The translations under genes and the position numbers were made by a program. This document shows positions 1-64,000 of a stretch of DNA of 64,000 bases, piece by piece. This stretch comes from a virus. The notes beneath the pieces were generated by a model. It made no database searches and had not been told where the DNA came from. It saw only the letters and a list, made by a program, of their open reading frames with translations. The stretch lies in the IMG/VR virus record IMGVR_UViG_3300025502_000011. The stretch is one strand, 5' to 3'. The first letter of the stretch is position 1, and every line of letters starts with the position of its first letter.

Positions 1-1003
1 TTTTTAAAGTTGCTCGTTCTTCTTCCGCGTACTTCTTTAATTCTTCATGAAGTTTTTTTGCATCTCCAGTAACATCTTCCGTATATGCTTCAAACACTTC
101 ATACTGCAGAGCTTGAATATTTTCTATTGAATTGATTTCGACCCAACCCTCTTCGCTGTTAAACCTGTCAATCAAAGGATTGGAAACCAGTTTCACCATC
201 AGCTTCTCTTTGCGTGCATAAGCACTGCTTCGACTGATGTCCAACGTAAGAAGCTTTTCTAAAAATACAGAAACTAATAAACGAACCTGGTCATCTGTGA
301 ATTTGAATCCACGCTCAGCAATGTTTACAGAACTTCCTCTCATTTGGAAAAATCCAAGCTCATTATCAAATGAGCCAAAGTGAATGTCGGCGTACTTTTT
401 GAATAAATCAAAATGGTCGGGATTAAAACCATAACGTCCCATGATTTCGTCACAAGAGTAAAACTGAAGCTCTTTCAGGTTTATAGCACCTTGAGATGAA
501 TACTTAATCTTCCCAATTGTTTCTTTTTTGTAGATAGAATTATCACTTTTTTCTTCGTCTGCTTCATAGCTGATTTTCTCACCAGACTTTGAATGGAATT
601 CGAGACGCGAAAGAGCATCGCACGTTTGTTCGGCAGCTACTAGTGTAATGGCTCCTTTTCTTTTTAACGTATCGTTTTTAATGGCATGCAAGTGCCCATT
701 AAGAATGCTTTCTGGATGGGCAAGGTTTGCATAAAGTAAATCTTTATTGTGTGTAAGCTTTGGTGTTTGAGACACTTTATCATACATCGCATGCTTCATG
801 CAGGTAGGCGAAATAACTAATTTGTAACGAGGCTCTTTTCCATCGTTGTAAATGTTTCTCTTTGCATACATTACGTTGCTATGGTATGATTTTAAGAAAG
901 GGAATTTTTCTCCAATATGGAACCGTTGCTCATTGCTATCGTAATTAACAACGCCATTGCCTTCAATTTCAATTTTAAAAAGAATTGACTTTACTTTGCT
1001 CAT
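1..1003 (-). CDS. cas7: Cas7-like (DevR/Cst2-type) protein, runs off the left edge
   Basis: Own translation: open from ATG 1003 to the edge, MSKVKSILFKIEIEGNGVVNYDS...ISPTCMKHAM...KRKGAITL...KKETIG. These resemble DevR-type Cas7 motifs, and the gene lies directly downstream of cas3. Missing from the ORF track. Confidence 0.6.
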   Translation of the reverse strand, partial: MSKVKSILFKIEIEGNGVVNYDSNEQRFHIGEKFPFLKSYHSNVMYAKRNIYNDGKEPRYKLVISPTCMKHAMYDKVSQTPKLTHNKDLLYANLAHPESILNGHLHAIKNDTLKRKGAITLVAAEQTCDALSRLEFHSKSGEKISYEADEEKSDNSIYKKETIGKIKYSSQGAINLKELQFYSCDEIMGRYGFNPDHFDLFKKYADIHFGSFDNELGFFQMRGSSVNIAERGFKFTDDQVRLLVSVFLEKLLTLDISRSSAYARKEKLMVKLVSNPLIDRFNSEEGWVEINSIENIQALQYEVFEAYTEDVTGDAKKLHEELKKYAEEERATLK

Positions 1004-1045
1004 GGTAATCTGTTTAAAGGTTAATATGTAATTTCTATGAATTGT

Positions 1046-3373
1046 TTACTCGTAAATTGGCTGGTCAAACTCTTCCAGTAAAGTTTTTTTAATATATCCG
1101 TAAATGTCATGATATTCCATATCCATCCTCGGATACGGCATTGATTTGTATTTCGCCATTATACGCAATAATTCAAGATTTGTGCTATGCTTTGGAACTT
1201 TTAAAAATCTAGTGTAATCAAAAGCGCAATCTGGCTCATCGTTAAGATGTTTAATTATCTTAAATACTTTTGCTAGTGCGTTGGAGTCTTCATGGAAGTC
1301 TTCGGGTATAGAATCATAAATAGGAGTTGATTTAGGCTGTGTCCATTCTTTTTTTGCCCATTTTTTAGCAGTAAAAAAGATTTCATTTCCTTTGCTTCTA
1401 TAGCTAGTTTCTTGTATTTTATGGACTTCCGAGTTTTCACTTTTAATCGTTAACCTATTAGGATAAATTTTCTCATGTAAATCCATGCGGCTTTGTCGAT
1501 ATTTTGTGTTTAACCAGATTCTTCTTAAGGCTTCATTTTCTTTACAATGTTTATTATACAAAGAATATAGGTTATCTAAAGTTGTTTCCCCTTGACTTTG
1601 TGTTAGAAAATTAAACCATAAGTCAGACAGTTCTCGTGAGTACATTGTTTCGCGGGCTCTATTCTCACTTCGTCCAGAATTATCTGAAGGGATTCGATAT
1701 GTTAGAATTTCAGACTGGTCATCATAATCTCCCCACCTGTCGACACGGCCTACTCTTTGAAGAGTAGCTTCTGGAGACAGGCAACTTTCAATCAAATGCC
1801 TAAAAGAAACATCTAAAGATGCCTGTGCTATTGGGCTCGCTATTACGTGTTCTTTTTCAATATTTCTGTCGGATTGCTTTCCATAGTTTTGAAGAATAAC
1901 GCTTAATCGCGCTTGATTGTCGTCGTCCTCAAATTTTCCATGAAACAAAATAGTATCTTCATTGTGTTTGTGCTTATTTCTTTGACACTCAACTATAGAA
2001 TTAGAGATAAAAAGAACAGGGCTTTTTTTACTTTCAGATATTCTAGAACGCCCCTCTTTTGTAGTGAGTTTGTATGATTTATTGTGGACAGCAGGAGCAT
2101 GTTCAAATTTTCCAGGCAAATGGGCTGTTGAGTTGTCAAATGAATCCCAATAAACTGATAAATCAAGTGGGGTTGCGGACAGCAGTAAAGAGCGTCCGTT
2201 TGTCATCTGATGTCTTACCTTCATTAGATTTATAAAACCAGCCAGTAAAGCCCCGTCCGACACTAGCTCATGATACTCATCAAATACAACATCTGCATCG
2301 GATACCATTAATAAATCAATATCGTTACAATGCTCTTTTGTCGGACGTAAAAAGTTATCTACGTTGGTTACAATGATATCGCTTGAAAACTTTATTCCTA
2401 AATCTGAATTTGAGGCCTGTTGTTTTCCAGCGTAATATAATTCTACTGAAGTTTCAATTCCTGCATTTTTAAGCTCTCTTAAGATGTTGTGGTACACTGA
2501 TTGTGCCACAGCATTTCTTGGACACACCCAAATAAGCCGTTTATTGTTGACAGTGCTCCAAAGTAAACCTAGAAGTGTTTTTCCGTATCCAGCAGGGGCG
2601 TTGATTTGAACAGTCTTAAACGAGGTCGTCCTAGATGCTAAAGCAACTTGTTGTGTCCATCTTTTTTCATGTCCAGGATATGGGCATTTAGTAAAAGCGT
2701 AACGGTGTTGTTGAATCAGTCGTTCATTTATAGTTTTTTTAATTTCATCAACTGTAAAATCTCCTAATTCACTAACTAAGTGGTCAGCTCTTACCACGCA
2801 CATGCGAATAATCGTGTTGTCAACGTTGAGGTCGCTCGTCTCGTTAAAATCTCTAATATAGTAATGAGGGCTTGATGTTTCAGCTATTCTTGGCCTATCA
2901 AGGACTTGGCCAGGAAATAATTCTTCGACGAATTCAATCATTCTATCGATAGAATTATCTTTCTTCTTCCGAACCCACTCAAGAATAGACGCATCTGTGT
3001 GCTTGCCCATTACATTGTTAATGCCGTGATGCCAGTATACTGCTTCAGCAACTTGTCTTAGCTCCTCTGAGTCAAAGCTGATGTACATTCTTACAAATGC
3101 CCATCCCACTTCATTGTGCGAAAAAATAATGTCTTTTTTCTTTGTTTTAGTGGATTTACCATTTAAAGAGTTTCGGAGTAAAGTTTGAAACTCGGTTTCG
3201 GCTTTTCCAATATCATGAAGAAGCGCCGCTTTGCGGATAACTGATATAAAATGTTTTTTTTCTGTATCTGAGGTAACTATAACTGAGTCGGCAATATATT
3301 CCGCAACCTCAGCAACCTTTCGACTGTGCTCAATCAGGGTTTCGCCAGTACTTTTTGCTAATAACTCATCCAT
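1046..3373 (-). CDS. cas3: CRISPR-associated HD nuclease/SF2 helicase Cas3
   Basis: HD domain (HSRKV, LLHDIGK, SHNEVG, WHHG, RADH) fused to SF2 helicase motifs (APAGYGKT, DEYH, SAT, QRVGRVDR). Confidence 0.92.
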   Translation of the reverse strand: MDELLAKSTGETLIEHSRKVAEVAEYIADSVIVTSDTEKKHFISVIRKAALLHDIGKAETEFQTLLRNSLNGKSTKTKKKDIIFSHNEVGWAFVRMYISFDSEELRQVAEAVYWHHGINNVMGKHTDASILEWVRKKKDNSIDRMIEFVEELFPGQVLDRPRIAETSSPHYYIRDFNETSDLNVDNTIIRMCVVRADHLVSELGDFTVDEIKKTINERLIQQHRYAFTKCPYPGHEKRWTQQVALASRTTSFKTVQINAPAGYGKTLLGLLWSTVNNKRLIWVCPRNAVAQSVYHNILRELKNAGIETSVELYYAGKQQASNSDLGIKFSSDIIVTNVDNFLRPTKEHCNDIDLLMVSDADVVFDEYHELVSDGALLAGFINLMKVRHQMTNGRSLLLSATPLDLSVYWDSFDNSTAHLPGKFEHAPAVHNKSYKLTTKEGRSRISESKKSPVLFISNSIVECQRNKHKHNEDTILFHGKFEDDDNQARLSVILQNYGKQSDRNIEKEHVIASPIAQASLDVSFRHLIESCLSPEATLQRVGRVDRWGDYDDQSEILTYRIPSDNSGRSENRARETMYSRELSDLWFNFLTQSQGETTLDNLYSLYNKHCKENEALRRIWLNTKYRQSRMDLHEKIYPNRLTIKSENSEVHKIQETSYRSKGNEIFFTAKKWAKKEWTQPKSTPIYDSIPEDFHEDSNALAKVFKIIKHLNDEPDCAFDYTRFLKVPKHSTNLELLRIMAKYKSMPYPRMDMEYHDIYGYIKKTLLEEFDQPIYE

Positions 3374-3405
3374 AAATAAAAAGACTTTTTCATTAGCCTT
3401 GGTTT

Positions 3406-3434
3406 AATATACGATGAATTAATAAAAAAGTTTC
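3406..3434 (-). promoter_or_regulatory. Bipartite phage promoter motif GWAAC-N16-CGTATA, upstream of cas3
   Basis: GAAAC-N16-CGTATATT on the minus strand; one of 8 identically spaced intergenic copies. Confidence 0.75.
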
Positions 3435-3446
3435 AACTAACGTTGT

Positions 3447-4052
3447 TTACCACTCTACTATGGATAATTGTTTTGGGTCCCGACCTATCTCTTTAATCTC
3501 CGCCAAACATTCCTTCATGGTTATTCCCACTTGGTCCTTCGAAGATTGAATCACACCATCTGGGTTTACGCAGCACTCGACCGCATTCTTGAATCCAAAC
3601 TGGGGCTCATCCCACCTTAAAGTGCGCTCCACTTTTGGGTTGTACTTCCCTGCTACTTTATAATGCATAATGCAATCTAATGAACAAAAGAAACCATGCG
3701 CAAATCCTTTGGGGATGTACAGCTGTTTCTTATTGTCTCCAGACAATTCGAACTCTGCGTGCTGAGTAAATGTTTTTGAGTATGGGCGCAAGTCTACGAT
3801 AAAATCCGTGACGCTACCCTGTATTACACTAACAAGCTTTGCTTGGGCATGTGGTGGGAGCTGGTAATGAAGCCCTCTTAGAGTGCCTCTGGTGGAGTGA
3901 GATATGTTATCTTGGATAAACACTGGGGCTGCTCCAGTAGCTAATGCAAACTTCTCGTGATTGAATGATTCAAAAAATGAGCCTCGTATATCTTTAAAAA
4001 CTTTAGGTGTTATAATGTATACTCCTTCAAACTTTGTATTCTCTATCTCCAT
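3447..4052 (-). CDS. rmlC: dTDP-4-dehydrorhamnose 3,5-epimerase
   Basis: D.RG.F.E, QDN.S.S..GTLRGLHYQ, QAKLVSV..G, IPKGFAHGF motifs. Confidence 0.92.
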   Translation of the reverse strand: MEIENTKFEGVYIITPKVFKDIRGSFFESFNHEKFALATGAAPVFIQDNISHSTRGTLRGLHYQLPPHAQAKLVSVIQGSVTDFIVDLRPYSKTFTQHAEFELSGDNKKQLYIPKGFAHGFFCSLDCIMHYKVAGKYNPKVERTLRWDEPQFGFKNAVECCVNPDGVIQSSKDQVGITMKECLAEIKEIGRDPKQLSIVEW

Positions 4053-4056
4053 GTGT

Positions 4057-4314
4057 TCATTCTATGAGTTGCCATCCAAAATCTAGATAATCTTTTCTAG
4101 ATATAATTAAGCGTTTTCTTGGGTGCTTGTCAAAAAACTTCTTGAGGGCGCCACACTTTTCATACTCTTCACCGTTCTCAAAAAAGAAAATGGATTCATT
4201 TATTAGAAAAGTGGGAATCAGTTTTCCAAGTGTTCCTGGATGTGCACTTACTGCTTCAAAAAGTAAGTTGTACATTTTAATATCTACGCTGGTTATGTTT
4301 GTTCGACCTTTCAT
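4057..4314 (-). CDS. Hypothetical protein
   Basis: 85-aa ORF, co-directional and tightly packed. Confidence 0.6.
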   Translation of the reverse strand: MKGRTNITSVDIKMYNLLFEAVSAHPGTLGKLIPTFLINESIFFFENGEEYEKCGALKKFFDKHPRKRLIISRKDYLDFGWQLIE

Positions 4315-4410
4315 TGTATTAATAAATACAGGTCTAAAATCAAAAACTAGCCATATTGAAACCAGCTGTTTTTTGCCGTATTACTGGCTATTTAATGCTT
4401 TCTGTTAAAG

Positions 4411-4845
4411 CTACATACTGATGCCTCCGCTAATTGTCTTAGCATCAATGTCTCCACTTTTAGTTGATACCAAACCAGCAATGTCTCCTTTTACATCAAC
4501 ATCTCCAGAAGCTGTTTTAACGCTGCCTTCAATGTTTCCTCCGACTTCGATATCACCAGAAGCGCTTTGAACGTCTCCGCGAATATCTCCTCCTACTTCA
4601 ATGTCTCCGCTTGCTGAGGTTATTCGCCCTGAGTTACCTGTGACGTTTAAATTTCCAAAGGCTCCTTGGACCAGCTCTACATCGCCTTCAACAGTAATAT
4701 TCACGACCCGCTTGCTATCTCCAACATGAACTTGTTCTCCATCGATGTAAATTTCTCCGTCTCCACTAATATTAACAACTTTACCTTCGTACTTATTTGA
4801 ATCAATTCTAAAAATTGCCATAAATAATTTAATTAATTTGTTCAT
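4411..4845 (-). CDS. Beta-helix repeat protein (DUF4097/bactofilin-like)
   Basis: Tandem SASGDIEVGGxIxG repeats. Confidence 0.6.
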   Translation of the reverse strand: MNKLIKLFMAIFRIDSNKYEGKVVNISGDGEIYIDGEQVHVGDSKRVVNITVEGDVELVQGAFGNLNVTGNSGRITSASGDIEVGGDIRGDVQSASGDIEVGGNIEGSVKTASGDVDVKGDIAGLVSTKSGDIDAKTISGGISM

Positions 4846-4899
4846 TTAAAAAAAGTATAGTGATTCTCTTTTTTTTTAGATATAAGCCTTATGTGGGTT

Positions 4900-5334
4900 T
4901 CAAGAAAACTCTGTTGAGGTTGAAAACCTCAACCCAAACCACTTGTTATCAGTCTTTGTGCCATCCACCATATAATAAGGTTTTGAGATTTCTGGATGCA
5001 TTTCTTCCCACTGGTCTGCATATTTATCACCAGTAAGGCCTCCTCGTTTCGCTTTAACCTGCTTCCAAAAATCATCTGCAGTAATGGGTGTATCGTACTC
5101 GTCTAAAATTTGATGATTCAACAGAAACTTTGTCAGAGACTCTAATGAATCATAGTGCATCCAATTATTGTGGTTGAAACAAAACTCCCAACCATGAGAA
5201 GACTTTCCAATGTGGATTATCGTATCAAAAAAAGCTTTTTTTAGCTCTTTTAAGCGTTCTTGGTCCACAAGAGATTTGAGCACCTCTTTTTCATCATTGC
5301 TCACGATTCTGATTGCGTAGTAGTTTGTTCCCAT
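4900..5334 (-). CDS. Conserved phage hypothetical protein
   Basis: MGTNYY...HIGKSS.GW.F motif; preceded by the promoter motif. Confidence 0.7.
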   Translation of the reverse strand: MGTNYYAIRIVSNDEKEVLKSLVDQERLKELKKAFFDTIIHIGKSSHGWEFCFNHNNWMHYDSLESLTKFLLNHQILDEYDTPITADDFWKQVKAKRGGLTGDKYADQWEEMHPEISKPYYMVDGTKTDNKWFGLRFSTSTEFS

Positions 5335-5340
5335 TTTTTG

Positions 5341-5369
5341 AATATACGAAGAAATTAAGAAAAAGTTTC
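5341..5369 (-). promoter_or_regulatory. Bipartite phage promoter motif
   Basis: GAAAC-N16-CGTATATT. Confidence 0.75.
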
Positions 5370-5807
5370 TTATTGGTTGAATTGCTTTTTGAGCATCTCT
5401 CGGATTGCGGAGGTATCTCTTGTTCCCTCAACGACTCCTTTTCCTATGTTCTCCAGGTTAGCCTTGTTGTCAATTGCTTTAGACAACCACTCTAAAGGCT
5501 CTTCTTGAATTACCAGCTGCTGAAGCATTTTTTTCCAAGTTGGAAGTGGCAGGAAATCAAAATCAATTTCTGTTCCTGCTGTTTCTGCGTTCTGTGTTTC
5601 CACTTCCAATAATCTATCATAATGTTCTCCGTTACCAAAAATAGCTTCGGCGAACTCATGCTTAAAGATTAAGCTGTTATAGCCTCCGTTAGTAGTCATC
5701 TGACCCCAGTGTATTTTTGTTCTGTCTATTTTGTGTCCACCTTTCTCAGCTTCATCAATGGCTTTGTTAATTATATCTGTCCAAGTCATGCTTTTTGTGT
5801 TTTGCAA
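5370..5807 (-). CDS. Hypothetical protein
   Basis: 145-aa ORF. Confidence 0.65.
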   Translation of the reverse strand: MQNTKSMTWTDIINKAIDEAEKGGHKIDRTKIHWGQMTTNGGYNSLIFKHEFAEAIFGNGEHYDRLLEVETQNAETAGTEIDFDFLPLPTWKKMLQQLVIQEEPLEWLSKAIDNKANLENIGKGVVEGTRDTSAIREMLKKQFNQ

Positions 5808-5990
5808 AAAATACTTATTAAGCGTTAAATTTTAAAGTCTATGCTTTTCGTGATTCCCATGTTTAGCTACCAAAGATACAGAAAAAAGCATTTTACTTTG
5901 CGTTTGTTTTTTATTATGTTAAATTTGTGTTTCCAATGTTAAGTTAATGTTATGAACTATTTATTGGAGTAATCGCACAAAACATACATT

Positions 5991-6347
5991 ATGAAAAAGA
6001 TATTAATTTTACTTATTATACTATGTACTCTCACCACTACAGCTCAAGGGGAGTTGGAATGTGACTCACTTTTTAGCTGTTTCAGTTATTATGAAAGTGG
6101 TGAAGTCAAATTTAAAGGAACAGCTGATTGTCAAGAAAGAGCTCACGGAAAGTTTGTTGAGTTCCGAAAAAGCGGAGAAATACTTGGAGTTGGAGAATTC
6201 TCGCACGGAGTTCGAGTAGGAGTTTGGATTACATATTCAACACTTGAGAAGTCTTCCTATGTTATATACTTCGATAAACACGGAAACAAGATAAGGGCTG
6301 AAAAGCTTGTTGGGGATTTAATTGTCGAAGCAAAGGAGTACAAATAG
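5991..6347 (+). CDS. Secreted MORN-variant/YwqK-like repeat protein
   Basis: Signal peptide MKKILILLIIL followed by YYESGEVK..G and HG.RVG.W..Y repeats. Confidence 0.6.
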   Translation: MKKILILLIILCTLTTTAQGELECDSLFSCFSYYESGEVKFKGTADCQERAHGKFVEFRKSGEILGVGEFSHGVRVGVWITYSTLEKSSYVIYFDKHGNKIRAEKLVGDLIVEAKEYK

Positions 6348-6359
6348 CAGGTGTATTCT

Positions 6360-6773
6360 CTATGCAAGGAAGCTTTGCAAAGGCTTCATCGCGTATATTC
6401 CATGTGTTCGTATTGTCACCATTGGACTTGAGCCAACCTCTTCACCTTCAATGATAAAACCTTTTTCTGAAAAAGAGTCGTAAACTAGAGGGTATAAGAT
6501 TAAAACCTCTTCCTGAACGTGGCGCCCAATCTTTCCTCGTATAAAGGCGTGCACATTTTTAATTTTAGACGTTATAGCTTTTTTCTTTCCTGCTGGATTT
6601 ACAATAAAGTTAACGTTTTTCATCTCTAGCTCAGTCGCATGGGCCACAACCAGGCTTTTCTGTTTAATGCTAAAAACTGTGCCTTTTCTATTTAAACATC
6701 GATATACGTCGACTGACTGAGAGTAATTGAGTTCTCTCTCTTTAAAAGGTGTTATGCTACTATTTGACATCAT
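6360..6773 (-). CDS. Conserved phage hypothetical protein
   Basis: VYRCLN...FSIKQ...VVAHA...KNVHAF motif. Confidence 0.65.
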   Translation of the reverse strand: MMSNSSITPFKERELNYSQSVDVYRCLNRKGTVFSIKQKSLVVAHATELEMKNVNFIVNPAGKKKAITSKIKNVHAFIRGKIGRHVQEEVLILYPLVYDSFSEKGFIIEGEEVGSSPMVTIRTHGIYAMKPLQSFLA

Positions 6774-6791
6774 GCTGTAAATACAATGTTT

Positions 6792-8408
6792 TTACTTAAC
6801 TAAGAAACCAACTTCATAAGTCATCCATCTGAGTTTTTCTTCAAGGATTTTATAGGCTACCGTTAGTTTTTTAAATAAATCTGGCTTGTCTTTTTTCCAA
6901 TGCTCCTTTAGTTGAGAATAACCCGCATCCCACCTGTCCAAATGGAGTTCTGGGTGAGCTTTGGCATAAACCATTCGTTCTGGGCCGCTCCAATATAGCA
7001 TTTTATTAGCTATCTCCAACACATCTACTGCATCTTGAGACATGTGTTTCACATTGCTCTGAATCATACTGTTCATTATCGTGGCTGACCTGTCTTGTTT
7101 ATGTTCAATGTCTATTAGACATGGGTCGCCCCAGAAAAAGCTGTTTCTTACATCATATTCCTGCTTTTTAAAAACAATTCCGCCTATCGAACTTTGATGT
7201 GACGCTGAATGGAACAAAGAGTAAACTAAAGAGTCTGCAGCGTATTGATTCCATAGTTCAGCAGAGGTGTTTGGGGCCATGTATTCGTCTTTTTGGTTAA
7301 TCCAGGTGGAATACGGTCCCACGTGAGTCTTTCGTGCCGCAAACAAGCTACAAACCTTCTTTAGATTATCTGGTATAATAGAGAACCCGTTTCCTTTTGA
7401 CGCAGCCCAGCTATATAGCGCTACTTGTTGTGGGTTTTCATAAATATTGTTTGATGCATTCAGAAAATATCCAATCGCTCCATCAACAAGGCTTCCTCGC
7501 ATTGTTTTGCCTTCCACTTTCCATTTTAATGCACTTGTGAACTGAGGAATGTTTTTATTTGACCTTAATCCTTTTGTCTCTTCCCTTGCCCAGATAGATG
7601 CTGCTTCTCTTTGGTCTGTGTTGTATAATTCTTTACGTTTTGGAAGAACTCCTTTGATGCGAGGGTCTGCAATCACTTCATAACTCCAAGATGTTCGTTC
7701 ATCTAATCCTGGGGTCATCAAAGTGAAGGTTATTCCCCAGTCTGACTTTACCTCCATGAATTCTGATGCTGGAAACAAAAAACCGTCTTGGACCCTAAAA
7801 TTCTTAAACATCCTTTCTCTAAAAGTTTTAAAACTTGACCCAGTTAAAAAAAGAGGTGGTGAAAACACGGCAATTACAACATTGGAAATACCATATGCTT
7901 CTTTTATCGCATTGATGCGATAAAGAAACTGAGCGTAGAGCTGTTGAGATGACTTTCCCCAACCGTTTTCTCGCATTTCATTATTAATCCAAGTCTTGGC
8001 TGTTCCTGATTTATGGCTTGAGGTTGCTCCTTTATTGTTAGCGGTTGCGTATGGAGGATTTATTAAAAAGACGATTGGTTTGTCATCTTTTATTGCTTGT
8101 TTTAAAGCTGGCGACTGAGTCGTTAGCTTTTCAGAGTCATCATTAAGGAAGTCAAACTGAAAAGCTTGCTGATTTGAAACTGTTTCACACTTATCAATAT
8201 CAGCTTTATGAAGAGTTGAACTATACAATTCTTTAAATTCATATCCTTGGGTAAGGTTCATAAAGCCCGAAGCACAGTCCCACACCACATACTCTTGTTT
8301 CCAGTTTTTTCCCAAGTTGTCCTGAATCAGCCTATGTGCTTCGTCCACCCATATTTGAGGTGTATAAAATTCGCCTTCTCTTTTCTTTTTATCCAATGTG
8401 ATAGTCAT
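6792..8408 (-). CDS. N6-adenine DNA methyltransferase (type IIG/Eco57I-like MTase plus TRD-like region)
   Basis: GEFYTP, VWDCASG (SAM binding), INPPY (catalytic). The likely start is MTITLDKK at 8408; the track extension runs into a cassette-site half. Confidence 0.8.
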   Translation of the reverse strand: MTITLDKKKREGEFYTPQIWVDEAHRLIQDNLGKNWKQEYVVWDCASGFMNLTQGYEFKELYSSTLHKADIDKCETVSNQQAFQFDFLNDDSEKLTTQSPALKQAIKDDKPIVFLINPPYATANNKGATSSHKSGTAKTWINNEMRENGWGKSSQQLYAQFLYRINAIKEAYGISNVVIAVFSPPLFLTGSSFKTFRERMFKNFRVQDGFLFPASEFMEVKSDWGITFTLMTPGLDERTSWSYEVIADPRIKGVLPKRKELYNTDQREAASIWAREETKGLRSNKNIPQFTSALKWKVEGKTMRGSLVDGAIGYFLNASNNIYENPQQVALYSWAASKGNGFSIIPDNLKKVCSLFAARKTHVGPYSTWINQKDEYMAPNTSAELWNQYAADSLVYSLFHSASHQSSIGGIVFKKQEYDVRNSFFWGDPCLIDIEHKQDRSATIMNSMIQSNVKHMSQDAVDVLEIANKMLYWSGPERMVYAKAHPELHLDRWDAGYSQLKEHWKKDKPDLFKKLTVAYKILEEKLRWMTYEVGFLVK

Positions 8409-8478
8409 GCTTTTAATATGAGCATGAGCGTAAAAAAAAGAAAGGAACAAATAATAAAACGGTGCATACGCACAATGC

Positions 8479-8518
8479 TGATAGCAAACTTTATTATACA
8501 CCTTGTTAGTTATACACA
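8479..8518 (+). mobile_element. Inverted half attC-like site
   Basis: 8479-8501 (TGATAGCAAACTTTATTATACAC) is the exact reverse complement of 9935-9957 in site A; it ends in the GTTAGTTATACAC core. Confidence 0.75.
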
Positions 8519-8608
8519 GTACGGTTATTTAAGGTAGAATTTTGATACGAAGAAAGAATAAACTTTTTAAAAATGTGCGGTGAAAATTTTAATTCTGAAT
8601 ATTTATAT

Positions 8609-8790
8609 GTGAACTACCCATCTACAGCAAGCTGATGGAAGGGCTTCTAAAAAAATATAAATGCAAAGAGCAGATACATATTCAGAATTTACAGCGTTTC
8701 GTAGACTTGCCCATTGGCAACGCCTCACCGCCTTTTTATTTATCCTGCGAAGTTGGCCCCAACCCACAGCTTAATATTTTGTTTCGCTTA
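8609..8790 (-). mobile_element. IS200/IS605 right-end (TnpB omega-RNA-like) remnant without TnpB
   Basis: Minus strand ends ...GAAGCCCTTCCATC-loop-GATGGGTAGTTCAC, resembling IS605 right ends; the preceding AKQNI..G reading resembles a decayed TnpB C-terminus. Confidence 0.55.
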
Positions 8791-8868
8791 TGATTTTATG
8801 CAAACAACGAAAAAGAACTTATTTGTAAATATATAAAAAACGCTTACATCTCACCCACGCTAAATCAT

Positions 8869-9186
8869 ATGGAACAAGAAAAAAAATTAAAGAACTTCAT
8901 TAAAACTACAATCATAGAGTTTTTTAATGAACAATATGAAAATATTCAACATTATGATTTATTTGAATATTATGAAAAACAACCAAAAGAATTAAAGGTA
9001 ATTGTAGATAAATATTTGAATTTATTAGATAAACGTAAAGGTTATGATGTGATTAAGAAATTTCACGATGCAGTTTATAAAATAGGTTATACGTTTGATA
9101 GTGGATTAGATGCTGAACCACACGGTTTAAGACCCATAGGGGTTAAATTAAATCAGTTGGTAGGTTGGGAAGATATAGATAATTAA
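8869..9186 (+). CDS. Cassette-borne hypothetical protein with a putative head-targeting N-terminus (inverted cassette)
   Basis: KLKNFIKTTIIEFFNE leader; flanked by complementary cores GTTATACAC (8510) and GTGTATAAC (9204). Confidence 0.7.
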   Translation: MEQEKKLKNFIKTTIIEFFNEQYENIQHYDLFEYYEKQPKELKVIVDKYLNLLDKRKGYDVIKKFHDAVYKIGYTFDSGLDAEPHGLRPIGVKLNQLVGWEDIDN

Positions 9187-9212
9187 AACACGAATGTAGT
9201 ATTGTGTATAAC

Positions 9213-9324
9213 GCCACTTTTCATTTGTGAAAATTTTATCACCAATATTCTCATTTACAAACTGCTTAAAGTTCTTAACTTTATCAATCATTTCTCTCAT
9301 ATCTTTACTCACTGGTCTGTTCAT
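9213..9324 (-). pseudogene. Truncated cassette gene
   Basis: MNRPVSKDMREMIDKVKNFKQFVNEN matches the N-terminus of 12102-12620, then breaks at the GTTATAC core at 9212. Confidence 0.6.
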
Positions 9325-9442
9325 TTTCTTGGTTGTTTGTTAGTGTATGCCGTACACTGTATTGAATTTATTCGCTTGTTATGTGTAAGTGTTACATTCA
9401 TCGTTCTAATCAACATTTAGGTTAAAAAATTTAAAAGACAAT

Positions 9443-9838
9443 TTACCCCAATATTTTTTGAACCCAATCAGGTAATTTACTAAATTTAATTAATTTACAT
9501 TTTACTGTTGGTAAATTATTTCTAATTGATTTTTGAATCCTGTGATTTCCATCAAGAATATATTTAATAGATTTATCATCATTCATCAAAATCAATACTG
9601 GGTATTGTATGTCGGATTTTTCTATTTTATCAATTTCTTCTGTGTTTCCGTCCCAAGTTAATACAATATTTTTTAGTTTATTGGTATCCATTTCTTGAAC
9701 TTTAATGTTTTTTGTAAGGTCTAATATCTGAACTAACGTAACTGTTTGGTTGTCATTATTTGTCCAAGATGTATCTTCTAAACCTTCATTCAAAAATTCT
9801 CTTATAGTTGTTTTAATAAATCCTCTCAAATCTTTCAT
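9443..9838 (-). CDS. Cassette-borne ParB/Srx-like domain protein
   Basis: YPVLI...ILDGNHRI motif; leader MKDLRGFIKTTIREFLNE. Confidence 0.7.
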   Translation of the reverse strand: MKDLRGFIKTTIREFLNEGLEDTSWTNNDNQTVTLVQILDLTKNIKVQEMDTNKLKNIVLTWDGNTEEIDKIEKSDIQYPVLILMNDDKSIKYILDGNHRIQKSIRNNLPTVKCKLIKFSKLPDWVQKILG

Positions 9839-9922
9839 TGTTTTCTTTTATATATAAATACTTAGAATTTAAATTTTTGTTTATTTCTTCGTATCAACAT
9901 TTTACCTTAATTAACCACACCC

Positions 9923-10020
9923 ACACATAACAACGTGTATAATAAAGTTTGCTATCAAGTTCAGTGGTAATTTAAAAGTTCATCTAAGCAAACCTTCTCA
10001 TACACCCATTCGTTACCCAC
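9923..10020. mobile_element. attC-like site A
   Basis: ACATAAC...GTGTAT..AGTTTGCT / AGCAAACC..ATACAC...GTTACCC imperfect palindrome. Confidence 0.85.
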
Positions 10021-10041
10021 AATGTAAAAAGCCGCCAAGCT

Positions 10042-10560
10042 TTACGGCTGTATGTTTAGCAACTCTTTTTCTCTTTTTCTAATACTTCTATAATCTATAA
10101 AGTTATGTGTTCCTTTATTCGCTTTTTCGCCAAATATTATAATACTCATTCCCATCCATAAACCTCGTGGTTCATCATTAAAATTTACTTCACCGTTTAT
10201 AAAACGTATTTCTGCATCAATCATAGTTTCTGCCCACCATTTTGTATTACTTCTTACTGGTATTAAGCAAACTTTTGTGCCACCATTTATTAACGCTTCG
10301 TTATGTGCTTTTTTAACCCATTTACTTAAATTTCTATCAAATGGAGGGTTCATCCAACAATTACCAATCCAATCTTTATTTAAAGAATTATCTTCTTTAG
10401 TCCAGTATTTTGGTAATTTATGATTTAATGAACTTGCACAAACATCAGTAGTTATTGCAAACTCTTTTATTAAAGGTTGTACAATCGTTTTAGGTGTACT
10501 ATACTCAATGCTTTTACTCTCAAAAGAGTTGTTTTTATTTCCAATTTTATCTATTCCCAT
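10042..10560 (-). CDS. Cassette-borne phage N6-adenine methyltransferase (Dam-phage family)
   Basis: YSTP, DVCAS, W.GNCWMNPPF, LIPVRSNTKWW motifs. Confidence 0.85.
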   Translation of the reverse strand: MGIDKIGNKNNSFESKSIEYSTPKTIVQPLIKEFAITTDVCASSLNHKLPKYWTKEDNSLNKDWIGNCWMNPPFDRNLSKWVKKAHNEALINGGTKVCLIPVRSNTKWWAETMIDAEIRFINGEVNFNDEPRGLWMGMSIIIFGEKANKGTHNFIDYRSIRKREKELLNIQP

Positions 10561-10605
10561 TCTGTATGTATTTGCCCTCGTACCTCACGCACGGCTTTTT
10601 AAAAA

Positions 10606-10739
10606 GTGGGTAACACCGTATAAAAAACATTGCTAAATTGTGCAATATCAAAGGTCTGTTAATATTAATTTACTTTATTTCTAATCGTTAATTCTGTGCT
10701 TTCTAAACGCAACATTTCTTATACATGTACGTTAGCAGA
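10606..10739. mobile_element. attC-like site B
   Basis: GTGGGTAAC-ACC-GTATAAA ... TTATAC-ATGTAC-GTTAGCA. Confidence 0.85.
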
Positions 10740-10746
10740 AATAAAA

Positions 10747-10953
10747 TTATCCAGCCACCACACCATCAATAACCTTTCGTAGTTCAACATTTATTTCATC
10801 TCGCAAGTCCAACAATTCATCCATTGTTAAGTAACTTAAACTATCTTCATTCAGCCATAGTTCAAATGACCTTCTACCAGTTGAATGATAGATACGAATT
10901 GTTTCAATCTTCGTTTTCAGTGTTTCCGTTTGTCCCCCGTCTTTGATTTTCAT
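10747..10953 (-). CDS. Cassette-borne hypothetical protein
   Basis: 68-aa ORF filling the interval between sites B and C. Confidence 0.65.
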   Translation of the reverse strand: MKIKDGGQTETLKTKIETIRIYHSTGRRSFELWLNEDSLSYLTMDELLDLRDEINVELRKVIDGVVAG

Positions 10954-11016
10954 TTTTGTTTCAATTTATATTTACGAGCATCCCACGCTCAAAAGGGATA
11001 ATTTTACATCTGCTAA

Positions 11017-11071
11017 TGCTAACAACGTATAAAGTGCATTAAAACGCCACTTATACTAAGCATTAGCAAAC
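11017..11071. mobile_element. attC-like site C (right core ATT instead of GTT)
   Basis: TGCTAAC-AAC-GTATAAAGTG...CACTTATAC-TAAGC-ATTAGCA. Confidence 0.85.
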
Positions 11072-11263
11072 ATTAAAATCCACCTCTCTACCTTCTCCGC
11101 AAATATGGTAAAAGTCTTCTTTGTGGGCTTGCTCTCCTTTTTTCCAAACCCTTATATAAACATTTCTCGTAATTTTATTTCTCCTTGCTTTTATACCGTT
11201 TAGCTCTCCGTACTCAAACGGTTTGCTAACAAAGTATAAATAACATTGCTTAATTAGGTTCAT
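11063..11263 (-). CDS. Cassette-borne hypothetical protein whose start codon lies inside site D
   Basis: MNLIKQCYLYFVS N-terminus is encoded by site D; the stop codon overlaps the core of site C. Confidence 0.65.
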   Translation of the reverse strand: MNLIKQCYLYFVSKPFEYGELNGIKARRNKITRNVYIRVWKKGEQAHKEDFYHICGEGREVDFNVC

Positions 11264-11319
11264 AGTTTTAAATTTAGTGCTGCAAGTCGCAACGTTTCTT
11301 ATACTAGTCATTAGCACCA
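11221..11319. mobile_element. attC-like site D (right core ATT)
   Basis: TGCTAAC-AAA-GTATAAA...TTATAC-TAGTC-ATTAGCA; closely related to sites B and H. Confidence 0.85.
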
Positions 11320-11322
11320 ATA

Positions 11323-11898
11323 CTACGAAAGTACTTCGATTGAAAGTATTTTAATTTTAGTTTCATCGAATATCAATAAATTTAATTCTTTTGTTTCGAT
11401 GATATATGTTCCGTCATAACCATTAAGTTTCAACCAATCATATACCCAAGTTTGCTCAATTGATGAATAATCACCATCCAATAAATTATTATACTTTCTA
11501 TCAATGTCATCATCAGGAAATTTATCCTCGATATATTCTAAAAGATTTTTACCAATTACATAATATTCTACGCCAATTTTATCATTTACTTTACTTTTTT
11601 CATAATACATTAATAAATCATAGGTTGATGGTAACTTTCTAAAATCTATAATATTATTAGTTAAAACTTGAATTTTGTAAATATGTGGTGAATAATTACC
11701 AGCATAGTATTTAGCAAATTCAATATTTGATGTTAAAAATATTGGTGATTTGTAATTTATATCAAATAAAGTTCCGTTTTTTATCTTGAATTTATCGAAT
11801 TTTTCTTTAGAACCGTGATACCAAGTATTATCATTTACTATAAGTTGCTCATTAAGATATTCTCTAATCGTTGTCACTATAAACTTTCTCAATTCCAT
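11323..11898 (-). CDS. Cassette-borne protein with an ADP-ribosyltransferase-like fold and head-targeting leader
   Basis: WYHGS..F..F and IFLTSN..FAKYYAG ART-like motifs; leader MELRKFIVTTIREYLNE. Confidence 0.55.
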   Translation of the reverse strand: MELRKFIVTTIREYLNEQLIVNDNTWYHGSKEKFDKFKIKNGTLFDINYKSPIFLTSNIEFAKYYAGNYSPHIYKIQVLTNNIIDFRKLPSTYDLLMYYEKSKVNDKIGVEYYVIGKNLLEYIEDKFPDDDIDRKYNNLLDGDYSSIEQTWVYDWLKLNGYDGTYIIETKELNLLIFDETKIKILSIEVLS

Positions 11899-11949
11899 TC
11901 TTTTATATATAGATATTCCAAAATTAAATTTCTGACAAACAAACCGTAC

Positions 11950-12019
11950 TGGTGCTAACGCTATGTATATTCCAGTTTTGTGAAAAACAAAACCGATAAC
12001 ATACATTTAACGTTATGCT
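11950..12019. mobile_element. attC-like site E
   Basis: 11956-12012 is identical over 57 bp to 12683-12739 in site F. Confidence 0.88.
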
Positions 12020-12101
12020 CCATGCCTTAGTTCAGTTCTTCAATTTAACATTTGTGATAAAAAACAAAAAGAATTTTGCCAACGCACCTTATTTTTCAAG
12101 A

Positions 12102-12620
12102 CTATCTCTGTTTATTAATTTCTTTCATCACTTCACTATAATTCATATTAGGTTCGACATCGTAATAATTAATTACATCCTTAAAAACATCTTCACCATC
12201 AAATCCATCTCCAAGTATAAAATTTGAACTTTTAAACACTACAAGTTCTTGTTGTAGACTATCTTTATGATGCCAAGAAATATCTTCAATTTCTTCAATA
12301 GCCTTATTGAACGATTTTTCATCATCAAATCCATATCCTGATAAACCCCATTCGGGTTCACTATTCCACATACCATTTGTAACATCTTTTCTTGGTGGAT
12401 ATGGTACATATTTACCGTCCCCAACTCTCTCGTTGTAATCATCCATAGCATCTTTCTCCGTTTCAAACCATGCTTGCATATTTCCACTAAAATTACGTCT
12501 AGTATCATCATCTGCATCGCTTGTCCATCTTAGAAAATATTTGGAATTATTAAGATTTTCATTTACAAATTCCTTAAAGTTCTTAACTTTATCAATCATT
12601 TTTCTCACATCTTCGCTCAT
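12102..12620 (-). CDS. Cassette-borne hypothetical protein with a putative head-targeting leader
   Basis: MSEDVRKMIDKVKNFKEFVNEN; likely start at 12620. Confidence 0.7.
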   Translation of the reverse strand: MSEDVRKMIDKVKNFKEFVNENLNNSKYFLRWTSDADDDTRRNFSGNMQAWFETEKDAMDDYNERVGDGKYVPYPPRKDVTNGMWNSEPEWGLSGYGFDDEKSFNKAIEEIEDISWHHKDSLQQELVVFKSSNFILGDGFDGEDVFKDVINYYDVEPNMNYSEVMKEINKQR

Positions 12621-12678
12621 AGTATCTTTATATAAAAATAGTTTCAAATAAACATCATCCTTTAATAATTCAACACGT

Positions 12679-12748
12679 AGCATAACGCTATGTATATTCC
12701 AGTTTTGTGAAAAACAAAACCGATAACATACATTTAACGCTGTGTGTA
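12679..12748. mobile_element. attC-like site F
   Basis: 57-bp identity to site E; right core GCTGTGT. Confidence 0.88.
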
Positions 12749-12751
12749 ATG

Positions 12752-12934
12752 CTACACTTTTGTACGTCTTGGCGGTGGCTTAGATTTTTTGGTTCTGATT
12801 TCTTGGAAGTCACACTCTTTGTCGTAAAATTTACTACAACATCTTGCGCCTATTCCAAACAATGAGCGTTTAATATTTTCATTGGTACACCAAGCACCTT
12901 TGTTATTATATTTACAATTTATCTTTCTTTCCAT
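12752..12934 (-). CDS. Cassette-borne small Cys-rich protein
   Basis: 60-aa ORF between sites F and G. Confidence 0.6.
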   Translation of the reverse strand: MERKINCKYNNKGAWCTNENIKRSLFGIGARCCSKFYDKECDFQEIRTKKSKPPPRRTKV

Positions 12935-12963
12935 TTCAATATTATTTAATTAATAATCCGCAC

Positions 12964-13030
12964 TACACACAGCACTTTGTATAGTGCATAGTTCGTTCCT
13001 CACAACGCCACCATACAAGGGGCGTTGCCA
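12964..13030. mobile_element. attC-like site G
   Basis: ACACAGC-ACTTTGTAT...ATACAAGGGGC-GTTGCCA. Confidence 0.8.
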
Positions 13031-13245
13031 TTAGAGTTTAACCAAACATAAGCTGTCGGGTCATACTTTTTTGGCTTTCCTAAATATTGGCTTTTATCGC
13101 AAACCTTACACTCTCGTCTAAATCCTTGTTCGTATATCTGTTTACATTTTTTATCTTTAAATCTAGTCCATTTGCTTATCTCCCAAAAGTGTAAGGAAAA
13201 ACGGCAACTAACATTGTATAAAAAACATTGCTTAATTCTATTCAT
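13000..13245 (-). CDS. Cassette-borne hypothetical protein starting inside site H
   Basis: MNRIKQCFLYNVS N-terminus is encoded by site H; CKVC motif. Confidence 0.65.
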   Translation of the reverse strand: MNRIKQCFLYNVSCRFSLHFWEISKWTRFKDKKCKQIYEQGFRRECKVCDKSQYLGKPKKYDPTAYVWLNSNGNAPCMVAL

Positions 13246-13268
13246 AATTTTAAATTTAGTGCTGCAAG
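13203..13268. mobile_element. Truncated attC-like site H (array boundary)
   Basis: Matches site D through ...TTAGTGCTGCAAG, then similarity stops abruptly. Confidence 0.8.
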
Positions 13269-13300
13269 AACAGGTCTTTGAACTTGGGTCAAATCGTCCA

Positions 13301-13990
13301 TTAAAAAACTCTCTGTGTTAGTCTCTCAAATCCGTCCTTCCATGTTTCGTGTTTATCAAATCTTTCACCACAACCAGTGGTTCCACCTTTCCAGCTTCCT
13401 CTTCTCTTTCCTACTTCTGAAGAGAATTCAACGTCAATTGTACGACTCACTTGGCTGAACATAGTTGTTCGTTTGAACCATCTCATTCTCCATTCTCTCT
13501 CCGAGATGGATATATCGGCATTAACCACGTTCAGTTCTCCATTTGGAGTGTGCTTATCAACATACGGCATATTAGTTCTCCACATTTTCTCTTTCCATTC
13601 GTCTTTATAAAAGTCTTGTTTGTCGCCTTTTATTGAATGAACCCATGTTCCATCCTTCAGTTTAATGCTGTGGCGAACGTGGTCGAGATTCCAGGGCATA
13701 TTAATGTATTTAGATTTCTTTCCGTAACGAATAACAAAGCTCTGACTCTGCCAACCATCCTGATACCAATAACAGCCGTACTGTTCTGAGTCGCCGTAAT
13801 CCTTTCTCTTGTGTGACCAGGGCATACTCCAAAACAGGCTCCAGAATAGGAATGCTATATGGATTTGGGGTCTCTCATCATCAGAATACCCGTGGCACTC
13901 GTAAGTTAAGTGAAAAGCAACTGGTTTTCCCCAGCTGTATCTATAAAATGATATATTATCGTTTTCAAACTTCTTTGTGGGGTTTCGCAT
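13301..13990 (-). CDS. Phage hypothetical protein
   Basis: 229-aa ORF. Confidence 0.7.
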   Translation of the reverse strand: MRNPTKKFENDNISFYRYSWGKPVAFHLTYECHGYSDDERPQIHIAFLFWSLFWSMPWSHKRKDYGDSEQYGCYWYQDGWQSQSFVIRYGKKSKYINMPWNLDHVRHSIKLKDGTWVHSIKGDKQDFYKDEWKEKMWRTNMPYVDKHTPNGELNVVNADISISEREWRMRWFKRTTMFSQVSRTIDVEFSSEVGKRRGSWKGGTTGCGERFDKHETWKDGFERLTQRVF

Positions 13991-14062
13991 TCTACAAATG
14001 TAATCAATTTTACAAATATAAAAACTGTTCGAAGGGCGGCCTTTTTCTATCTGTAATTCAAG

Positions 14063-14134
14063 AGGGGCGTAGGGGGTTCGAACCCCTGACGTACAGGGTT
14101 AAAGCCTGATGTTCTACCTCTGAACTAACGCCCC
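14063..14134 (-). tRNA. tRNA with anticodon UUA (ochre suppressor)
   Basis: GGGGCGT-TA-GTTC AGAGGTA GAAC-A-TCAGG CTTTAAC CCTGT-ACGTC-AGGGG TTCGAAC CCCCT-ACGCCCC-T; canonical cloverleaf with a 7-nt anticodon loop. Confidence 0.88.
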
Positions 14135-14328
14135 TTGTGGTAATGTGCTATCCGATACAGCCAGTCTCCACAATACGGTGAAGATAGAATATCTTTCTTA
14201 GCCTGCATAACTCTTCGTAACGAGGAATATGGACCAGAGTATTTGGTCCAAGCCACCCTGGGGCGATGCTTAGCTGTATAGTTTGAAGTCCATTCTATAC
14301 AATATCTCGTGTTATCTACAGTAGCCAT
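14125..14328 (-). CDS. Hypothetical protein
   Basis: 67-aa ORF overlapping the 5' end of the tRNA. Confidence 0.45.
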   Translation of the reverse strand: MATVDNTRYCIEWTSNYTAKHRPRVAWTKYSGPYSSLRRVMQAKKDILSSPYCGDWLYRIAHYHKGR

Positions 14329-14347
14329 AGCATTAAAATAGTGGTTA

Positions 14348-15106
14348 CTAACTAGGTTTTGAAGTTATCAACCATTCTTTTAATGTCATGAATTCTTTCA
14401 CCTTACCTGGGACAGAATTTTCTAGTTTGGCTAACTTTATGTTGATTTTATCTTTGTTTTTTCTATCATAGATGTAGTCTATTATGCCTGGATTCTCTTT
14501 AAAGTACCATATCGCATATTCTAGTGTTCTCTCTATTTCTTCATCAATGGTTTTTGATTCATCAATATGCGTCAATACAATGGTTGGAAAATAAGAGCAG
14601 CATGGAATGGCGTCATTGCAGTTTGTTGACATATGTATACCATACTTTGATTTCTCTGGACTTTCTAACTCGAATATTTCCACGGACAAAGATTCTCCGA
14701 TACTGTACAAGGATTTCATCCACGAAGGATTTCTTTCTGGATTAAACTCTGTGTCTTTTACAATGTAAGTCTGTTTTGATATTTTGCTTGCCATTTCTTG
14801 CGCTGATTCTTCTTTAGCATTTAATTGGTCTATTTTTTTAAACACATCTCCATACTCAGAGAAGATTAAATCTGTTTTTTCACAAAACTCATCTATTATA
14901 TCAAAGAAGTTTGATGCCATTGGGCTCATGTAGTACATCAGTACAAAGTTGTAAGACATTCTGTCTCCATTCCAGTATTGGACTTCAAAACTAATTTCAC
15001 CACCCAACTCGGTGCCAAAATTAATATCCACACACTCAAACTTGTCATTATAATCCATTACTTTTTTAAACCAATCCATTATTTTTTTTGTTTTTAATCC
15101 TCGCAA
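14348..15106 (-). CDS. Hypothetical protein
   Basis: 252-aa ORF. Confidence 0.7.
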   Translation of the reverse strand: MRGLKTKKIMDWFKKVMDYNDKFECVDINFGTELGGEISFEVQYWNGDRMSYNFVLMYYMSPMASNFFDIIDEFCEKTDLIFSEYGDVFKKIDQLNAKEESAQEMASKISKQTYIVKDTEFNPERNPSWMKSLYSIGESLSVEIFELESPEKSKYGIHMSTNCNDAIPCCSYFPTIVLTHIDESKTIDEEIERTLEYAIWYFKENPGIIDYIYDRKNKDKINIKLAKLENSVPGKVKEFMTLKEWLITSKPS

Positions 15107-15510
15107 GGCAAGTGACCATATTTATGAAAATACTTTAATGGACGTTTCAATTTTCCATTAATCCAAAAACCCCATTTTCGTCGTGGCTTAAACGCTAATA
15201 CAAATGTCCAGCAAGACACATCTTTAGGAAGCACTACATTATGTATATGTTCTGCTTTTCTAAAGCGAATGCTTCCTTGTCTTAACTTATCGATTCCATT
15301 TGGGCTTATGTCTAAATAGCCTCCTTTCAGTATGAAAGTGATAAAATCCCAAGCATGGTCATGCTGGTGCGCGATTGGTTCACTTCTTATGAAGTTGTGA
15401 ACTCGGAACGAAAATAAGTAGAAATTGAACACCCATCTGTAAGCATACGGGCAACTTTTTTCACCTAAAGCTTCGTTCCATCTGAACTGAATTGGTCTGA
15501 ACTTTTTCAT
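15094..15510 (-). CDS. Cupin-like protein
   Basis: HQHDHAW.F...ILKGGY and H.HNV motifs. Confidence 0.7.
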   Translation of the reverse strand: MKKFRPIQFRWNEALGEKSCPYAYRWVFNFYLFSFRVHNFIRSEPIAHQHDHAWDFITFILKGGYLDISPNGIDKLRQGSIRFRKAEHIHNVVLPKDVSCWTFVLAFKPRRKWGFWINGKLKRPLKYFHKYGHLPCED

Positions 15511-16019
15511 TTCTTGATTCGGATTATAGCTGAGGGTACAGTTTTGTAATCCTCAACAAATGAATAATCTGGGACCATTGTCACGGAGTAGTTCTTATCT
15601 TGAAGCCACTCACGGAATTCTTTGTGCAGTTAAGTCTCTCCAACCATCCAAAAAGGAGATGTTAAGCTTGAGATTGTTCCGCCTGGTGCAAGTTGGTCAT
15701 ACATGTGCATGATGTGTTTGCAATCGACATTGTCTCGAAAGTTAGGACAGGCAATGACGTAATCATATGGTGTCTGGGCTTCGAATCGGAAGAAGTCTGA
15801 GCCAACCAACTCATATTCTTTTTCTTTCAGTGTGACTCGGCATTCTTGATTAAGTTCTACACAGTCAATTTTACACTGTTGGAATTTTTCTTGAACCCCG
15901 TCCGCCAATACTCCTGTGCCTGCAGATGGTTCTAGTATTCTCGCTCCAGGCTTCGGGTTTAATCTCTCACATAAAGCATCAATCACCACTTGGGGTGTAA
16001 TTCTGTTTGTCTCTACCAT
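15507..16019 (-). CDS. SAM-dependent methyltransferase with an internal in-frame TAA (15630-15632)
   Basis: ILEPSAGTG, VELN, ACPNF; past the TAA the frame continues LHKEFREWL...VPDYSFVED..TVPSAIIRIKK to a TGA overlapping the next ATG. Confidence 0.8.
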
Positions 16020-16041
16020 AGCTTTCGTTTTTTTTATTGTT

Positions 16042-16132
16042 TGGTGAACGGAATAGGAATCGAACCTACAACTTTTCTTATGGCCGCTAAGCCATCTAGT
16101 TTTGCGCCTTCCATCCTTTTAAGTACTCGTTC
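16042..16132 (-). tRNA. Degenerate tRNA-like gene with encoded CCA
   Basis: T-arm GTAGG TTCGATT CCTAT, acceptor GAACGAG/TCCGTTC, ACCA end; no canonical anticodon arm could be resolved. Confidence 0.4.
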
Positions 16133-16173
16133 GAACATTTCCTTAAAAATCTTGGTGCAATCCGCCCATGTTG

Positions 16174-16225
16174 TGGCGTGGGGAGAAACGAATCTCACGC
16201 GAATCTTCTTTCAGATTCTCACGCC
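16174..16225 (-). ncRNA. Mini tRNA-like RNA, family B copy 1
   Basis: GGCGTG-AGAATCT gaaaga AGATTCGC-GTGAGA TTCGTT TCTCCC-CACGCC-A. Confidence 0.65.
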
Positions 16226-16285
16226 ATGTGGGGGAAGTTGTTTATGAGAACAGCGCCTCCCCAAGCATCTCACTGCTCATTATAA

Positions 16286-16452
16286 TGGTCCCGCGAGAGG
16301 GTTCTGCCCCCCATCATTTCTTCAACATCAACTACTAACTCACTCTTGTGGCCACGCAAGTGAGTTTTTGTGTTTGCATCCCGAACTGAGTCCTTTCGGT
16401 TCGTCTTCCACATTATCAGTGTGGTGCTTTAACATATCTAAGCTATCGCAGG
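16286..16452 (-). tRNA. tRNA-Ile(GAU) with a ~90-nt insertion in the variable region
   Basis: CCTGCGA/TCGCGGG acceptor plus ACCA, intact CCACA CTGATAA TGTGG arm, non-canonical T-loop (GCAGAA). Confidence 0.65.
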
Positions 16453-16458
16453 AAATTG

Positions 16459-16601
16459 TCCTGGAGGAAGGGCTCGAACCCCCGACCCCCACCGTTCGAT
16501 TCCAATTCTCTACTTCACAACCCTTGTGGCCACGCAGGTTGCGTTTCAATCCTTTTCCTCATTTATCAGGGTGGTGCTCTAACCAACTGAGCTACTCCAG
16601 G
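16459..16601 (-). tRNA. tRNA-Ile(GAU) with a 69-nt insertion at position 37/38
   Basis: CCTGGAG/CTCCAGG acceptor and canonical D and T arms; removing 16495-16563 restores CCACC CTGATAC GGTGG. Confidence 0.8.
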
Positions 16602-16605
16602 AAGT

Positions 16606-16650
16606 GCCGCTAACAGGAATCTCACCTATTCTAGTGCTAATGCAAGCGGC
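16606..16650 (-). ncRNA. Mini tRNA-like RNA, family A copy 1
   Basis: GCCGCT-TGCATTAGCACTAG-AATAGG TGAGATT CCTGTT-AGCGGC. Confidence 0.75.
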
Positions 16651-16651
16651 G

Positions 16652-16731
16652 TGGTGGTGAGGGAAGGACTTGAACCTTCGACCTCCAGGGTTTTAAAGCC
16701 TGGTGCTCTGAACCAACTGAGCTACCTCACC
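16652..16731 (-). tRNA. tRNA with a 9-nt anticodon loop (CUUUAAAAC)
   Basis: GGTGAGG/CCTCACC-A-CCA; CCAGG CTTTAAAAC CCTGG; canonical D and T arms. Confidence 0.8.
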
Positions 16732-16735
16732 AAGA

Positions 16736-16780
16736 GGCCCCAGGAAGACTTTCTCTTCCTCTAGTGCTAATGCAGGGGCC
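16736..16780 (-). ncRNA. Mini tRNA-like RNA, family A copy 2
   Basis: GGCCCC-TGCATTAGCACTAG-AGGAAG AGAAAGT CTTCCT-GGGGCC. Confidence 0.75.
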
Positions 16781-16781
16781 G

Positions 16782-16835
16782 TGGTGGCGTGGGAAGAAAC
16801 GAATCTCCCGCGAATCCCTAATGGACTCTCACGCC
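16782..16835 (-). ncRNA. Mini tRNA-like RNA, family B copy 2 (CCA encoded)
   Basis: GGCGTG-AGAGTCC atta GGGATTCGC-GGGAGA TTCGTT TCTTCC-CACGCC-ACCA. Confidence 0.7.
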
Positions 16836-16871
16836 TTTTTTAAATTCCAACACGTCAATGAACTTTTGTTG

Positions 16872-16945
16872 TGACAGGAGAAAGATTCGAACTCTCGTCC
16901 CCAGGTTTTTAAGGCCTGGTGCTCTAACCGCTGAGCTATCCCGTC
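16872..16945 (-). tRNA. tRNA with a 9-nt anticodon loop (CCUUAAAAA)
   Basis: GACGGGA/TCCTGTC-A; CCAGG CCTTAAAAA CCTGG; T-arm GAGAG TTCGAAT CTTTC. Confidence 0.8.
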
Positions 16946-16994
16946 TGGTGGCGGATTCAGGACTTTAACCTGAACTGGTGCTTATGCATCCGCC
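16946..16994 (-). ncRNA. Mini tRNA-like RNA, family A copy 3 (CCA encoded)
   Basis: GGCGGA-TGCATAAGCACCAG-TTCAGG TTAAAGT CCTGAA-TCCGCC-ACCA; its CCA abuts G1 of the next tRNA. Confidence 0.8.
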
Positions 16995-16998
16995 GTAG

Positions 16999-17045
16999 TG
17001 GTGCGGGGACAATCGAATGTCCCATGAGCCAAAAGCTCTCGCACC
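16999..17045 (-). ncRNA. Mini tRNA-like RNA, family B copy 3
   Basis: GGTGCG-AGAGC ttttg GCTCAT-GGGACA TTCGAT TGTCCC-CGCACC-A. Confidence 0.7.
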
Positions 17046-17066
17046 GTGATATGGAAACCTGCATCA

Positions 17067-17486
17067 TCATGCGGCTTCTTTACAATTACAACTCTTGAGA
17101 GTTGGTTGATTCGTAAATTCTTTGAAAGCAAGTGGTAGACTAGATAACCAACGGGCAGATTCTTTCCCTGGTTCTACGGTAATAGACGTGAACTGGTTGT
17201 CGAGGTCAGGCTCCTGGAAGGAACTGAAATTAATACCTTTTTGCGTGAGTTTGTCTCGGAGCTCGATGAGTTCTTGCTCGTCTTTGACTGATAAGAATCC
17301 TAAATATGGATTCGATAACCATTTTTCATAAATGGCTGTGTATTCTTGATTGAATACGTGGAATGAATGCATTCCTTGAGTTGCCTGCGCTCCAGGAGCG
17401 AGGTCTCGTCTTACGACGATGTAAAGCTTTAAGTTTTTCTTCTCTGTAGAAGGGTGTACTTACTGGTTGTCTAATGCTTTTTTCAT
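17067..17486 (-). CDS. Peptidyl-tRNA hydrolase II (PTH2)-like protein with an in-frame TAA at codon 9
   Basis: MKKALDNQ*VHPSTEKKNLKLYIVVRRDLAPGAQATQGMH...LSVKDEQEL...FQEPDLDNQFTSITV; ends TGA TGA. Confidence 0.8.
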
Positions 17487-17622
17487 GACTCTTATTTTTT
17501 GTTTGTTTCTGAACCTACTTCTTCAACTTCCGTGCCATCTGATATTAGATGTCATTTTGTCAGGCTGTAGAGTTGGCTCTCAATACAATCTACGACAAAG
17601 ATATAAAAAAGTTTCACTTATT

Positions 17623-17856
17623 TCAATCTTTTTTTGAAAATAAATCATCCGACAGCCCTGAGAAGTCCATTCCCTTTGTGTTTTCAGAGATTTCATCATT
17701 ACTCTCAAATTCTGTATTTATTGCAACTCCTCTTCTTTTTTTATACTCGGAACGGACTCTTTTCGTCAGTGTTGTCTGCTCCTAGTCCGCTAACAAGTAC
17801 CTGACAAAGGAAGCTGCAATACTGGCAGCAATGCGTCTTTGTTTTTTACCAATCAT
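17623..17856 (-). CDS. Possible small protein with an in-frame TAG at codon 25
   Basis: 24 codons, TAG (17782-17784), then 52 open codons to a TGA. Confidence 0.35.
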
Positions 17857-18139
17857 AATTGCTTACCCCGTGAAGGAGTAGGAAGAATAACAACCATCCA
17901 CCACCACTCTTATCTAGGGAGTATAGAGCGACTGCTCCTGCAATCAACCCCAAAGGAACTATGTTTTTCTTTAACACTTCCGCGAAAGATTTGTCGTTTT
18001 TCGCGCTTGCTTCTGCTTCATCTAGTGCCGCAGCGGTTTTTTTCCTCAAATCAACAACCGTAGTTGCCTCCGTTTTGAGATTTAATTCATTCAACGCTGA
18101 TTCCAGCTCTTTGAATTTAGGTCTATTCTTTGCGCTCAT
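17846..18139 (-). CDS. Small membrane-anchored protein
   Basis: Two hydrophobic C-terminal segments. Confidence 0.6.
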   Translation of the reverse strand: MSAKNRPKFKELESALNELNLKTEATTVVDLRKKTAAALDEAEASAKNDKSFAEVLKKNIVPLGLIAGAVALYSLDKSGGGWLLFFLLLHGVSNYDW

Positions 18140-18593
18140 TTGCTTTTTGTAGTAGGTGTAATGTTATGTCACTCCAGTTTGTAAATCTTTCATCGTGGCC
18201 ATAATGGATGTGTTCACCACCGTAATCTGGCTGACCGTGTTCGTTTCCATCATCAACAAGCGCTGCTCCAGAGAGTCTTCCTTTGTAGGATGTAATCGTA
18301 AGTTCTTTTAGAAATGATTCCCCAAAGTGTTTTTGGACCCACATTGCTTTTCCTGTCCAACAGGCATTGTTTCGAATTGAAGGAGCTGTCAGAAATTTAA
18401 TGTCGTAGTGGTCTTTAAGTTTTTCGTAAGCCTCCATAAATCCAAACATAGGGTCAAGATTAATCCAGAAATCCAAATGTGAATGTGGGAACTGTTCATC
18501 AGGATGTCTTTTTCGCCACTCTGATGTACCTTTCGCAAAATCAACTGCACAATGGTCCATGTCTATGTCTATGATTGGTCTTAAGTTTTTCAT
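18123..18593 (-). CDS. 5'(3')-deoxyribonucleotidase (HAD, NT5C-like)
   Basis: IDIDMD..AVDF, FLTAP, K..WV.KHFG, LVDD motifs. Confidence 0.85.
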   Translation of the reverse strand: MKNLRPIIDIDMDHCAVDFAKGTSEWRKRHPDEQFPHSHLDFWINLDPMFGFMEAYEKLKDHYDIKFLTAPSIRNNACWTGKAMWVQKHFGESFLKELTITSYKGRLSGAALVDDGNEHGQPDYGGEHIHYGHDERFTNWSDITLHLLQKANERKE

Positions 18594-18652
18594 ATAATTT
18601 TATTCACATTGCCAGGGTTTGAGCTCCTGGTAGATAGCGTTTGTTGGTAATT

Positions 18653-18775
18653 TTACTCTTCCTTCAAGGCTTCGTCTATTCTTTTTATTAATCTTTCAGC
18701 CTCATTGCCTCCATCATCCCAAGGCTGTATGAAGTTTGCACAATCAATTAATAATTGTTTAATTTTATTGGTCAT
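18653..18775 (-). CDS. Small hypothetical protein (possible readthrough to TGA at 18590)
   Basis: 40-codon ORF; the frame stays open for 20 more codons to a TGA overlapping the next ATG. Confidence 0.45.
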   Translation of the reverse strand: MTNKIKQLLIDCANFIQPWDDGGNEAERLIKRIDEALKEE

Positions 18776-18781
18776 GCAGCG

Positions 18782-18991
18782 TTAGGTATCGATTCTCATT
18801 TTAGATAAAGACCTTGTTAAGTCTAAAGACGCTCTTTTTAAGGCTCCAGAAGTTTTGTCTCCTCTAATCCAGGAATGTTTGGGGTTTTTTTCAAAAAGGT
18901 GTTTATTTGAATCACTTTTTTTGAATTCTTTCAATCTTTTTAGAAATCTTTCTATTTCCGATTCAACTTCTTTTATATTTTCTATTCTCAT
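18782..18991 (-). CDS. Hypothetical protein
   Basis: 69-aa ORF. Confidence 0.6.
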   Translation of the reverse strand: MRIENIKEVESEIERFLKRLKEFKKSDSNKHLFEKNPKHSWIRGDKTSGALKRASLDLTRSLSKMRIDT

Positions 18992-19045
18992 AATGAGGAA
19001 AAGTTTTTAGCTGATTGCAGCTTTAAAATAAATGCTAAGATACAG

Positions 19046-19267
19046 TTAAGATTTTGTTTTTTCGTCACAGTCTGAGTGGTACTGTTGCTCGTCTTTCGGA
19101 GAAGTTTCTATTTGATATCTTAATAGTTTTTCCGCAACTGTTTTTAGATATTCAATTTCTTCTTCTCCCATTGCACAGCTTGCTTTCGTTTCTTGTAAGT
19201 GAGATTTAAGTCGTCTTGCAAATGTTTTGTCGTTTATTATTCTGTTTTCTTTAATTGGATTTTCCAT
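19046..19267 (-). CDS. Hypothetical protein
   Basis: 73-aa ORF downstream of a promoter motif. Confidence 0.6.
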   Translation of the reverse strand: MENPIKENRIINDKTFARRLKSHLQETKASCAMGEEEIEYLKTVAEKLLRYQIETSPKDEQQYHSDCDEKTKS

Positions 19268-19278
19268 TTTGATTTTTA

Positions 19279-19307
19279 TATATACGGTAATATATAAAAA
19301 AAGTTAC
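19279..19307 (-). promoter_or_regulatory. Bipartite phage promoter motif
   Basis: GTAAC-N16-CGTATATA. Confidence 0.7.
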
Positions 19308-19367
19308 ATAAATCAATAGTTTGGAAACCACTATTTCTTTACAGGCTATTTATTAAAAACGAAATAC

Positions 19368-19637
19368 ATGAAAGCTTTTAAACAATTCTGGCGAGACCTT
19401 TTTACAAAAGATTTCTGGGACTTCACACTCTTGAGCAAGTCTAAAAAATGGAGACTTGTTCTTGTTACAGCACTTGTGACTTATGCCATTTTCTCATGCA
19501 TTAAAGATTTTCCAAGTGTTGGTTGGAAAATAGGCGGCTCAGCAATAGCTGTTGGTTGGTGGTTTTTAAATGCTGCTCAGCTATACAGCACATATTACAA
19601 GGTTACATACAAGCTTAAAACGCAAGATAAAAAATGA
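19368..19637 (+). CDS. Two-TM membrane protein
   Basis: Two hydrophobic helices; CTATTTATT motif upstream. Confidence 0.65.
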   Translation: MKAFKQFWRDLFTKDFWDFTLLSKSKKWRLVLVTALVTYAIFSCIKDFPSVGWKIGGSAIAVGWWFLNAAQLYSTYYKVTYKLKTQDKK

Positions 19638-20086
19638 GCAGAATCCTAAAGGACATGCTTACTGAGACCAGTAAAGGGCGGACAAAGTACAGCCAGGGTC
19701 GTATCTACTTGTTCGTTTCCTTTGGTGTTTTTTTTCTCTTGAATGTCATTTTAGCATTTTGTGCTATTACGAATTATACTCTAGAGGATAAAGACACACT
19801 TCTTGTGGTGTCTGAGAACTTGAGATGGGCTTTAGGTACGTTTGGACTCTATGTTCTTGGCGGTAAAGGCATTGGTGCTTTTAGGGATAAACAAACTGGA
19901 ATATCAAATGACTACCAGCACGAAGCTCAATACCCTAGCGGAGGTTATTATCCGCCATATGGAGGCCACTCGCACCCTGGGGGAGGGAAGCCGACCTTTG
20001 ATGATGCTGACACATATCACGATGATTATTCAGACTCTCCTAATGAGGACGAGTATTATGCGCAGGACGATGAAGAGGTGGATTAA
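19634..20086 (+). CDS. Membrane protein (holin-like topology) with an acidic tail
   Basis: KYSQGRIYL followed by two TM segments. Confidence 0.55.
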   Translation: MSRILKDMLTETSKGRTKYSQGRIYLFVSFGVFFLLNVILAFCAITNYTLEDKDTLLVVSENLRWALGTFGLYVLGGKGIGAFRDKQTGISNDYQHEAQYPSGGYYPPYGGHSHPGGGKPTFDDADTYHDDYSDSPNEDEYYAQDDEEVD

Positions 20087-20430
20087 ATTTTTCTACTAAG
20101 CGTTTTTTCCCAATCCGACTGGGCTTTTTTACGCTCCACTAAGAAGTTGGCGCTAACTTCTTTTTCTTTACATTCAGTTAAAAAAGCATCCTCTATTGAA
20201 AGGTCAAACCTAAACCATTCTCTCCAATGATGATTGGCGGTTTTTGAAATATGCATCAACTGCTCAACCTCTTTGTAATTACAAGTGCTATAGTAGTTTA
20301 TTAGATGAAGTTGGGTTGGGTTTCCAGTTTGAAGTTCTCCTAGCCTGGCTTTAGGGTGGTTAGATGTGTGTCCTATTTTATATAGGTCCGTATCTCCTTG
20401 TCGCACTAGATAAACATATCCTTTTCTCAT
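20083..20430 (-). CDS. GIY-YIG family protein (T5 orf172/MUG113-like)
   Basis: GYVYLV...LYKIGHT..P..RL.ELQTGNP...EWF. Confidence 0.85.
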   Translation of the reverse strand: MRKGYVYLVRQGDTDLYKIGHTSNHPKARLGELQTGNPTQLHLINYYSTCNYKEVEQLMHISKTANHHWREWFRFDLSIEDAFLTECKEKEVSANFLVERKKAQSDWEKTLSRKI

Positions 20431-20463
20431 AAAGAAGAATACTCTACATCGATGTAAAAGTAA

Positions 20464-20499
20464 AGAAAACCCTGCCAAAATTAATCGACAGGGTTTTCT
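20464..20499 (-). terminator. Intrinsic terminator-like hairpin
   Basis: AGAAAACCCTG...CAGGGTTTTCT. Confidence 0.6.
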
Positions 20500-20601
20500 A
20501 AAAGCTTTTAATCCTTGTGTGACCTAAGTGATTGGCATCCACCCGTAGGTGAACCGATGTGTTTTTCGGGGATACACGTTTGCCACAAGTACTATTATCC
20601 C

Positions 20602-22122
20602 TTATTCCTTAGTTGCAAGCTCAGCAAAATCAACATAATTGTTGATAGTGTTGATAAGCGCTCTTTTGTCGACTTCTAGATTGTCAATGACATCAAAAAT
20701 CTTTTCAGAGAATCCTCTTAGCGCGAATACGTTCTTCTCTGGGAACTGCATGCTTCCGCTTGCAGCCAAGTTGAACTCGTAAACTTTACAGTCCTGAGCA
20801 CCGTACTTCTTCTTGTACGCTGCAAACTGAGTTTTTGGAGTATTGTACTCCATCCACGCTTGCATGTCCGAGAAGATGAATACACGGTCGTATTTCGCCT
20901 TCATCTTAACGAAGATGTCTTGGAAGTTCGTTCCGTGACCAACCCTGTACTTGCCAACGTTGCCGTAGCCTTGGTTTGTATCAACAATCCAGTTTGCCAT
21001 ACCCATTACTGAGTCATTCACGTTAACTGGAAGGTACATTGCGTGTGTTCCAAACGACATTACATCAGCATCACTAGCCTTGGCCATCATGGCTCCAAAT
21101 AGAGCTGCCACTTTATTCCTGTAAGTTTTACCTCCAGCAATTGGGCAATCCATAGAACCTGACAGGTCAATTACGACTGCAGTGTTTCCATCAAACTTTG
21201 GAATGTTAGAACAAGCTAGGTCTACGGCGGTGTTAAGCGCTCTTTGAACTTTCTTAGACTTTGTTCCAGTCAACACTGTAATCTCGTCGAGTGCAGTGAT
21301 GTATCTGAATGGAAGAATCAGTGACTTCTTAATTCTTGCCTCTGTAGTCAACAGCTCGCATGCCTTGTTAAGAACCTCGTCAGAAGCATCTTGGATGATG
21401 TTTCTAAGGTTTCTTAGAAGAGCAAACTGTCCAATCTTACCTGACATAACCAAGTCAGACCAAGCCTCAGCTTTGTTTGCGGCTTTCTCCTCAGAGGTCT
21501 TCGCTCCCTGGCCAGCTGCGGACAGCTTAGACTCGAAAGTGTTTTCACTCTTTAGGGTTCCAGCAACAAGCTCGGCAAGTGCCTTCTCGTTTCTAGCCGT
21601 TCCTTTTGGACGAACCAAGTTTACAACGTCAACAAGCGATACTTCATTCTTGTCTCCTCTGTACTTGGCAAGCTGGTATGCATCGAACTTTCCGAAAGCT
21701 TTCTTGAAACCTTTCTTTAGCGCGTTTGGCAAAGATGCTTTCTTACCCTCTCTACCGAAGTAGTAGGACATAATCTCAGTCATGTCGTCTGGACGACGTA
21801 CAATAGCTGCGTAAAACTCTTTAGCCCAGGCCTTACCTGAGGCGTGCTTAGCGATTTCACCCGCAAGTACGTGGGTGATAGAACGCATTCCAAACTCGTT
21901 ACGGGCATAGACAGCCGCCTTTGCTGCGAACTCTGGGTCCACTTTGCTAAGAACGGATGTCAACTCCTTTATTTGGTCTCCTGCCTTCGAATAGAAGTCA
22001 TCAGACACAAACGAGTTCAACAGAATCGTCACAAGCTCTAACTCTGGAGTCGACTTATAAGCCTCTCCTCCCGCTTTGTTGGTAGTCATTTCTACCTTTG
22101 ATTTTTCGTTAAATTTTGACAT
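20602..22122 (-). CDS. Ro60/TROVE-domain RNA-binding protein
   Basis: TTNKAGGEAY, FAAKAAVYAR.EFGMRS, FDAYQLAKY, FALLRNLRNI, LPFRY..A and vWA IDLSGSM motifs; likely start MSKFNEK. Confidence 0.93.
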   Translation of the reverse strand: MSKFNEKSKVEMTTNKAGGEAYKSTPELELVTILLNSFVSDDFYSKAGDQIKELTSVLSKVDPEFAAKAAVYARNEFGMRSITHVLAGEIAKHASGKAWAKEFYAAIVRRPDDMTEIMSYYFGREGKKASLPNALKKGFKKAFGKFDAYQLAKYRGDKNEVSLVDVVNLVRPKGTARNEKALAELVAGTLKSENTFESKLSAAGQGAKTSEEKAANKAEAWSDLVMSGKIGQFALLRNLRNIIQDASDEVLNKACELLTTEARIKKSLILPFRYITALDEITVLTGTKSKKVQRALNTAVDLACSNIPKFDGNTAVVIDLSGSMDCPIAGGKTYRNKVAALFGAMMAKASDADVMSFGTHAMYLPVNVNDSVMGMANWIVDTNQGYGNVGKYRVGHGTNFQDIFVKMKAKYDRVFIFSDMQAWMEYNTPKTQFAAYKKKYGAQDCKVYEFNLAASGSMQFPEKNVFALRGFSEKIFDVIDNLEVDKRALINTINNYVDFAELATKE

Positions 22123-22226
22123 CTCGTCGTTGTTTATAATTGTTGTTATTCTATTAATTCTTTGTTTTTGGCGCATAAAAAAAAAGCACCACATCTTTGC
22201 AGAGGGTGCTTTTTCGAAAAATATAA

Positions 22227-22306
22227 TGCCTTGGTCGGGTAATCCTGGAGAGAGTGGTTTTTCTATTTGTAGTTGAAGTAACTCATCTCCTTAACACCGT
22301 AAGGCA
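22227..22306 (-). ncRNA. Candidate Ro-associated (Y-like) RNA 1
   Basis: Ends pair (TGCCTT/AAGGCA; GGAGA/TCTCC) around GAGTTACTTCAACT. Confidence 0.55.
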
Positions 22307-22317
22307 AATAACTGTTC

Positions 22318-22571
22318 GAGGTAAAATAGAGGGGGGTGATAAGGTTGAAAGTTCTTTCTCTTTCGGTCATACGGTCTACCGTAATCGTGATTGTACTGTT
22401 CCAATCCGTCACCAGCTCATTAATGGCTGAAAATCCAAGTCTATCCTTGGTGTCTGGGTTTCTGTTTATGGTCTTTTCGAAACGGTCTTTCGACTATTCC
22501 AAAAAAGCCTGTTTGCTTGTTTGTTTATAGTTGAAGTAACCCCTAGGAAACGTCAAAAACGTTCACACCTC
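22318..22571 (-). ncRNA. Candidate Ro-associated (Y-like) RNA 2 with a multi-hairpin insert
   Basis: GAGGTGTGAA/TTTTACCTC closing stem, GGGTTACTTCAACT motif, at least five short internal hairpins. Confidence 0.5.
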
Positions 22572-22583
22572 TCAACACTCTGA

Positions 22584-22663
22584 AAGTCGTAAACTCTTGG
22601 TATATTTTGGAAAAAAATTGTTAAATGTGGAAATGAAGTAACTCTCTTTACCATTCTTACCTT
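22584..22663 (-). ncRNA. Candidate Ro-associated (Y-like) RNA 3
   Basis: GAGTTACTTCA motif; TGGTA/TACCA pairing. Confidence 0.45.
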
Positions 22664-22919
22664 AAGTTGTATTTCAATATGGCAATCGGAACCGTTGTTC
22701 CTACCAGTGAAATTAAATAGGGACAAATTTTAGAAACTCGTCTCTCGTTCAATCGCTCTGCAAATATAATTATGTTTTTGGAAACCACAAGCATAATTGC
22801 AAAAAAAATATACTTTTCTTATAACTATCTGACTATTAGGGTTAAAAGATTACAGCGGTGGAATAATTTATGAGTCTTTAGATATTATCGTTATAGATTC
22901 ATATTTATAGAAAAGAAAA

Positions 22920-23195
22920 GTGATGAGCGAGAAGCAAGAACAACCAGATAGCGCACCTGATGCGCCACAAACTCCGCAGACTACGGAATTTCAAATAGAA
23001 GAATCGGGAGAAGTAAGCATGCTTGAAATGGCTTGCCTTATCAACAGTATTTTAGATTATTATACAGACGAGTCTGAAATTGATGGCGATGATTGGAAAA
23101 AGAAGACAGGCGTTGTCAAGGGGTTTGTTCCAGAAAGCGTTGATAAAGAAGTTGAAAAAGCTTTTGTGGCTCAGTTGAGAAAGTTTCAAGACTGA
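22920..23195 (+). CDS. Hypothetical acidic protein
   Basis: 91-aa ORF; ATATTTATA motif upstream. Confidence 0.6.
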   Translation: MMSEKQEQPDSAPDAPQTPQTTEFQIEESGEVSMLEMACLINSILDYYTDESEIDGDDWKKKTGVVKGFVPESVDKEVEKAFVAQLRKFQD

Positions 23196-23198
23196 TGT

Positions 23199-24059
23199 AT
23201 GTTCGAAGATACTAATCTACACTTGTTTTTAGCAGCAACTGTCCCAGCGTTAAGTTATTTGGGTTTTATCTACTTTTTTGGTCGAAAACTAATCAACTGG
23301 AAATCATCTATCATATATCTCCTTTTCGGATTTGTGTCCATTTTTTTTGTAGAAATGATTCAGTTTATTTTCCCACATATTCAAGACTTAATGTTCGTGA
23401 ATAAAGATTTGGTGGAGATTGATTTTAATACAATGCAAGTAAACTACTCTCCTACCGTGTGGAGTTGGGTGTGTTTAGCTTTCATTCAAATTGCTTTGCT
23501 AGAAGAAATTATTAAGGGGGCAGCTTTTAAACTTACTTCACTGCCTAGACGTCACAAGCTACGGAAAGAGAAGGACTCTTTGTTCGCAATCATGTTTTAT
23601 AGTTGTTGCGTGGCTGTGGGGTTTGCAATTTTTGAAAATGTTACCTATGCCATGAGATTCCTTCCTGCTCAAGGAGATGTTGCTACTCAATATTTAATGT
23701 CTCAACGTAGTATTTTTTCAGTCACCTCACACATGATAGCAGGATTAATTATGGGCTATGGTTTTGCTGTAGGTAGCATTAAGTCTGGGTTTAGGAAGAT
23801 TCTCTATCCCTTAATTGGTTTTTTTGGAGGAATGATGTATCACGGGACTTTTGACTACTTACTAATAACTGCCGATAGCCACGAGTCGTTTGAACTGTTT
23901 AAAGGATACTTTATCCATCTGCCAACAACAATGTTGATGGTTATGAGTCTGGTGTTTACATTTCTATTGGGGTCGCATCTTCGCTCTTACTCGTTGCGGT
24001 ATAATAGAGTTCATCGAAAACGAAAACTATCAACTCTAAAAATGAAAAGCTCTGATTAA
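23199..24059 (+). CDS. prsW: PrsW-family intramembrane metalloprotease
   Basis: Multi-TM protein with EE.IK, GFA.FEN..Y, H and HG.FD motifs. Confidence 0.85.
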   Translation: MFEDTNLHLFLAATVPALSYLGFIYFFGRKLINWKSSIIYLLFGFVSIFFVEMIQFIFPHIQDLMFVNKDLVEIDFNTMQVNYSPTVWSWVCLAFIQIALLEEIIKGAAFKLTSLPRRHKLRKEKDSLFAIMFYSCCVAVGFAIFENVTYAMRFLPAQGDVATQYLMSQRSIFSVTSHMIAGLIMGYGFAVGSIKSGFRKILYPLIGFFGGMMYHGTFDYLLITADSHESFELFKGYFIHLPTTMLMVMSLVFTFLLGSHLRSYSLRYNRVHRKRKLSTLKMKSSD

Positions 24060-24495
24060 GGTCTGAAAGAATAATGACACCGTCGTGGTTCTTTATAGAA
24101 AAGCGCGTGTTTATATCTAAGGTTAAGTCTCGAAACATCTTTCTAGGCTCTTCTCCTTCTTTGAGGGTGAAGTCTGCAAAAAAAGGATTTATTACTTCAT
24201 TTTCGTGAGATACAACTATTTCTCTCCTGACTGTGATATTAGAAACATCTTGAAAAAAAGACATATCCATAGCGGAGTAAACGGTGTTCACCACATAGTA
24301 ATCCTCGCAAGTATAATTTTCAATAAAGTCCTTTATGTGAAACATTAAGTTCATTATCTCCGCTACAGTCACTCCTGGGTCGATAAATGTTTTCTCTGAT
24401 AGATTTGCCAGTAAAAAGCTGGGTAGCTCATCGCCACCCAGCTTTACTGTCTGCCCGTCAAACTCTAGTACGTTATTCGGCTTTATTTTTAGCAT
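23956..24495 (-). CDS. Hypothetical protein
   Basis: 179-aa ORF. Confidence 0.65.
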   Translation of the reverse strand: MLKIKPNNVLEFDGQTVKLGGDELPSFLLANLSEKTFIDPGVTVAEIMNLMFHIKDFIENYTCEDYYVVNTVYSAMDMSFFQDVSNITVRREIVVSHENEVINPFFADFTLKEGEEPRKMFRDLTLDINTRFSIKNHDGVIILSDLNQSFSFLELIVFVFDELYYTATSKSEDATPIEM

Positions 24496-26518
24496 TCGTA
24501 TTTCTTTTTTGGATAAACACCTTTTTATCTTTCTCTCTATAAGAGAAGGTTATTGAGGCTCCTTCTTTTATTTCGCCCTTGAGGACAGCTTGCGCAAAAG
24601 TGTTCTCCAAATGTGATGTTATAGCTCTTTTAAGGGGTCTTGCTCCAAACTTCTTATCATAACCTACGTCTGCTATGAAATCTTTCACACTGTCTGACAC
24701 TTTAACCTTATAACCTCTTTGTTCAATTCTGCTTATAACAACTTGTAGTTCCAAGCTAACAATGTCCATTATCTCGTCCTTTGTAAGTGGCATGAAGATT
24801 ATTTTCTCGTCAATGCGGTTGATTAGCTCTGGTCTGAAAAAATTTCCAAGCTCTCCCATGATAAGTTTCTCAATATCTTCTTGCTCTGTTTCTTTTGCAG
24901 CAAATCCAAGTGATTTATTCTTAAACAGCTTATCAGTTCCAATATTTGATGTCATAATGATGACAGTGTTTTTAAAGTTAATCTCTTGCCCATGATTATC
25001 CGTCAGTTTGCCTTCGTCAAAAATTTGAAGCATAATATTGAATACGTCTGGATGCGCTTTCTCTATTTCATCAAACAATAGTATGGAGTAAGGTTGGTTC
25101 TTAATTTTTTCAGTCAACAAACCCTTGTCTTCATGGCCAATGTAACCAGGGGGAGACCCAATCAACTTAGCGACCGATATCTTCTCCATGTATTCACTCA
25201 TATCAAACCTAATGAAAGACTCTGGGAGGTCAAACATGTACTCAGCTAGCATTTTGCTTAAGTATGTCTTACCTACTCCTGTTGAACCTAAAAACAATAA
25301 AGATGCAATTGGTTTGTTTGGGTCCTGTATGCCTACGCGAGACCTTTGGACTGCCTCACAAATTTTTTCAATAGCTACTTTCTGTCCGATGACTCTATCT
25401 GAAAGGTATGTTTGCATTTTCAAGAGCTTATTGCTTTCATTATCTGTAAGCTTAGACACAGGTATACCTGTGTGGGATGCGATGATTGCTGCTACGTCTT
25501 TTTTTGTGATAGGTTGTTTGTCATCTTTTAAGGACTGCTTCCATTTTTCAGTCATATTCTGGATGTTCTGCTTAGTGCTTCGCTCTTTATCGCGAAGTTT
25601 TGCTGCGACTTCATATTGCTGCTTCGCTACGGCTTTTTTCTTATCTTGTTCAATCTCTTGAAGACCTTCTTCGGCATCTTTTAGGTCTTTAGGTATTTCT
25701 CTAAATCCAAGCTTTGCTTTTGAGCCGACTTCATCTAAGACATCTATTGCTTTATCTGGGAAATTCCTGTAGTTAATATATCTATCTGACAGCTCAACTA
25801 TAAATTCTAATGTTTCGTCTGAAAATGATACGCCGTGATAATCTTCATAGCGTTCCTTTATTTGTTTTAGAATTTCAACCGTCTGCTTCGCAGTTGGAAC
25901 CGACAGCATGACTTTCTGAAATCTTCTATCAAGCGCTGAGTCATTAGCAATTGTTTTTTTGTGTTCCTCTAAAGTTGTTGCTCCAATAACACGCATTGTA
26001 CCACGAGCTAGCTCTGGTTTAATGATTTGAGATGCATCCATTGAACCAGATGCACCACCAGCTCCCATGAGATTGTGAATTTCATCAATAAATATGATAA
26101 CATCGTCATTTTTTACTGCTTCGTCAATAATAGCCTTCATTCGCTCTTCGAACTGGCCACGGTACTTTGTTCCTCCGACCAAGGAGGACAAATTTAATTC
26201 AATAATTCTTTTATTGAGTAACCATCTATCAGTTTTGCGATTTACGATTCGCAAAGCCAGCCCTTCGACTAATGCTGTTTTTCCTGTTCCAGCCTCTCCT
26301 ACGATTATGGGGTTATTCTTCTTTCTTTTGTTGAGAATTTGGACCATCATGTCGATTTCTTCTTCTCGCCCTATTACAGGGTCGAGTTCTCCTTTTGCTG
26401 CTAGCAGCGTTAGGTCTCTACCAAAATGTTCTAATACCTGCGTGGAACCCTCTGTGAAAGAAGGGCCCATCCCTTTTTCATCGTCATCAGGGTCTTGAGA
26501 AAATGCTCGTCCTGCCAT
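24473..26518 (-). CDS. clpB: ClpB/ClpC-type double AAA+ ATPase lacking the N-terminal Clp-N domain
   Basis: LDPVIGR, GEAGTGKT, KYRGQFEERMK, FIDEIH, GSTGVGKT, LFDEIEKAH, GARPLKR. Confidence 0.9.
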   Translation of the reverse strand: MAGRAFSQDPDDDEKGMGPSFTEGSTQVLEHFGRDLTLLAAKGELDPVIGREEEIDMMVQILNKRKKNNPIIVGEAGTGKTALVEGLALRIVNRKTDRWLLNKRIIELNLSSLVGGTKYRGQFEERMKAIIDEAVKNDDVIIFIDEIHNLMGAGGASGSMDASQIIKPELARGTMRVIGATTLEEHKKTIANDSALDRRFQKVMLSVPTAKQTVEILKQIKERYEDYHGVSFSDETLEFIVELSDRYINYRNFPDKAIDVLDEVGSKAKLGFREIPKDLKDAEEGLQEIEQDKKKAVAKQQYEVAAKLRDKERSTKQNIQNMTEKWKQSLKDDKQPITKKDVAAIIASHTGIPVSKLTDNESNKLLKMQTYLSDRVIGQKVAIEKICEAVQRSRVGIQDPNKPIASLLFLGSTGVGKTYLSKMLAEYMFDLPESFIRFDMSEYMEKISVAKLIGSPPGYIGHEDKGLLTEKIKNQPYSILLFDEIEKAHPDVFNIMLQIFDEGKLTDNHGQEINFKNTVIIMTSNIGTDKLFKNKSLGFAAKETEQEDIEKLIMGELGNFFRPELINRIDEKIIFMPLTKDEIMDIVSLELQVVISRIEQRGYKVKVSDSVKDFIADVGYDKKFGARPLKRAITSHLENTFAQAVLKGEIKEGASITFSYREKDKKVFIQKRNTNAKNKAE

Positions 26519-26626
26519 TTTTTTATGTCTATTGTTATATTGTAGTACAACAATAGACATAAAATGGGACAAATTCAAATTTATTCATGATGCCCACAAA
26601 TCGTTTTTACGTTTGTGGGTAGTTCA

Positions 26627-26842
26627 CTATACCACCAGTGACGGCTTTAATTCAAAATAAATGCTGTCTTCTTCTTCAATTGTATGAAGGTCAAATTTTT
26701 TTTCAGGATAGTTCTTTCGAATTTCATCCCACAAAGAATCGAAACCTCTTCTTCTTAGCTCGTCTGCAGTTGCTTCAAAAACAATCTTCTTTACACTACG
26801 TGTTATAATTTTCATAACCACCTTTTTAAAAGTTATCACCAC
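26627..26842 (-). CDS. Hypothetical protein
   Basis: 71-aa ORF. Confidence 0.5.
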   Translation of the reverse strand: MVITFKKVVMKIITRSVKKIVFEATADELRRRGFDSLWDEIRKNYPEKKFDLHTIEEEDSIYFELKPSLVV

Positions 26843-27237
26843 TGAACTGGCTTTGTGCCAAAGCGGTATTTCTCCCTTAATTCAGAATAGAATTGAGGGT
26901 TGCCTTTCAGTTGTGAAATCACCTTGTCGGCCACTTCTAAGATGTTAAATTCTGGGTTTCTCTGTTTTTCGATTTTCAATCCGAGATTGAATTCCGTTGT
27001 TGGAAATTCATAAATCTCTTTATTGTCAGCTAGTTGAGCATAGTCCCACAGATAATCTGCTACGGGGTCTACGTCTTGAGGAACCTGTGTCGCCTCCCTT
27101 CCTTCATAAGGAAACTTACCCTTGTCGTTTGTCGCATACACATGGGCTTGCCCATCATTTTCATGAATTGCGTATTTCTCAAAAAGAGCACTTCTTACTA
27201 TGGAACGGATTAATTTCACGCCTATTTGGTTTCCCAT
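26836..27237 (-). CDS. Hypothetical protein
   Basis: 133-aa ORF. Confidence 0.6.
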   Translation of the reverse strand: MGNQIGVKLIRSIVRSALFEKYAIHENDGQAHVYATNDKGKFPYEGREATQVPQDVDPVADYLWDYAQLADNKEIYEFPTTEFNLGLKIEKQRNPEFNILEVADKVISQLKGNPQFYSELREKYRFGTKPVQW

Positions 27238-27300
27238 AAATAGGCACGAAAACCTATTTAGTCGCCTCTATTTAGTCGCCTCTAGCCTGTCTATTTCAGC

Positions 27301-27927
27301 TTAGATAAAGTCAATCTTGTTTTGAGTAGTCTGCCCTTTATATCCAACGTCTTTCAACATTTCCAAGAGTTTGACTCTAATTAGCTGCTCCCCGATGTTT
27401 TCAATCTTCATTTGGAGTGAGTTATACTCACCAATCTCAAATTGGTCCTTAGCTTCCTTTTTGTCATTGACAGATTTAATTAGGACGTTGATGGCGTCTC
27501 TCATTAAATCACGAAAACCTTCTGGTGGAGCAAACTCTTTGTTTCGGAGAATGTCATACTGAATAGTGTGGATGTTGGCCATCATTGTCTTACAAGGGCA
27601 ATCGTGAAGCTCCCCTTTGTAGTCCATGACTCTCACACAGCCGTCAATCATATCTAAGATAATCGACTGTTCCTTAGTGAACACGATTGTTTCCTCTTGA
27701 GTATCTTGAGCCACAATCATAGATACAAATCCTCTGATTTGTTCCATATTCATTTCTCTCTCTGGAAATAAGAATGTCGTCTTGGTGATGGGAATCATCT
27801 TCTCTAGGTCGTTGTAAGAAGAGTATGGGACGATGATGAATTTGATTATTTTACCATTGTAAAACATCTTTGACATTGATTCTTGCTCTGGTGTGAGGTC
27901 GAATATTCCTTTTTTAAACTGACTCAT
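27301..27927 (-). CDS. Hypothetical protein
   Basis: 208-aa ORF. Confidence 0.7.
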   Translation of the reverse strand: MSQFKKGIFDLTPEQESMSKMFYNGKIIKFIIVPYSSYNDLEKMIPITKTTFLFPEREMNMEQIRGFVSMIVAQDTQEETIVFTKEQSIILDMIDGCVRVMDYKGELHDCPCKTMMANIHTIQYDILRNKEFAPPEGFRDLMRDAINVLIKSVNDKKEAKDQFEIGEYNSLQMKIENIGEQLIRVKLLEMLKDVGYKGQTTQNKIDFI

Positions 27928-27938
27928 GTTCGCTTATG

Positions 27939-28553
27939 TTAGTTGTCAAACCAGAAAACAATTCGGTACTCCAAATCTTTTTTTTCATTTGACCTATTAT
28001 CGTATCTAAAAACTTCTTCTTTTCTTTGCTCCATCGCCTCAATCAGGCCTTTGAGAGTATCTCTTTGAGATTCCCACTTTCTAAAAATTTGGCTTGGTGC
28101 GTTTCCACCGTGCCACCAAAATTTAGGCATTTCTCCCGCATCTACTCGTGCTGCATCGTCTGGCGACATAAACCCAGAGTATTTAGTCTCTTTCTGGTTT
28201 TTTCTGTATTCTTTTAGCTCTGCCAAAGTTAACCAGGAATGCGAATGACCATCACCGCCCCAATACTCTTGTTGTTCCATGATGTACGCACAACAATCGC
28301 TAGGAATGCCTTTGGGTTCGCATATAAAATTATTATCCCTTTCGTTTCTGACGTTGGCCAAGACTCCGAACAAATCGTAATTCCTTCCTCCGCAGACCTC
28401 GACAACATTAAACTGGCTTTCACCTTCTTCGTTATCTCTCTCGAAGTATTTATTCATCGTGAACAGGTCACAATTTTCCCAAACTTCTTTGTCTTCATCC
28501 ATTGCTGGCCGTTGTGGCTTGCGCTCTGAAAACATGTGAATATCACATCCCAT
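27939..28553 (-). CDS. Conserved phage hypothetical protein (MGCDIH family)
   Basis: MGCDIH, RNY.LFG.LA.VR, GDGHSHSWLTL.EL, RIVFWFDN motifs. Confidence 0.8.
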   Translation of the reverse strand: MGCDIHMFSERKPQRPAMDEDKEVWENCDLFTMNKYFERDNEEGESQFNVVEVCGGRNYDLFGVLANVRNERDNNFICEPKGIPSDCCAYIMEQQEYWGGDGHSHSWLTLAELKEYRKNQKETKYSGFMSPDDAARVDAGEMPKFWWHGGNAPSQIFRKWESQRDTLKGLIEAMEQRKEEVFRYDNRSNEKKDLEYRIVFWFDN

Positions 28554-28573
28554 TGCTATTGTTTTTAATGCTC

Positions 28574-28602
28574 AATATACGCAAGAAATTGAATTAAGTT
28601 AC
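28574..28602 (-). promoter_or_regulatory. Bipartite phage promoter motif
   Basis: GTAAC-N16-CGTATATT. Confidence 0.75.
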
Positions 28603-29564
28603 ATTCCAAAATGAGTCTCCATTGAAGATTGACAAATCATAAGCAAACCACACTGGTATTCAACTTGGCTATCAAACCCTTCTTTCACTAGCTTGTTTTG
28701 ACTAATAGTCATTTCAGCCTTGAAATCCTCGTAATTGTCATGATTCCTCCACGCATCAATGTAGCCTTGCATTGCAGATTGAATCATATCAGCCAAAGTA
28801 TATCCTCGTTTGTGCACCATCCATTCTGAGGGTGACCAAAACTGGACACCTTTTCTGTCTTCACGGAACGAGTAGTATAATCGCTTATAAACCTCTCCAT
28901 CTCGGTTTTTTTGCTGGAATTCTAAGTAGCGTTCGTTTGCTTTCTTATCGAAAGTCAAGTGCAAGTGAGCATCAACCAATTGCATTGCTTCTTGAGAACC
29001 TGCAAAATCCTCTTCCTTGGTTACCATGCCAATAACGAACACTGTTCCCCCAGTTTCTTTCGCCCATTTAAGAAGCATACGAACCGCCTCTACTTCGCGC
29101 TCTAATTTTCCGCCTGGAATATCAGATGCAGCAGTTTGAAGTGAGTCCACAATGATGAACTCTGTTTTGTTTTCTTTTGTCAATTCCAAAAAAGAGACAA
29201 GCGTAGGAATGCTTCTCTCGTCGTCCAAATGAGCATTAGCATGGAAGTCCATGTTTTGATTACGAGAGCGCACTTTACCTGCGCTAGACTCTCTTTGATA
29301 TTGTGCGGACTTCATGCTTTTAAGCTCACATTGTAGTTGAGTAAATAGTGTGGTTTTGCCTGCCCCTGAGGAGCCAGTTACAAAATACACTTGCTCTTTA
29401 ACGATTCCTCCATCAAACGAAAATAAATCATTAAGAAGATTGTGTTCTGTGAGAAAAACTTGTAAAGGAATGTCTATCACTTTGGTAGACGGCGTCAACT
29501 GTGGTTTTAATTGGTCTGCTAAGTCTTGTTCTTCCATGATTATATTTATATAGTGCTCATTCAC
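28599..29564 (-). CDS. RadA/Sms-like RecA-superfamily ATPase
   Basis: TGSSGAGKTT Walker A, IVDSLQT Walker B, AG...QLVD, KNR motifs. Confidence 0.75.
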   Translation of the reverse strand: MNEHYINIIMEEQDLADQLKPQLTPSTKVIDIPLQVFLTEHNLLNDLFSFDGGIVKEQVYFVTGSSGAGKTTLFTQLQCELKSMKSAQYQRESSAGKVRSRNQNMDFHANAHLDDERSIPTLVSFLELTKENKTEFIIVDSLQTAASDIPGGKLEREVEAVRMLLKWAKETGGTVFVIGMVTKEEDFAGSQEAMQLVDAHLHLTFDKKANERYLEFQQKNRDGEVYKRLYYSFREDRKGVQFWSPSEWMVHKRGYTLADMIQSAMQGYIDAWRNHDNYEDFKAEMTISQNKLVKEGFDSQVEYQCGLLMICQSSMETHFGM

Positions 29565-29593
29565 AGTATACGGTGAGAATTTAAAAAGGTTAC
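29565..29593 (-). promoter_or_regulatory. Bipartite phage promoter motif
   Basis: GTAAC-N16-CGTATACT. Confidence 0.7.
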
Positions 29594-29594
29594 A

Positions 29595-30146
29595 TTAGGC
29601 TTCTGTGATATGCTCTGTGGTGAATAAATATCTCACTTTCTGATTTTTCCAGTAGGCTAATTTTTCATCCTGGGCCTGGCGTGTGATGTTGATTTTCGTT
29701 AGGAATCCCATGCAATCATCCTCTAAGGCAAATCCTGCATAGATAGACTTAGGGTGTTCGGGAAGGAATATACAAAACATATCGAATTCCAAAACGTCTG
29801 AGCCGTTGGCTCCTTTGGCTTCTTGAAGTTGCTCTGCTACAATCTTTTCTCGGTCGTAATCGTTTACGTCATTGTTAGACATGTAATTCCAAGCAGTCTT
29901 TACACCTTCTGGGAGGTCTACTACTCTCGTTCCGTCTACTCTGTACCAGATTATTCCGTAATCCGTTAACAGTCTCAACTGGTCCTTATCGACTCTATCC
30001 ACGATTAGAATCCAGGTCTTCTTAGTTTTGTTTGGCGCTCCTCTTGTTGCTCTTATAACGGAGCCATCGGAAAACAACTTGCTTCGCTCTGGGCGAACTT
30101 TCTTCAGGGCCCTATCGCGCCACCATTTTGTTGAAAATATCCGCAT
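29595..30146 (-). CDS. Hypothetical protein
   Basis: 183-aa ORF. Confidence 0.7.
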   Translation of the reverse strand: MRIFSTKWWRDRALKKVRPERSKLFSDGSVIRATRGAPNKTKKTWILIVDRVDKDQLRLLTDYGIIWYRVDGTRVVDLPEGVKTAWNYMSNNDVNDYDREKIVAEQLQEAKGANGSDVLEFDMFCIFLPEHPKSIYAGFALEDDCMGFLTKINITRQAQDEKLAYWKNQKVRYLFTTEHITEA

Positions 30147-30928
30147 TATGCTTTCTGAGGTTTAGGGAGAACAATAGTTTGAATGAATTTAAATGGGGTG
30201 TTGGTTGTCGATTCCCAAGAGATAATGTCTCCTATGTCTCTGCTTCCTTCGTAAAGTGGGTAGTCAAACGCAGCATAGTTGGTTGCATCTTTAGGCTTCA
30301 CCTCTTGACCAGTGTTCCATTTGTATTTTTTGATTCCATGCTCAATCTTGAGCGAGATGGTGTCTAGCTTAGGGAACAGCTCGTCGAACTGCTTTTTGCT
30401 CAAGAATTCCTCCTGGCCTTCAATCCTAACTCCAACTAACCCGTTGAAGTTATCATCCCAATCTTTATCTGATTTTCTCTCAAAAACAAAGTCCACTATT
30501 GGAACTTCTTGTTGATGCAGGTCCCAGTAGAGCCTAAAGGTTTTTTGAAATGAGTCGTTTTGGTCCAAGTGAATCATTGTCCAAATTAAGCTTTCGATGT
30601 GGCCGTCAATATGCTCGTCAATGACTGCTCTTGTTCTTCCTTTCTTTTTCCCTTCCACATCTGGAACTGGAACTTCTTTAGTTCGTACAAAACAGCTAAA
30701 AATATCTCCTTGGCGCAATCCTTTGTGGAAGCCTTGAAATGCGTCTTCTGAGTTTTCCCAGTGCCCTGGTTCTGGTTTCATGTAACAGGAGAGCATCTTA
30801 TTGAAATTGGCCTCACCCATCATTTTCATGAATGTGCCCCACACACCAATTATGTCATGCGCATGCGCATCTGAATGATGGTTCATTTCATCTTCTATGC
30901 GCTTTTGAAACTTTTTGTATAAACTCAT
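30146..30928 (-). CDS. Hypothetical protein
   Basis: 260-aa ORF. Confidence 0.7.
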   Translation of the reverse strand: MSLYKKFQKRIEDEMNHHSDAHAHDIIGVWGTFMKMMGEANFNKMLSCYMKPEPGHWENSEDAFQGFHKGLRQGDIFSCFVRTKEVPVPDVEGKKKGRTRAVIDEHIDGHIESLIWTMIHLDQNDSFQKTFRLYWDLHQQEVPIVDFVFERKSDKDWDDNFNGLVGVRIEGQEEFLSKKQFDELFPKLDTISLKIEHGIKKYKWNTGQEVKPKDATNYAAFDYPLYEGSRDIGDIISWESTTNTPFKFIQTIVLPKPQKA

Positions 30929-30945
30929 AAGACTGATTTATTATC

Positions 30946-30974
30946 AATATACGAGCCTCAGCTTAAAAAGTTTC
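30946..30974 (-). promoter_or_regulatory. Bipartite phage promoter motif
   Basis: GAAAC-N16-CGTATATT. Confidence 0.75.
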
Positions 30975-31281
30975 ACCTTTTCTTGTTAGCGTCCATCTCT
31001 TCCCATGTTATTAGCCTTTCTGTATCTGGCTGGTCCACCATCTCAATCATATTAAGACGTTCTGAAATTCTAATCATCTGACTCACGTGCCCTAGGTCAT
31101 CGTAGAACTTTTTGCAACAAACCCCTTCTTTTCCTTCCCCTGTCATGTCTTTATGGCAAGTGAAATACGTTTGCTCTTTTACACATGTTTGAATGATTTC
31201 ACTAGCTCGTTCTGGAGAGACAATTCTGTTTTTTGTGAGCAAGCAGTTTTTGCACGGACGTTTGTATACTTTGAATCCCAT
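30973..31281 (-). CDS. Cys-rich phage hypothetical protein
   Basis: PCKNCL, FTCHK, CCKKF motifs. Confidence 0.65.
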   Translation of the reverse strand: MGFKVYKRPCKNCLLTKNRIVSPERASEIIQTCVKEQTYFTCHKDMTGEGKEGVCCKKFYDDLGHVSQMIRISERLNMIEMVDQPDTERLITWEEMDANKKR

Positions 31282-31285
31282 ATCC

Positions 31286-31720
31286 TTATTTTCCTTTTAG
31301 AATGGCCAATTCGTTTTCTAATTGTTTAATCCTGGATTCGTTTCGTGAAAGCTGATGCTTCTCTTCATGCAAATCTGCCGTGGCAATATCCTCTTGAGTA
31401 GATAATCGGAGCACTCCATAGTCAAACATATACCCACTGTGGTCGGAATGATGTTCAATTTTTACGTGGGTTGCTCCTTTGGATTTAAAGTCAGCAAGAA
31501 GCTTTTCTATTTGTTCAATAGAGACCCACGCCCCTCCTGCAGTTAGGTATCTATTGAGAATCTCACCATCTTTATCAAGGCGAATCTCACGCTTACAGTA
31601 AACGCAATCTGCGCCTGGCTCATTCCAGCCAGGGAGAGACTCTCTGGTTTCGAAATCTAAGTCAGAAATCTCGGTGTCTCCGAAAATTTGAACTGTCAAA
31701 CATTTTTCTATATCTCCCAT
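31286..31720 (-). CDS. Hypothetical protein
   Basis: 144-aa ORF. Confidence 0.65.
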   Translation of the reverse strand: MGDIEKCLTVQIFGDTEISDLDFETRESLPGWNEPGADCVYCKREIRLDKDGEILNRYLTAGGAWVSIEQIEKLLADFKSKGATHVKIEHHSDHSGYMFDYGVLRLSTQEDIATADLHEEKHQLSRNESRIKQLENELAILKGK

Positions 31721-32802
31721 TATGACATCTTGTATTTGAAGTCGTGGCCCGCTTTCAATTGAATTAAAAACTCGTACATTGATGCGATAACACTTTTTAC
31801 ATCTTCTTTATGTACAGTCTCAACTGTTGTGTGCATGTATTTTAGCGGGAAAGACATTAGAACAGATGCTGTTCCTTCACCAGCATAAGCAATTGCGTCT
31901 GTATCTGTTCCAGTGTGGTTAGAAGACGCTGCTAACTGATACGGGATGGCGTTGCTGTCACAAACCTCTCGAACCATTTTAAGAAGATTATTTTGAACCG
32001 CTGGAGCGATAGTCAACACACCGCCTTGCCCAGCCTCAAACAAGCCTTGTTTTGACGAGTTGTATGCTGGTGACGTGGTTTCGTGACAAACATCCACTAC
32101 GAACGCCACATCGGGCTCTATTCGCTTCGCAACCATACCTGCTCCACGCAAACCAATCTCCTCTTGTACGGCGTTCACCACACAAAGCTTAAATGGTAAT
32201 TCCACATTGTTCTCCTTCAAGAGTCTTGCGACTTCCGCTATTGCAAATCCGCCAATCTTGTTGTCGAGAGCTTTTGCGGTGAAGTAATCTTTTCCGAGCC
32301 TCATGAAGTCCGCTTGGAATGTGATGATGGTTCCTACTTCGATTCCCATTTTCTCGGCATCCTTCTTATTTTTTGCTCCGATGTCCACAAAGATGCTTTC
32401 CAATGTCGATTCTTTCGCTCGCCCTTTTACATGAATTGCTGGATGACCGAACACTCCTTGAATTTTTCCTTTGGTTCCCCATACATCTACTCGCATAGAT
32501 GGGGCTATTTGAGTATCGCTTCCTCCGTTGCGAATCACTTTAAGATAACCTCGGCTGTCAACTTGTTGAACATACCAAGCAATCTCGTCAGCATGGGCCT
32601 CAATCATTACTGTGTAATCGGAATCCATATCTCCCATTTCGGCTATGGCGCTTCCATATGTGTCCAGGTAAACATTATCCACGTAATCTGAAATGTGTTT
32701 TACCCACACTTGCTGTCCACCCATCTGAACTTCAAACCCACTAGGCGAGCATGTGTTCAGGTATTCTTTTAAAAATTTCTTTTGGAGTTTTATTTTCGTC
32801 AT
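31720..32802 (-). CDS. M42-family metallopeptidase
   Basis: PSGFE, AHADEI, KALDNKIG, QEEIGLRGA, VDVCH, GTDTD, YMHT motifs. Confidence 0.92.
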   Translation of the reverse strand: MTKIKLQKKFLKEYLNTCSPSGFEVQMGGQQVWVKHISDYVDNVYLDTYGSAIAEMGDMDSDYTVMIEAHADEIAWYVQQVDSRGYLKVIRNGGSDTQIAPSMRVDVWGTKGKIQGVFGHPAIHVKGRAKESTLESIFVDIGAKNKKDAEKMGIEVGTIITFQADFMRLGKDYFTAKALDNKIGGFAIAEVARLLKENNVELPFKLCVVNAVQEEIGLRGAGMVAKRIEPDVAFVVDVCHETTSPAYNSSKQGLFEAGQGGVLTIAPAVQNNLLKMVREVCDSNAIPYQLAASSNHTGTDTDAIAYAGEGTASVLMSFPLKYMHTTVETVHKEDVKSVIASMYEFLIQLKAGHDFKYKMS

Positions 32803-33248
32803 TTAGTAAGGTTATTGTTGAGCTCCTTTAAACCATCATCGATGGATTTGAGTAATTCTATATCTTTTGGAGTCTCCTCAGTCTTGTCGTCTGGGTCCTC
32901 TCGGCGAGCCTTATATAGGTTATATCCTTTTACTACAAAATACATTACCAAAGCTACAATTAAAAAGTCAATTGCAACCTCTATAAACTGTCCATAATTT
33001 ATCGACACCGCTTCTTTTATGACGTCTCCATTTAGTTTTGTTTCATTCCTTAATGTTAATTGCATATCAGCAAAATTTGCATAAGATGTAAACAAAGAGA
33101 AAGGAGGCATTATAATGTCTTTGACTAAAGAATTAATTAAGACACTGAATTTCATTCCGACTATGATTCCCACGACCATGTCTACGAAGTTCGCTTTGAG
33201 AGCAAACTTTTTAAATTCGGATACAAACTTTTTAACTGGGGCCATCAT
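32799..33248 (-). CDS. mscL: Large-conductance mechanosensitive channel
   Basis: EFKKFALKANFVDM.VGII.G..F..L..SLV.DIIMPP...YG.FI...IDFLI; ELL..I.D tail. Confidence 0.9.
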   Translation of the reverse strand: MMAPVKKFVSEFKKFALKANFVDMVVGIIVGMKFSVLINSLVKDIIMPPFSLFTSYANFADMQLTLRNETKLNGDVIKEAVSINYGQFIEVAIDFLIVALVMYFVVKGYNLYKARREDPDDKTEETPKDIELLKSIDDGLKELNNNLTK

Positions 33249-33592
33249 ACTGCGTATTCATCGCAGAAATCAAAAGTGAGTTCAAGCTCTGGGTCTTCCG
33301 CTGCTGCGTATTTTGCTTTGAACTGGTTTTCTTCGCAAAAATCAAGAAAGTTTTTGACCAGGTTTGCTGAATCAAACTCTTGGCCCTTGTCGAACAACCG
33401 TCGCACGATTGGGAACATCACCATTGCAGGATTAACTGTTATCGACTTCACCTGTTTAATCATTTTTTCATAGCCTGGAGATAGAAGAAAATTCTTCATC
33501 GCCTCCATCTTGCTTGTGCATGCTACTTTTTTCGAATCATTGAGATGGTTAAGTAGTCCTGACTTCTCCCATAGCTCCATTATTTTATTCAT
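33245..33592 (-). CDS. Hypothetical protein (LWEKSGLL motif seen in capsid-protein N-termini)
   Basis: 115-aa ORF. Confidence 0.55.
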   Translation of the reverse strand: MNKIMELWEKSGLLNHLNDSKKVACTSKMEAMKNFLLSPGYEKMIKQVKSITVNPAMVMFPIVRRLFDKGQEFDSANLVKNFLDFCEENQFKAKYAAAEDPELELTFDFCDEYAV

Positions 33593-34022
33593 TCCAAGGT
33601 GTTTTTTTACAAATTTCTATTACCTTCTTGCATCTATTTACAGAAAACATGCCTATGTGACACAATGCTTTGGGGATTCCCATTTTCTTTCTAAGCCAAC
33701 TGTAGGCTTCTCTTCTGTTCCAGTTCTTTCTCCTCTCGTAAGCAATGGGGTCGAAAGCCGCGTGGGCTTGCTTCCTCCAGTTGCGAAGCTCTCCTTTGGC
33801 AACACTGCCTAAGCTCTCCTTTGAGGTCTTATGGTGAACCCCAACATAAGCATCACAGGGCTCGCATAAATACATCATCCCATAACTACGACCATACACA
33901 AGGGATGAATCCACGTATTTTGTTTCGCCTTTGCAGTAAGGACACTTCTTTCCTCGAAGTATTTCAAAGTCCGCCCCCAAATGTTCGCATGCACTCTTTA
34001 ATTCTGCATCATCTATTTCCAT
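33585..34022 (-). CDS. Zinc-finger protein (DUF3268-like)
   Basis: CPYC, YLCEPCDAYVGVH, AHAAFDP, CHIGMF motifs. Confidence 0.85.
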   Translation of the reverse strand: MEIDDAELKSACEHLGADFEILRGKKCPYCKGETKYVDSSLVYGRSYGMMYLCEPCDAYVGVHHKTSKESLGSVAKGELRNWRKQAHAAFDPIAYERRKNWNRREAYSWLRKKMGIPKALCHIGMFSVNRCKKVIEICKKTPWNE

Positions 34023-34039
34023 AAGTCTCTACTCTGTAT

Positions 34040-34501
34040 CTATGACGGGTCGCGCACTTCCGACCAAACTTTACTATTTAACCCTCTCTTGTATGTGGTC
34101 CCAAATCTGATTGGAGACGCCATGTTTGTTAATGCGATTTGCATCACAATCTTCGTCTCTTGAAATACTCGATACATTCGGAAATAATTCTCCTTGTACC
34201 AGGCTTTGTATTCCTCTAAATCCATTTTTGAAAACTCTTCCTGGGTCTTCTCTCCCATTTCTATTGCAATATCTTGGTCCCACGGTTTATTTCCGAACGG
34301 ACGCTTATCGTCTGTACAGAATATACCTTCGTAGCAAACGTCGTAGTCTGCTCCAAATGTGATATCTATTCTTGATGCTAATTGGATGTGGTGGGGTTCG
34401 ATTCTAAACTCCTGCGCATTTTCGAGCTCTGCACTAATAGAATTCTTTTGTGCGTCTAATGTTATAAGCTCGTCTTCTTTCCAAATTTCTCTAAACCACA
34501 T
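34040..34501 (-). CDS. Hypothetical protein
   Basis: 153-aa ORF. Confidence 0.65.
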   Translation of the reverse strand: MWFREIWKEDELITLDAQKNSISAELENAQEFRIEPHHIQLASRIDITFGADYDVCYEGIFCTDDKRPFGNKPWDQDIAIEMGEKTQEEFSKMDLEEYKAWYKENYFRMYRVFQETKIVMQIALTNMASPIRFGTTYKRGLNSKVWSEVRDPS

Positions 34502-34526
34502 AAGGGGACATTTTTAGTGTGCCTCC

Positions 34527-34555
34527 AATATACGGTAGAATTCAGAAAAGGTTTC
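34527..34555 (-). promoter_or_regulatory. Bipartite phage promoter motif
   Basis: GAAAC-N16-CGTATATT. Confidence 0.75.
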
Positions 34556-35903
34556 AGTCTTTTAACTTGGAAATCATTTCTCGTGCATCACGGTAGTTCA
34601 TAATTGCTTTTCGATTATGCTTGTCTACGTTTATAATTTTAAGCATCACGCATACTTTGAGAAAATCTTTAATTGCTTCTGTAGTCATCTCTAAGCCTAT
34701 TGACTCAACAGCTATCGTAAAATCACTAAACGTGTATAAATTCCCGCCTGGTATAACCTGTCCTTGGATGTAAAGAACACCCAAAAGTCTCATGTACATT
34801 TGAGACGTTTCGTCAAGAGAAGAAATATCAATCGCATCTACATTATTATTTATGTTTTCTAATACAATCAAATGTGAGTCTTCTGGGATATCCGTGTATA
34901 CGGGCTCTTTCTTTTCTTCAGCTATCTCTTCTATCTTTAAAACGTCCGCTTTGGGAATGAAGTCTCCTGTAACGGTTTCTTTATAAACAATCTTATTAGT
35001 TCCTAAAGCAGGTTCGGGCTCAGTTGCTGGTCCAGGTTCTAGAAAAGGTTCGGGCTCAGTTGCTGGTCCAGGTGTTGGAATCTTCTTTAAATCTTCTTCT
35101 TCTTTCCTAACGACCGTCATTTCAACGTTAAAGAAAAGTACGAGCATGATAGCAAATGGGTCAAATATTAAAACAAAAAACCCAAAAAACCCTTTTGTTG
35201 CTGTATCCATCTCCACTCCAAGCATATCCGCAATCATTTTTAACGGAGCTGCTTCACCCTGAGAGAGTTCCCCGCTCATTACAACGATGGAACTGTCGAC
35301 CACTGCGATATTTTCTATCACTAATCCAATCTCATTATTTAGTGAGTCAATGTCGAAGTTAAGTAGAGATATCTCTGTATTTGTTTCTTGTAGAAGGTTT
35401 TTTGCTTCACGTGCACTTCTCCATGCTTGTCTATTTTGAAGTGAGTCCATCCTGTCCTCCTGCTGCTTTCTGAGGCTAGAAAGTCCGTCAGCTCTATTTT
35501 CTTTTCTGTTAATCTGGTCTTCGAATCGAACAACTTTTCCTTTAAGCGATTCTTTTTCTCTTTCTTTAAGTTGAATCTCTTGATTGCCTATTTGAAATTC
35601 AGCACTCGTCTCGGCATAGCCCCCAATTAGTTGGCCAAATATACCTATAGATGTTAAGGCCATTGCTACGATAATTCCAAATATAGCTCCTGCTCTTTGC
35701 AAGATTCCAATTTCATTCCATCGCCTGTGAACAAAAGATGCTATAACCAATTTCCCAACCTCTAGCGCTGCTACTAAAAGTATTGCTGCCGTTCCTGCTC
35801 CAGAGGCGAGTTTTCCCACACCTGTTACAGAGAAGAACGCAGCGCATCCTGCCATAAAAAGGGCTGTCAATGCAATTAGGTATGCTCGTAATCGTCTTTT
35901 CAT
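34554..35903 (-). CDS. Membrane-anchored coiled-coil phage protein
   Basis: N-terminal TM helices with LEVGKLV, a long coiled coil, and F.LIFDPFAI.L. Confidence 0.75.
   Translation of the reverse strand: MKRRLRAYLIALTALFMAGCAAFFSVTGVGKLASGAGTAAILLVAALEVGKLVIASFVHRRWNEIGILQRAGAIFGIIVAMALTSIGIFGQLIGGYAETSAEFQIGNQEIQLKEREKESLKGKVVRFEDQINRKENRADGLSSLRKQQEDRMDSLQNRQAWRSAREAKNLLQETNTEISLLNFDIDSLNNEIGLVIENIAVVDSSIVVMSGELSQGEAAPLKMIADMLGVEMDTATKGFFGFFVLIFDPFAIMLVLFFNVEMTVVRKEEEDLKKIPTPGPATEPEPFLEPGPATEPEPALGTNKIVYKETVTGDFIPKADVLKIEEIAEEKKEPVYTDIPEDSHLIVLENINNNVDAIDISSLDETSQMYMRLLGVLYIQGQVIPGGNLYTFSDFTIAVESIGLEMTTEAIKDFLKVCVMLKIINVDKHNRKAIMNYRDAREMISKLKD
35010..35073. repeat. 28-bp direct repeat (period 36) encoding PGPATEPEP twice
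   Basis: AGGTTCGGGCTCAGTTGCTGGTCCAGGT at 35010 and 35046. Confidence 0.9.
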
Positions 35904-35949
35904 TTATTACAAAGTAACAAAATTATAGTTTAAAGCAAAGATATAATAA

Positions 35950-36384
35950 TTACTTTTCTCCTGGCTCAAGGTCAGTGTGTATGTTATCGCCAATGTTGTT
36001 TTTATTTTTAAAGACTTTGATTTTTAAATCAATGAAATTTTTTGACTTTCCTATCGCGTGTTCATTGGGACGCAAATCTTTCAAGTGACGTCGAGTCCAG
36101 ATATTAATTTCCCCATCTGGAAGGTAATAGTCTTCATAGTTGTAGTACCACAAGCCTGTTCTACTGTCGTGAAGGTATAGAGGGTGTTGTTCTCCATAAG
36201 AATAGGCTACATACATTTGCCCAAGCTCGCCTAAATCTTCCCCATAAGTGTGTGACCCAACAAAATTCTCTTGTCTATTTATAAAATCTGCTGCTTCTTT
36301 ATTTGTAATTCTTTCTTCATCAAGCTGCTCTTCATCAATGAACTGCTGCAAGGACTCGCGTATTGTTTTCAGTAACCTTTTCAT
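35950..36384 (-). CDS. Hypothetical protein with a head-targeting-type leader
   Basis: MKRLLKTIRESLQQFIDEEQLDE. Confidence 0.65.
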   Translation of the reverse strand: MKRLLKTIRESLQQFIDEEQLDEERITNKEAADFINRQENFVGSHTYGEDLGELGQMYVAYSYGEQHPLYLHDSRTGLWYYNYEDYYLPDGEINIWTRRHLKDLRPNEHAIGKSKNFIDLKIKVFKNKNNIGDNIHTDLEPGEK

Positions 36385-36483
36385 GAACAGTATCTTTTAG
36401 ATGTAAATAGGTGATTATTTAAGAATGGAAACCTTTGATTGACTCTTACGTATCTTTTATAAAACTACAATAACAACACTGAC

Positions 36484-37257
36484 ATGAGGATAAAGCATTT
36501 ATTCATTATTTTGACTGCCTTGTTAAGTTTTACAATTTTTGCCTTCAACAACCCTAGAGAAGTTGACGCCGATTTTTTTAAACACAGCTCAAGCGTGTCT
36601 GTTTTGGGGGCTCTAGTTCTATCAATGGAAGAAGCTAGATTTGACAAGCGAAAAGACTCTATTTACTCAAACTTGTTAGTTTACAATAAAGACGCTGTAA
36701 AGACCACGGCAATAAACATTTTAAATGCCATCGAAGCATTCCATTTAGATGAGACTAAGCAAATGTATGAGTATTCTCTTTTTCAACTCTTATATGAATC
36801 TAGAGGAATACATATGAATGGCGGCTCTTTATTGAAATCATCCGCAGGCGCTCTGGGGATTTGTCAAATAAAATCTACTACAGCATTTCATTATTTAAAA
36901 CTAGTAATGGGCGAGGATGACATGGATTTTCTAAGCAGTCTTGGTGCCACCCCTATTTCATTTACAGTAAATGATAAAGTCTCAAAAGTAGTTAATGGCG
37001 ATGGTAAAGCTATTTGGATTACTCCTGTAAAAACTAAGAAAAAAGTTGCTAAATGGATGGAGAATGAAAAAAACTCTACTCTCTTGTGGGGTTTTATAAT
37101 GAGGCGTAACACCGACAAATACGGTCACATAAATGCGCTCGTTATTTATAACACTGGAAAAGGTACTTGGGGTAAGCTTAGAAAGTCTGGATTCAATATG
37201 AATTCCCATTCTTATCTTCGAGGGATTCGAAAAGTGGAAAAAGTATTAAACAACTAA
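36484..37257 (+). CDS. Lytic transglycosylase (SLT) with a signal peptide
   Basis: ESRG, SSAGALGICQI.S.TA, ALVIYNTG motifs. Confidence 0.8.
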   Translation: MRIKHLFIILTALLSFTIFAFNNPREVDADFFKHSSSVSVLGALVLSMEEARFDKRKDSIYSNLLVYNKDAVKTTAINILNAIEAFHLDETKQMYEYSLFQLLYESRGIHMNGGSLLKSSAGALGICQIKSTTAFHYLKLVMGEDDMDFLSSLGATPISFTVNDKVSKVVNGDGKAIWITPVKTKKKVAKWMENEKNSTLLWGFIMRRNTDKYGHINALVIYNTGKGTWGKLRKSGFNMNSHSYLRGIRKVEKVLNN

Positions 37258-37323
37258 AGAATATTCAACCTTTTGTCGTGAACAACCTATCTGATGAATG
37301 GGTTTTTCGCTTGGTCATATAAA

Positions 37324-37358
37324 AAAAGCGGTTGATGAATAATTCATCAACCGCTTTT
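37324..37358. terminator. Bidirectional terminator hairpin
   Basis: AAAAGCGGTTGATGAAT/ATTCATCAACCGCTTTT between convergent genes. Confidence 0.8.
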
Positions 37359-37386
37359 TAACATGTAATTTCAGCAGAGACTTCCT

Positions 37387-37959
37387 TTAGAAAGGAAGGT
37401 CGTCACTTGATTCGTTAAAATCATTTTGAGTAAAAGACTGACCTTGTGGTTGACCTTGTGGTTGACCTTGTGGTTGACCTTGTGGTTGACCTTGTGGTTG
37501 ACCTTGTGGTTGACCTTGTGGTTGACCTTGTGGCTGACCCTGTGGCTGACCTTGTCCCGCATACTCGTTTACGTTTTGCTGCGCCTGACCTTGATTGCTT
37601 GATTGCTCACGCTGATTAGGGAGAAGCGTTAGCTTCCTAGCATGTACATAAGCTTTTTCTTTTTTCTGGCCAGATTCTTTATCTACCCAGCTGTTGTAGC
37701 GAAGTTCTCCTTCTATTAGTAAGGAGTTTCCTTTTTTTGTGAAGTTTTTCACCACATCCGCTTGAGCACCCCACACCTCTATAGTATGCCAGTGCGAATC
37801 CTGTTGCTTGTTTCCACTCGCGTCCATGTAAGTGCGGTTTGTCACCATGTTTATTAAAGCTTTTGGCGTAGTCTTGCCTGAGGCTTTTGAAGTAATCTGG
37901 CTATACTCTGGGTCACTACCTAAAGTTCCGCAAAGAGTTACACTGTTAAATCCGTCCAT
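37387..37959 (-). CDS. ssb: Single-stranded DNA-binding protein
   Basis: NSVTLCGTLGSDPE, WHTIEVWG, KKG..L.IEGELRYNSW, DDLPF tail. Confidence 0.93.
   Translation of the reverse strand: MDGFNSVTLCGTLGSDPEYSQITSKASGKTTPKALINMVTNRTYMDASGNKQQDSHWHTIEVWGAQADVVKNFTKKGNSLLIEGELRYNSWVDKESGQKKEKAYVHARKLTLLPNQREQSSNQGQAQQNVNEYAGQGQPQGQPQGQPQGQPQGQPQGQPQGQPQGQPQGQPQGQSFTQNDFNESSDDLPF
37441..37548. repeat. 12-bp tandem repeat x9 encoding (QPQG)n in the SSB linker
   Basis: ACCTTGTGGTTG x7 plus 2 variant units. Confidence 0.95.
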
Positions 37960-38161
37960 TTTGTTGTTTTTTGTTGTGTTTTTGTGAAGCCAAACATTAG
38001 CCTCCTGTCCAATTGTAAATTTATAATTTATCTTTATAATTATAATACATTTAGCAAGTATTTTAAAGGTTTTTTTAAACATTTGTTTAACTTTTTTTAT
38101 ATCAGACAAGATATAGGTGAAAAAGGGCTTTTTAGGCTTATTTATGTGAAAGCATAATCAA

Positions 38162-39667
38162 ATGAGTAAGAAGAAAATCTTTAGTCTGGTCGAGAACTTT
38201 GTAAAGGCCTTTGAGAAAAAATACAGTTTGATTTCAGAAGCCGACGAAGAGGCTCCGAAATCGGCTAGCCCTGAAGCTAGAGAAATGCGCAAACAAGTTA
38301 TCAACGCCTTGATAGCTCCTCAGCCTAATAGGGAAGGGAAAGTAAAACCTCCAGCTACCGCTCAGAAGGCGGAGGAAATGGCTAAGGCAATAGTTTCTAG
38401 GGGAGCTGCTGCACGAACCATGATTAAAGGAAAGAGTAGTTACATAAATTACCAAACAACAATTGGAGATGCTAATAAAGGAGATTTAGGGGCTTCTGCA
38501 GAGTCTCAAACATTGGATTTGGTAATTGAGCTTCTAGTCCAAGCATATAATACTCCGCTAGGTGAGGAAGGGCCACTTAGCCTTTCTGCTGTGACTCCTG
38601 AGATGAAGAGAAACATTATAGATGGACTTCGTTTTATATTTTTTCCTCTTGATGCTGCTGGGAACCCGACGCCTTTCTTTTTCTGGACATGGTATGGGCC
38701 TCAGGTTGGGATGAGTGTTCAGCTTTATAAGCCGCGAAAAGTAAATCCTGACACAGGGCAAGATTACGTAAACAAAGAGGCTATGGTCGAATATTCTCTT
38801 GAAGCTTATGATTACATTGCTTCATACACCATTCCTACGGCTTTAGCGAGAGAAGTAGCTAGTTCTGGCGAAAAGACATCGAGTTACATAATTGGCTCCA
38901 CTAGAAATAGAATTAGCAAGATTATGTCTAATGATTCAAAGTTTGGTGACGTTGGTTTTGGTGGGACTAAGGGTCAGAGGCAAGATAGAAGCGGCACACC
39001 AAGAGGGCGGTCAATGAATATAAGTACTGATGTAGACAAGGATTATGAAAAACTCCAAGGAGACGATGAAGCTTATTTTGACATCTCTAAATACGGTGAC
39101 TTAGGTGCGAGTGCTGCTCAAGACATAGAAGCGGCTCTTTACGCTCTAGGCGGAACAAAGCCACCAATGCACCAAAAGCAAATGTATTCAGCCGTAATCT
39201 CTAACAATGAGAAATTTGACAGCTTGAAAAGCTTTGCTGAATGGATGGTTGATAATGTGTCTCAATATCCAGCTATCTCTGAGTACTTCGGAAACTGGCC
39301 TGGAGAAGACTCTAAGTTCTATGTGAAAAAGACAATGAACGAAATTGCATCACTGTTTAAAAGTGGTAAGTTCCTAAAAGTTCGACAAGAAGTTTTTGAT
39401 GAAAAGTATGCAAAAATAATCAATAAAAACCCAGAGTTAGGGGCGAGTTTTGCTGGCGACTTCTTTGGACTCGACGCAAATGCAGACGATAGCTCTAAAA
39501 CAATGGGTGGATACGACCCTGTCTCAGGAAAAGAGTGGGGAGCAGTTGGAGACGACGGCGAACGTTATGCTCAAGTTGATGACCCAGACGCTTTCTACGC
39601 AAATCTTGAAGAGGCTGTGAACTTTAGATTGTTTGAATTAGCTTTGAACCGCGCTCTACTAATCTAA
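38162..39667 (+). CDS. Hypothetical protein, probably virion-associated
   Basis: 501 aa; TATTTAT motif upstream; leader ends LISE. Confidence 0.65.
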   Translation: MSKKKIFSLVENFVKAFEKKYSLISEADEEAPKSASPEAREMRKQVINALIAPQPNREGKVKPPATAQKAEEMAKAIVSRGAAARTMIKGKSSYINYQTTIGDANKGDLGASAESQTLDLVIELLVQAYNTPLGEEGPLSLSAVTPEMKRNIIDGLRFIFFPLDAAGNPTPFFFWTWYGPQVGMSVQLYKPRKVNPDTGQDYVNKEAMVEYSLEAYDYIASYTIPTALAREVASSGEKTSSYIIGSTRNRISKIMSNDSKFGDVGFGGTKGQRQDRSGTPRGRSMNISTDVDKDYEKLQGDDEAYFDISKYGDLGASAAQDIEAALYALGGTKPPMHQKQMYSAVISNNEKFDSLKSFAEWMVDNVSQYPAISEYFGNWPGEDSKFYVKKTMNEIASLFKSGKFLKVRQEVFDEKYAKIINKNPELGASFAGDFFGLDANADDSSKTMGGYDPVSGKEWGAVGDDGERYAQVDDPDAFYANLEEAVNFRLFELALNRALLI

Positions 39668-39937
39668 TAAAATTTCTATCTCTCTCAAAAAATTCTCAAA
39701 CTCGGAAGGGTTTGGGAATTTTTGCTTTAGAGAGATTGCTAATTTGCCCCAATCGTCGTCCCACATCGTTGTGTTGTTCGATTTAGTTACTCCATTTTCT
39801 CTAAGGAAAGCATTTCCCGCAGTTACTATTGAAGCAACTTCATTCGTTTTAAACCAGTTCTTAACGATTGCTCTTGTGATGTCTTCCTCTGTTATCTCAA
39901 CATCAACATTGATGCTCTTTTTTACGTACAATGCCAT
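39659..39937 (-). CDS. Hypothetical protein
   Basis: 92-aa ORF. Confidence 0.6.
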   Translation of the reverse strand: MALYVKKSINVDVEITEEDITRAIVKNWFKTNEVASIVTAGNAFLRENGVTKSNNTTMWDDDWGKLAISLKQKFPNPSEFENFLREIEILLD

Positions 39938-40025
39938 TATAATTTGATTATTGTGTTATAGCAAAACTATAAAAAAAAAAGGGTTGACATCGCACCGCCA
40001 ACCCTTCCTTTTCAGACTAATGCTC

Positions 40026-40283
40026 TTAAAGAGCCTTTACCACTACGGTATCAAAGTCGTTGGATTCTACTTTTACAATAGTTCCAGCGTCAGTGATTTT
40101 ATATATAAGTCCTTTTGTGTCAAAAAACAGCTTATCATAGTTCATTGTTGCAGAGTGCTCTATAACTAGACCAGTTTTTTTGTTTCTTATCATAATTCGG
40201 GGCTTGACATCTGTTGCCAAATAGGATTCAAAAATCTTATTTGCGTCCGAATGAAATGATTCATTTTGTACTTGCTCTTGCAT
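40026..40283 (-). CDS. Hypothetical protein
   Basis: 85-aa ORF. Confidence 0.6.
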   Translation of the reverse strand: MQEQVQNESFHSDANKIFESYLATDVKPRIMIRNKKTGLVIEHSATMNYDKLFFDTKGLIYKITDAGTIVKVESNDFDTVVVKAL

Positions 40284-40296
40284 GGGACAAATATAA

Positions 40297-40752
40297 TCAC
40301 CTATTCTTGAAAAATCTAATTAAGTTCTCTACAATTCGGACATCGTTTTCAAAAAACTCAGCCAAATCGTCTAACATGTTTTCTGGAAGGTCGTCTAGTT
40401 TAAACCAGCCCCAACCAGAAGCTTCTTTTTCAGTTTCGATATCTGGAATCCATTCTGCATCAAACAAACCAGCATAAATGTAATATTTAAAATGATTAGT
40501 GTTTATGATATCGATTGGTCTATTTGATATTTTATAGTCGATTTTGCATCTAGTCTCTTCCCAAAACTCTCTTTTGGCACAGTCCTTTGGAGTTTTATCT
40601 TGACCTTCCTCGAATCCTCCTCCCCAGGTTGCCCATTCAAGCGGATTGCTTTGGTGCTCGCCACGTTTACATAGCAAGACTCGTCCTGTTGTGTAACATA
40701 TAGGAAGGATTCCTGCTCCAATTAGTTTGTGCTTTAGTTCGTGCTCTTTCAT
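40297..40752 (-). CDS. NUDIX hydrolase
   Basis: GGGFEEGQDKTPKDCAKREFWEET Nudix box. Confidence 0.88.
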   Translation of the reverse strand: MKEHELKHKLIGAGILPICYTTGRVLLCKRGEHQSNPLEWATWGGGFEEGQDKTPKDCAKREFWEETRCKIDYKISNRPIDIINTNHFKYYIYAGLFDAEWIPDIETEKEASGWGWFKLDDLPENMLDDLAEFFENDVRIVENLIRFFKNR

Positions 40753-41049
40753 TACTAATAAATAGAGTTCTTTCTTTGTTTGTTCCATGTCTCCATAACT
40801 AAGATTGGAACCGCAATAAACAAGAAGAAAGCCGATGTGAATAAGAAGACGGTTGGAATTATTAAACAATAAACAACTAAGAGCGCAAAGGTGTTTCGTA
40901 ACATGAAATAGTGCTTTGTTATAGGTAGTCTGAAATATTATGACTAATGTTTATGTTGTTAGCGGTTTCTAAAAATTTGTAGTGCTTTTCTGTCAAAGAC
41001 ATAAAAAAATTAATGTCATGAAAACTGTGCCACGTGGTTGCTTTTTTTT

Positions 41050-42513
41050 TCACATGATTCCCCATAACATATAAAAAAGCTTGTGCTTAGCTCTTGTTAC
41101 TGCGACATAATGAATATTCTGTGCCTCTCTGTCTTTGGCATCATAATTGAAACTTACTTTCTTGAGCTCTTTTTTTGGAAGGACGAAGCCATTGTCTATT
41201 AATATCTCTGGTGCACATGAGTTAACCACTACTACGTCTTCAAACTCTCTTCCTTTTGATTTATGAATGGTAGTAATAAATTTTTTAGAATCTTCGTTGA
41301 TTTTTATGAACGCTATAAGCTCTTGTGGAGAGTCAAAGTGACTTTGCATATCTTTCACTTTTCTATCTAAAACAGGATTTGATTTGTTTTTTTTCATATC
41401 ATCCAAATCTTTTTTTGTGAGATAATTTTCATACCTCATTGGGTACCTTTCCACCAGTAGCTTCTTTTCTAATTGTCGAATCACTGCGTTAGTTCGAACC
41501 AGGACGGCGCACTCTCTTGAATTATCAAGAATTGTTATCAATTCTTGAGTGCTAGTTCTAATGATGTAATCCACTTCTCCAGGCATTGGGGAATTGGGCT
41601 GTGCTTCTAATTCTGAATACGAGTTTGAATTATTAACGATTTCAATGTCACTTCTAAAGTTAACTGTCAGCGTCATTTCTTTTGATTTGCGCCTATCTGA
41701 GAGCATTTTAATCAATCGATTCGCGTTTGCTCCAGAGTATCCGTATATTGACTGAAATATGTCTCCAATTAAGTAGTAGTATCGAGCGTTTAAAGATAAA
41801 AGAACCCTTAACTGCAAGGCAGATGTGTCTTGGAACTCGTCCACAAAAATATAATCATACTTACCTTTGAACATTTTAAGCCATTTATCATCCTTGAAAA
41901 GTTTATCAACCTCTATCAACATGTCTGAGAAATCGCGAGCGTAAGTTTCTCTCTGAAACCTTTCGTACTCCAAGAGAAAGTTTGGAAAAGCAGACTTTTC
42001 ACCTTCGGCCTGCATAAGCTTGTAGGCAGCTATTTTAGACGAAATAACATCTGCACTGGTGTACATTTCACTGATATTTGTGTAAAACTCTTCTTTCTCT
42101 TCCGACGATGCGTGTCTTGGTGGAGAAAATTGTTCTTTATACCATTTGACAAAGTCAAACCAGCTTGTTACATCTTTCCATTTGCCAGCCTTATTAAGGA
42201 TATGGAAGCAGAATGAGTGAATTGTTGTTATTTTAATTTGGTCATTTCCAATTCTCGATTTTAATTCTTCGGTCGCAGCCTTTGTAAAAGAGAAAAAGAT
42301 AATTCTAGATGGGTCAACCCCGCGTCTAATTAAATTTTTTAGTCGTTCAACACAGGAAAAAGTTTTACCGCTTCCTGCAACTGCAGATAAGACAATAGAC
42401 TCTTTTCCTTTGAACTCAATAAATGTCCTTTGCTCTTCTGTAAGTTGTCTGTCGTGAATCTCGTCGAAAATGTCAATTTGGCTAAGGTCTCTTCCTTTTT
42501 GCTTTTTTGCCAT
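41050..42513 (-). CDS. UvrD/Rep-like SF1 helicase
   Basis: AVAGSGKT, FSFTKAAT, TIHSFC, VDEFQD, GDIFQSIYG, TIHKSKGREF, YVAVTRAK. Confidence 0.92.
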   Translation of the reverse strand: MAKKQKGRDLSQIDIFDEIHDRQLTEEQRTFIEFKGKESIVLSAVAGSGKTFSCVERLKNLIRRGVDPSRIIFFSFTKAATEELKSRIGNDQIKITTIHSFCFHILNKAGKWKDVTSWFDFVKWYKEQFSPPRHASSEEKEEFYTNISEMYTSADVISSKIAAYKLMQAEGEKSAFPNFLLEYERFQRETYARDFSDMLIEVDKLFKDDKWLKMFKGKYDYIFVDEFQDTSALQLRVLLSLNARYYYLIGDIFQSIYGYSGANANRLIKMLSDRRKSKEMTLTVNFRSDIEIVNNSNSYSELEAQPNSPMPGEVDYIIRTSTQELITILDNSRECAVLVRTNAVIRQLEKKLLVERYPMRYENYLTKKDLDDMKKNKSNPVLDRKVKDMQSHFDSPQELIAFIKINEDSKKFITTIHKSKGREFEDVVVVNSCAPEILIDNGFVLPKKELKKVSFNYDAKDREAQNIHYVAVTRAKHKLFYMLWGIM

Positions 42514-42524
42514 TCTCTAGTTTG

Positions 42525-43355
42525 TTATTGAGGTTGAGGAGTGTTCATTTTTTTAATGAAACTCTCAATGATGTTTTTTGTGTCTCTAGGAGTTTTTTCT
42601 GAATTTATCATCCACGTGATATACCCCATATCTGTTGTAACGATTTCATCCAATGGTCTTCCTTTATACTTTCCAAAGTTCAGGTTGATTTTTCCGCTGT
42701 CGTCTTTTACAAGCTGCCCTTTCATATCAACTGCGCCTTTTCCTTTTCCGAATGTCTCAGAAATAGATGATGTGTTGTTGTTGAATGACTTTTCAACTCC
42801 GTTTTTGTCTGTAATTATTTGACCTTGATGTTTATCAATCATCCCATTAAGGATTTTGACATAGTTCACGGTGTGGGCCTCGCTACCAATCGGAGCTCCT
42901 CTCATGAAATCTTGATTCGCAAATTGCGCTGATGCCTGGATGAAGTCTCTTGGAGATATCTGGTGATACATAGACTGTAGGTCTACGATGTTTCGGTCTG
43001 AACAAGAAAACGCAAGGCCTGCTCTTGCAAACTCTTCCATTAAAAAGTTGAGGTCGAATTCAACATTGAACCCCGCGATGTCTGCATCGCCAATAAAGCG
43101 GTGAAGATTTTGAGCTATGCTGAAAAATGTGGGTTGACTGCTCACTATATCATCGGTGATGCCGTTCCTACTTGATGCCTCCTCTGGGATGGGCATTTCG
43201 GGGTTAATTAGTCTTGTCCCTGTCTTTTGTGTGCCGTCTGGGTTGTATCGAGTGATTGTGAGTTGTACAATCCTATCCAAATTCGGCTTTAACCCTGTCG
43301 TATGCGCCTTAATGAATACGATGGACTTTGTGAGCTGTAAATTCAATGTATCCAT
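42525..43355 (-). CDS. DnaQ/epsilon-like exonuclease homolog with substituted catalytic residues
   Basis: Fold motifs (TTGL, DRIV, INPEMPIP, GIT, FD..FL, NFGKYKG) are intact, but ExoI reads FIKAHTTG. Confidence 0.75.
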   Translation of the reverse strand: MDTLNLQLTKSIVFIKAHTTGLKPNLDRIVQLTITRYNPDGTQKTGTRLINPEMPIPEEASSRNGITDDIVSSQPTFFSIAQNLHRFIGDADIAGFNVEFDLNFLMEEFARAGLAFSCSDRNIVDLQSMYHQISPRDFIQASAQFANQDFMRGAPIGSEAHTVNYVKILNGMIDKHQGQIITDKNGVEKSFNNNTSSISETFGKGKGAVDMKGQLVKDDSGKINLNFGKYKGRPLDEIVTTDMGYITWMINSEKTPRDTKNIIESFIKKMNTPQPQ

Positions 43356-43397
43356 GATTTTTGTATTTATAATCCAAAAGTATAACTTTTTTTGGAA

Positions 43398-43673
43398 TTA
43401 TAACCATGATTCTTCAATCATTTTTCTCCTCGCTTCTAAATCAAGAGGACTCCATAATTCAACTGTTTCTTCTTGAAAATCAACCTCTTCATCCTTTGCC
43501 CAAAACCATCGAACCTGACTCACATTCTCTACAGTGTTGTATAGAAAGTGCCCGTCCTCCTCCACGGAGCTTTTAATCAAAAGCTCCCCATTAGGGATGC
43601 AATTCCCATTTGAAAATATTTTAACCTCTTTAAGTCGATAATAAGCTACCTGTGTTTCAACACACTTACTCAC
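43398..43673 (-). CDS. Hypothetical protein
   Basis: 91-aa ORF. Confidence 0.55.
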   Translation of the reverse strand: MSKCVETQVAYYRLKEVKIFSNGNCIPNGELLIKSSVEEDGHFLYNTVENVSQVRWFWAKDEEVDFQEETVELWSPLDLEARRKMIEESWL

Positions 43674-44547
43674 CGCTTCCTAGGTTTGTATTCAAAAACT
43701 CTTTTAGGGCAGAACTTTTTTCAAAAACCCTAAGCCTTCTAAGTGTGTCTTCTTTTATTTGTCTAACTCTCTCGTTGGTTAATTCTAATCTCTCAGCGAT
43801 GTCGCGAAGAGTCGTAGCCTCTTCATTGTTTAATCCGAAATACATGTTTAATATAACCTTTTCTCTTTCAGTTAAATTGTCAAACAACTCGTTTAACTCA
43901 TCTTTCAATGCCTGGTGATTCATATCTTGTTCAAACCGTTGATAAGAGTCTCCAATTAAAAAGTCTTTTACCTCTGTTTGTGAGTCAGATTTTATCTGGT
44001 CATCAATAGAAACTTCGAAGTTTCCATTGATGTTAAAGCTTTTAATATCGCTTTCTGTAATTTCATCTATCTCGGCTAAGATTTCTTCATCAGAAGGCTC
44101 TCGACCTAAACGTTGGTAAAGCTTTTCTTTTGTTTTTACAATCTTGTTGATGGAGTTGATTCGATTTACAGGGAGCCTGATGTTCCCAGAGTGGTCGTTT
44201 ACCGCTTTTATAAGTGCGTGGCGAATCCACCATACGGCGTAGGAAATAAACTTAAAACCCTTTGTCTCATCAAACCTGCTAACAGCTTCCATAAGGCCGA
44301 TATTACCCTCTGAAATTAAATCCTCCAGAGGAAGTCCGCTGTATAGATATTCTTTTGCCACAGAAATAACAAATCTCAAATTAGTCTTTGTTAAGTCATG
44401 AAATGCTTTCTCGTCTCCAGCCTTAGCCTTGACAGCCAGTTTAACTTGGTCATCCCCACTAAGGACTTCTATCTTTTTAATGTCTTTGTAATAGCTTTTT
44501 ACGGAAACTGATTCCTTATAATAGCTACTTTCTCTTTCTTTTTGCAT
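43666..44547 (-). CDS. Sigma-70 family RNA polymerase sigma factor
   Basis: NLRFVISVAK, DLISEGNIGL..AV.RFD, FISYAVWWIR, TLRDIAERLELTNERVRQI. Confidence 0.93.
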   Translation of the reverse strand: MQKERESSYYKESVSVKSYYKDIKKIEVLSGDDQVKLAVKAKAGDEKAFHDLTKTNLRFVISVAKEYLYSGLPLEDLISEGNIGLMEAVSRFDETKGFKFISYAVWWIRHALIKAVNDHSGNIRLPVNRINSINKIVKTKEKLYQRLGREPSDEEILAEIDEITESDIKSFNINGNFEVSIDDQIKSDSQTEVKDFLIGDSYQRFEQDMNHQALKDELNELFDNLTEREKVILNMYFGLNNEEATTLRDIAERLELTNERVRQIKEDTLRRLRVFEKSSALKEFLNTNLGSGE

Positions 44548-44577
44548 CGCCGCGAAGTTTGGTAAACACTATAAATC

Positions 44578-45045
44578 TTAATCGTTCCAATTAAGATTCG
44601 CAAAGAACTCTTTTAACTCTTCAAAGTCTTCTTTACTTGTTACATTCATTAGGCATTCCACAGCGCCTTCCTCTTTTTTGTCCATCCTCATCCCTTTGAT
44701 GCGAACATTTAAATACCTCTTTTCCAACCCTCTCTGCCTATGCGAAACCAGGTCAAACTCAAGTTCCCCATGTTTCTCAGAACTTAAACTGTAATAAGTT
44801 TCATCATAAGGCTTTGATTCAGCGGTGTCTGGAACGCTGTTAAATTGCTCCTCTGTTACTAACGATGGCTGAGACACAGGCTGTTGCTTATCGGCGACAA
44901 TTGGTTCTTGAACAACTGGTTCTTGAACAGTTTGTGATTGAATAGTTTGTGATTGAATAGTTTCTCCCAAAGAAGGTAGTTGAACCTGAGGGGGAATTCT
45001 TGGTTTAATTCTGCGAGATGGCATACCTGTACCTTTAATTTTTTG
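44578..45045 (-). CDS. Hypothetical protein with a Pro/Gln-rich N-terminus
   Basis: ORF 44578-45153; the true start is uncertain, probably near MPSRR. Confidence 0.55.
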   Translation of the reverse strand, partial: QKIKGTGMPSRRIKPRIPPQVQLPSLGETIQSQTIQSQTVQEPVVQEPIVADKQQPVSQPSLVTEEQFNSVPDTAESKPYDETYYSLSSEKHGELEFDLVSHRQRGLEKRYLNVRIKGMRMDKKEEGAVECLMNVTSKEDFEELKEFFANLNWND

Positions 45046-45097
45046 TTTCTTCTTCAAAGGTAGCACGATTATAATCAGAAAACAAATTATAATTATG

Positions 45098-45895
45098 TCA
45101 AATAGTCCTAGAATCTCTAATGTTTGTAACATGATGTCCAAAGAAATTAACATTCGGGAAAACTTCCCTAACCTTGTCTTCAGTAGTTTTTAACCAATTG
45201 GCTTTGTCCTCATAAAAATGAACTTCGTCATATTGACCTTCTTCTATCTCTTTCAAGATGACAGTGGATTTCCACTCTGGGATTCCGATTTTTCCTGCTC
45301 CTGGAAAACAATGTAAACCTCTGTTTGGATATTCTAAATTAGCCCATCGCAGTGTAATGTCTATTGCTTTTTTTAATTTTTCATCTCGGCCCGTAACAAT
45401 CATCTTGTTTTGAGCGGCATTATAAGCAGAAATGAGTTTTTCGTTTACTTTTGACCCAATAGTTGAATCGTCCTTATGAAAGCCTTTAATTTCTTTTACG
45501 GTAAGATACCCTTGTTTTTCAGTGAAAGCCCCAGGAAAGTCTCTCATTTCACTCCGTCGGACACCGTGGCGTTGAGTAAACTCTTTCGCTGGAGTTGAAT
45601 CAACCACGTCATCTATTTTATCCTGTATAATACCCATCTGGGCGCCAGGAAGAGGGCGTCCGTTTCTAGCGTCAACGACAATAATAAAATCACCTTTCAC
45701 TTGAAAAATAACATCCTTACCAAAAATCATATTGAATATATGCTTGGATTTTCGGAGTTGAGACTTATTATCAGCTCCGTCTCCAGAAACTCCAAGGTCT
45801 ATGACCCCTTTTTCGTCTGAGTCCATATACTCTGCGAATGTAGGTGTGTATGTCAGAGTGTCGTCGTAATCAAACACATCTAGTCTTTTGTTCAT
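45098..45895 (-). CDS. HAD-superfamily phosphatase-like protein
   Basis: VFDYDDTL, IVTGR, FYED motifs. Confidence 0.75.
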   Translation of the reverse strand: MNKRLDVFDYDDTLTYTPTFAEYMDSDEKGVIDLGVSGDGADNKSQLRKSKHIFNMIFGKDVIFQVKGDFIIVVDARNGRPLPGAQMGIIQDKIDDVVDSTPAKEFTQRHGVRRSEMRDFPGAFTEKQGYLTVKEIKGFHKDDSTIGSKVNEKLISAYNAAQNKMIVTGRDEKLKKAIDITLRWANLEYPNRGLHCFPGAGKIGIPEWKSTVILKEIEEGQYDEVHFYEDKANWLKTTEDKVREVFPNVNFFGHHVTNIRDSRTI

Positions 45896-45897
45896 GC

Positions 45898-45926
45898 GTA
45901 ACTTTTTTTACTCATCTTCGTACATA
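45898..45926 (+). promoter_or_regulatory. Bipartite phage promoter motif (plus strand)
   Basis: GTAAC-N16-CGTACATA upstream of the plus-strand ORF. Confidence 0.65.
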
Positions 45927-45932
45927 TATAAG

Positions 45933-46349
45933 ATGAAGCTATTTTTAATAAAATTTAAGAGTATAGACAACGAAAAAGAGGTCTATGATAAGCTTTTTGA
46001 GCTAGCTGACGGCAGGTCTTTTATACCGTTGGACTCTACTACTTTTATATTATTGGCTAATAGAACTAAAAAAACTGTCCTTCATACCTTAAAGTTTGAA
46101 TTAGAGCCAGGATTTTTATTAGTTGACATCTCCGAAAATAACATAGAAGATTTCTTTGTCGATAACAGCTTTGACCAAACTCATCTCCATAATTTCATTG
46201 AAGAGTATCATAATGAGCGTGACAAATGTAGTTCAAATTCAAGCAAGACTCTATCTGAGCTTGATATTATTTTAGATAAAATCAGTGCCCATGGAATTGA
46301 CGAGCTGACATGGAGAGAGAGAAAGCGCTTAGAAGAATTGTCTAATTAA
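45933..46349 (+). CDS. Hypothetical protein
   Basis: C-terminal LDIILDKIS..GI..LT..E...L motif. Confidence 0.65.
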   Translation: MKLFLIKFKSIDNEKEVYDKLFELADGRSFIPLDSTTFILLANRTKKTVLHTLKFELEPGFLLVDISENNIEDFFVDNSFDQTHLHNFIEEYHNERDKCSSNSSKTLSELDIILDKISAHGIDELTWRERKRLEELSN

Positions 46350-46750
46350 ACCTTTAACTTCATGTCTGGGGTGTGAAAGTTTTTCTTTCGCATGATTGTT
46401 TGATTAACTAATTCATACTGGCCCTTCCCAGTTTTGTTTAATGCGAATGGGATATTGATATTGGAATTTAAATCAATAATAACCGCTTCTGTTCCTTTTT
46501 TAAAATTTGGAATCTTCTGCCCATATTTTCTATAAGTCTTTGTGAATAAATCTACTAGCTCTTGAGATTCAATCTCTTTACCATTCCTTGGGTCGTTGAG
46601 TCTATCAACGAAGTGGTGGGTGAACTCTATGTCTACCCCAACATCTCTGAATAAGTCATCAGCATAATCCTCTACTTGGTTTAAGTCTTTCTGAGTCATA
46701 AACTCCATTAAGTAACCTCTAACCGTGTGTCTCAAATGTTCTAAGTCCAT
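46346..46750 (-). CDS. Conserved phage protein with a head-targeting-type leader
   Basis: HFVDRLNDPRN motif; leader MDLEHLRHTVRGYLME. Confidence 0.65.
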   Translation of the reverse strand: MDLEHLRHTVRGYLMEFMTQKDLNQVEDYADDLFRDVGVDIEFTHHFVDRLNDPRNGKEIESQELVDLFTKTYRKYGQKIPNFKKGTEAVIIDLNSNINIPFALNKTGKGQYELVNQTIMRKKNFHTPDMKLKV

Positions 46751-47052
46751 TAGTAAAGTGTTTTGTATTTGAGTATCTTTTGCATCGCTACAGCGTCCAG
46801 CACAAGGCCTTCTCCATTTTGCAGTGTAAGCGTGTATTGTTTGCTGATTGCATCCTCTAAAGTCTCAAAACTTAACCTGGTTCCATCGATGGAAAATCCT
46901 CTTTCTGAATATACCACTGCAAACGGTGATTCTGTTTGAGAATCAAACTGAACAACTGTCTCAGGTTTCCTAGCTTGCTGCTGTGGGACTTGTGGAGGCA
47001 TTTGAGAAAGCGCCTCTTTCACCAACTTTAATATATGCGTTGCTTTGTCCAT
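46750..47052 (-). CDS. Hypothetical protein
   Basis: 100 aa; CTATTTATT motif upstream. Confidence 0.6.
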   Translation of the reverse strand: MDKATHILKLVKEALSQMPPQVPQQQARKPETVVQFDSQTESPFAVVYSERGFSIDGTRLSFETLEDAISKQYTLTLQNGEGLVLDAVAMQKILKYKTLY

Positions 47053-47155
47053 TTAATAGCTTTTCAATAAATAGGTAAAGAAAAACGCCTGGCGGTAGAG
47101 CTCAGGCGTCTTCATTAATGAGAAACAAACAATAATTATGGCAACAAATATTGAT

Positions 47156-47407
47156 TTATTCTTTTTCTGGTTTATCAAAATCAGGAACAAACTCTTCTCC
47201 TCCAGTTTGCTGATTACGTGCTGATTTCATGAATTCAGAAAATTGCATGAATTCTTTCTCTTCTTTCCCTTTCTTTCTAGCAAGCTTATTAGAGTATCCA
47301 ACGCTTCTTGCTTTTTGTTCAGCAACAGTTCTTTTTTTGCCAGCCTTCTTAGAGTGGTGTTTTTTGTACTTGGCTATGTTTTTCATCTTTTTCATTGCTT
47401 CATTGTT
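47156..47407 (-). CDS. Small basic protein
   Basis: Lys-rich MKNIAKYKKHHSKK; start uncertain. Confidence 0.5.
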   Translation of the reverse strand, partial: NNEAMKKMKNIAKYKKHHSKKAGKKRTVAEQKARSVGYSNKLARKKGKEEKEFMQFSEFMKSARNQQTGGEEFVPDFDKPEKE

Positions 47408-47462
47408 ATGGAATAATATGAGAGCACTTAAATCAAATCCAAAGCATAAACCAAAATTATCC

Positions 47463-47807
47463 TTAACATACGCAATCTCCACCGCATCCTCCGTCTCCTA
47501 AATCGTTGTTACAGGTGGATGGCGGTGTTGGGTTGTACGGGGTGCCTGTGTTGTTTGTGATGTACGAATTAGGGATGCTAAAGATGTGGGGAAGCTCTAG
47601 GCCCAAATCTTCAAGAAGCTTTACAGATTTTTGAGCAGCTAGAGTTTCTTTTAAAACCCAATCGACTCCTATTCCTTGTTCGTCAGAATAATCTGTGTTG
47701 TCTTGGATTTTGTAGGCAAACTTTGATATTTCAATAACCTTCCATTCTTGAATATCTCCTTCCTCTTCTATCACAAGGTATCTGTGATTTAATTTTAGGT
47801 TTTTCAT
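47463..47807 (-). CDS. Hypothetical protein
   Basis: 114-aa ORF. Confidence 0.55.
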   Translation of the reverse strand: MKNLKLNHRYLVIEEEGDIQEWKVIEISKFAYKIQDNTDYSDEQGIGVDWVLKETLAAQKSVKLLEDLGLELPHIFSIPNSYITNNTGTPYNPTPPSTCNNDLGDGGCGGDCVC

Positions 47808-47947
47808 GTTTTTTTACTTTTAATTATATTGATATAATATTAATTCTTCTTGCAAATAACATCAAGATGTTATTTGCAGAGCATGGAGAATTTTTTTTAA
47901 TTATAAAAAAAGACCCCCACTAAGGAAGGTCTTTTTATACATCAAAA

Positions 47948-48598
47948 TTATGCTCCACAGCCAAAGCAATCAAAATCGCTTTCTTCTGGTCTAGCAGGTA
48001 GGTCATCGTAATCAGCTGTTGGTTCGTCTAATTGTTCTTCTTGCGCTTTTTTTGTCACAGTAAACTGAATAGCATCTGCAGCAGGCTTTGTCCGTAAGTA
48101 ATACATTCCAGTCTTAAGTCCTTTGTTCCATCCATAGAAGTGCATTGAGGTTAATTTTTGAAAATCTGGTTCGTCAATAAACACATTCATAGACTGACTT
48201 TGACAAATAAATGCACCTCTATCTGCTGCCATGTCAAGAATATTTTTCTGCTTAATCTCCCAAACAGTTTTGTAAACATCCTGGATATCTTCTGGAATCT
48301 CATCGATTCCTTGGACAGAGCCTCTGTTAGCGATGATTTTATTTCTAAGATTAAAGTCCCAGATTTTCAATTCGATTAATCTTTCAACCAAGTGAGGGTT
48401 CACCAATACAAAGTTTCCAGAAAGAACTTTACGCTCGTAAATGTTTGAAGTAAAAGGCTCAAAACATTCGTTGTTTCCTAGGATTTGTGCTGTGTTATGA
48501 CTTACGCATCCGTTCCCCATTATGTAATGCTCCTCTCCTGGTACCGCTAAATCCCATGTAGGCTTTACTTTGCTTGGTGTTATTTTTTTTACTTTCAT
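47948..48598 (-). CDS. nrdA: Ribonucleotide reductase class Ia alpha, C-terminal fragment fused to a split-intein C-half (35 aa)
   Basis: MKVKKI...TWDLAV...[12 protein letters not shown]|[13 protein letters not shown]...[11 protein letters not shown]...CFGCGA. Confidence 0.93.
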
Positions 48599-49863
48599 TT
48601 TATATTGTTTTTAAGAAGAAAGTCTTCTACTTTCTCGTTGTTTACCTCTTTAGTTGAGCTGCTCCAAAGCTCTAAATATTTATACCCTTTCTCTAAAGCT
48701 AAGTCCTTCTTTCTCTGGTCTATGTTGTGTATTTCATCTGCAGACATTTTAACTCTATTAATACCTGAGCCTTTTAATCTCCAAGATTCCCAATTTTTCC
48801 ACTCCTCCTTACTTAGCCTTTCTGGGTTTGGATGATATCTTTCGCCATGATACTCAATTATGATTTTTCGCTCAGGAATAGAAAAATCATAAAACCTCAT
48901 GCAAGCGGAGTATTCGTCGTAAATACCTAACTCCTTACTCTCATCTATACCCACAAGTACTTCGAGTTCGCTTGAAAACTTATCAAACAGCGGTTGAAAA
49001 AACACAAGACTCTCTTTAGAAGCTCTTCCGAAATGTACTTGTTTCTTTAAAAAAATCTGCTCCACTTTGTTAATCGATTCTTTCTTTGACAAGCCTTTTG
49101 ATATCCAATAATCCACTGAAGAGGTGTTTAAATTTTCTGTATGAAACTTTTTTCTCATCTCTTCCGCATCCTCCTTGCTATATCCTTTATTAATCCAGTG
49201 TTTAGAAGTGAATACGCTTGTTTCTTTTTTTGCATCAACGTACTTATCCCACATATCTTTACCTTTATCTTCTCCGTGCTGTTGAATATACTTTTCTTTC
49301 GTGTGCTTTGAAGAATCTTGAAACTCTTTAAACAAGCTCAACCCTTTCTTTTCTCCATGTCTTTCTATAAAACCTTTCTCAGACGTTGCTTTGGAAGATT
49401 TGAAATTATCAATCTCAACCAGTGCTTCTTTCTCTGAAAAGCCCTTCTCAACCCAGTACTCCACTTTATAAGGAGTAACCCTGCTGCTGTAGGCATTTTC
49501 TTTTTTAATATTACCTAGCTCTAAACCCCATTTTAAATGGTAAAACTTATCTGAGTTAGAATCTGTCTTATTGGTTAATCTATACTTTACATATTTTTTA
49601 AACCTTTCTCCATCAAAACTCTCAGACAACTCTTTTATGTTATCCCTTACTTTATGGCCAGGCATTTCTTTGCTTTGAATTACTTCAAAAGCAGAAATAA
49701 AGTGACTCACATCTAAGGACTCATGCATTTTAATTAATGCATACCCTGCCTTGATGTTGTCAAATATTAATTTGTCCATTTCAATGTTTGAGTTTCTTCT
49801 GAAAAAATCAGATACCCCCTTTAAAGTTCTTATCTCTGTATTATTAATTTTAAACCTATCCAT
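48595..49863 (-). CDS. Free-standing homing endonuclease (Vsr/PD-(D/E)xK-like) between the nrdA halves
   Basis: Repeated YW..KG.S..EA units; C-terminal FYDF....[10 protein letters not shown]...D..K...A...GY. Confidence 0.8.
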
Positions 49864-49894
49864 TCTGTGCTATTTATTAATAAATAGCACAGAA
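49863..49894. promoter_or_regulatory. Perfect 32-bp palindrome covering the endonuclease initiation region
   Basis: TTCTGTGCTATTTATTAATAAATAGCACAGAA is its own reverse complement. Confidence 0.85.
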
Positions 49895-49920
49895 CTTTAG
49901 GCTGTCATGCCAGACGCAAC

Positions 49921-52137
49921 TTAGTTTTCAATTAGTTCTTCACATTTAATAGTTAGAATATCATCGTCTTCTTTTAACTCATTTACATAAACCCACTCAT
50001 CTCCTGTAGTTCGACTCACAAGAAATCTATGATTTCCCGTAGCCTCCATTGTAGACCCATCTTCCATTTCTATATGGTAGACCTGCTTATGCCCATTGTA
50101 GTACATCTTATCAGTTTCAACCTCTCCATTCATCGTGTCAACAATAACTGACTCTTTAAGAGTAATCCAATGTGGAGCATCAACCGACTCAATAGTTTTC
50201 CAATCAATTCCACTTTGTTCTAAAATAGATTTGAAATTATTCACTTTTCCTTGGCTAAAGAACTCAGTGTCAATTACTTGACAACTTGCTGTAGGCATTG
50301 GAGCCAACAGCAGAGAGTTTCTAGCTCCAAACTCTTTCACTTTGTCCTTTAGACCATTCCAGTCCAAATTTAGATTCGGTGAGAGCTGAGACTCTTCCCA
50401 GTAATCAAACTGGAAAATGCCTTTGCTTAGGTCTGAGCCTGGGAACGTTTCATATGCTCCATCTTTCATAGCTTCCTCCATAGAGGCCTCCATAGAAGCG
50501 AAGTAAATCATTTCGAAGATTTCCCTATTAAGTTGCTTTGCTACCTCCGAATCGAATGCCACGTGCATCTTAGCGAACACATCGGCTAAACCTTGAACAC
50601 CAATGCCAATTGGTCTGTGACGTAGGTTTGATTTCTTAGCCTCCACAACTGGGTAGAAATTTCGGTCGATAACCTTGTTAAGGTTTTTTGTGACCACCTT
50701 TGTAACCTCATATAGCTTATCAAAATCAAACTCGTACACTTTCTTGCTTGGGGTCTTAGCTGTGTTTGTTTGCTTCAAATACATTGGCAACGCAATAGAT
50801 GCAAGATTACAAACAGCTACTTCATCTGGAGAAGTGTACTCCATAATTTCTGTACAGAGATTAGAGGACTTGATTGTTCCCAAGTGCTTTTGATTAGATT
50901 TATGGTTAGCGGCATCCTTGTAAAGCATGTATGGAGTTCCTGTTTCAATTTGAGATTCAAGAATCTTGAACCAAATGTCTTGAGCAGGGATTGTCTCACG
51001 CCCTTTGCCTTGCCTCTCATATTTGGTGTACAACTTCTCAAAGTCATCTCCATAGCAGTCTGAAAGCCCAGGGCACTCGTTAGGGTCCATTAAAGTCCAG
51101 CTTGCGCCTTCATCAACTCGTTTCATAAACAAGTCTGGAATCCACATCGCGTAAAACAAATCTCTCGCACGCATCTCTTCTTTTCCTGTGTTCTTTTTCA
51201 AATTAAGAAACTCGCGTATGTCTGCATGCCAAGGCTCTAAGTAGATTGCAAAAGAACCTTTTCGTTTTCCTCCACCCTGGTCAACATAACGAGCTGTGTC
51301 GTTAAAGTTTCTAAGCATTGGAACAATTCCATTAGAGGTTCCGTTGGTTCCTTTAATATAAGAGCCTTTGGCTCTTATGTTGTGAATGCTCAACCCTATC
51401 CCTCCAGCTGATTGTGAAATCAATGCACACTGCTTTAAAGTGTCATATATTCCATCAATAGAATCATCTTTCATCGTTAACAGGAAACAGGAAGACATTT
51501 GCGGTTTTGGAGTCCCTGCATTAAACAATGTAGGTGTTGCATGAGTAAAATACTTCATGGATAATAAATCATAAGTCTCTATAGCTTTGTCAATATCATC
51601 CATGTGAATACCTACTGCAACGCGCATAAAAAGATGTTGAGGCCTTTCTGCTGGTGTTCCATGAGTCTTAAGAAGATACGAGCGTTTCATTGTCATGAAT
51701 CCAAAATAGTCAAGCTGAAAATCTCGGTCTTGAATGATTGCCCCATTAAGTCTTGCACTGTTTTTTTTCACCACCGCATAGGCTTCCTCGCTAATAAGCG
51801 GTGCTGGTGCTTTTGTGATTGGGTCGACATACTCGTAGAGGTCTTTTATTGTCTGAGAAAACAATTTCTTTGTTTCCTTGTGAAGTGAAGTAATGGCTAT
51901 TCTGGCTGCCAACTTTGAGTAATCTGGATGTGTTGTAACAAGAACGGCTGCCTTCTGAGCTGCTAATTCATCTAATTGCGTTGTTGATACACCGTCGAAT
52001 ATTCCTTGAATAACTTTTTGGGCTACTTCTGAATAATTAACTGCCTCCGATAAATCATAGCATTGCTTTTTAATTCTAGCAGCTATCTTATCAAACCTAA
52101 CTTCTTCCTTAGAGCCGTTGCGTTTAGTAACTTGCAT
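49921..52137 (-). CDS. nrdA: Ribonucleotide reductase class Ia alpha, N-terminal fragment (618 aa) fused to a split-intein N-half (120 aa)
   Basis: ATP cone, [36 protein letters not shown]|CQVIDT...ATGNHRFL. Confidence 0.95.
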
Positions 52138-52221
52138 GTTTTGATTGTTATGTTGTAAAAAAAAAGAATAAGAGCCCCTATCCGATACTGCCCATATCGG
52201 TTAAGTATAGGGGCTTTTACT

Positions 52222-53211
52222 TTAAAAATCTGCGTCTTTGCTGAATGTCCTGGAGGATTTCCCACTGGCAACTCCAGGCTTTGCGTATTCACCGACTCGC
52301 CCTTCGAAGAAATTTGTTTTTGTGTCCACAGAAATCTTTTCCATGAAGTCAAACGGATTGATTGCATTATATTGTTTTGGACAGTTGAACTCGACAAGTA
52401 ATCGGTCTGCCACAAACTCAATATAACTTTGCATCTGAAGAGCATTCATCCCTAAAAGACTCACTGGTAATGCATCTGTCACGAATTCTTTCTCTATATT
52501 GACAGCATCTTTAATGATTTCAATGATTTCATCTTTAGAAATCTTGTTCACTAAGTGTTTGTTGAAAATGTGTACAGCAAAATCACAGTGCAATCCTTCA
52601 TCTCTGGAAATTAGCTCGTTTGAAAAAGCTAACCCTGGCATTAATCCTCGGTCTTTTAACCAAAAAATAGAGCAAAAGCTTCCTGAAAAGAAAATGCCCT
52701 CGACTGCTGCAAACGCAACTAATCTTTGAGCAAATGTCCCTTCATCAATCCATTTTAAAGCCCATTCAGCTTTCTTGCGAACACAGTCAAGAGTTTCTAT
52801 CGCTCTAAAGAGCTTGTCTTTCTCGTTGCCGTCTTTAACGTAGGTATCGATTAATAGGGAATATGTTTCCGAGTGTACGTTCTCCATTGCTATTTGGAAT
52901 CCGTAGAAGAACTTAGCCTCTGGATATTGAACCTCTGAAAGGAAGTTCTCTGCCAAATTCTCGTTTACAATTCCATCACTAGCTGCAAAAAAAGCAAGAA
53001 CATGCTTAATGAAATGACGCTCATTATCGTTTAATTTATCATTCCAATCTACAAGGTCGGCCTCTAAATCAATTTCTTCAGCCGTCCATATACACGCCTG
53101 TTGTTGTTTATAGTGTTGCCAAATATCATTGTGTTGAATCGGAAAAATCACAAAGCGGTTTGGATTTTCTTGTAAAATAGGCTCTATCCTATCAAGCGTC
53201 TTTTCACTCAT
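52222..53211 (-). CDS. nrdB: Ribonucleotide reductase class Ia beta subunit
   Basis: [44 protein letters not shown]. Confidence 0.96.
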
Positions 53212-53379
53212 AGTAATTAAATTTTAGTCTTTAAGAATTATTAATACTCAATCCGAAAACCAGTTGAGTTTTTGGGGGGCCTTTCTAAATATGGCTTCTT
53301 TTTACTAAGTCGGGCTTAGTTTTTTCACATCGTCATTTAGCCCTTATAAACGACAATAAAAGCAGCTAAATAAGTTTTT

Positions 53380-55584
53380 TTATTCCTCACCAAAGGAATC
53401 ATAGTCTTCAAAATCTTCTGGGTCCCAGTCGTTCGTGTCCAAACCGAGCTCGCCTTCTAGTTGTTGACTTTCTTTTTCGTTTCTCGCGGTCGATTCTGAG
53501 TCACTTCTCTCTTCTTCTTGCTGTTGAAAAGCTGACCAATCATTCTCAGAAACTTTCGTCTCAGGGTTTGACATAGACTCGTGGTGAACATACTCTTTAT
53601 CGAACGGAGTGTAAATTTCCTTTGCATCAACACTTGAGTCCTCATAACTGTGGTCTAGCTTTTCTTCATGATACCTAGCTGTTTCAATATTGTAAATCAA
53701 ATTTGCCGTACCTGGGCGACCAATGAGTTTCTGCTTCTTAATTTTTTGAGACACAAACTGTACAAGCCCAGGATGTCGGAACGTGTCGAAGTGTGCTTCA
53801 TTTCCTTGGGTGCGTCTAGCTCTCAGTCTTGAGAGGTAATATGGCTGATACGTTGCAAGCAAGTTATCTACTTTATTGCTCCACATTGCTCCACCAGCCA
53901 AGTTGTACTGGTCAGGAAGCTGATGGTTTCCTGCGTTCATCAAATCGTCGGTCTGATTGCGGTCAGTAACTTTCTCAATGTTTCCTTTAGGGTGACAAAC
54001 GATAATTTTGTATATGTTGTGGTCCAGAGCGAATCTTTTTTCCTTGCTCAGGTACACTCCGATATATTGGTCGTCTCTACCTCCTGCTGATGCCCAGTCA
54101 TTATCCAACTGGTTAAATGGGTCAGTCATGCACCCCTTGATGTCATGCTTGATAATTAGTTCTTCAAACCTGTCATTAATGTATCGTGGAGTCGGAGTGT
54201 CGTCCTTTGGGTACACAAAGTAAAAGTGCTCCATCATAAAATCAATTCCACGGTTGTACTCCGCAAGTGTCATTTGATTAGGGTGATAATGCTCTGTGGA
54301 CTGCCCTACATACATATGTATTAAGTCTTTATAGAAGTCAATAGGAGGGTTTTGCTCTGGTGAGAAAATGCCCCATTTTGTTCCTTCTTTAAAGCTTTTA
54401 ATAAGCATTAGTTGGAGCATTAGTGTGGTTTTACCGTGATTAGGTATTCCGTGCATAATGTTCACCTCTCCTAGCTTCCACCTCCAGTGTGGGTCAATAG
54501 AATTAAAGTAAGTGGTCTCTCCTTTCGCATCTCCTTTGATGTAGGACTGAACCATCGCCTCCCTGATATCTTTCAAGTATATTACGTCACGCGCTGGCGA
54601 TTCTGGGTCAAAGTCGCTCATCTCACCTTCTTGGGTGAAAAAAGAGTTTTCGTGCTGATTAGCATACGTAATATAAACCCTCTTTACAATCTCTCTAAAG
54701 TCTCTTGAGTCAACAGAAGATGCCCTGGGTTGGTAATCCTCGATTAGGTTTTCGATGACAAAATCCATCTTTAACCCAAATCTATTACAGGCTGAAGCTA
54801 TGTAAACTAAAAATTTATGCTTGTTTCCGTCTCCATAATCATTTGTCCTGTCTGCCCACGCTTTTACTCGACGATAAACTTCACGTCGGTCTGAAAGTTT
54901 TGTTCCGTCTTTAGAGAACTCAGTGACCACTGGTTTCTCTTTAATCATGATATCAAACACCTTACTATCTGGATTCACAAATAGATTTGGGTCATAGCTC
55001 TCATAGCATAACCTCGAAATATCTTTCAAATCATCCCAACCTTCAAAGTCGTCCATCTTAAAGTACATTCGAAGTGCTTCGAAATACTTACTATAGTCGC
55101 TTATTACTGCTGGGATTTTTATCAGCACTTTGATACCATCTCCACTTGGAGAGCGGAAATAGGCGTATGTATACGAATCCTTCTCTAATGCCCCTGTCCA
55201 CTTCTCGTAGTGTTCTATGTGGTCAAAATCAAGGCAAATTAATCCTGCAGATTCCTGGATTGCATCGTTCGCTCTCCATTTAAACTTTCCCGAAAAAGAG
55301 TACGCTGGCAGATTCTTTTTAAGAGTGCTTCGCTGCTCTTTAAATTCCTCAGTGATTGGAAGCGCTCTTAGACCTTCAATCCACTCTTTTGAATGACCAG
55401 ACTTTATTCTCTCCAATGCTTTCGTTACATCAATGTGATGTGGGTTTTTCGAGTCGAAAGTGTTTTTGTAAATTGTTATAGTTCTTGTCCCTACTTCATG
55501 ATTCTTCTTGTCCATCTGTATCTTTTCGTTGCGTTGCTGTTCCATAATAGTTCCCGATTGTCCATTTTCGAGAACTGTGCCCAT
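53380..55584 (-). CDS. Primase-helicase (VirE-N/BT4734-like plus PriCT plus DnaB/Twinkle-like helicase)
   Basis: KKNLPAYSFSG, LICLDFD, SPSGDGIK, D.SRLCYESYD, HGIPNHGKTT, DPFNQL, HP.G, GGAMW.NK.DN. Confidence 0.85.
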   Translation of the reverse strand: MGTVLENGQSGTIMEQQRNEKIQMDKKNHEVGTRTITIYKNTFDSKNPHHIDVTKALERIKSGHSKEWIEGLRALPITEEFKEQRSTLKKNLPAYSFSGKFKWRANDAIQESAGLICLDFDHIEHYEKWTGALEKDSYTYAYFRSPSGDGIKVLIKIPAVISDYSKYFEALRMYFKMDDFEGWDDLKDISRLCYESYDPNLFVNPDSKVFDIMIKEKPVVTEFSKDGTKLSDRREVYRRVKAWADRTNDYGDGNKHKFLVYIASACNRFGLKMDFVIENLIEDYQPRASSVDSRDFREIVKRVYITYANQHENSFFTQEGEMSDFDPESPARDVIYLKDIREAMVQSYIKGDAKGETTYFNSIDPHWRWKLGEVNIMHGIPNHGKTTLMLQLMLIKSFKEGTKWGIFSPEQNPPIDFYKDLIHMYVGQSTEHYHPNQMTLAEYNRGIDFMMEHFYFVYPKDDTPTPRYINDRFEELIIKHDIKGCMTDPFNQLDNDWASAGGRDDQYIGVYLSKEKRFALDHNIYKIIVCHPKGNIEKVTDRNQTDDLMNAGNHQLPDQYNLAGGAMWSNKVDNLLATYQPYYLSRLRARRTQGNEAHFDTFRHPGLVQFVSQKIKKQKLIGRPGTANLIYNIETARYHEEKLDHSYEDSSVDAKEIYTPFDKEYVHHESMSNPETKVSENDWSAFQQQEEERSDSESTARNEKESQQLEGELGLDTNDWDPEDFEDYDSFGEE

Positions 55585-56197
55585 TTTGAAGCCTGTGATT
55601 TGGGTTCTGATTTAGATACTCTATAAACTTATCACCGTAAAGTGTGCGCGGTCGAATGAAGTTTGTCATCTTATCGTTGTCTTGCCACTCTAGCGTCTTT
55701 ATTTCGTTTACTATTTTAAAGTCTTTTACTGTTTTCCCGTCTTTCAGCCATCTCTCTACAAACTCAAATGTCTCCAAACTGTCTGTGGGGAAGCTTCTTT
55801 TTGCAAACAAATTTAAGTGCTCTACAATTTCTTTCACCACTGGATAAGTTGGTGATTTAAGAAAGTCTGCAGACTTTATTTTGCTATTCTTGTGCTCTTG
55901 GAGCATGCGCTTGCTGAAGTAGGCTCCTGTTGATGAATCTTGAAGCAATACGCCTTTGTCAAAGAGCTCTCCAAATGCGTTGTTGAATACGTTTTCATTT
56001 GTTACCCTCAACATTTTCTGTATATCAAACCTTGACATCACTTTGTTTCGAAAAACCATGTAACCATATGGGTCTCCTCTATGCATATGACATAGAAGGT
56101 CAATCCACATCCCTTTCGCCGTTAAAGAGCAATGCTTTAACTTAGCATCATCCAACCAGTCTTCTGGGTAAAATGTAAATCCTTGTCTGTCTATCAT
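55496..56197 (-). CDS. Phage replication initiator/organizer protein
   Basis: FYPEDWL.D, KGMWIDLLC.M and C-terminal RP.TLYG.KF..YLNQ. Confidence 0.75.
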   Translation of the reverse strand: MIDRQGFTFYPEDWLDDAKLKHCSLTAKGMWIDLLCHMHRGDPYGYMVFRNKVMSRFDIQKMLRVTNENVFNNAFGELFDKGVLLQDSSTGAYFSKRMLQEHKNSKIKSADFLKSPTYPVVKEIVEHLNLFAKRSFPTDSLETFEFVERWLKDGKTVKDFKIVNEIKTLEWQDNDKMTNFIRPRTLYGDKFIEYLNQNPNHRLQNGHSSRKWTIGNYYGTATQRKDTDGQEES

Positions 56198-57219
56198 AGT
56201 TGTATATTGTTGTAGTTTCTTCCGTACTCTCTCTCGTTCACCATTAAGGAATAAAACACTGAAAAAAAGTCTTCTATAGTTCCACTAATGTAATCTTCGT
56301 ACCCGTCTGAACGGAAATAACTGATTGTTGTTTGTATGTCTCTATCCTCGCTTAGTGGCAAATAAATAGTTTCACTAATTTGCTCGTAGTCTTCTAGTTG
56401 TAAAGAAGGGTTTTCTAAATTAAGCATACTTGCGTTTCTAATCAACAGGTCTCTTGACTCTAAGATTTGCCGATAAACAATTAAGCTTTTTTCTTCCTGG
56501 AGGATTTCAGCTTCCTCACACATCTGTTGGTATGTATATTTCTCATCTTTAATAATTGGGAAGAATTTAATGATTTTATCTCTACTTAACCTGTCTACTC
56601 CATCTACAAAACTGTTTCCCACGAAGCAATTAAGCATTAGTTCATTTTCAATATTGTAACCAAGCTTCTTCTGAAAATTTGCCTTGGTTATCAAATTCAT
56701 TTTTGGAGTCATTACAGAAACGTTATCATCTATCAATTGATAGAATTCGTGCTCCCTAGAGAATATTATAATTCGCTCACCTTCTTTTGTTGATTGGTTA
56801 ACATATCCAGCTAGCATATCTGTGCCTTCGGTTTTTTTTGAAATCAACTGACGAACAGAGCAATTATCTAAAAGTCTCTGACATTTGTTTATTTGTCTCA
56901 ATATTGCCAAGTCATGTTCTTCACGTTCAGTTTCCACACCAAAATCCGTTTCAATATAGAGTCGCTTTCTCTTTTCCCATTCTTTTTGCTTTTCAAGATG
57001 ATAGGGAGGGTAGTTTTTGTACTTTGTATCCCCAGCCTCCATACCATCCCATGCCACCACAACCCTTGACGGTCGAACGTGGTGAAGAAGGTAATTGAGT
57101 GCCTCGAAGAACCCAACAATTCCTCCACACTTTAACCTCTGCTCTTTGTTCTCATACTTCAAACGCTTAAAATGTTGGCGCTTAACCAACCAGTCTCCGT
57201 ACAAGATTAAAGTCTGCAT
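56194..57219 (-). CDS. 5'-3' exonuclease (PolI-N/T4 RNase H-like), partly degenerate
   Basis: LILYGD.L, VVAWDG, YPPY, E..DM.A, VDGV motifs. Confidence 0.7.
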   Translation of the reverse strand: MQTLILYGDWLVKRQHFKRLKYENKEQRLKCGGIVGFFEALNYLLHHVRPSRVVVAWDGMEAGDTKYKNYPPYHLEKQKEWEKRKRLYIETDFGVETEREEHDLAILRQINKCQRLLDNCSVRQLISKKTEGTDMLAGYVNQSTKEGERIIIFSREHEFYQLIDDNVSVMTPKMNLITKANFQKKLGYNIENELMLNCFVGNSFVDGVDRLSRDKIIKFFPIIKDEKYTYQQMCEEAEILQEEKSLIVYRQILESRDLLIRNASMLNLENPSLQLEDYEQISETIYLPLSEDRDIQTTISYFRSDGYEDYISGTIEDFFSVFYSLMVNEREYGRNYNNIQL

Positions 57220-57274
57220 GCTGAAATTATAATTTATTCTACAAATATAAAAAATATCTGTTACCATCAAAGCA

Positions 57275-57319
57275 GAAAACGCCTGAAACTCATGTCAACT
57301 CATGAGTTTAGGCGTTTTC
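57275..57319. terminator. Long terminator-like inverted repeat
   Basis: GAAAACGCCTGAAACTCATG / CATGAGTTTAGGCGTTTTC. Confidence 0.7.
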
Positions 57320-57363
57320 GCTATTCTAAGAACTTATGTTTTCAGAGGTATTAGCAAAGAGTT

Positions 57364-58500
57364 CTAGTCCAAGCTAACATGGTCCCAATCGTTATCATAT
57401 TCAAGACTCCACCCGTCTTTTGTCGACGCTTTGTAATCGTCAATTGCTTTCTTTTCGTCCATAATGAAGCCGTGGTCTGTGCAGAGAATTTTTCCCCTAG
57501 CAGATACGTTATTTACGTGATTTTTAACGAGTCGAATGGCGCTTCGAATTGCAAAGGATACTTTTATTCCATCTTTTGTAGCTTCTACTTTAGATGACCT
57601 TGATTGAACTCCACCCATTTGTATAACAAATGTTGATGCTAACCAAATACCTTCTCCTCCGTATGGTGCCAAAGATGACATCGTTGCTGGTGGTGTTGGT
57701 GGCTTAGTGTAAGCGTGATTTACAAAGAAGATAGAGTTTGTGTAAGGATAATCATCTCTTCTTGAACTGTTTATCTTTTTGCAGATGTGTCGTTTTATTC
57801 TCTGGTGAATTACTCTTGCTGTAGACATCATTCCACCACTACCTTTTCCTGCGTCAACAGCCTCACGCTCAGCGTTAGACTGTGCTTGGCCGATAGAATC
57901 CCAGATAAACACGATGTCCATTGGGAATTCTCCATTCTCTTGCATTTTGATATACCTATCAACAATGTCACAACCTTCCTCAATAGTATCTACATCATTA
58001 TGGATGTGACAATAGTTCTTGTCGGTGATTAGCCCCATAATCTCAGCTCTCTCTATGGAGAACTTGTTCTCGGTGATAATCAACACAGGGAATATTCCTT
58101 GTTTTTGAGCAAACGTGCCCAATTCGACCGCCATTGTTGTTTTACCGACATCTGAGTGCCCGTAAACCATCGATGCGTGACCCATTGGCAATCCAGGCTG
58201 CCTTAGCGTCTCTTTGAATGCAGTGGACATGTTAATCCATTCCTGCGGTTTCATTTTTACTTGTTTGAAATCAATTTTGTCTGTAATTGATTCCATTTTA
58301 GCGAATTTTTTAGATATTTCCATCTTTTTTTTATCCATTCGCTTTTTAAACTTTATCTGTTCAGTTAAAAGACCAACCATATGTTCGTTGTTCTCTTTTT
58401 TCGAAAATTCTAAAGCCGATTCCAGCTCAATAAGTGTCATCTTATCGAGCCCGTAGTCCTTAGGGTCATTTGATTTTATTTCTTCCGCTTTTCTTGCCAT
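57364..58500 (-). CDS. recA: RecA/UvsX-like recombinase
   Basis: GHSDVGKTT, ENKF, WDSIG, FFVNH, GGEGI, KNHVN motifs. Confidence 0.85.
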   Translation of the reverse strand: MARKAEEIKSNDPKDYGLDKMTLIELESALEFSKKENNEHMVGLLTEQIKFKKRMDKKKMEISKKFAKMESITDKIDFKQVKMKPQEWINMSTAFKETLRQPGLPMGHASMVYGHSDVGKTTMAVELGTFAQKQGIFPVLIITENKFSIERAEIMGLITDKNYCHIHNDVDTIEEGCDIVDRYIKMQENGEFPMDIVFIWDSIGQAQSNAEREAVDAGKGSGGMMSTARVIHQRIKRHICKKINSSRRDDYPYTNSIFFVNHAYTKPPTPPATMSSLAPYGGEGIWLASTFVIQMGGVQSRSSKVEATKDGIKVSFAIRSAIRLVKNHVNNVSARGKILCTDHGFIMDEKKAIDDYKASTKDGWSLEYDNDWDHVSLD

Positions 58501-58646
58501 TGCTACTTTTATTGCTGTTAATTACTGCCTTGGTTCCAAAGCTACATGCTGGGTTGACCTAGTTATAGCAGTCGTTTTTTTCTATAAATAAGCGATAAAA
58601 AACACCTATCAATAAGCGTTTATATTGCTAAATAAATCCTTCGTGC

Positions 58647-58901
58647 TTAATCGTGCTCTACACTGATTCTTATCGTTAGTACGCCTTCTAGCCCACTTTC
58701 GTGAATAAACTCTAGCCCTACTAGCATGCCTTCTTTTGTAAGAAGCTCTGCCCCAACTCCATGACCAAACTCCGCACATCTGTCTATAAACTCGTAAAGA
58801 ATAAGCTGTCTCGTTTCTTCTATGACTTGCTCAAAAGCGTATTTTTGAACTACGTGCTGAAAACACAGACTAAGAGCAGTCTTTATTTGCTCTTTTGTCA
58901 T
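58647..58901 (-). CDS. Hypothetical protein
   Basis: 84-aa ORF. Confidence 0.55.
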   Translation of the reverse strand: MTKEQIKTALSLCFQHVVQKYAFEQVIEETRQLILYEFIDRCAEFGHGVGAELLTKEGMLVGLEFIHESGLEGVLTIRISVEHD

Positions 58902-59278
58902 CGTCTGTTATTCTGTGTGTCATCGGATTGAGGGACCCTCCAGTCATACACTGGCCATCCATCTGTTGTTTTTAATGGGCTTCCATCTGGGTTTTTTTTA
59001 GTTCTCAAAAAAACCACATCAGATTTCTTTTGCTGTCCAAAGTTTACTCTGGCTTTACAATCTTTACACGTGATGTGTGTGTACTGCAATTCATCCTCTT
59101 TAGTGATATGAGAACTAAGCGCAAGGTGGTCTCCCCCACAATTTCCACATTTATACACGTCAGGAAATGAGAACATTTTAGCTCCCTCGACAATTTCGAA
59201 CATAGTGTCTCCATTAACTATGAAAGCATGCATTTCTCTTCCTATTTTTTTCTTAATTATTCGCCCATATTTGGCCAT
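58898..59278 (-). CDS. Zinc-ribbon protein
   Basis: CGNC and CKDC motifs. Confidence 0.7.
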   Translation of the reverse strand: MAKYGRIIKKKIGREMHAFIVNGDTMFEIVEGAKMFSFPDVYKCGNCGGDHLALSSHITKEDELQYTHITCKDCKARVNFGQQKKSDVVFLRTKKNPDGSPLKTTDGWPVYDWRVPQSDDTQNNRR

Positions 59279-59568
59279 GACGTTTGGTTTTAAATATTAT
59301 AAAATGTTTATTAAAAGTGAACCCAAACTCTTGTAAAATCAAGTTGTTTTATAAGGAAAAAATGTTCAAGGGAAGCTTTTTATAAGGTAAATCTGTTTCG
59401 CTACGATTAAATTTATCTAGCAATTCTGATGTGGTACCTTTCTTAATTGAAAACGTGGCTTATCTGTAAGGTTTTCCCAGTTACGCCCCATTTTAATCCT
59501 ACTGTCTGTGTGCTGTAGCGTTTAAAAAAAATACGTTTAACGCAAACACATGCTTGCCTAATAAAAAA

Positions 59569-62500
59569 TTAGTTCAATAAACCTTGAGCTTTATCCCACA
59601 ACTTCTGATAACGAAGTATATTCGTAGCCCTATCTGTAACTAAAATCTGTTCAACACTCGTTAAAGCAGGTGATAGCCATTTAAGAATATAATAATCCAT
59701 TATATTATCTCTAGTAATAGGGCCTTTGAAACTGACTGATTTTCCATTTTCAAGTTGTGCAGTTCTAGGTTTTTTCGTTTTACTAGTTATAGTTTTTGCC
59801 ATAAACAACAACCCTTTCTCATCGCTCTCGAAAGAAGCAAAAGCGCGATATTTAGTTGTTCTTACACCTTGCCCTCCTTTCCCTTCACTTGATAAAATGC
59901 TTCCATTAATTAATTCACTATTACCCCATCGACCAATGTCTGCCATAATGCCAAAATGGTTATAGTTAAACCCACCAATAACTTCGCCATTGTATTGTTC
60001 CTTAAGGGCAGTAAATAATATGGCTGTTTTTATATCAAGATTAGCGGTAACACTTGACTTAATTTTATTCGCTAATTCTTCAGGAGTGATAGCTGTCCAA
60101 AAACGAGATTTATTTGTGTACACAGGAAAATACTTGATTTTATTACCAGGTAATTCTGATATAGGAATGATGTCTGCGTCACCTGTATATTCGCTTTGTG
60201 GTGCTGTTAAATTATCGCCTTCTGGCTTCAAATATTCTAACTCAACTCCTCTGTCTTCTGCTGTTTTAGCTAAGGTCTCTATGGTGATAGGAAATATTCC
60301 TCCGTAGTCGTTCTCTAAATAAAACCGCATTCGCATTCCCTCCATAGTCGTCTCAAAATTGTTCGGAGTGATTGAGTGCTTCACACTTAATATCTGATAC
60401 AGTCCGTCAAACATTGGGAGATTTCTTAGAAAGAAAAATTGCATCGGAAATATTTGAGCATTTCCTAGTACATCAATTGTGGATGTGTACGAACGCCCAG
60501 CCATCACGTTGAGCATCGAGCAATCAGTTGTGACTCGTTTGTTGGAGTTCTCATTGTTCACAAGACGCTCAAGGTTAATTACTGATTCCGCTGTTACCTT
60601 ATTATCTTGTGTCGAAACTTGAATATTCTTTACAATATTGTTTTCTGTAGAACCGTACTTCACCTCTAAAGCATCTACATCCAAATCCTCTTGGCTTCTA
60701 GATAGCGCAGCTGGAGTCGTATACGTGTCTGATGGCTTCAGCGCTCTGGACTCTGGTGTCGGAATAAACATTACATGGAAAAAGTTGATGACTCTTTGAG
60801 CCCCGTCATAATTCTTAGGTGTGTAGATATCGTTTACGTCTAAATAGTTTGCGTATCCAGGAATTGGAATAAACATGAAATTGTTCTTGGAACATATCGC
60901 TTGAATGACATTCAATACAGTTGTATCTGAACGAGCCTCACTTAAAGCATCTGTGTTGATGAGTGCGTTTTCTACCTGTATAAACTGATTATTAGCCGTT
61001 GAGTTAGCTTGTTTAATCCTTTGAAGAGGAAAGTCATAAACAAACACCCCGCTCCTAGAAGACACTGTGTCACTAGCTGACGCCGTTGCTGCATAGTTTA
61101 CGTCTGTCGTATTTAAACCTCTTCCAAGTGTTCCTAAACCACATGAACCATATTCTTTCATTAACTCCACAGCAAGTTGGCTGTGTCCTGGTGCTATAGT
61201 GTTTGTGATGTTTCCACCTGAATCGACATCATCTCTGAACACGATGGAATTCCACTGTTGGAATAGCGAGTGGAATTGCTTGTAGATTATATTTTCTCCT
61301 TCTTGTGCATTTCCTAGAATTTGAGTTATAACGTTATTATCCTCTGTTTCAATCTCTTGAATTAACTCTAAAATTTTAGAACACACTTTATAAATATATC
61401 TTCTTTGATATGTTCCTTCTATCGCACCATTATTGACTGCGCCATTTCTTTTTCCTGTGAATAAATCAAAAGAAATTCTTTCATTTAGTTCAACAAAATC
61501 AGCTGCTGCTGCCGAGTTCGATATTTCTACAGCGGGAGAAATAATAGCGGCAGCAGCATCACTCACTAAAGTTGAAGACGAATCTTCAGAAAAGATGCTT
61601 GTAACAAGGTTTAGTCCTCCTTGAAAAAGGTTTGCTCCTACTTGAAAAATGCCTGTTACTATTTGAGCATAACCTTGAACAACGTCTGCTGTTGCGTCGG
61701 CGATTATCCCATCTAGTATTTCGTCGGAATTCTTATAGGCATTATCGTTTAAGTAAAAAGCTTTTACGAATAAAATTGGATTTTGGCTTGATACTTCAAC
61801 TCCACCAGTATTATCCTCTGGGACGTTGGGGTTTTTTATTTTCCTTCGAAAAAGGAATGCTTCTTTATAGTCTTCTGTAGATGCAAACGAATTAATCCAT
61901 GTATTTGTTTGAAAGTTTCCGAGATTATCGTTTAATTCCGTGCTGCTATCATTGGAACGTATCTTTTGGTAATCAAACACTATATCTTTGGAGATAATCT
62001 TGTTAAAAAGCTCTACTGCTTCTGTTAAGTCCTCTCCGTCTTCTCCTAGAGCTTCCTCTATGTAATAAAAGTTTTCATTGGTGGCGGATGCATCGTTGTT
62101 ATCACCTGCTTCATAGCCTTGCCCAATTAAGACTTCTTTTGCTCTAATTGCATCTTCTCCTTCATAAGCTAGCCAGAAAGTTCGAAAATCTCTCTCCTTC
62201 TTGTGTACTCCTGTAAAATAAGGCACGCCGTTATTTATAAAGTGGTTTCCAGCCATGCTGGCTTGGTCTATAGACGCCAAGTCGCCCGTGAAAAGGCCTT
62301 CTAAGGCTTCTTTTACAGACATCGTTACAGGTCTCTTTTTGTCGTCGTTTATCCCAGCTACAAAAGTTTTCAACTCTTCTTGAGTTGTAATTTTTTCTAT
62401 CTCAGTTGTTTGTCCATTATGTTCAATTACGACCTCATAATTCAAAATAACTGAATCCACAGCATCTTCTGAATCAGTTTTTAGAAAATCTTCTAAATCA

Positions 62501-64000
62501 AACACATTTTTGTCTAATGCTCCATTTGGAAGCTTAAAACCAGTTCCTTTTGGAGTGAGGAGGCGTGTCCAGAAGGTGCAAAAATTCTTTAGTTGCTGCT
62601 TATGTAAATCTGAGCCTGAATTTGGCAATCTTCGTATGTCACTGGCTGATATGTTCTGAATATCTTTATCAGTAAGGGCGTCGATTCTATCTTCGTCTGC
62701 ATCTCCTGGGTCAGTAATAACGTCGTTTTTAGTAAACCAAGCCGCTATAGCTGAACGTCCTAAAATGTCTTTAGCAAAGCTTGTATAACTTGAGCCATTA
62801 TATGGTTTTGGTGCAAATAGTTCCAGAACACTTATCGGGTGTGCAACGTTTTCGTTTACAGCGGTCGTGTCGATGTTTGCAATATTCTGAAATTCTAGAA
62901 TACCTTGGGTAATTGCGGCGGTAAATGTTCTTACAAAGTCTAGCTCGTTTCCCGCTTCTTCTATTCCAAATATTCCTTTTGCTGGAACTTCCTCTCCCTC
63001 CTCTGTAATCAGTAGAGGATAGTGACGAGCAATTAAATTATCCTGCTCGACTGCTGCTTTTCTTGTTAATTTGAATTCTGAATATCCTTTTATTCCAGCC
63101 TCTAAAATTCTTCCCATCACATAAGCAGAGTCTGATGCTATCTGGTTTAAAACTCTGCTAATTGTGAGCGCATTTAGTTTCCCATATGTTCTCGCATATC
63201 TTTTGGCAGAAATTTCTTTTTGTATCTCTTCCAGATTTGCATTTATAACCGAATAAACTCTGTCTCTTATCTCTTTTTTTTCGTCTCTAGAAATAATATT
63301 ATTTTCTTGAACATCAGTTGCATCCTCTGAAGCAATAATGTCATCTCCTTGAAAATCGGTTATATCTCTGTCAAAAAAACGACCTTTCTTTGAGTCAATG
63401 AGAACCTTCGATAAAACGAATTCTAAGCTACCCGTCAGGCTACCTTTAAGGTCTTCTTCGTCGACTTTTTCAACTGCTTCCCTATCTAGCTGTATCGTTT
63501 TAAAGCCTTGAACTTGTTCCCCATCTACACTTCCACTCAATATAGAAAATGCAGCTGAACCTTTATTTGTTGCATATGCTGTTGCATTCGACTTTAAATC
63601 CCCAAGTGCAGTAACCAGGTTGTCAAATGTTTCAGTAACCTGATTTGTTGTTATTTCTACCTCGTTTCCAATCTCCATAAGTTCTTGTATACTTGAGCTG
63701 TACTCTGGAGCAGCGGCTAGGTCAGGGTTAGGGTTGTCTGGGTCTATTGTACCGTCCATCACTTTTAATGCGTTCGCTGCTAAAATAAAAGAGAATGGCA
63801 AGTCAGCAAAAAACCCCCATTGATGAGGAACAAATACACCTTTAATGGAGTATGATGCATCGTCTGAGTTAAAAGAAATATCATACTTCTTCATACTCAA
63901 CATGTAGGTTACTTGTCTGCCTAAATAACCTTTAAATGTAAACTTAAACTTTGGTGGTGGCCAAGCAAAAAATACACTGTAATCTATTCCTTGAGAGTTA
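59569..64000 (-). CDS. Large virion (baseplate hub/tail-like) protein, 5'-truncated by the window
   Basis: The frame is open to the edge (FFAWPPPKFKFTFKGYLG upstream of the track Met); hub-like G.S..IQPMQ.F.L...P.F.G.Y.I..V.H.IT region; C-terminal YNHFGI..YRAFAS resembles glucosaminidase motifs. Confidence 0.65.
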   Translation of the reverse strand, partial: NSQGIDYSVFFAWPPPKFKFTFKGYLGRQVTYMLSMKKYDISFNSDDASYSIKGVFVPHQWGFFADLPFSFILAANALKVMDGTIDPDNPNPDLAAAPEYSSSIQELMEIGNEVEITTNQVTETFDNLVTALGDLKSNATAYATNKGSAAFSILSGSVDGEQVQGFKTIQLDREAVEKVDEEDLKGSLTGSLEFVLSKVLIDSKKGRFFDRDITDFQGDDIIASEDATDVQENNIISRDEKKEIRDRVYSVINANLEEIQKEISAKRYARTYGKLNALTISRVLNQIASDSAYVMGRILEAGIKGYSEFKLTRKAAVEQDNLIARHYPLLITEEGEEVPAKGIFGIEEAGNELDFVRTFTAAITQGILEFQNIANIDTTAVNENVAHPISVLELFAPKPYNGSSYTSFAKDILGRSAIAAWFTKNDVITDPGDADEDRIDALTDKDIQNISASDIRRLPNSGSDLHKQQLKNFCTFWTRLLTPKGTGFKLPNGALDKNVFDLEDFLKTDSEDAVDSVILNYEVVIEHNGQTTEIEKITTQEELKTFVAGINDDKKRPVTMSVKEALEGLFTGDLASIDQASMAGNHFINNGVPYFTGVHKKERDFRTFWLAYEGEDAIRAKEVLIGQGYEAGDNNDASATNENFYYIEEALGEDGEDLTEAVELFNKIISKDIVFDYQKIRSNDSSTELNDNLGNFQTNTWINSFASTEDYKEAFLFRRKIKNPNVPEDNTGGVEVSSQNPILFVKAFYLNDNAYKNSDEILDGIIADATADVVQGYAQIVTGIFQVGANLFQGGLNLVTSIFSEDSSSTLVSDAAAAIISPAVEISNSAAAADFVELNERISFDLFTGKRNGAVNNGAIEGTYQRRYIYKVCSKILELIQEIETEDNNVITQILGNAQEGENIIYKQFHSLFQQWNSIVFRDDVDSGGNITNTIAPGHSQLAVELMKEYGSCGLGTLGRGLNTTDVNYAATASASDTVSSRSGVFVYDFPLQRIKQANSTANNQFIQVENALINTDALSEARSDTTVLNVIQAICSKNNFMFIPIPGYANYLDVNDIYTPKNYDGAQRVINFFHVMFIPTPESRALKPSDTYTTPAALSRSQEDLDVDALEVKYGSTENNIVKNIQVSTQDNKVTAESVINLERLVNNENSNKRVTTDCSMLNVMAGRSYTSTIDVLGNAQIFPMQFFFLRNLPMFDGLYQILSVKHSITPNNFETTMEGMRMRFYLENDYGGIFPITIETLAKTAEDRGVELEYLKPEGDNLTAPQSEYTGDADIIPISELPGNKIKYFPVYTNKSRFWTAITPEELANKIKSSVTANLDIKTAILFTALKEQYNGEVIGGFNYNHFGIMADIGRWGNSELINGSILSSEGKGGQGVRTTKYRAFASFESDEKGLLFMAKTITSKTKKPRTAQLENGKSVSFKGPITRDNIMDYYILKWLSPALTSVEQILVTDRATNILRYQKLWDKAQGLLN

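What the first reader, a model, noticed from the sequence alone, without database searches (positions are those of the whole stretch)
15507..16019. Methyltransferase gene with an internal TAA whose readthrough frame ends in an ATGA-coupled TGA
The track stops at 15630, but the frame continues for 40 codons (LHKEFREWL...VPDYSF.E..TVPSAII.I) typical of the C-terminal strands of this MTase family. It ends at a TGA overlapping the ATG of the next gene (ATGA, 15507-15510), the usual translational-coupling arrangement. Full-length enzyme would require ochre suppression, and the suppressor tRNA is 1.4 kb away.
Basis: partly seen in the sequence, partly recalled or inferred. Interest (0 to 1): 0.78.

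Follow-up and report, generated by a model that had tools for sequence, protein, structure and literature searches.

The report
Suppressor-tRNA-gated phage methyltransferase gene
A large salt-lake phage keeps a stop codon (TAA) in the middle of a small methyltransferase gene, and probably makes the full enzyme only when its own stop-reading tRNA reads through it; a neighbouring gene and a sister group of phages show the same arrangement, which gives phage suppressor tRNAs concrete target genes.

Summary
The methyltransferase (MTase) ORF (16019..15633, minus strand) stops at TAA (15632..15630). The frame then stays open for 40 codons, to a TGA that overlaps the next gene's ATG.

- **Not an error or a recent mutation.** All 12 related contigs (65-98% identity) keep the TAA, the open 40 codons and the ATGA. 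A ~50% relative has TAG at the same codon.
- **The extension is translated.** Synonymous sites are saturated, but dN/dS is about 0.02-0.2 in most pairs. Uninterrupted homologs align across it, and in the AlphaFold model it completes the Rossmann fold.
- **No start codon for a separate peptide.** The codon after the stop is CTG, GTG, GTA or AGG.
- **The suppressor tRNA is real.** The tRNA(UUA) recurs in two diverged relatives, with 10 of 21 stem pairs changed on both sides.
- **An independent parallel.** In a sister clade the same gene carries TAG at codon 17, beside a tRNA(CUA).
- **A second client.** The Pth2-like gene upstream (17486..17067) has a conserved TAA at codon 9. Its homologs carry TAG in amber-suppressor phages, including cultured Tenacibaculum phage pT24.

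TAA still ends about 57% of the phage's genes, so this is gene-specific gating, not recoding.

The parts
15633..16019 (-). MTase gene, part before the stop (129 codons). It holds the SAM-binding motif I (LEPSAGTG) and a degenerate motif IV (CPNF).
15630..15632 (-). Programmed in-frame TAA (codon 130). In the model it lies at the loop before helix 130-139.
   Evidence: Conserved in all 12 related contigs. It is TAG in L094. Uninterrupted homologs have T, D, E or P at this column.
15510..15629 (-). Read-through extension of 40 codons: one helix and the last two strands of the Rossmann fold.
   Evidence: Under purifying selection. AlphaFold2 pLDDT is 91 overall, with elements H130-139, E143-148 and E164-169. 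Foldseek alignments run to residue 170.
15507..15510 (-). ATGA overlap. The TGA ends the read-through frame and the ATG starts the next gene.
   Evidence: The same junction is found in every relative whose contig reaches it, and in L094, L095 and L096.
15094..15510 (-). Downstream 138-aa cupin-like gene (PHROG 4786, annotated 'cysteine dioxygenase'). It always follows the MTase, so its translation is probably coupled to read-through.
   Evidence: The coupling is inferred.
14063..14134 (-). Ochre-suppressor tRNA: anticodon UUA in the 7-nt loop CUUUAAC.
   Evidence: 66 bits. Homologs lie in L009 and L010. 98% of cells pair, and 10 of 21 pairs have changes on both sides.
17067..17486 (-). Pth2-like gene and second client. 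The leader MKKALDNQ is followed by TAA at 17462..17460 (codon 9) and then the conserved body. The gene ends in TGA TGA.
   Evidence: No ATG, GTG or TTG lies between the TAA and Met38.
16459..16945 (-). tRNA array between the two gated genes. It holds two tRNAs with 9-nt anticodon loops and a tRNA-Ile(GAU) with an insertion.

Best explanation
The gene encodes a 170-residue SAM-dependent methyltransferase. Its codon 130 is a deliberately kept stop codon.

Ribosomes that terminate there release a 129-residue fragment. It lacks the last helix and the last two strands of the fold, and several family-invariant residues, so it is presumably inactive.

Full-length enzyme is made only when the stop is decoded. 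The most likely decoder is the phage's own tRNA with anticodon UUA, which pairs with UAA and, by wobble, with UAG. TAA is still the phage's main terminator, so suppression must be partial or limited in time. The MTase is therefore made at a low level, or in a way gated by the suppressor.

The read-through frame ends in ATGA on the start of the next gene. Read-through probably also controls translation of that cupin-like gene by termination-reinitiation.

**Shown:** the conserved stop, selection on the extension, the extension's place in the fold, the absence of a conserved start codon, the conserved suppressor tRNA, and the parallel amber system.

**Inferred:** that the phage tRNA is the decoder, which amino acid is inserted, how efficient it is, the coupling to the next gene, and what the gating is for.
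For: 1. **Conserved stop.** TAA sits at the same codon in 12 contigs (8 distinct sequences, 98-65% identity). The 40-codon frame and the ATGA are kept in every contig long enough to show them.
2. **A stop, not a particular sequence.** L094 (~50% identity) has TAG at the same column, followed by AGG.
3. **Selection.** pS is 0.6-0.9 against pN 0.12-0.19 in the extension, and dN/dS is about 0.02-0.2 in most pairs. Third-position variability is 35 of 40. The pattern matches the upstream part.
4. **Homology.** Uninterrupted homologs of 172-190 aa align across the stop and over the whole extension.
5. **Fold.** The AlphaFold2 model has pLDDT 91. The extension forms a helix and two core strands. Foldseek aligns residues up to 170 with M.TaqI, KsgA and TrmN6.
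6. **No separate start.** The codon after the stop is CTG, GTG, GTA or AGG.
7. **No stimulatory RNA structure.** None is conserved downstream of the stop.
8. **A real tRNA.** tRNA(UUA) is present in the window, L009 and L010. The anticodon loop is invariant and 10 of 21 stem pairs have changes on both sides.
9. **Independent parallel.** L095 and L096 carry TAG at codon 17 of the orthologous MTase. L096 has no ATG, GTG or TTG before codon 60. A tRNA(CUA) lies 300-750 nt upstream, and both loci otherwise use the standard code.
10. **A second client.** The Pth2-like gene has TAA at codon 9 in this clade and TAG in the amber clade.
11. **Matching types.** The stop type matched the suppressor type in all 8 contigs that carry both: 3 UUA and 5 CUA.
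12. **Safe ends.** Both gated genes end in TGA, which a UUA anticodon cannot read.
Against: - There is no protein or ribosome-profiling evidence.
- In five related sequence groups with the TAA (L001/L002, L006/L007, L008, L011, L012) the short contigs show no suppressor tRNA. Some of these contigs may simply be too short to reach it.
- The amino acid inserted is unknown. Comparison with 94 tRNAs gave no isotype.
- The genome does not look adapted to an efficient ochre suppressor. Genes ending in TAA are not followed by early back-up stops: the median extension is 11 codons, against 5 after TGA.
- UAA is usually the least leaky stop (established knowledge).
- Motif IV is degenerate (CPNF rather than NPPF), so enzyme activity itself is unproven.
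Confidence: 0.8

Rival explanations
1. Read-through is real but does not depend on the phage tRNA. Host near-cognate tRNAs, or leaky termination in this sequence context, make a small amount of full-length protein, as with the Q-beta A1 protein.
For: The conserved stop and the selected extension fit this reading equally well. Several short related contigs show no suppressor tRNA. The phage shows no back-up-stop adaptation to a strong suppressor.
Against: UAA is the least leaky stop in bacteria (established knowledge). No conserved downstream structure or fixed context was found. The stop type tracks the suppressor type: TAA with tRNA-UUA in one clade, TAG with tRNA-CUA in the other, across two genes. 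The tRNA is conserved with compensatory changes.
Confidence: 0.08
2. The enzyme is split. The 129-residue part and a 40-residue peptide are translated separately, by termination and reinitiation right after the stop, and then assemble without a covalent link.
For: The codon after the stop is GTG in three relatives and CTG in the window's group. The extension is conserved as protein.
Against: The next codon is GTA in L010 and AGG in L094, and neither is a start codon. No other in-frame start is conserved. In the amber clade the stop sits at codon 17, and L096 has no start codon before codon 60. That cannot give a sensible split, yet the arrangement is the same.
Confidence: 0.06
3. The truncated 129-residue protein is the only product. 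The 120 nt downstream is conserved for another reason, for example as a leader of the cupin-like gene.
For: Gene callers annotate only the 129-aa ORF in every assembly.
Against: The downstream part varies with a three-base period, at third positions in the MTase frame. It matches the C-terminus of uninterrupted homologs residue by residue, including invariant R136, S153 and E156.
Confidence: 0.03
4. A recent nonsense mutation, a decaying pseudogene or a sequencing error.
For: None beyond the presence of a stop codon.
Against: The stop is kept while synonymous sites are saturated. Contigs from four metagenome runs are identical across the site.
Confidence: 0.01

Closest known systems
Stop-codon recoding in phages through phage-encoded suppressor tRNAs (crAss-like, Lak and the 'gemstone' clades; Borges et al., preprint 10.1101/2021.08.26.457843)
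   Same: A phage tRNA reads a stop codon inside phage genes while the host uses the standard code. The authors proposed that this regulates which genes get translated.
   Different: In those phages TAG or TGA is reassigned in many genes and is depleted as a terminator, and only TAG-to-Gln and TGA-to-Trp were seen. Here the codon is TAA, which still ends about 57% of genes. Only two, possibly three, specific genes carry it in frame.
Suppressor tRNAs of standard-code jumbo phages with no known targets (Xanthomonas phage XacN1, PMC5852040; Agrobacterium phage Atu_ph07, PMC6102473)
   Same: These are large, tRNA-rich phages with a suppressor tRNA and a peptidyl-tRNA hydrolase gene, and they otherwise use the standard code.
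   Different: The XacN1 authors read through its 18 amber stops in silico and found no target. Here targets are identified by comparison between phages. One target has its stop near the start of the gene, which a check that reads on past gene ends would miss.
Leaky-termination read-through proteins such as Q-beta A1 (from my own knowledge, not tested here)
   Same: One mRNA gives a short product and a longer read-through product.
   Different: Q-beta uses a leaky UGA read by a host tRNA, and the extension adds a new domain. Here the stop cuts a single domain in two, the codon is UAA, and the virus encodes a cognate suppressor.
Gamma-class N6-adenine methyltransferase catalytic domain (M.TaqI) and the MTase domain of giant polyvalent phage and plasmid proteins (PHROGs 11358, 9133, 15406)
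   Same: The fold and motif I match. Foldseek E is 2e-11 and TM 0.75 to M.TaqI. PHROG E-values are down to 5e-32.
   Different: The protein is only 170 aa and has no target-recognition domain. Motif IV is CPNF instead of NPPF/Y. It scores below the Pfam gathering thresholds. Its substrate (DNA, tRNA or rRNA) is unknown.

Membership tests
Programmed stop-codon read-through / suppression | The in-frame stop is conserved among diverged orthologs | tested here: met
   TAA is present in 12 contigs at 65-98% identity, and TAG at the same column at about 50% identity.
Programmed stop-codon read-through / suppression | The downstream frame is open and under purifying selection in the same frame | tested here: met
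   dN/dS is about 0.02-0.2 in most pairs. Variable columns by codon position are 16, 11 and 35 of 40.
Programmed stop-codon read-through / suppression | The downstream part is homologous to the same protein in uninterrupted relatives | tested here: met
   Homologs of 172-190 aa cover 99-100% of the read-through protein. The fold is completed by the extension.
Programmed stop-codon read-through / suppression | No independent start codon for the downstream part | tested here: met
   The next codon is CTG, GTG, GTA or AGG, and no in-frame start is conserved.
Programmed stop-codon read-through / suppression | The read-through polypeptide has been detected | not testable with these tools
   No RNA or proteome data were found. 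Only DNA runs hold the locus.
Ochre suppressor tRNA | A canonical cloverleaf with anticodon UUA in a 7-nt loop (U33, A37) | tested here: met
   ARAGORN and Rfam (66 bits) both call it, with loop CUUUAAC.
Ochre suppressor tRNA | Kept by selection as an RNA, shown by compensatory stem changes | tested here: met
   Across three homologs 98% of cells pair and 10 of 21 pairs have changes on both sides. None of 500 shuffles reached the observed values.
Ochre suppressor tRNA | It is aminoacylated and active at UAA | not testable with these tools
   The isotype could not be assigned by similarity. The discriminator base varies: U, A, U.
Genome-wide stop-codon reassignment (alternative genetic code) | The codon is no longer used as a terminator, and many genes carry it in frame | tested here: not met
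   The standard code gives full coding density. TAA ends 90 of 155 or 96 of 169 crude gene calls. No Pfam domain spans a TAA in other window genes.
N6-adenine (amino) methyltransferase, gamma-like class I fold | SAM-binding motif I and a seven-stranded Rossmann fold | tested here: met
   LEPSAG.G is invariant. The model has pLDDT 91, and the top matches are M.TaqI, KsgA and TrmN6.
N6-adenine (amino) methyltransferase, gamma-like class I fold | Catalytic motif IV (D/N/S)PP(Y/F/W) | tested here: not met
   This clade has CPNF. Relatives have CPTF, APTY, APPF and APNF. Only the polyvalent-protein relatives have NPPF.
N6-adenine (amino) methyltransferase, gamma-like class I fold | Passes a curated family threshold | tested here: not met
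   Pfam MTS scores 20.3 against a cut-off of 23, and N6_Mtase 19.3 against 20.4. No NCBIfam model scored above its cut-off.

The most novel reading that the evidence does not exclude
The MTase and the Pth2-like gene, which flank the phage's tRNA array, may be the clients of a small translational circuit gated by the suppressor tRNA. Their output would rise with suppressor activity. The products, a peptidyl-tRNA hydrolase-like enzyme and an adenine-MTase-like enzyme, might act on tRNA or rRNA and feed back on decoding or termination. That would set how strongly the phage reads through UAA during infection. This would be the first natural use of UAA as a programmed sense or regulatory codon in a bacterial virus. 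The circuit would have evolved in parallel with UAG in other large phages, including cultured Tenacibaculum phage pT24.
Probability: 0.3. Interest if true: 0.9.

Novelty: new variant of a known kind. Interest (0 to 1): 0.8.

Why it matters
Suppressor tRNAs are often annotated in large phages that use the standard code, but their targets have been unknown. The XacN1 authors looked for targets and found none. In the gut-phage survey I read, only TAG and TGA recoding was seen.

This locus gives concrete, conserved target genes for such a tRNA. It shows that UAA, the phage's main terminator, can be kept as a programmed in-frame codon. The same two genes acquired matching stops in both an ochre and an amber lineage, which argues for function rather than accident.

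The finding also exposes an annotation blind spot. Every assembly calls the MTase as a 129-aa fragment. The Pth2-like gene is called N-terminally truncated in the pT24 record, and here if only standard ORFs are read.

Because pT24 is cultured, the amber version of the circuit can be tested directly.

Tried and rejected
- **GenBank phages, nucleotide search.** No match for the locus.
- **IMG/VR scan for the suppressor's anticodon arm.** No hits.
- **IMG/VR and JGI scans for MTase relatives.** They found no further member of the TAA clade, only uninterrupted or multidomain relatives, plus L095 and L096.
- **P0065** (126 aa, truncated near the same site) has no DNA on record.
- **P0017 and P0010**, which start near codon 17, are not interrupted. 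One is a contig end and the other has an open upstream frame.
- **pT24 and the two huge-phage records** lack this MTase.
- **Genome-wide searches for more clients by coding potential** were too insensitive. They missed the MTase itself. An all-frame comparison was swamped by off-frame matches.
- **Domain-spanning test on six same-frame gene pairs.** Negative.
- **Isotype of the suppressor by similarity to 94 tRNAs.** Inconclusive. From memory, the L009 copy resembles E. coli tRNA-Lys. I did not test this.
- **Back-up stops after TAA-terminated genes.** Not enriched.
- **Phage-encoded factors.** No release factor or Gln/Glu-tRNA synthetase was found. An AsnRS was found, but nothing links it to the suppressor.
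- **Conserved RNA structure after the stop.** None.
- **MTase tree.** It leaves open whether the TAG at codon 130 in L094 shares its origin with the TAA clade.

Full report
**What is in the sequence.** On the minus strand an ORF of 129 codons (16019..15633) ends in TAA (15632..15630). The same frame then runs for 40 more sense codons to a TGA (15509..15507). That TGA overlaps the ATG of the next gene, a 138-aa ORF at 15510..15094. A tRNA with anticodon UUA lies 1.4 kb downstream on the same strand at 14134..14063. The window belongs to a 141-kb IMG/VR virus record estimated to be 64% complete, and salt-lake metagenome runs hold the locus. The phage uses the standard code. Standard-code ORFs fill the window, and TAA is its commonest terminator, ending 90 of 155 or 96 of 169 crude gene calls.

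**The stop is old and kept by selection.** A search with the read-through protein found seven relatives at 98-65% identity. All were called as proteins that end exactly where the window's does. It also found five relatives at 43-49% identity, of 172-250 aa, that have no stop and align over 84-100% of the query, extension included. I fetched the DNA of 12 contigs carrying the short form.

- Every contig has TAA at the same codon.
- Every contig long enough has the 40 open codons and the ATGA junction.
- Between these sequences, synonymous sites in the extension are near saturation (pS 0.6-0.9) while pN is 0.12-0.19.
- Variable columns by codon position are 16, 11 and 35 of 40, the same pattern as in the upstream part: 68, 43 and 120 of 129.
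- A more distant relative (L094, about 50% identity) has TAG at the same column, followed by AGG and a conserved 41-codon extension that also ends in ATGA.
- Contigs from four metagenome runs cover both stops with no differing letters. One of these runs may be the source of this DNA.

A sequencing error, a recent nonsense mutation and a decaying pseudogene are therefore excluded.

**The extension is part of the enzyme.** The AlphaFold2 model of the read-through protein is confident (pLDDT 91, pTM 0.88). Residues 130-170 form a helix and two strands that complete the class I Rossmann sheet. Foldseek aligns residues up to 170 with the catalytic domain of M.TaqI (E 2e-11, TM 0.75) and with KsgA, TrmN6 and METTL5-type enzymes. 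The extension holds family-invariant residues R136, S153 and E156. By sequence the protein belongs to a very large family of 14,574 proteins. That family is mostly the MTase domain of giant polyvalent phage proteins.

The protein is unusual within this family. It has only 170 aa and no target-recognition domain. Its motif IV is CPNF instead of NPPF, and it scores below the Pfam thresholds. The substrate is open.

**Not a split gene.** The codon after the stop is CTG, GTG, GTA or AGG in different lineages, and no other in-frame start is conserved. No conserved RNA structure follows the stop.

**The suppressor tRNA is real and travels with the gene.** A tRNA(UUA) also lies near the MTase in L009 and L010. 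Across the three copies the anticodon loop CUUUAAC is invariant, 98% of stem cells pair, and 10 of 21 pairs have changes on both sides. The other contigs of the clade show no suppressor tRNA and may be too short to reach one.

**An independent amber version.** Two metagenome contigs (L095 of 239 kb and L096 of 88 kb) carry MTase orthologs at 47% and 44% identity. They have no stop at codon 130 but carry TAG at codon 17.

- The 16 codons before the TAG are homologous to the family's N-terminus.
- The DNA upstream of the ATG is not conserved.
- L096 has no ATG, GTG or TTG before codon 60.
- A tRNA(CUA) lies 300-750 nt upstream in the same tRNA cluster.
- Both loci otherwise use the standard code.

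On the MTase tree the TAA-130 sequences form one clade (support 92/87), while L095/L096 and L094 fall outside it. That gives at least two origins. Close relatives without a stop (L014, L015, L097-L102) show no suppressor within 10 kb, although L014 has 22 tRNAs there.

**A second client gene.** Comparing L095 with L096 exposed a Pth2-like gene that begins ATG AAA (AAA) TAG. The window's homolog has the same design. ATG at 17486 is followed by MKKALDNQ, then TAA at 17462..17460, then a conserved body with no start codon before Met38. The TAA and the leader MKKxLDxQ are kept in L001/L002, L006, L009 and L011.

I reached the gene independently and tested its conservation. Pth2-like homologs starting MK-TAG or MS-TAG, each with a tRNA(CUA) within 3 kb, also occur in two huge uncultured phages and in cultured Tenacibaculum phage pT24. 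The GenBank CDS in pT24 is called at least 81 nt too short.

In all 8 contigs that carry both an interrupted gene and a suppressor, the stop type matches the anticodon. Both gated genes of the window end in TGA, which a UUA anticodon cannot read.

**Interpretation.** The best explanation is programmed, gene-specific ochre suppression. The full-length MTase is made only by read-through of UAA, most likely by the phage tRNA(UUA). The Pth2-like protein would be made the same way, and the ATGA-coupled cupin-like gene probably depends on the MTase read-through.

Suppression is probably weak or timed. TAA remains the main terminator, and TAA-terminated genes show no early back-up stops. The purpose is inferred. 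It could be dosage control, timing, or a feedback circuit on the phage's own translation apparatus. Both clients flank the tRNA array in both clades, and the MTase sits just downstream of tRNA-Ile(GAU) genes in the window, L095 and L181.

The inserted amino acid is unknown.

**Relation to what is known.** Phage suppressor tRNAs that recode TAG or TGA across many genes are established, but only TAG-to-Gln and TGA-to-Trp were observed. For standard-code jumbo phages, targets of suppressor tRNAs were sought and not found. This locus is a new variant. It uses UAA, it is restricted to a few conserved genes, and it has a parallel amber form.

Noticed in passing
window 17067-17486 (-): The Pth2-like gene has the leader MKKALDNQ and then TAA at codon 9 (17462..17460). 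The stop is conserved in five related lineages. Homologs have TAG at codon 3-4 in L095 and L096, in two huge uncultured phages (LR756500, LR756501) and in cultured Tenacibaculum phage pT24, each with a tRNA(CUA) nearby.
   Followed up: yes
G000:C1 about 108100-109030 (-), outside the window (L182); relative L183 about 9850-10600: A possible third client. A 279-codon ORF of unknown function is preceded by an ATG-led leader of 12 codons ending ATA TAA AAC. The leader and the TAA are also present in an ~85% relative, where the leader is 10 codons. A 66% homolog instead starts with ATG where these two have ATT, so an ATT start is an alternative reading.
   Followed up: partly
window 16872-16945 and 16655-16731 (-): Two tRNAs have 9-nt anticodon loops (CCUUAAAAA and CUUUAAAAC, pattern NNU-UAA-AAN), short variable loops and A73. 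Both are conserved in L001. It is unclear what they decode.
   Followed up: partly
window 16459-16601 (-) and 16040-16452 (-): A tRNA-Ile(GAU) carries an insertion of about 69 nt in the anticodon loop. Further degenerate tRNA-like pieces and repeated structured elements lie between the tRNAs. The Rfam tRNA model gives only sub-threshold hits at 16045-16132 and 16379-16452.
   Followed up: no
G000:C1:138853-140049 (+), outside the window (L179:1198-2394): The phage encodes an asparaginyl-tRNA synthetase (TIGR00457, 371 bits, above its cut-off) with an anticodon-binding OB domain. No tRNA-Asn was found in the 141-kb record. Nothing shows a link to the odd tRNAs or the suppressor.
   Followed up: partly
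window 13301-13990 (-): A homolog of the CBASS inhibitor Acb3 (Pfam PF25187, E 7e-34) lies just downstream of the suppressor tRNA.
   Followed up: no
window 10042-10560 (-): A separate Dam-family DNA adenine MTase (PF05869, E 3e-21) ends in TAA. The 26-codon open extension after it does not look like part of the domain.
   Followed up: partly
G000:C1 about 27000-28900 (-), outside the window: Long open frames are made of repeated peptide units (PVYHLILQGNHN..., CLSSHSARESQH...), which indicates tandem DNA repeats.
   Followed up: no
L183 (~85% relative, different genome region): A T4-type portal gene interrupted by inteins, DNA polymerase III alpha in pieces with Hint/intein hits, and T4 baseplate genes. 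The phage group has T4-like structural genes.
   Followed up: no
L177 (Tenacibaculum phage pT24, LC168164 about 194086-195036): The GenBank CDS BPT24_235 starts downstream of the conserved N-terminus. The real gene most likely starts ATG AAA TAG and needs the annotated tRNA-Sup (BPT24_227).
   Followed up: partly

Follow-up and report, generated by a model that had tools for sequence, protein, structure and literature searches.

A palindromic-loop hairpin shared by tandem phage tRNA-Ile(GAU) genes tips a giant variable arm with a putative docking role

The isoleucine tRNA genes and their setting

The window analyzed here, 64,000 nucleotides of virus DNA, belongs to a linear virus contig of 141,051 bp that is estimated to be ~64% complete, and the 24 sequencing runs containing window DNA are all salt-lake DNA metagenomes. 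A dense array of tRNAs and tRNA-like RNAs occupies approximately positions 16040-17045 on the minus strand, flanked by a PTH2-like gene (17067-17372) upstream and a small methyltransferase gene (15507-16019) downstream, and this gene order is conserved in relatives. A Ro60/TROVE gene (20602-22194) lies 4 kb upstream of the array and, like the array, on the minus strand, and a conserved T5orf172 (GIY-YIG-like) gene lies close by. The other tRNA cluster of the phage includes a gene for a protein that combines an OB-fold with an RNA_ligase (Rnl-type) domain. The RNAs upstream of Ro60 are preceded by a promoter that reads as Bacteroidota-type (TTG ... TAnnTTTG), given which the host is predicted to be bacterial.

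Within the array, positions 16286-16452 (minus strand) hold Ile2, a tRNA-Ile(GAU)-derived gene of 167 nt with a giant variable arm. Its acceptor stem of 7 bp (CCUGCGA/UCGCGGG; 5' strand at 16446-16452, pairing with 16290-16296) is followed by A73 at 16289 and by an encoded CCA at 16286-16288. The stem of the D arm is GCUU/AAGC, and its loop, AGAUAUGUUA (16430-16439), is without the GG pair. The anticodon arm (16408-16424) reads CCACA-CUGAUAA-UGUGG, with a 7-nt loop, CUGAUAA, and the anticodon GAU at 16415-16417. The T-like arm (16298-16312) carries a degenerate 7-nt loop, GGCAGAA, compared with the usual UUCRANY, and alignment of orthologues confirms that the Ile2 of the window fails to keep the canonical elbow of D-loop GG and T-loop UUCRANY. 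Between the anticodon stem and the T stem lie 95 nt where ~5 nt would be expected, a variable region that exceeds both class I and class II size.

These departures affect recognition of the gene by standard tools. ARAGORN leaves the Ile2 of the window uncalled even with introns allowed, and the Rfam tRNA model (RF00005) gives a partial match of 21.4 bits over 16379-16452, compared with a gathering threshold of 29 bits. Orthologues from two related lineages, L135 and L133, nevertheless pass this threshold over the full model (40.9 and 39.5 bits), which places the tRNA derivation of the Ile2 family beyond doubt. A sequence-only reading of this DNA had described a tRNA-Ile(GAU) with a long insertion in its variable loop and an intact anticodon arm, and both descriptions are borne out, with covariation extending over the whole cloverleaf and the insert measuring 95 nt. 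The neighboring gene, Ile1 (16459-16601, minus strand), stands in tandem with Ile2 across a gap of 5-6 nt and is a tRNA-Ile(GAU) with a canonical body and a 69-nt insert in its anticodon loop. Ile1 scores 49.9 bits against the Rfam tRNA model with its insert of 69-70 nt, and ARAGORN calls the insert as an intron.

Searches by pattern yielded no relatives. An exact 14-mer scan of IMG/VR returned 114 single chance matches, mostly from one coding family and with no hairpin among them. In the same database, patterns pairing the mini-tRNA linker with a tRNA, and Ile1-type patterns, found nothing, and an Ile2-type pattern found one coding chance match (L136). When metagenomes were scanned with the mini-tRNA linker as anchor, the 8 matches were unrelated and due to chance; in species genomes the Ile2-type pattern matched once, by chance, inside a permease gene; and blastn against INPHARED phages recovered ordinary tRNAs only. 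A search of IMG/VR for related loci by each flanking gene singly found none. Because the patterns gave nothing, relatives were sought through homologues of the adjacent methyltransferase (98-65% identity), whose contigs were fetched. Six further lineages with tandem Ile1-Ile2 directly upstream of the methyltransferase were recovered in this way (L124/125, L126-131, L132, L133, L134 and L135, the contig of L132 being cut at its 5' end), so that seven metagenomic phage lineages, window included, keep both genes.

The fold of the Ile2 arm and its shared tip hairpin

The consensus fold of Ile2 was derived from 8 aligned orthologues and its pair counts were compared with 500 shuffles. Across the whole fold 96.6% of cells are paired, compared with 85.4% in the shuffles, none of which reaches the observed values, and 19 pairs show compensatory changes; these event counts are small, as they come from only about 7 lineages that are mutually related. 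The acceptor stem is paired in 100% of cells and has compensatory changes in 5 of its 7 pairs. Within the structured variable region (16313-16407, minus strand, 95 nt), RNAalifold places a mini-hairpin, ACCGAAAGGAC (16390-16400), which is invariant in 8/8 orthologues; a base helix (16383-16389 with 16314-16320), compensatory in 5 of 6 pairs; a middle helix (16370-16372 with 16330-16332); and a tip hairpin (16338-16365), whose stem pairs 16358-16365 with 16338-16345 around a 12-nt loop, GCGUGGCCACAA, at 16346-16357. The D stem, anticodon stem, middle helix and T stem are likewise all supported in the consensus. Since every element of this consensus is supported, the 95 nt are not loose insert sequence but a three-helix rod that springs from the variable region.

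The anticodon arm is conserved unevenly. CUGAU (positions 32-36) is invariant in 8/8 orthologues, and positions 37/38 vary among AA, UA, GU and UU. A canonical anticodon arm, with its 5-bp stem and 7-nt loop, has U33 and a purine at position 37; here position 37 is A in the window, G in two lineages (L133 and L135) and U in two others (L132 and L134). In bacterial tRNA-Ile, 37 and 38 are normally both A. With these two positions varying, decoding by Ile2 looks less secure.

The tip hairpin is shared by the two genes. It reads ACUCAC-UUG-CGUGGCCA-CAA-GA-GUGAGU in Ile2 and GCAACC-UG-CGUGGCCA-CA-AG-GGUUGU in the Ile1 insert, both present exactly as the sequence-only reading had quoted them. The inserts have in common an exact 14-mer, UGCGUGGCCACAAG, which occurs at these 2 sites only in the 141,051-bp contig; by rough arithmetic, the probability of a shared 14-mer arising by chance between inserts of ~70 and ~95 nt is ~2e-5. 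The perfect 8-bp palindrome GTGGCCAC is also confined to the Ile1 and Ile2 hairpins across the contig. The conserved unit is a module of 45 nt consisting of AAAC, a 7-8-bp stem, the 12-nt loop, the return stem and AGUAG, which in Ile1 occupies 16507-16551 on the minus strand (loop 16524-16535; alignment and fold of 6 orthologues). A covariance model of this module finds 2 sites in the contig (57.3 and 55.4 bits) and nothing further up to E=10. The module thus has exactly two copies, in tandem, with no third in 141 kb, and the hairpin copies are 176-178 bp apart in every lineage.

Thirteen hairpin copies from both paralogues could be aligned without gaps when centered on UGGCCA. Each has a stem of 7-8 bp with one variable non-canonical position and the 12-nt loop. 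The earlier description of one loop and bulge on covarying stems thus holds for the invariant loop and for the covariation, and needs refining in one respect: the copies share the same register column for column and are not differently bulged. The loop is invariant in 11 of 13 copies, GUGGCCAC is present in 12, and the hexamer UGGCCA, correctly described as self-complementary, is present in all 13. The two exceptions are the Ile1 of L124, where AAG replaces GCG, and the Ile1 of L135, which has a fully paired stem ending in AUGGCCAU; in the latter G19/C26 has become A19/U26, with the palindrome retained. Had the hairpin varied freely among homologous loci, the sequence-only reading would have counted this against its proposal; the hairpin is kept in both genes at every recovered locus, next to methyltransferases of 65-98% identity.

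The stems, by contrast with the loop, change in a coordinated manner. Stem pairs take 3-5 different pair types across the 13 copies, 92.3% of cells are paired (68.5% in shuffles), and both sides have changed in 29 cells. The covariation score is 0.731, compared with 0.261 in shuffles and 0.06-0.22 when partners are slid, and 0/500 shuffles reach the observed score. G·U pairs make up 25 of 130 cells and become A·C mismatches if read on the opposite strand, so that 120/130 cells are paired on the tRNA-sense strand versus 97/130 on the other. The hairpin is therefore a structure of the tRNA-sense strand, and most simply one of RNA.

Pairwise alignment matches the Ile1 insert to the distal two thirds of the Ile2 arm, the match running from the AAAC lead-in through the hairpin and AGUAG into a 3' flank that finishes with (U)GGUGGGG. 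In shuffle tests of six lineages, the 3'-flank similarity of the two inserts is significant in L124 (p=0.005), L133 (0.003) and L134 (0.025), borderline in L126 (0.08), and not significant in the window (0.42) or in L135; similarity of the 5' flanks is not significant in any lineage (p=0.07-0.37). The shared GGUGG block has different roles in the two genes. In Ile1 it forms the 3' strand of the anticodon stem, whereas the aligned block of Ile2 forms the 5' strand of the T stem, and the anticodon arm of Ile2 is closed by a new UGUGG/GGUGG strand beside its loop. The base helix of the Ile2 arm joins Ile2-specific 5' sequence to the 3' flank of the module. The sequence-only reading had placed the two inserts at different positions, and this is accurate for the present-day genes (variable region in one, anticodon loop in the other), but the shared 45-nt module, often with its 3' flank, argues against separate insertions. 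The 45-nt module, together with the 3' flank shared in most lineages, points instead to a module inherited once, with the tRNA frame re-wired around it following a tandem duplication, so that the module was probably shared by tandem paralogues and not inserted twice. There is moderate support for the view that local closing of the Ile2 anticodon arm turned an old insert into a variable arm. A more distant relative, L137 (methyltransferase 41% identical), has a PTH2 gene, a single tRNA-Ile(GAU) with a 103-nt insert, and the methyltransferase. Its insert occupies the same anticodon-loop site, and its tip is a T-arm-like hairpin, not the UGGCCA hairpin. Because this tRNA-Ile is interrupted at the same site, the interruption is old within this phage group, and it is the closer clade alone that has the UGGCCA module.

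Candidate roles for the palindromic loop

The element itself is real, conserved and structurally well supported, and its role as a docking arm is putative. We tentatively favor, at somewhat under an even chance, an arm that is kept permanently and uses its palindromic loop to dock a partner, preferably another copy of the same loop through kissing. Under this proposal Ile2 would be a tandem paralogue of Ile1 kept whole as an unspliced RNA, in which a tRNA body (acceptor, A73, CCA, D arm and CUGAU anticodon arm) bears a rigid three-helix arm of ~95 nt. Selection would act on the 45-nt module, with the tRNA body carrying it and providing the frame for processing. The loop would act as a sequence-specific docking site and, since UGGCCA is self-complementary and its GGCC center is unpairable within one hairpin, its likeliest partner would be another loop copy. 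Kissing pairing may join Ile1 to Ile2, either in a dimeric precursor or after processing, or alternatively two copies of Ile1 or two of Ile2, and a protein may read or stabilize the loop-loop complex.

HIV-1 DIS and phi29 pRNA are known intermolecular kissing loops. The Ile2 loop resembles DIS-type hairpins in its self-complementary apical run of at least 6 nt, a feature of kissing hairpins that is kept across the homologues, in its conserved unpaired flanks, and in its calculated duplex energy. The self-duplex of UGGCCA is calculated at -9.1 kcal/mol (6 bp) and that of GUGGCCAC at -14.5 (8 bp); the same calculation yields -10.9 and -7.9 for the HIV-1 DIS hexamers, the two loop duplexes bracketing the stronger of these values. 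In contrast to DIS and phi29 pRNA, the present loop has 12 nt, can partly close on itself and sits on a tRNA carrier, and its dimerization is a prediction from energy. The palindrome and the duplex energy together make the kissing complex raised by the sequence-only reading plausible. Loop-loop pairing is also in use elsewhere within this RNA array, because the element directly 3' of Ile2 (16229-16285) has a 6-bp loop-loop pairing in which 6/6 pairs are compensatory.

Several features of the loop count against kissing. Its flanks, GC on the 5' side and AA on the 3' side, are invariant though unneeded for pairing, and better fit a protein site. In MFE folds G19-C26 and U20-A25 can pair within the hairpin and close a GGCC tetraloop, which leaves the central GGCC as the sole part of the palindrome that speaks specifically for pairing between molecules, a match expected by chance about 1 time in 16. 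Covariation between the paralogous loops was not found among the 13 copies, with no loop change in one paralogue being matched in the other. The invariant non-palindromic flanks fit a protein equally well, and we consider it possible, with less confidence than we give to pairing, that one trans-acting protein binds the loop on both RNAs, the palindrome being incidental or the mark of a dimeric protein. The protein could be the phage Ro60, the conserved small methyltransferase encoded next to the array, the PTH2-like hydrolase, or one supplied by the host. In favor of a protein, 11/13 copies keep every one of the 12 loop positions, even those irrelevant to self-pairing; the order of the PTH2 gene, array and methyltransferase is conserved; and the Ro60 gene shares the strand of the array, with orthologues of 64-92% identity occurring alongside this phage clade and with one Ro60 contig and one array contig coming from the same sequencing run. 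In addition, an invariant Ile2 sequence, ACCGAAAGG, agrees at 7 of 8 positions with GNCGAAN0-1G, a motif proposed to bind Rsr (PMC4201824). However, ACCGAAAGG is absent from Ile1 and lies outside the shared hairpin, and the hairpin has no motif in common with the three RNAs directly upstream of Ro60, which are likelier to be Y RNAs. The Rfam YrlA model does not match Ile2, a Ro60-bearing relative has neither tRNA nor hairpin in the 6.4 kb downstream of Ro60, the location of the array in the present phage, and no link from any particular protein to the loop was found.

It is unlikely that the hairpin marks the inserts for an endonuclease, with an RNA ligase rejoining the pieces into an ordinary tRNA-Ile by a protein-dependent splicing route of phage or bacterial origin; such excision is least likely for Ile2 and a possible reading for Ile1, whose anticodon loop, extended by 69 nt, is unfit for decoding. 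The different, 103-nt insert at the same site in the single tRNA-Ile of L137, the OB-fold and RNA_ligase protein encoded in the other tRNA cluster, and the conserved "enigmatic" tRNA introns of Lak megaphages (PMC6784885) are all in keeping with removal. In Ile2, however, the anticodon loop is intact, and the base helix of the arm and the T stem are built from insert-flanking sequence, so that removing the homologous segment would destroy the T arm. Inspection of the consensus folds found no bulge-helix-bulge, with its two 3-nt bulges on either side of a 4-bp helix, at either junction: the Ile1 insert has unpaired, purine-rich flanks, and the Ile2 arm is a continuous rod. EndA (PF01974) and RtcB (PF01139) were not found in the 141 kb of this genome, which is ~64% complete, and the inserts of 69 and 95 nt gave no match to group I (RF00028), whose P1-P9 catalytic core usually exceeds 200 nt, or to any intron or ribozyme family up to E=10. 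A U or G at position 37, as in several lineages, would be odd for a decoding tRNA-Ile even if spliced. A nuclease or splicing tag is thus the least supported of the roles suggested earlier for Ile2, because the arm appears to be built into the fold. We regard as improbable a new protein-dependent form of processing guided by the hairpin, in which an endonuclease would cut at measured distances and the OB-fold ligase would reseal, making Ile1 (and perhaps Ile2) functional during infection only. Less probable still is a role at the level of DNA, in which the palindrome and its inverted repeats would serve in recombination or protein binding, or would be left over from a small mobile hairpin that targets tRNA genes. 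The perfect 8-bp palindrome, the constant spacing of its copies in every lineage and the conserved T5orf172 gene would suit such an element, but the stems covary rather than keep their sequence, the 25 G·U cells make the structure strand-specific, the only two copies lie inside paralogous genes with none elsewhere in 141 kb, and no copies were found outside the clade in the IMG/VR, metagenome and species-genome scans.

Among the roles raised for this hairpin we therefore favor loop-loop pairing first, a protein second and an excision tag least. With pairing as the preferred reading, the arm would stay in the RNA unexcised and its loop would dock a partner, most likely another loop copy.

Other explanations were tried and dropped during this work. 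No convincing case of a third UGGCCA-tipped hairpin was found elsewhere in the genome, and the loop is not complementary to the invariant Ile2 block ACCGAAAGGAC. A peptide ORF in the Ile1 insert was dropped, as its AUG is absent in L126 and its frame is shifted in L133. A hammerhead core was discounted since CUGAU is followed by AA, GU or UU, not GA, and lies inside a closed hairpin loop. T-box-like pairing of UGGN with the NCCA end would require the discriminator to be G, where it is A, and a transcription terminator was set aside for lack of a U run.

Comparison with known RNAs and the 3' end of Ile2

The nearest published case is that of the tRNA introns of Lak megaphages, whose tRNA genes carry conserved "enigmatic" introns (Devoto et al. 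2019, PMC6784885). Both systems involve tRNA genes of Bacteroidota phages with short, highly conserved non-group-I inserts that have no known removal mechanism. Compared by description, the Lak introns were predicted, under eukaryote settings, to lie in the anticodon loop, and a tRNA may be encoded within one of them, whereas the Ile2 module sits in a variable-region arm supported by covariation, is shared by tandem paralogues and has a palindromic invariant loop. Class II tRNAs (Leu, Ser, Tyr, Sec; PMC7609411), like Ile2, add a helical arm to an otherwise complete cloverleaf, at a point between its anticodon and T arms, but their long variable arms are described as at least 10 nt, compared with the 95 nt of Ile2, in which three helices and a GNRA mini-hairpin are set on a class I isoleucine-type body with, in the lineage of the window, a degenerate D/T elbow. 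Archaeal tRNA introns of the bulge-helix-bulge type (PMC4033280, PMC3978253) are likewise short inserts that occur at positions beyond 37/38, including the variable region; the present genes differ in that their junctions have no bulge-helix-bulge, EndA and RtcB were not found in 141 kb, and the host is predicted to be bacterial.

YrlA Y RNAs (Chen et al. 2014, PMC4201824; RF02553) resemble Ile2 as non-decoding tRNA look-alikes with an extra docking helix (both traits putative in Ile2) in Ro60 genomes, including those of phages. They are, however, circularly permuted, with a closed acceptor hairpin, have their ends in the Ro-binding stem and adjoin rsr, whereas Ile2 keeps the usual tRNA topology, its acceptor being open and its CCA encoded, is separated from Ro60 by 4 kb and has no match to RF02553. 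Taken together, these comparisons suggest that Ile2 is a tRNA-Ile derivative bearing a new kind of expansion and a member of none of the compared classes. As a separate observation, the motif CGAAAG recurs in a Ro60-adjacent RNA, a lead that concerns Ile2 and not the shared hairpin.

The usual view of phage tRNA genes is that they simply help with codon usage. In this large phage, the two isoleucine tRNA genes share a conserved structured module that is built in at a different place in each and shows stronger conservation than some parts of the tRNA do. If its loop does pair the two RNAs or dock a protein, the two genes would encode tRNA-shaped carriers, a natural "tRNA scaffold", rather than plain adaptors, and would add a concrete testable case to the unexplained tRNA "introns" of megaphages.

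The ends of the Ile2 orthologues differ together with their elbows. L133, L134 and L135 keep the D-loop GG and a T loop of UUCGAAU or UUCAAUC, and end in ACGA or ACUA without CCA. The window, L124, L126 and L129 have no D-loop GG, a T loop of NGCAAUA or GGCAGAA, and an ACCA end with CCA encoded; L132, whose D loop is unseen in the contig cut off at the 5' end, also has NGCAAUA and an ACCA end with CCA encoded. Lineages with a degenerate elbow thus encode CCA and those with a canonical elbow do not, an association that probably reflects a single evolutionary event and is hence without statistical weight. The elbow is read by the CCA-adding enzyme and by other end-processing enzymes, and for this reason an encoded CCA would compensate for elbow loss in Ile2. 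The pattern suggests that completion of a tRNA-type 3' end is important to the full-length Ile2 RNA, and the linked loss of the elbow and gain of CCA provide a small natural experiment on what the finishing of a tRNA-like 3' end needs.

A conserved RNA element and further tRNA-like genes in the array

Directly 3' of the encoded CCA of Ile2, the tRNA-Ile(GAU)-derived gene with the long variable arm, lies a conserved ~50-nt RNA (window 16229-16285, minus strand) that forms two hairpins with mutually pairing loops. Across six lineages pairing in the 6-bp loop-loop pseudoknot reaches 100%, compensatory changes occur in 6/6 of its pairs, and the structure as a whole is 97.6% paired versus 77.6% in shuffles. 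A search of Rfam returned no match for this two-hairpin element. On the same strand, the array of tRNAs and tRNA-like RNAs includes an additional tRNA-like gene (16045-16132) with an encoded CCA, whose T arm is canonical but whose middle part is aberrant, and that scores 23.3 bits (E = 0.12) against the Rfam tRNA model; it is kept in the related phage lineages L124 and L133 and is absent in L126. Two high-scoring tRNAs of the array, also on the minus strand (16872-16945, 59 bits; 16655-16731, 69 bits), were both called Leu(UAA) by ARAGORN at the cost of one broken stem pair. Their anticodon loops are 9 nt long, reading CCUUAAAAA and CUUUAAAAC, respectively.

The more distant relative L137 (features at L137:1066-1244 and 547-619) has the gene order PTH2, a single tRNA-Ile(GAU), methyltransferase. 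The insert of this tRNA-Ile spans 103 nt, lies in the anticodon loop, and is tipped by a T-arm-like hairpin with the loop GUUCGAAA. The start assigned to the methyltransferase in this record, which overlaps the tRNA, is probably a miscall. L137 also carries a tRNA whose anticodon is CUA.

Sub-threshold YrlA matches and the Ro60 locus

The Rfam model of YrlA, the tRNA-mimicking Y RNA of bacterial and phage Ro60 (Rsr), gave repeated sub-threshold matches of 22-30 bits (E = 0.009-0.17) at window 16892-16996 and at L126:3453-3557 and 3743-3908, where the underlying unit consists of a mini-tRNA plus the 5' half of the next tRNA. Upstream of the Ro60 gene, an RNA region on the minus strand (window 22200-22700) contains GUCGAAAG, which fits the proposed Rsr motif GNCGAAN0-1G at every position, together with ACCGAAAG and another CGAAAAG; the invariant block of Ile2 reads ACCGAAAGGAC. 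A promoter-like site, TTG...TAtaTTTG, is found near this region at about 22780. The order of a ClpB-like gene, a PrsW protease gene, a 550-800-bp non-coding gap, Ro60, and a T5orf172 nuclease-like gene is found in the window (20083-26578) and in contigs L144-L147, and is kept among Ro60 orthologues at 69-92% identity.

An RNA ligase gene in the other tRNA cluster

Outside the window, the phage's other tRNA cluster contains a minus-strand gene (G000:C1 ~23528-24547, equivalent to L143:1474-2493) for a protein of 339 aa that combines an OB-fold domain (PHA02142) with an RNA_ligase domain (PF09414, 76 bits) and may act in tRNA repair or joining.

Follow-up and report, generated by a model that had tools for sequence, protein, structure and literature searches.

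Since 2019, phage tRNA genes have been described that carry short inserts which are not ribozymes and are still unexplained. Devoto et al. 2019 (PMC6784885) described highly conserved "enigmatic" introns in the tRNAs of Lak megaphages, some of them tRNA-shaped, and a 2026 survey (PMC13037316) found tRNA intronic sequences in 262 (77%) of alternative-code jumbo phage genomes. In archaea and eukaryotes, protein-spliced introns (BHB, EndA/Sen, RtcB or Trl1) occupy position 37/38, and group I introns, such as those of tRNA-Leu(UAA) and Azoarcus tRNA-Ile(CAU), interrupt the bacterial-type anticodon loop. The smallest group I introns are ~200 nt long. Stable non-tRNA RNAs are also known from inside a phage tRNA cluster, namely the species 1 and 2 RNAs of T4. 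A tRNA-like body with a long irregular helix at the position of the anticodon stem is found in YrlA (RF02553), a type of bacterial and phage Y RNA bound by Ro60/Rsr, which was described together with the Ro60-binding motif GNCGAAN0-1G in Chen et al. 2014 (PMC4201824); a CGAA motif of a phage Ro60 partner has been described as well (PMC12135203).

Here we analyzed a stretch of viral DNA of 64,000 nucleotides (the window), which belongs to a 141-kb IMG/VR virus record estimated to be ~64% complete. It contains a tRNA-Ile(GAU) gene with a 69-nt insert, designated gene C (Table 1). Despite the insert, gene C was recognized by cmscan as a tRNA of the Rfam family RF00005, isoleucine GAU type, with an alignment over the full model (1-71), a score of 49.9 bits (gathering 29) and a 70-nt insertion placed in the anticodon loop. 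ARAGORN, with introns allowed, likewise reported tRNA-Ile(GAU). The location of the insert at position 37/38, proposed in the initial annotation, was thus borne out by both the Rfam tRNA model and ARAGORN, as was the claim that its deletion yields a perfect tRNA-Ile(GAU). The deletion given there equals the ARAGORN insert shifted by one base; the shift reflects an ambiguous junction A and changes the restored loop from CUGAUAA to CUGAUAC. The acceptor, D and T arms are canonical, the discriminator is A, CCA is not encoded, and the anticodon GAU (16567..16565) lies within the 5' exon.

Table 1. Features of the tRNA-like array and of associated loci (positions in the window unless stated otherwise)
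Feature	Position	Strand	Basis or remark
Gene C, tRNA-Ile(GAU) including insert, 143 nt	16459..16601	minus	cmscan, ARAGORN -i, covariation
Gene C 5' exon: acceptor 5' strand, D arm, anticodon stem 5' strand, loop CUGAUAA	16563..16601	minus	ARAGORN
Insert, 69 nt	16494..16562	minus	ARAGORN boundaries; 16495-16563 equally possible
Gene C 3' exon: anticodon stem 3' strand, variable loop, T arm, acceptor 3' strand, A73	16459..16493	minus	
Insert helix P1	alignment columns 45-48 with 106-109		
Insert helix P2	alignment columns 52-53 with 101-102		
Insert helix P3	alignment columns 57-58 with 96-97		
Insert helix P4	alignment columns 64-70 with 83-89		
Core module: UUGAAAC / AAGUAGA internal loop, 7-bp stem, 14-nt apical loop	16509..16549	minus	
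7-bp stem of core module	16542..16536 with 16523..16517		
Palindrome GUGGCCAC, 8 nt, apical loop	16526..16533	minus	invariant in 12/12 copies
AUCG near insert 3' end	16497..16500	minus	two possible partners
Gene D, second tRNA-Ile(GAU)-like gene	16286..16452	minus	encoded ACCA, non-canonical D and T loops
Palindrome in gene D variable arm	16348-16355		
Upstream array part: mini-helices and two tRNA-like genes	16606..17045	minus	
tRNA-like genes with 9-nt anticodon loops	16945..16872 and 16731..16652	minus	loops CCUUAAAAA and CUUUAAAAC
Weak tRNA-like element, array downstream end	16045-16132	minus	23.3 bits; ~32 nt replacing the anticodon arm
Conserved string GTTCATTGAC(G/A)T(G/A)TTGGAA	~16842-16863	minus	all relatives
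Clean suppressor tRNA, anticodon UUA	14063-14134	minus	
Ro60 gene (TROVE and vWA)	20602-22194	minus	4 kb upstream of gene C
Three elements with GUUACUUCA, upstream of Ro60	22230-22660	minus	
RNA ligase gene (PHA02142 OB domain and RNA_ligase domain)	G000:C1:23528-24547 (L126 5528-6547)	minus	outside window
CRISPR array, ~22 repeats, 36-nt repeat, 66-nt period	G000:C1:27140-28548 (L126 9104-10562)		outside window
Cas6-like gene beside CRISPR array	G000:C1:28649-29365 (L126 10649-11365)		
Second short CRISPR array	~26615-26837 (G000:C1)		outside window

The exons of gene C are bacterial in type, since ordinary bacterial tRNA-Ile contigs from the same lake match 33 nt of the 5' exon (16563-16595) with 2-5 differences; these contigs run straight on into their own anticodon stem, without an insert. 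The insert is not an assembly artefact, because contigs of four sequencing runs (salt-lake metagenomes) showed zero differences over positions 16000-17400 and no insert-less form of gene C was present among these DNA contigs. A protein-coding function of the insert was also considered and rejected, as its open frames are not conserved.

Relatives of the locus were found through the Pth2-like protein encoded just upstream of the array, for which five relatives with 65-82% identity were detected; the same Pth2-like protein is also encoded on a 447-kb contig (446,956 bases). In the relatives' contigs (L118/L119, L121, L122, L123 and L124/L125), the non-coding array is always kept, with the Pth2-like gene on one side and a small gene resembling a methyltransferase on the other. 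The insert was neither absent nor random in these relatives, the outcome on which the initial annotation had staked its reading: all six distinct relatives found carry an insert of 67-69 nt at the same place in tRNA-Ile, far beyond chance, and in each of them (6/6) a perfect 7-nt loop results when the insert is taken out. The insert in gene C is real and under selection, and its sequence conservation clearly points to a functional feature. Mean pairwise identity was 0.91 for the 5' exon, 0.89 for the insert core, 0.80 for the 3' exon and 0.67 for the two junction-proximal flanks of the insert. Conservation of the core thus equals that of the exons and is lowest in the junction flanks; the conserved part is a distal module rather than the would-be splice sites.

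No relatives were obtained when viral contigs were searched with the Pth2-like protein, and the corresponding search with Ro60 detected only distant loci (L115, L116 and LR745206), all without the module. Exact-motif scans of IMG/VR (14-nt loop; loop-plus-flank patterns) returned only chance or coding matches, as did a single scan of metagenome contigs, so that no member outside this clade was found in the IMG/VR and metagenome-contig collections scanned, from which records close to that of the window may be missing. We found no paper describing this insert module.

The fold of the insert was assessed with an alignment of six sequences, in which the cloverleaf helices and four insert helices (P1-P4) were scored. 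Standard pairs occupied 99% of helix cells, as opposed to 91% in shuffled controls and 37-52% in slid registers, and 11 pairs showed changes on both sides. The cloverleaf helices of gene C were 100% paired, with compensatory changes, and the insert helices also stayed paired, three of the four having changed in both strands: five lineages have UGAN/NUCG as P1 and L124 has UAAG/CUUG, P2 occurs as AA/UU, AG/CU, GG/CU and GA/UC, and one pair of P4 varies between A-U, U-G and C-G. The 28 G-U cells of the alignment indicate that the fold is valid only for the minus-strand transcript. This pattern, drawn from six related sequences and thus suggestive rather than statistical proof, points to a rod of four helices. 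The family, although small, is varied enough to define the insert fold.

Within the rod, the core module has an identity of 0.89, with 30 of its 41 columns invariant. Its near-invariant strands UUGAAAC and AAGUAGA sit between P3 and P4, and the internal loop they form, with AGUA and GAA beside a U-G pair, fits the known consensus of the bulged-G (loop E, sarcin-ricin) motif. The apical loop reads UGC-GUGGCCAC-AAG. In an alignment of 12 module copies, AAA, GUGGCCACAA and AGUA were invariant, and pairing in the 7-bp stem was 92%, against 65% in shuffles, with changes on both sides in five of the seven pairs. A covariance model of the module detected exactly two copies per genome, with no further copies in the 141-kb record or at the distant Ro60 loci; the palindrome GUGGCCAC itself occurs twice in the 141 kb, against 0.67 occurrences expected.

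The second copy of the module is in gene D, which starts six bases downstream of gene C. Its anticodon arm is intact and the module lies in a variable-arm insert of ~90 nt. The gene D of two relatives (L118 and L121) has canonical D and T loops and a hairpin insert of 18-21 nt at position 37/38, whose 3' end, AUCA, is complementary to U33-U36. In the remaining four lineages gene D lacks the 37/38 insert and has conserved, non-canonical sequences in place of the D and T loops. An ordinary decoder form of either gene was present in no lineage, as gene C always carries the insert and gene D the large variable arm. The conserved part is therefore an RNA module that is portable, occurring within an anticodon loop as well as within a variable arm, rather than a splice signal at the junctions.

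The rest of the array is similarly unusual. Its upstream part contains several mini-helices of the acceptor/T-arm type and two tRNA-like genes with 9-nt anticodon loops, whose counterparts in L121, L122 and L123 have no anticodon arm at all. The 9-nt loops, mini-helices and lost anticodon arms imply that the array is selected for tRNA-like shape and not for decoding. All genes flanking it are on the minus strand. At its downstream end we noted a weak tRNA-like element (Table 1). A string conserved in all relatives, GTTCATTGAC(G/A)T(G/A)TTGGAA, may be an internal promoter, with no fit in a sigma-70 scan.

Compared with the Lak introns, gene C has much in common: a large phage with a probable Bacteroidota host, a suppressor tRNA, and a short, conserved, non-ribozyme insert in the anticodon loop. 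Such an insert is therefore not without precedent, contrary to what the initial annotation assumed, since Lak megaphages already have them (PMC6784885). However, the Lak inserts are described as tRNA-like and as present or absent between close relatives, whereas the gene C insert forms a rod that bears a hairpin module of the loop-E-like type. It is fixed in all relatives found, and its module recurs in the gene D variable arm. Neither cmscan nor ARAGORN detected a tRNA shape inside the gene C insert, which folds as a single rod.

To account for these observations, we consider it about an even bet that the insert is a retained domain on a non-decoding tRNA-Ile mimic, which works with the neighboring gene D. 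RNase P and 3' trimming would release from the array a 143-nt, tRNA-Ile-shaped non-coding RNA that keeps the canonical tRNA body and an intact 5' half of the anticodon loop (CUGAUAA). The rod, of ~25 bp-equivalents, would prolong the anticodon loop and exclude this RNA from ribosomal decoding. The base of the rod could pair either with the anticodon, which would thereby be masked, or with a decoy copy, UGAN, where the insert begins. The tip would present a platform of the loop-E-like type and, in a hairpin loop, the palindrome GUGGCCAC. Because the variable arm of gene D bears the same tip module, the C and D RNAs probably act together, either by kissing of their loops or by way of a common protein that may be dimeric. 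Something that recognizes tRNA-Ile could be their target, with the RNAs serving as mimic, decoy or docking scaffold. In this they would resemble the species 1 and 2 RNAs of T4, which are also small and structured, lie within a phage tRNA cluster, are processed along with it and have no known function; the gene C RNA differs in that its extra domain is carried by an entire tRNA-Ile. Retention of the insert would mean that phages build tRNA-Ile mimics with a docking domain, pointing to contacts between these mimics and tRNA-Ile-reading factors of the host or phage.

Several features favor a retained domain. The core of the insert is conserved like the exons, while a segment merely to be removed should show the opposite, and the same module is also present in the gene D variable arm, where splicing of the anticodon loop cannot apply. 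In addition, the insert helices covary and fold in a strand-specific manner (28 G-U cells), no lineage has C or D as a normal decoder, the surrounding elements of the array are not decoders, and no splicing signal or machinery was found (Rfam, BHB scan and enzymes in the 141-kb record).

On the other hand, some features argue against retention and are what a true intron would show, a reading that we hold as a tentative but serious alternative, clearly below even odds. A phage or host endonuclease would cut the base of the rod, perhaps measuring from the module or via the anticodon-insert helix, and the phage ATP-dependent RNA ligase or a host ligase would join the halves into a functional tRNA-Ile(GAU); once excised, the module may itself act. 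The insert is exactly at the site of protein-spliced introns, in the size range of such introns, and its removal leaves a perfect tRNA with a 7-nt loop. The tRNA body is canonical, with covarying stems and an invariant anticodon half-loop, as in a real decoder, and ARAGORN detected no other tRNA-Ile in the 141-kb record. The short insert of gene D varies in presence and size at the same site, which is intron-like. A predicted nick-sealing RNA ligase lies among tRNA genes of this phage, and the published enigmatic tRNA introns of Lak and other alternatively coded jumbo phages are unexplained (PMC6784885, PMC13037316). Two limits also weigh against retention, namely that the record is ~64% complete and that covariation was derived from six sequences only. 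If the insert is removed, viruses that infect bacteria would have an undescribed protein-dependent route of tRNA splicing.

Pairing between the insert and the anticodon bears on both readings. The initial annotation proposed that ATCG at the 3' end of the insert pairs with TGAT of the anticodon loop (U33-U36) in a relaxed helix-bulge geometry. This pairing does exist and is kept in 5/6 relatives, and the resulting 4-bp anticodon-insert helix, followed by a bulge of 2-3 nt, resembles that of eukaryal and archaeal pre-tRNAs. However, it is not a BHB in the register that leaves a 7-nt loop. With the BHB defined as two 3-nt bulges separated by a 4-bp helix, and the cut leaving a 7-nt loop, a script scan of the six relatives and the two short inserts found no such structure; the sole candidate at the loop, with U33-U36 in the central helix, had a shifted 2-bp outer helix, gave an 8-nt loop and was absent in L122 and L124. 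The same AUCG can also pair with UGAG (16561..16558) inside the insert. Both pairings are kept in 95.8% of cells, and the internal one has changes on both sides in L124 (UAAG/CUUG). The two pairings may alternate.

Processing by an endonuclease and an RtcB-type ligase, which the initial annotation thought necessary, gained no support from the search for enzymes that it proposed: EndA (PF01974) and RtcB (PF01139) were not found in the 141-kb record, with positive controls matched. Rnl1, Pnkp, RNase III, LigT, a CCA enzyme and an AAA_33-type kinase above cut-off were likewise not found in this record, nor was any end-healing enzyme. Enzymes missing from a record ~64% complete, with the host not identified, are weak evidence and prove little. 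The search did yield one RNA ligase, encoded in another tRNA cluster between tRNA-Arg, tRNA-Trp and tRNA-Ser genes and beside a SegE-like GIY-YIG endonuclease; by its PHA02142-type domains, it is predicted to be a nick-sealing, ATP-dependent enzyme. Other candidate nucleases were examined and rejected. Cas6 belongs to a CRISPR array with an unrelated repeat (a second, short array was also noted), and the neighboring genes gave matches in Pfam and PHROGs to a methyltransferase domain, a cupin-like protein, Acb3 and unknowns.

Thus, the insert resembles archaeal and eukaryal introns in position, size range and pairing with the anticodon, but it is found in a probable bacterial virus, without a BHB in the usable register and with no EndA or RtcB found in 141 kb. 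Conservation lowest at the junctions, the module shared with the variable arm of gene D, and a gene D that is a normal decoder in no lineage also argue against a protein-spliced intron. A variant of the intron reading is phage protein splicing unrelated to BHB and EndA, in which the module would mark the insert for a possibly dimeric endonuclease and the phage ligase would reseal the tRNA; we regard this as a doubtful possibility. Production of tRNA-Ile would then be under phage control.

Readings at the level of DNA, or as a product of decay, are a palindromic operator or terminator, a small mobile element inserted in two tRNA-Ile genes, or a dead tRNA gene, all of which we consider improbable. 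Although GTGGCCAC is a perfect palindrome, the plus-strand 16-nt core is terminator-like and the two copies are 178 bp apart, G-U pairs make the longer helices valid on the minus-strand transcript only, and the flanking genes are all on that strand. Moreover, there are no target-site duplications, no further copies were found in 141 kb or IMG/VR, and relatives with as little as 65% protein identity retain the element with compensatory changes. On the antisense (plus) strand, the palindromic core scores as a terminator-like hairpin at 16345-16360 and 16523-16538, and in the gene D copy a T run follows.

A different reading, and to us a very unlikely one, is that of a tRNA-embedded Y RNA, in which the insert would be a docking arm for the phage Ro60 and gene C a YrlA with normal tRNA strand order. 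The initial annotation had pointed to the Ro60 gene; its presence 4 kb away was confirmed, with TROVE and vWA domains, and the synteny is kept in L118, but the link to the insert is one of proximity only, as GUUACUUC, the motif of the Y-like RNAs of this Ro60 clade, is absent from the insert. Gene C shares with YrlA a tRNA-like body, a long irregular helix from the anticodon stem and a Ro60 gene nearby (PMC4201824), and RUCGA beside the 3' strand of its anticodon stem resembles the GNCGAA and CGAA motifs (PMC4201824, PMC12135203). However, gene C is not permuted, has a closed rod and an open acceptor, and lacks the GUUACUUC(G)AA motif. This RUCGA near the 3' end is the only resemblance of the insert to the Ro60-binding motif, which in this clade reads GGGUUACUUCGAA; CGAA occurs in 1/6 lineages, and L124 has UUGA. 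Docking of Ro60 on the gene C RNA is thus unsupported. The YrlA model (cut-off 69 bits) did not match gene C, its sole match in the array being one of 22.3 bits to a neighboring element, and eight genes lie between Ro60 and the array.

Better candidates for Y RNAs were found next to Ro60 itself. Its nearest relatives, L115 (797-903) and L116 (9803-9914), have YrlA-like matches (~31 bits) immediately upstream, both of which begin with GGGUUACUUCGAA. In the window, GUUACUUC occurs at three sites (22275, 22533 and 22635), all just upstream of Ro60 and none in the tRNA array. Three elements with GUUACUUCA are located there; the Rfam YrlA model gave no match to them at E<=1 over 22230-22660. Since the same motif starts the YrlA-like matches in L115 and L116, these elements are likely the Y RNAs of this phage.

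A small ribozyme that cleaves or splices itself is barely tenable: conserved unpaired purines flank the hairpin and AUGAUGA and GAAAC strings occur in some relatives, but none of 4227 Rfam families, including the described self-cleaving classes and group I/II introns, matched at E<=10 over 15900-17250, the insert is far shorter than even the smallest group I introns (~200 nt), stem II of a candidate hammerhead cannot form and the hairpin-ribozyme site has A here where G is needed. Readings as C/D-box, k-turn, hammerhead or hairpin ribozyme were rejected by eye, as their motifs are not kept across relatives. The initial annotation was therefore right that 69 nt is far too small for a group I or II intron; like group I introns, the insert interrupts a bacterial-type anticodon loop, but it has no match to Intron_gpI and no catalytic core.

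With regard to the source of this DNA, the primase/helicase, a helicase and Ro60 matched bacterial phages, the nearest being Flavobacteriia phages, crAss-like phages and a 635-kb uncultured phage. The record also encodes Cas6, a 22-repeat CRISPR array, ClpB, Lon and the anti-CBASS protein Acb3. A direct host search with the phage CRISPR repeat and Cas6 among genome contigs returned nothing. Taken together, the protein matches suggest that the source is a large bacteriophage, possibly with a Bacteroidota host; an archaeal host, which would make the intron ordinary, seems unlikely from the same matches.

A clean suppressor tRNA with anticodon UUA was also detected in the window. In two relatives, L124 (510-848) and L125, the Pth2-like gene aligns to the query in translation only when TGA is read as Trp, a pattern that hints at stop-codon recoding in this phage group.

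What the first reader, a model, noticed from the sequence alone, without database searches (positions are those of the whole stretch)
16652..16945. Two tRNAs with 9-nt anticodon loops related to the UUA suppressor
Both have the stem CCAGG/CCTGG (the suppressor has TCAGG/CCTGT). Their loops are CUUUAAAAC and CCUUAAAAA; removing AA from the first gives exactly the suppressor loop CUUUAAC. The bodies differ, so the enlarged loop is retained independently. They could be frameshift or extended-codon decoders at UAA, precursors trimmed and religated to 7 nt, or nuclease decoys.
Basis: partly seen in the sequence, partly recalled or inferred. Interest (0 to 1): 0.72.

Follow-up and report, generated by a model that had tools for sequence, protein, structure and literature searches.

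The report
Phage tRNAs with nine-base anticodon loops
Two tRNA genes of a salt-lake jumbo phage have nine unpaired bases in the anticodon loop instead of seven, and related phages keep this; the conserved core looks like a leucine (UUA/UUG) anticodon, not a stop-codon or four-base reader, but whether they decode or act as tRNA look-alikes is still open.

Summary
Two minus-strand tRNA genes (16945..16872 and 16731..16655) fold into cloverleaves with a 5-bp anticodon stem and a 9-nt loop. Contigs assembled separately from four salt-lake runs are identical, so this is not a homopolymer error. Diverged relatives keep the 9-nt loop, and the loop-closing base pair shows a compensatory change.

Six loop variants give the consensus N-N-U-Y-A-A-A-N-N. 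That is a normal 7-nt core (U33, anticodon UAA or CAA, A37) flanked by a layer that never pairs (C.A, C.C or U.C). The core of tRNA-A matches the loop of an ordinary jumbo-phage tRNA-Leu(UAA). TTA is the phage's commonest leucine codon, and TTA/TTG align with conserved Leu in its ribonucleotide reductase.

I found no sign of 4- or 5-base codons, and no conserved U33 for the UUA (ochre) register. The bodies are not suppressor-like.

Two things argue against a plain tRNA-Leu. The bodies lack the long variable arm. The genes also sit in an array of anticodon-less mini-tRNAs, and in sister phages both lineages occur as conserved arm-less copies.

Best reading: UUR-reading tRNAs with a deliberately altered anticodon arm (0.45). 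Main rival: non-decoding tRNA mimics (0.3). First readers noted the same pair on two near-identical genomes.

The parts
16872..16945 (-). tRNA-A: class I tRNA-shaped gene, discriminator A, no encoded CCA. It has purine 26, the 5-bp anticodon stem CCAGG/CCUGG and the 9-nt loop CCUUAAAAA.
   Evidence: ARAGORN; Rfam tRNA 59.2 bits; cloverleaf minimum-energy fold; covariation with homologues
16906..16914 (-). Anticodon loop of tRNA-A: C | C-U-UAA-A-A | A. This is a C.A layer around a canonical 7-nt core.
   Evidence: Sequence. The core CUUAAAA is identical to the loop of the class II tRNA-Leu(UAA) in L157.
16652..16731 (-). tRNA-B: class I tRNA-shaped gene with encoded CCA, discriminator A, stem CCAGG/CCUGG and the 9-nt loop CUUUAAAAC.
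   Evidence: ARAGORN; Rfam tRNA 68.8 bits; fold; covariation
16690..16698 (-). Anticodon loop of tRNA-B: C | U-U-UAA-A-A | C. This is a C.C layer around a 7-nt core.
   Evidence: Sequence; homologue loops UGUUAAAAC and CGUCAAACA
14063..14134 (-). Comparator: canonical ochre suppressor tRNA (anticodon UUA, 7-nt loop CUUUAAC, stem UCAGG/CCUGU).
   Evidence: ARAGORN; Rfam 66.2 bits. In L195 its orthologue occupies the slot of tRNA-A.
17067..17486 (-). Context: Pth2-like gene with an in-frame TAA at codon 10, directly upstream of the tRNA array. It was used to fetch related loci.
   Evidence: The TAA is conserved in L117, L119, L121, L122, L123 and L176.
16950..17045 (-). Context: two anticodon-less minihelices directly upstream of tRNA-A. 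The ACCA end of the second abuts G1 of tRNA-A. The same trio (minihelix, minihelix, tRNA) is repeated before tRNA-B at about 16737-16835.
   Evidence: Sequence. The same order is seen in L119, L121, L176, L194 and L195.

Best explanation
The two genes encode real, selectively maintained tRNA-shaped RNAs whose anticodon arm is one layer longer than normal. Each has purine 26, five Watson-Crick or G.U pairs, one layer that never pairs (C.A, C.C or U.C), and then an ordinary 7-nt core with U33, anticodon UAA (CAA in one relative), A37 and A38. Most likely they still work in translation as readers of the leucine codons UUA/UUG, which are the phage's most used leucine codons. The altered arm (mismatch-closed, one layer longer, no long variable arm) would make them differ from the host's tRNA-Leu at the place where defence nucleases cut. 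Shown here: the structure, its conservation, the register of the conserved core, and that UUR means Leu in this phage. Inferred: that they are charged (with Leu), that they are used by the ribosome, and that the odd arm serves to escape host nucleases.
For: Structure and conservation.

Register: across six distinct loops, roughly seven to eight substitutions fall only at loop positions 1, 2, 4, 8 and 9. None falls at U(3) or AAA(5-7). If changes hit the nine positions evenly, (5/9)^7 is about 0.02; this is my arithmetic on a small sample. The one change inside the triplet is at the wobble base, U to C, which stays within the Leu UUR box.

Canonical core: the core CUUAAAA of tRNA-A equals the loop of a class II tRNA-Leu(UAA) of another jumbo phage (L157).

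Shared design: a mismatch layer around a canonical 7-nt core (C|CUCUAAA|A, C|UUCUAAA|C, A|UUCUAAA|C) occurs in 12 of 42 distinct stop-suppressor tRNAs in 51 Pth2 loci of other jumbo phages, against 3 of 123 other tRNAs. If those CUA tRNAs work as suppressors in their phages (not tested here), ribosomes accept an unpaired closing layer.

Demand: TTA is the commonest Leu codon (878 of 3158; TTG 568). TTA/TTG align with conserved Leu in the phage ribonucleotide reductase in 9 of 10 and 9 of 11 conserved columns.

Conflict context: the genome has an RNA ligase gene among its tRNA genes, and Acb3 and Ro60 lie nearby. Published defence nucleases cut the anticodon arm at 30/31 and 39-41 (PMC13056530), and phage tRNAs escape such nucleases by anticodon-loop changes (PMC10264068).
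Against: The bodies are class I (4-5-nt variable loop), unlike every bacterial tRNA-Leu. Nothing shows that LeuRS or any other synthetase charges them.

The arm is 19 nt (24-25 nt between the D and T stems, against 22-23 normally), so the anticodon may be displaced.

The genes are dispensable in the clade: L122, L123, L194 and L195 have no such tRNA. Both lineages also exist as conserved arm-less copies, and the arm-less A has a compensatory change in its remaining hairpin. This points to a role for the acceptor/T half alone.

A B-type body in L194 carries GCA in an 8-nt loop but keeps discriminator A73, which fits poorly with a translational identity.

The arm was not found in IMG/VR outside this clade.
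Confidence: 0.45

Rival explanations
1. They are non-decoding tRNA look-alikes that belong to the surrounding array of mini-tRNAs. Their acceptor/T half, and perhaps an anticodon-loop imitation of host tRNA-Leu, would bind or divert a tRNA-binding protein such as a defence nuclease or a tail-modifying toxin, without entering translation.
For: The genes sit in a repeated module (minihelix, minihelix, tRNA) inside an array of anticodon-less minihelices. Arm-less derivatives of both lineages are conserved in sister phages (A' in L121/L122 with a GCU/AGC to GUU/AAC compensatory change; B' in L194/L195). The same slot holds different tRNAs in different relatives: the UAA type, a GCA 8-nt type with A73, or the ochre suppressor. 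The class I body does not match Leu identity. The neighbours are counter-defence or RNA-binding genes: Acb3, Ro60 and a Pth2-like gene.
Against: The loop core U33-YAA-A37 is kept while its flanks vary, and the only triplet change is a synonymous wobble change. A pure acceptor-half function would not require this. No phage tRNA decoy came up in the papers I searched. The suppressor tRNAs that share the design are presumably decoders (not tested here).
Confidence: 0.3
2. They read the stop codon UAA (anticodon UUA at loop positions 3-5), or a 4- or 5-base codon such as UUAA, UUUA or UUUAA, as natural suppressor or frameshift tRNAs.
For: tRNA-B's loop is the suppressor loop plus AA, on the same 4-bp stem core. 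The mismatch-closed design is enriched in suppressor tRNAs. In L195 the ochre suppressor occupies the slot of tRNA-A. The adjacent Pth2-like gene is gated by an early TAA.
Against: The would-be U33 of that register is U, C, G, G or G. The TAA in Pth2 is in frame and needs no shift, and a canonical suppressor is present. TTA followed by A is as frequent (0.41) as for other NTA codons. Junctions that would need TTAA, TTTA, TAAA, TTTAA, TTTGA or TTAAA are within the background of all 4- and 5-mers: 0-4 each, against a maximum of 7-8. L121's change would turn ochre into opal although its Pth2 still uses TAA.
Confidence: 0.08
3. They are relics: former tRNAs whose anticodon arm is decaying on the way to the arm-less state, with no function of its own.
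For: Arms in this array are variable: 9 nt, 8 nt with a mismatched stem in L194, or absent. tRNA-B's loop changed at 4 of 9 positions between the window and L121, faster than the body.
Against: The 9-nt design is shared by two paralogues that are only about 70% alike, and by their homologues. The stem next to the loop has a compensatory G-C to A-U change, and all stem cells of the anticodon helix pair. The changes avoid the U33/A35-A37 core.
Confidence: 0.1
4. They are precursors from which two loop nucleotides are removed and the ends rejoined, to give a 7-nt loop.
For: The genome encodes an RNA ligase (PF09414) among its tRNA genes. Neighbouring Ile-type tRNAs carry large inserts at the loop.
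Against: Removing any two adjacent bases leaves a non-U at position 33 in most homologues, or destroys the shared core. No endonuclease candidate was found and there are no RNA data. No RtcB was found in the 141-kb record.
Confidence: 0.02

Closest known systems
Bacterial and phage tRNA-Leu(UAA), for example the class II tRNA-Leu(UAA) found here in jumbo-phage locus L157
   Same: Anticodon UAA with U33, A37 and A38 (core CUUAAAA identical for tRNA-A), discriminator A73, and the phage's need for UUA/UUG decoding.
   Different: No long variable arm (class I body). There is one extra non-pairing layer between the stem and the 7-nt core, giving 9 unpaired bases, and a 19-nt arm.
Stop-suppressor tRNAs (CUA) of stop-codon-recoded jumbo phages encoded next to Pth2-like genes (loci L124-L174 here)
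   Same: The 7-nt core is closed by a C.A, A.C or C.C mismatch, often with 26:44 paired, which gives a formal 5-bp stem plus 9-nt loop. The genes lie beside a Pth2-like gene.
   Different: Those arms have the normal total length (no separate purine 26) and carry a stop anticodon. The two tRNAs here keep purine 26 as well, so they are one layer longer, and they carry UAA/CAA.
Frameshift-suppressor tRNAs with enlarged loops (sufD, sufJ, SufB2; PMC4238358, PMC7803779) and engineered 9-nt-loop tRNAs for five-base codons (my own knowledge: Hohsaka 2001, Anderson 2002)
   Same: More than seven unpaired loop bases.
   Different: The extra bases here lie symmetrically outside an intact 7-nt core, not inside the anticodon. 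No matching 4- or 5-base sites were found in the genome.
Phage tRNAs that escape tRNA-cutting immunity (T5 tRNA-Lys versus PARIS, PMC11464382; the loop-mutation hypothesis, PMC10264068; retron evasion, PMC11555353)
   Same: A phage-encoded tRNA that differs from the host tRNA in the anticodon arm. An RNA ligase and counter-defence genes are in the genome.
   Different: The published cases are base substitutions in a 7-nt loop. An added layer or a change of body class has not been described, and no nuclease is known for this host.
tRNA-Sec and tRNA-Pyl (my own knowledge: 6-bp anticodon stems)
   Same: The anticodon helix is one layer longer than the standard five.
   Different: Their sixth layer is a true base pair and the rest of the body is remodelled. 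Here the sixth layer never pairs and the body is standard.
Yeast mitochondrial tRNA-Thr(UAG) with an 8-nt loop (my own knowledge)
   Same: A natural tRNA with an enlarged loop that still reads triplets.
   Different: It has one extra base, is organellar, and is tied to a codon reassignment.

Membership tests
tRNA (Rfam RF00005) | Cloverleaf with 7-bp acceptor, 4-bp D, 5-bp anticodon and 5-bp T stems, supported by covariation | tested here: met
   98.4% of cells pair, and 6 pairs change on both sides across six distinct sequences. Rfam scores are 59.2 and 68.8 bits against a gathering score of 29.
tRNA (Rfam RF00005) | T loop UUCRANY and G18G19 in the D loop | tested here: met
   The T loops are UUCGAAU and UUCAAGU. 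GG is present in both D loops.
tRNA (Rfam RF00005) | 7-nt anticodon loop closed by the 31:39 pair | tested here: not met
   Nine unpaired bases follow a 5-bp stem. The layer outside the 7-nt core is C.A, C.C or U.C in all six sequences.
Bacterial tRNA-Leu | Anticodon of the Leu box, preceded by U33 and followed by a purine at 37 | tested here: met
   U-UAA-A, or U-CAA-A in L121, in the central register. These positions do not vary.
Bacterial tRNA-Leu | Long variable arm (class II body) | tested here: not met
   The variable loop is 4-5 nt. Class II Leu tRNAs of other jumbo phages are 81-88 nt.
Bacterial tRNA-Leu | Discriminator A73 | tested here: met
   A follows the acceptor stem in all six sequences.
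Bacterial tRNA-Leu | Charged by LeuRS | not testable with these tools
   This needs an aminoacylation assay or charged-tRNA sequencing.
Ochre suppressor tRNA | Anticodon UUA preceded by U33 in a 7-nt loop | tested here: not met
   UUA can be read at loop positions 3-5, but the preceding base is U, C, G, G or G, and L121 has UCA there.
Extended-anticodon (frameshift-suppressor) tRNA | Genes that give whole proteins only if a matching 4- or 5-base codon is read | tested here: not met
   Candidate junctions at TTAA, TTTA, TAAA, TTTAA, TTTGA and TTAAA number 0-4 each, within the range of all k-mers. In-frame TTA|A is not avoided. This was a crude open-frame test, not a homology-based one.
Nuclease-evading phage tRNA | A cognate host tRNA is cut by a defence nuclease and the phage copy is resistant | not testable with these tools
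   The host and its nucleases are unknown. Only context is available: RNA ligase, Acb3, and the literature.

The most novel reading that the evidence does not exclude
The two RNAs, together with the mini-tRNAs around them, form a phage 'tRNA-mimic array'. In this reading the lengthened, mismatch-closed anticodon arm is a designed feature that lets the RNA imitate host tRNA-Leu(UAA) for a host anticodon-arm nuclease while not being cut, or not being needed. It would then act as a decoy, or as a nuclease-proof substitute built on a different body class. The repeated loss of the arm in sister phages would mark a shift of the conflict from the anticodon to the acceptor end.
Probability: 0.3. Interest if true: 0.75.

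Novelty: new variant of a known kind. Interest (0 to 1): 0.5.

Why it matters
Conserved natural tRNAs with nine unpaired anticodon-loop bases appear to be very rare; my literature searches found none in phages. These two have clear comparative support, two paralogues, and a defined set of natural variants: a 9-nt loop, an 8-nt loop, a 7-nt suppressor in the same slot, and arm-less copies.

If they decode, they show how much lengthening of the anticodon arm a bacterial ribosome tolerates, and they would be class I leucine tRNAs in a bacterial system. If they do not decode, they are candidates for RNA decoys in the conflict over tRNA-cutting immunity.

A side result is a testable rule for how phages build suppressor tRNAs: a mismatch at the loop-closing pair is about 16 times more likely (odds ratio) in phage stop-suppressor tRNAs than in their other tRNAs.

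Tried and rejected
Collection scans that found no relatives:
- The exact arm pattern in IMG/VR gave 0 hits.
- A looser arm pattern gave 9 hits, all chance matches inside coding sequence.
- The minihelix 15-mer gave 116 hits, all chance. The only double hit, L037, is a tail-fibre repeat.
- The Ile-insert pattern gave 0 hits.
- The single metagenome scan with the minihelix pattern gave one contig (L175). It starts downstream of the two tRNAs.
- A single-sequence search for Pth2 loci found nothing. The alignment-based search was needed.

RNA evidence: no listed run holding the stretch is on record as RNA. The laid runs are contigs only, so nothing can be said about expression, ends, trimming or modification.

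Assembly error: rejected. One 151-nt, low-depth contig in run X19 lies on 16662-16709 with 4 other letters and one base missing at 16695. It is a different, unidentified sequence.

Sense-codon reassignment of UUR: rejected, because TTA/TTG align with conserved Leu.

Special kinship with the suppressor through the shared stem: weak. A tRNA-Tyr of the same genome has the same CCAGG/CCUGG stem, and the bodies differ.

Other checks that gave nothing decisive:
- The Rfam E-value scan of 15950-17100 added only weak, sub-threshold hits.
- The promoter and terminator scan was at shuffle level.
- Literature searches found no description of natural phage tRNAs with 9-nt loops.
- RtcB and a CCA-adding enzyme were not found in the 141-kb record, which is about 64% complete, so absence is not shown.

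Full report
WHAT IS THERE. The window is part of a 141-kb IMG/VR record of an uncultured salt-lake phage. Its ribonucleotide reductase is about 70% identical to those of Bacteroidota. ARAGORN and the Rfam tRNA model both call two minus-strand tRNAs, at 16945..16872 (tRNA-A) and 16731..16655 (tRNA-B, with encoded CCA). Both have a standard acceptor stem, D arm and T arm, discriminator A, and a short variable loop. Both have purine 26, then the 5-bp stem CCAGG/CCUGG, then nine unpaired bases: CCUUAAAAA in A and CUUUAAAAC in B. The minimum-energy fold of each is that cloverleaf.

NOT AN ARTEFACT. The locus is letter-identical in an ENA and a JGI assembly (L117, L118). Twenty salt-lake runs hold the stretch. 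Contigs assembled from four of them cover 16400-17100 with no difference and no gap, at word depths from 4 to 78. These may include the source sample.

HOMOLOGUES. I found relatives through the Pth2-like gene just upstream and the methyltransferase gene just downstream. The loops found are:
- tRNA-A: CCUUAAAAA in L176/177/188/189 and CGUUAAAAA in L119/120.
- tRNA-B: UGUUAAAAC in L176/177/188/189 and CGUCAAACA in L121.

On the six distinct sequences, 98.4% of stem cells pair and six pairs change on both sides. The pair next to the loop switches G-C to A-U. The layer beyond it is C.A, C.A, C.A, C.C, U.C, C.A, which is never a standard pair. The nine-base loop is therefore an inherited, maintained feature of two paralogues that are only about 70% alike. 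A scan of IMG/VR for this arm found nothing outside the clade.

WHICH BASES ARE THE ANTICODON. The aligned loops read N-N-U-Y-A-A-A-N-N. All substitutions fall at positions 1, 2, 4, 8 and 9. The U at position 3 and the AAA at 5-7 never change. I compared three registers.
- Central register. This gives an ordinary core: position 32 variable, U33, anticodon UAA or CAA, A37, and A38 (C in one sequence). The single change within the triplet is at the wobble base and stays within the Leu UUR box.
The base before the anticodon would be U, C, G, G or G, and L121 would have turned ochre into opal. Yet its Pth2 gene still carries TAA.
- 3'-stacked register (AAA at positions 5-7). This would put C at position 33 in L121.

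The central register is the only one that keeps the universal loop features. The core of tRNA-A (CUUAAAA) is identical to the loop of a normal class II tRNA-Leu(UAA) in another jumbo phage (L157).

A SHARED DESIGN. In 51 Pth2-containing loci of other jumbo phages, many amber-suppressor tRNAs have the same build. A canonical 7-nt core is closed by C.A, A.C or C.C, often with 26:44 paired, so that formally they also show five pairs and nine unpaired bases. Among distinct sequences this occurs in 12 of 42 suppressors against 3 of 123 other tRNAs (Fisher p about 5e-6, not corrected for relatedness). If those CUA tRNAs work as suppressors in their phages, which I did not test, an unpaired closing layer is compatible with decoding. 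The two tRNAs here differ in keeping a separate purine 26 as well, so their arm is truly one layer longer: 24-25 nt between the D and T stems instead of 22-23.

DOES THE PHAGE NEED SUCH A tRNA? TTA is its commonest leucine codon (878 of 3158; TTG 568). In the phage ribonucleotide reductase, TTA and TTG codons sit on columns where bacterial homologues have conserved Leu, in 9 of 10 and 9 of 11 cases. UUR therefore means Leu, and a UUR reader would have to carry Leu.

NO SIGN OF LONGER CODONS. In-frame TTA is followed by A as often (0.41) as CTA, GTA or TCA are. Places where an open frame could continue only by reading TTAA, TTTA, TAAA, TTTAA, TTTGA or TTAAA as one codon number 0-4 each, within the spread of all 4- and 5-mers. 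The early TAA of the Pth2-like gene is in frame, and a canonical suppressor is available for it.

WHAT SPEAKS AGAINST A PLAIN tRNA-Leu. First, the bodies are class I. Their nearest relatives by sequence are Ile-, Asn- and Phe-type phage tRNAs and the Ile-type gene next door, not Leu tRNAs and not the suppressor. Second, the genes are embedded in a tight array of anticodon-less minihelices, arranged as a twice-repeated module of minihelix, minihelix, tRNA. Third, the slots vary among relatives:
- L119/120 lack tRNA-B.
- L121 and L122 carry tRNA-A as a 50-nt copy without any anticodon arm. Its remaining hairpin has a compensatory change between the two (GCU/AGC to GUU/AAC).
- L194 and L195 carry arm-less B copies.
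- L194 has, in slot A, a B-type body with an 8-nt loop holding GCA but with discriminator A.
- L195 has the ordinary ochre suppressor in slot A.
- L123 has neither tRNA.

The acceptor/T half of these RNAs therefore seems to have a role of its own, and the anticodon arm is optional within the clade.

CONTEXT. Near the array lie Ro60, a GIY-YIG gene, a nucleotidase-like gene and the CBASS inhibitor Acb3. Elsewhere in the record an RNA ligase gene sits among tRNA genes. Published work shows that bacterial defence nucleases cut the anticodon arm at 30/31 and 39-41 (PMC13056530). It also proposes that phage tRNAs escape such enzymes through anticodon-loop changes, though only substitutions are described there (PMC10264068).

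VERDICT. The link to the suppressor, and the extended-codon idea, are not supported.
- Best reading (0.45): UUA/UUG-reading tRNAs whose anticodon arm and body class have been made unlike the host's, plausibly to stay usable when host tRNA-Leu is attacked.
- Main rival (0.3): they do not decode but act as tRNA look-alikes together with the mini-tRNAs.
- Minor options: stop or long-codon reading (0.08), decaying arms (0.1), and trimming to 7 nt (0.02).

Sequence alone cannot separate the first two readings. Charged-tRNA sequencing and aminoacylation assays would. I found no description of such tRNAs in the literature searched. First readers of this scan noted the same pair on two near-identical genomes.

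Noticed in passing
L121:1430-1479 and L122:1488-1537: The positional homologue of tRNA-A is a roughly 50-nt tRNA without an anticodon arm (acceptor stem, small D-like hairpin, T arm). Between the two loci the hairpin changes GCU/AGC to GUU/AAC, so it is under structural selection.
   Followed up: partly
L194:720-767 and L195:643-698: These are arm-less derivatives of tRNA-B (acceptor GGCGAGA, with a B-like T arm) in the slot of tRNA-B. Both tRNA lineages therefore have mini-tRNA descendants.
   Followed up: partly
L194:564-638 and L195:502-573: The slot of tRNA-A holds other tRNAs in more distant relatives. L194 has a B-type body with an 8-nt loop CUGCAAAG (GCA, discriminator A, stem with a C.A mismatch). 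L195 has the canonical ochre suppressor (UUA, 7-nt loop). The slot behaves like a cassette position.
   Followed up: partly
L124-L174 (51 Pth2 loci of other jumbo phages): A mismatch at the loop-closing pair (C.A, A.C or C.C) occurs in 12 of 42 distinct stop-suppressor tRNAs but only 3 of 123 other tRNAs (Fisher p about 5e-6, not corrected for relatedness). tRNA-Cys(GCA) is very often the suppressor's neighbour.
   Followed up: partly
window 16950-17045 and 16737-16835 (minus strand): The module 'family-B minihelix, family-A minihelix, tRNA(UAA)' occurs twice. The ACCA end of the first family-A minihelix directly abuts G1 of tRNA-A, so RNase P cleavage would release a minihelix with a ready CCA end.
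   Followed up: no
window 16846-16870 (minus strand): A spacer motif, TTCATTGAC(G/A)T(G/A)TTGGAAT, lies between tRNA-A and the next minihelix. It is conserved in L119, L121, L122 and L176, and partly in L194/L195. It may be an internal promoter of the array.
   Followed up: no
window 16042-16167 (minus strand): The last element of the array is a roughly 126-nt tRNA-like RNA. Its acceptor stem GGGCGGA/UCCGUUC contains G2.U71 and G3.U70 (the alanine identity pair). It also has a T arm, an ACCA end and a long internal insert. Only a weak Rfam tRNA hit was found (23.3 bits).
   Followed up: partly
G000:C1:22202-22286 and 24683-24766 (outside the window): Two class II (long variable arm) tRNAs carry anticodons that do not fit their body. 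One is a Leu-like body with A73 and anticodon CCU (Arg codon AGG). The other has discriminator G and anticodon CCA, in a core closed by an A.C mismatch.
   Followed up: no
G000:C1:23555-24046 (outside the window): An RNA ligase gene (PF09414, 78 bits) lies between tRNA genes. This suggests tRNA repair, as in T4.
   Followed up: no
L178:5570-5649: In a more distant Pth2 locus, a tRNA-shaped gene next to the amber suppressor has a 9-bp anticodon stem (UUUAAAGUU/AACUUUAAA) and a 6-nt loop GACAAC.
   Followed up: no
L157:3349-3423 and L174:2383-2457: Other jumbo phages also carry class I-sized (75-nt) tRNAs with Leu-box anticodons (UAG, CAA). The L174 one also has two bases between the D and anticodon stems.
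   Followed up: no
window 16662-16709: In run X19, a 151-nt contig of depth 2.9 matches this part of tRNA-B with 4 other letters and one base missing at 16695, inside the loop. It may be a relative with an 8-nt loop. The contig sequence itself was not available.
   Followed up: no
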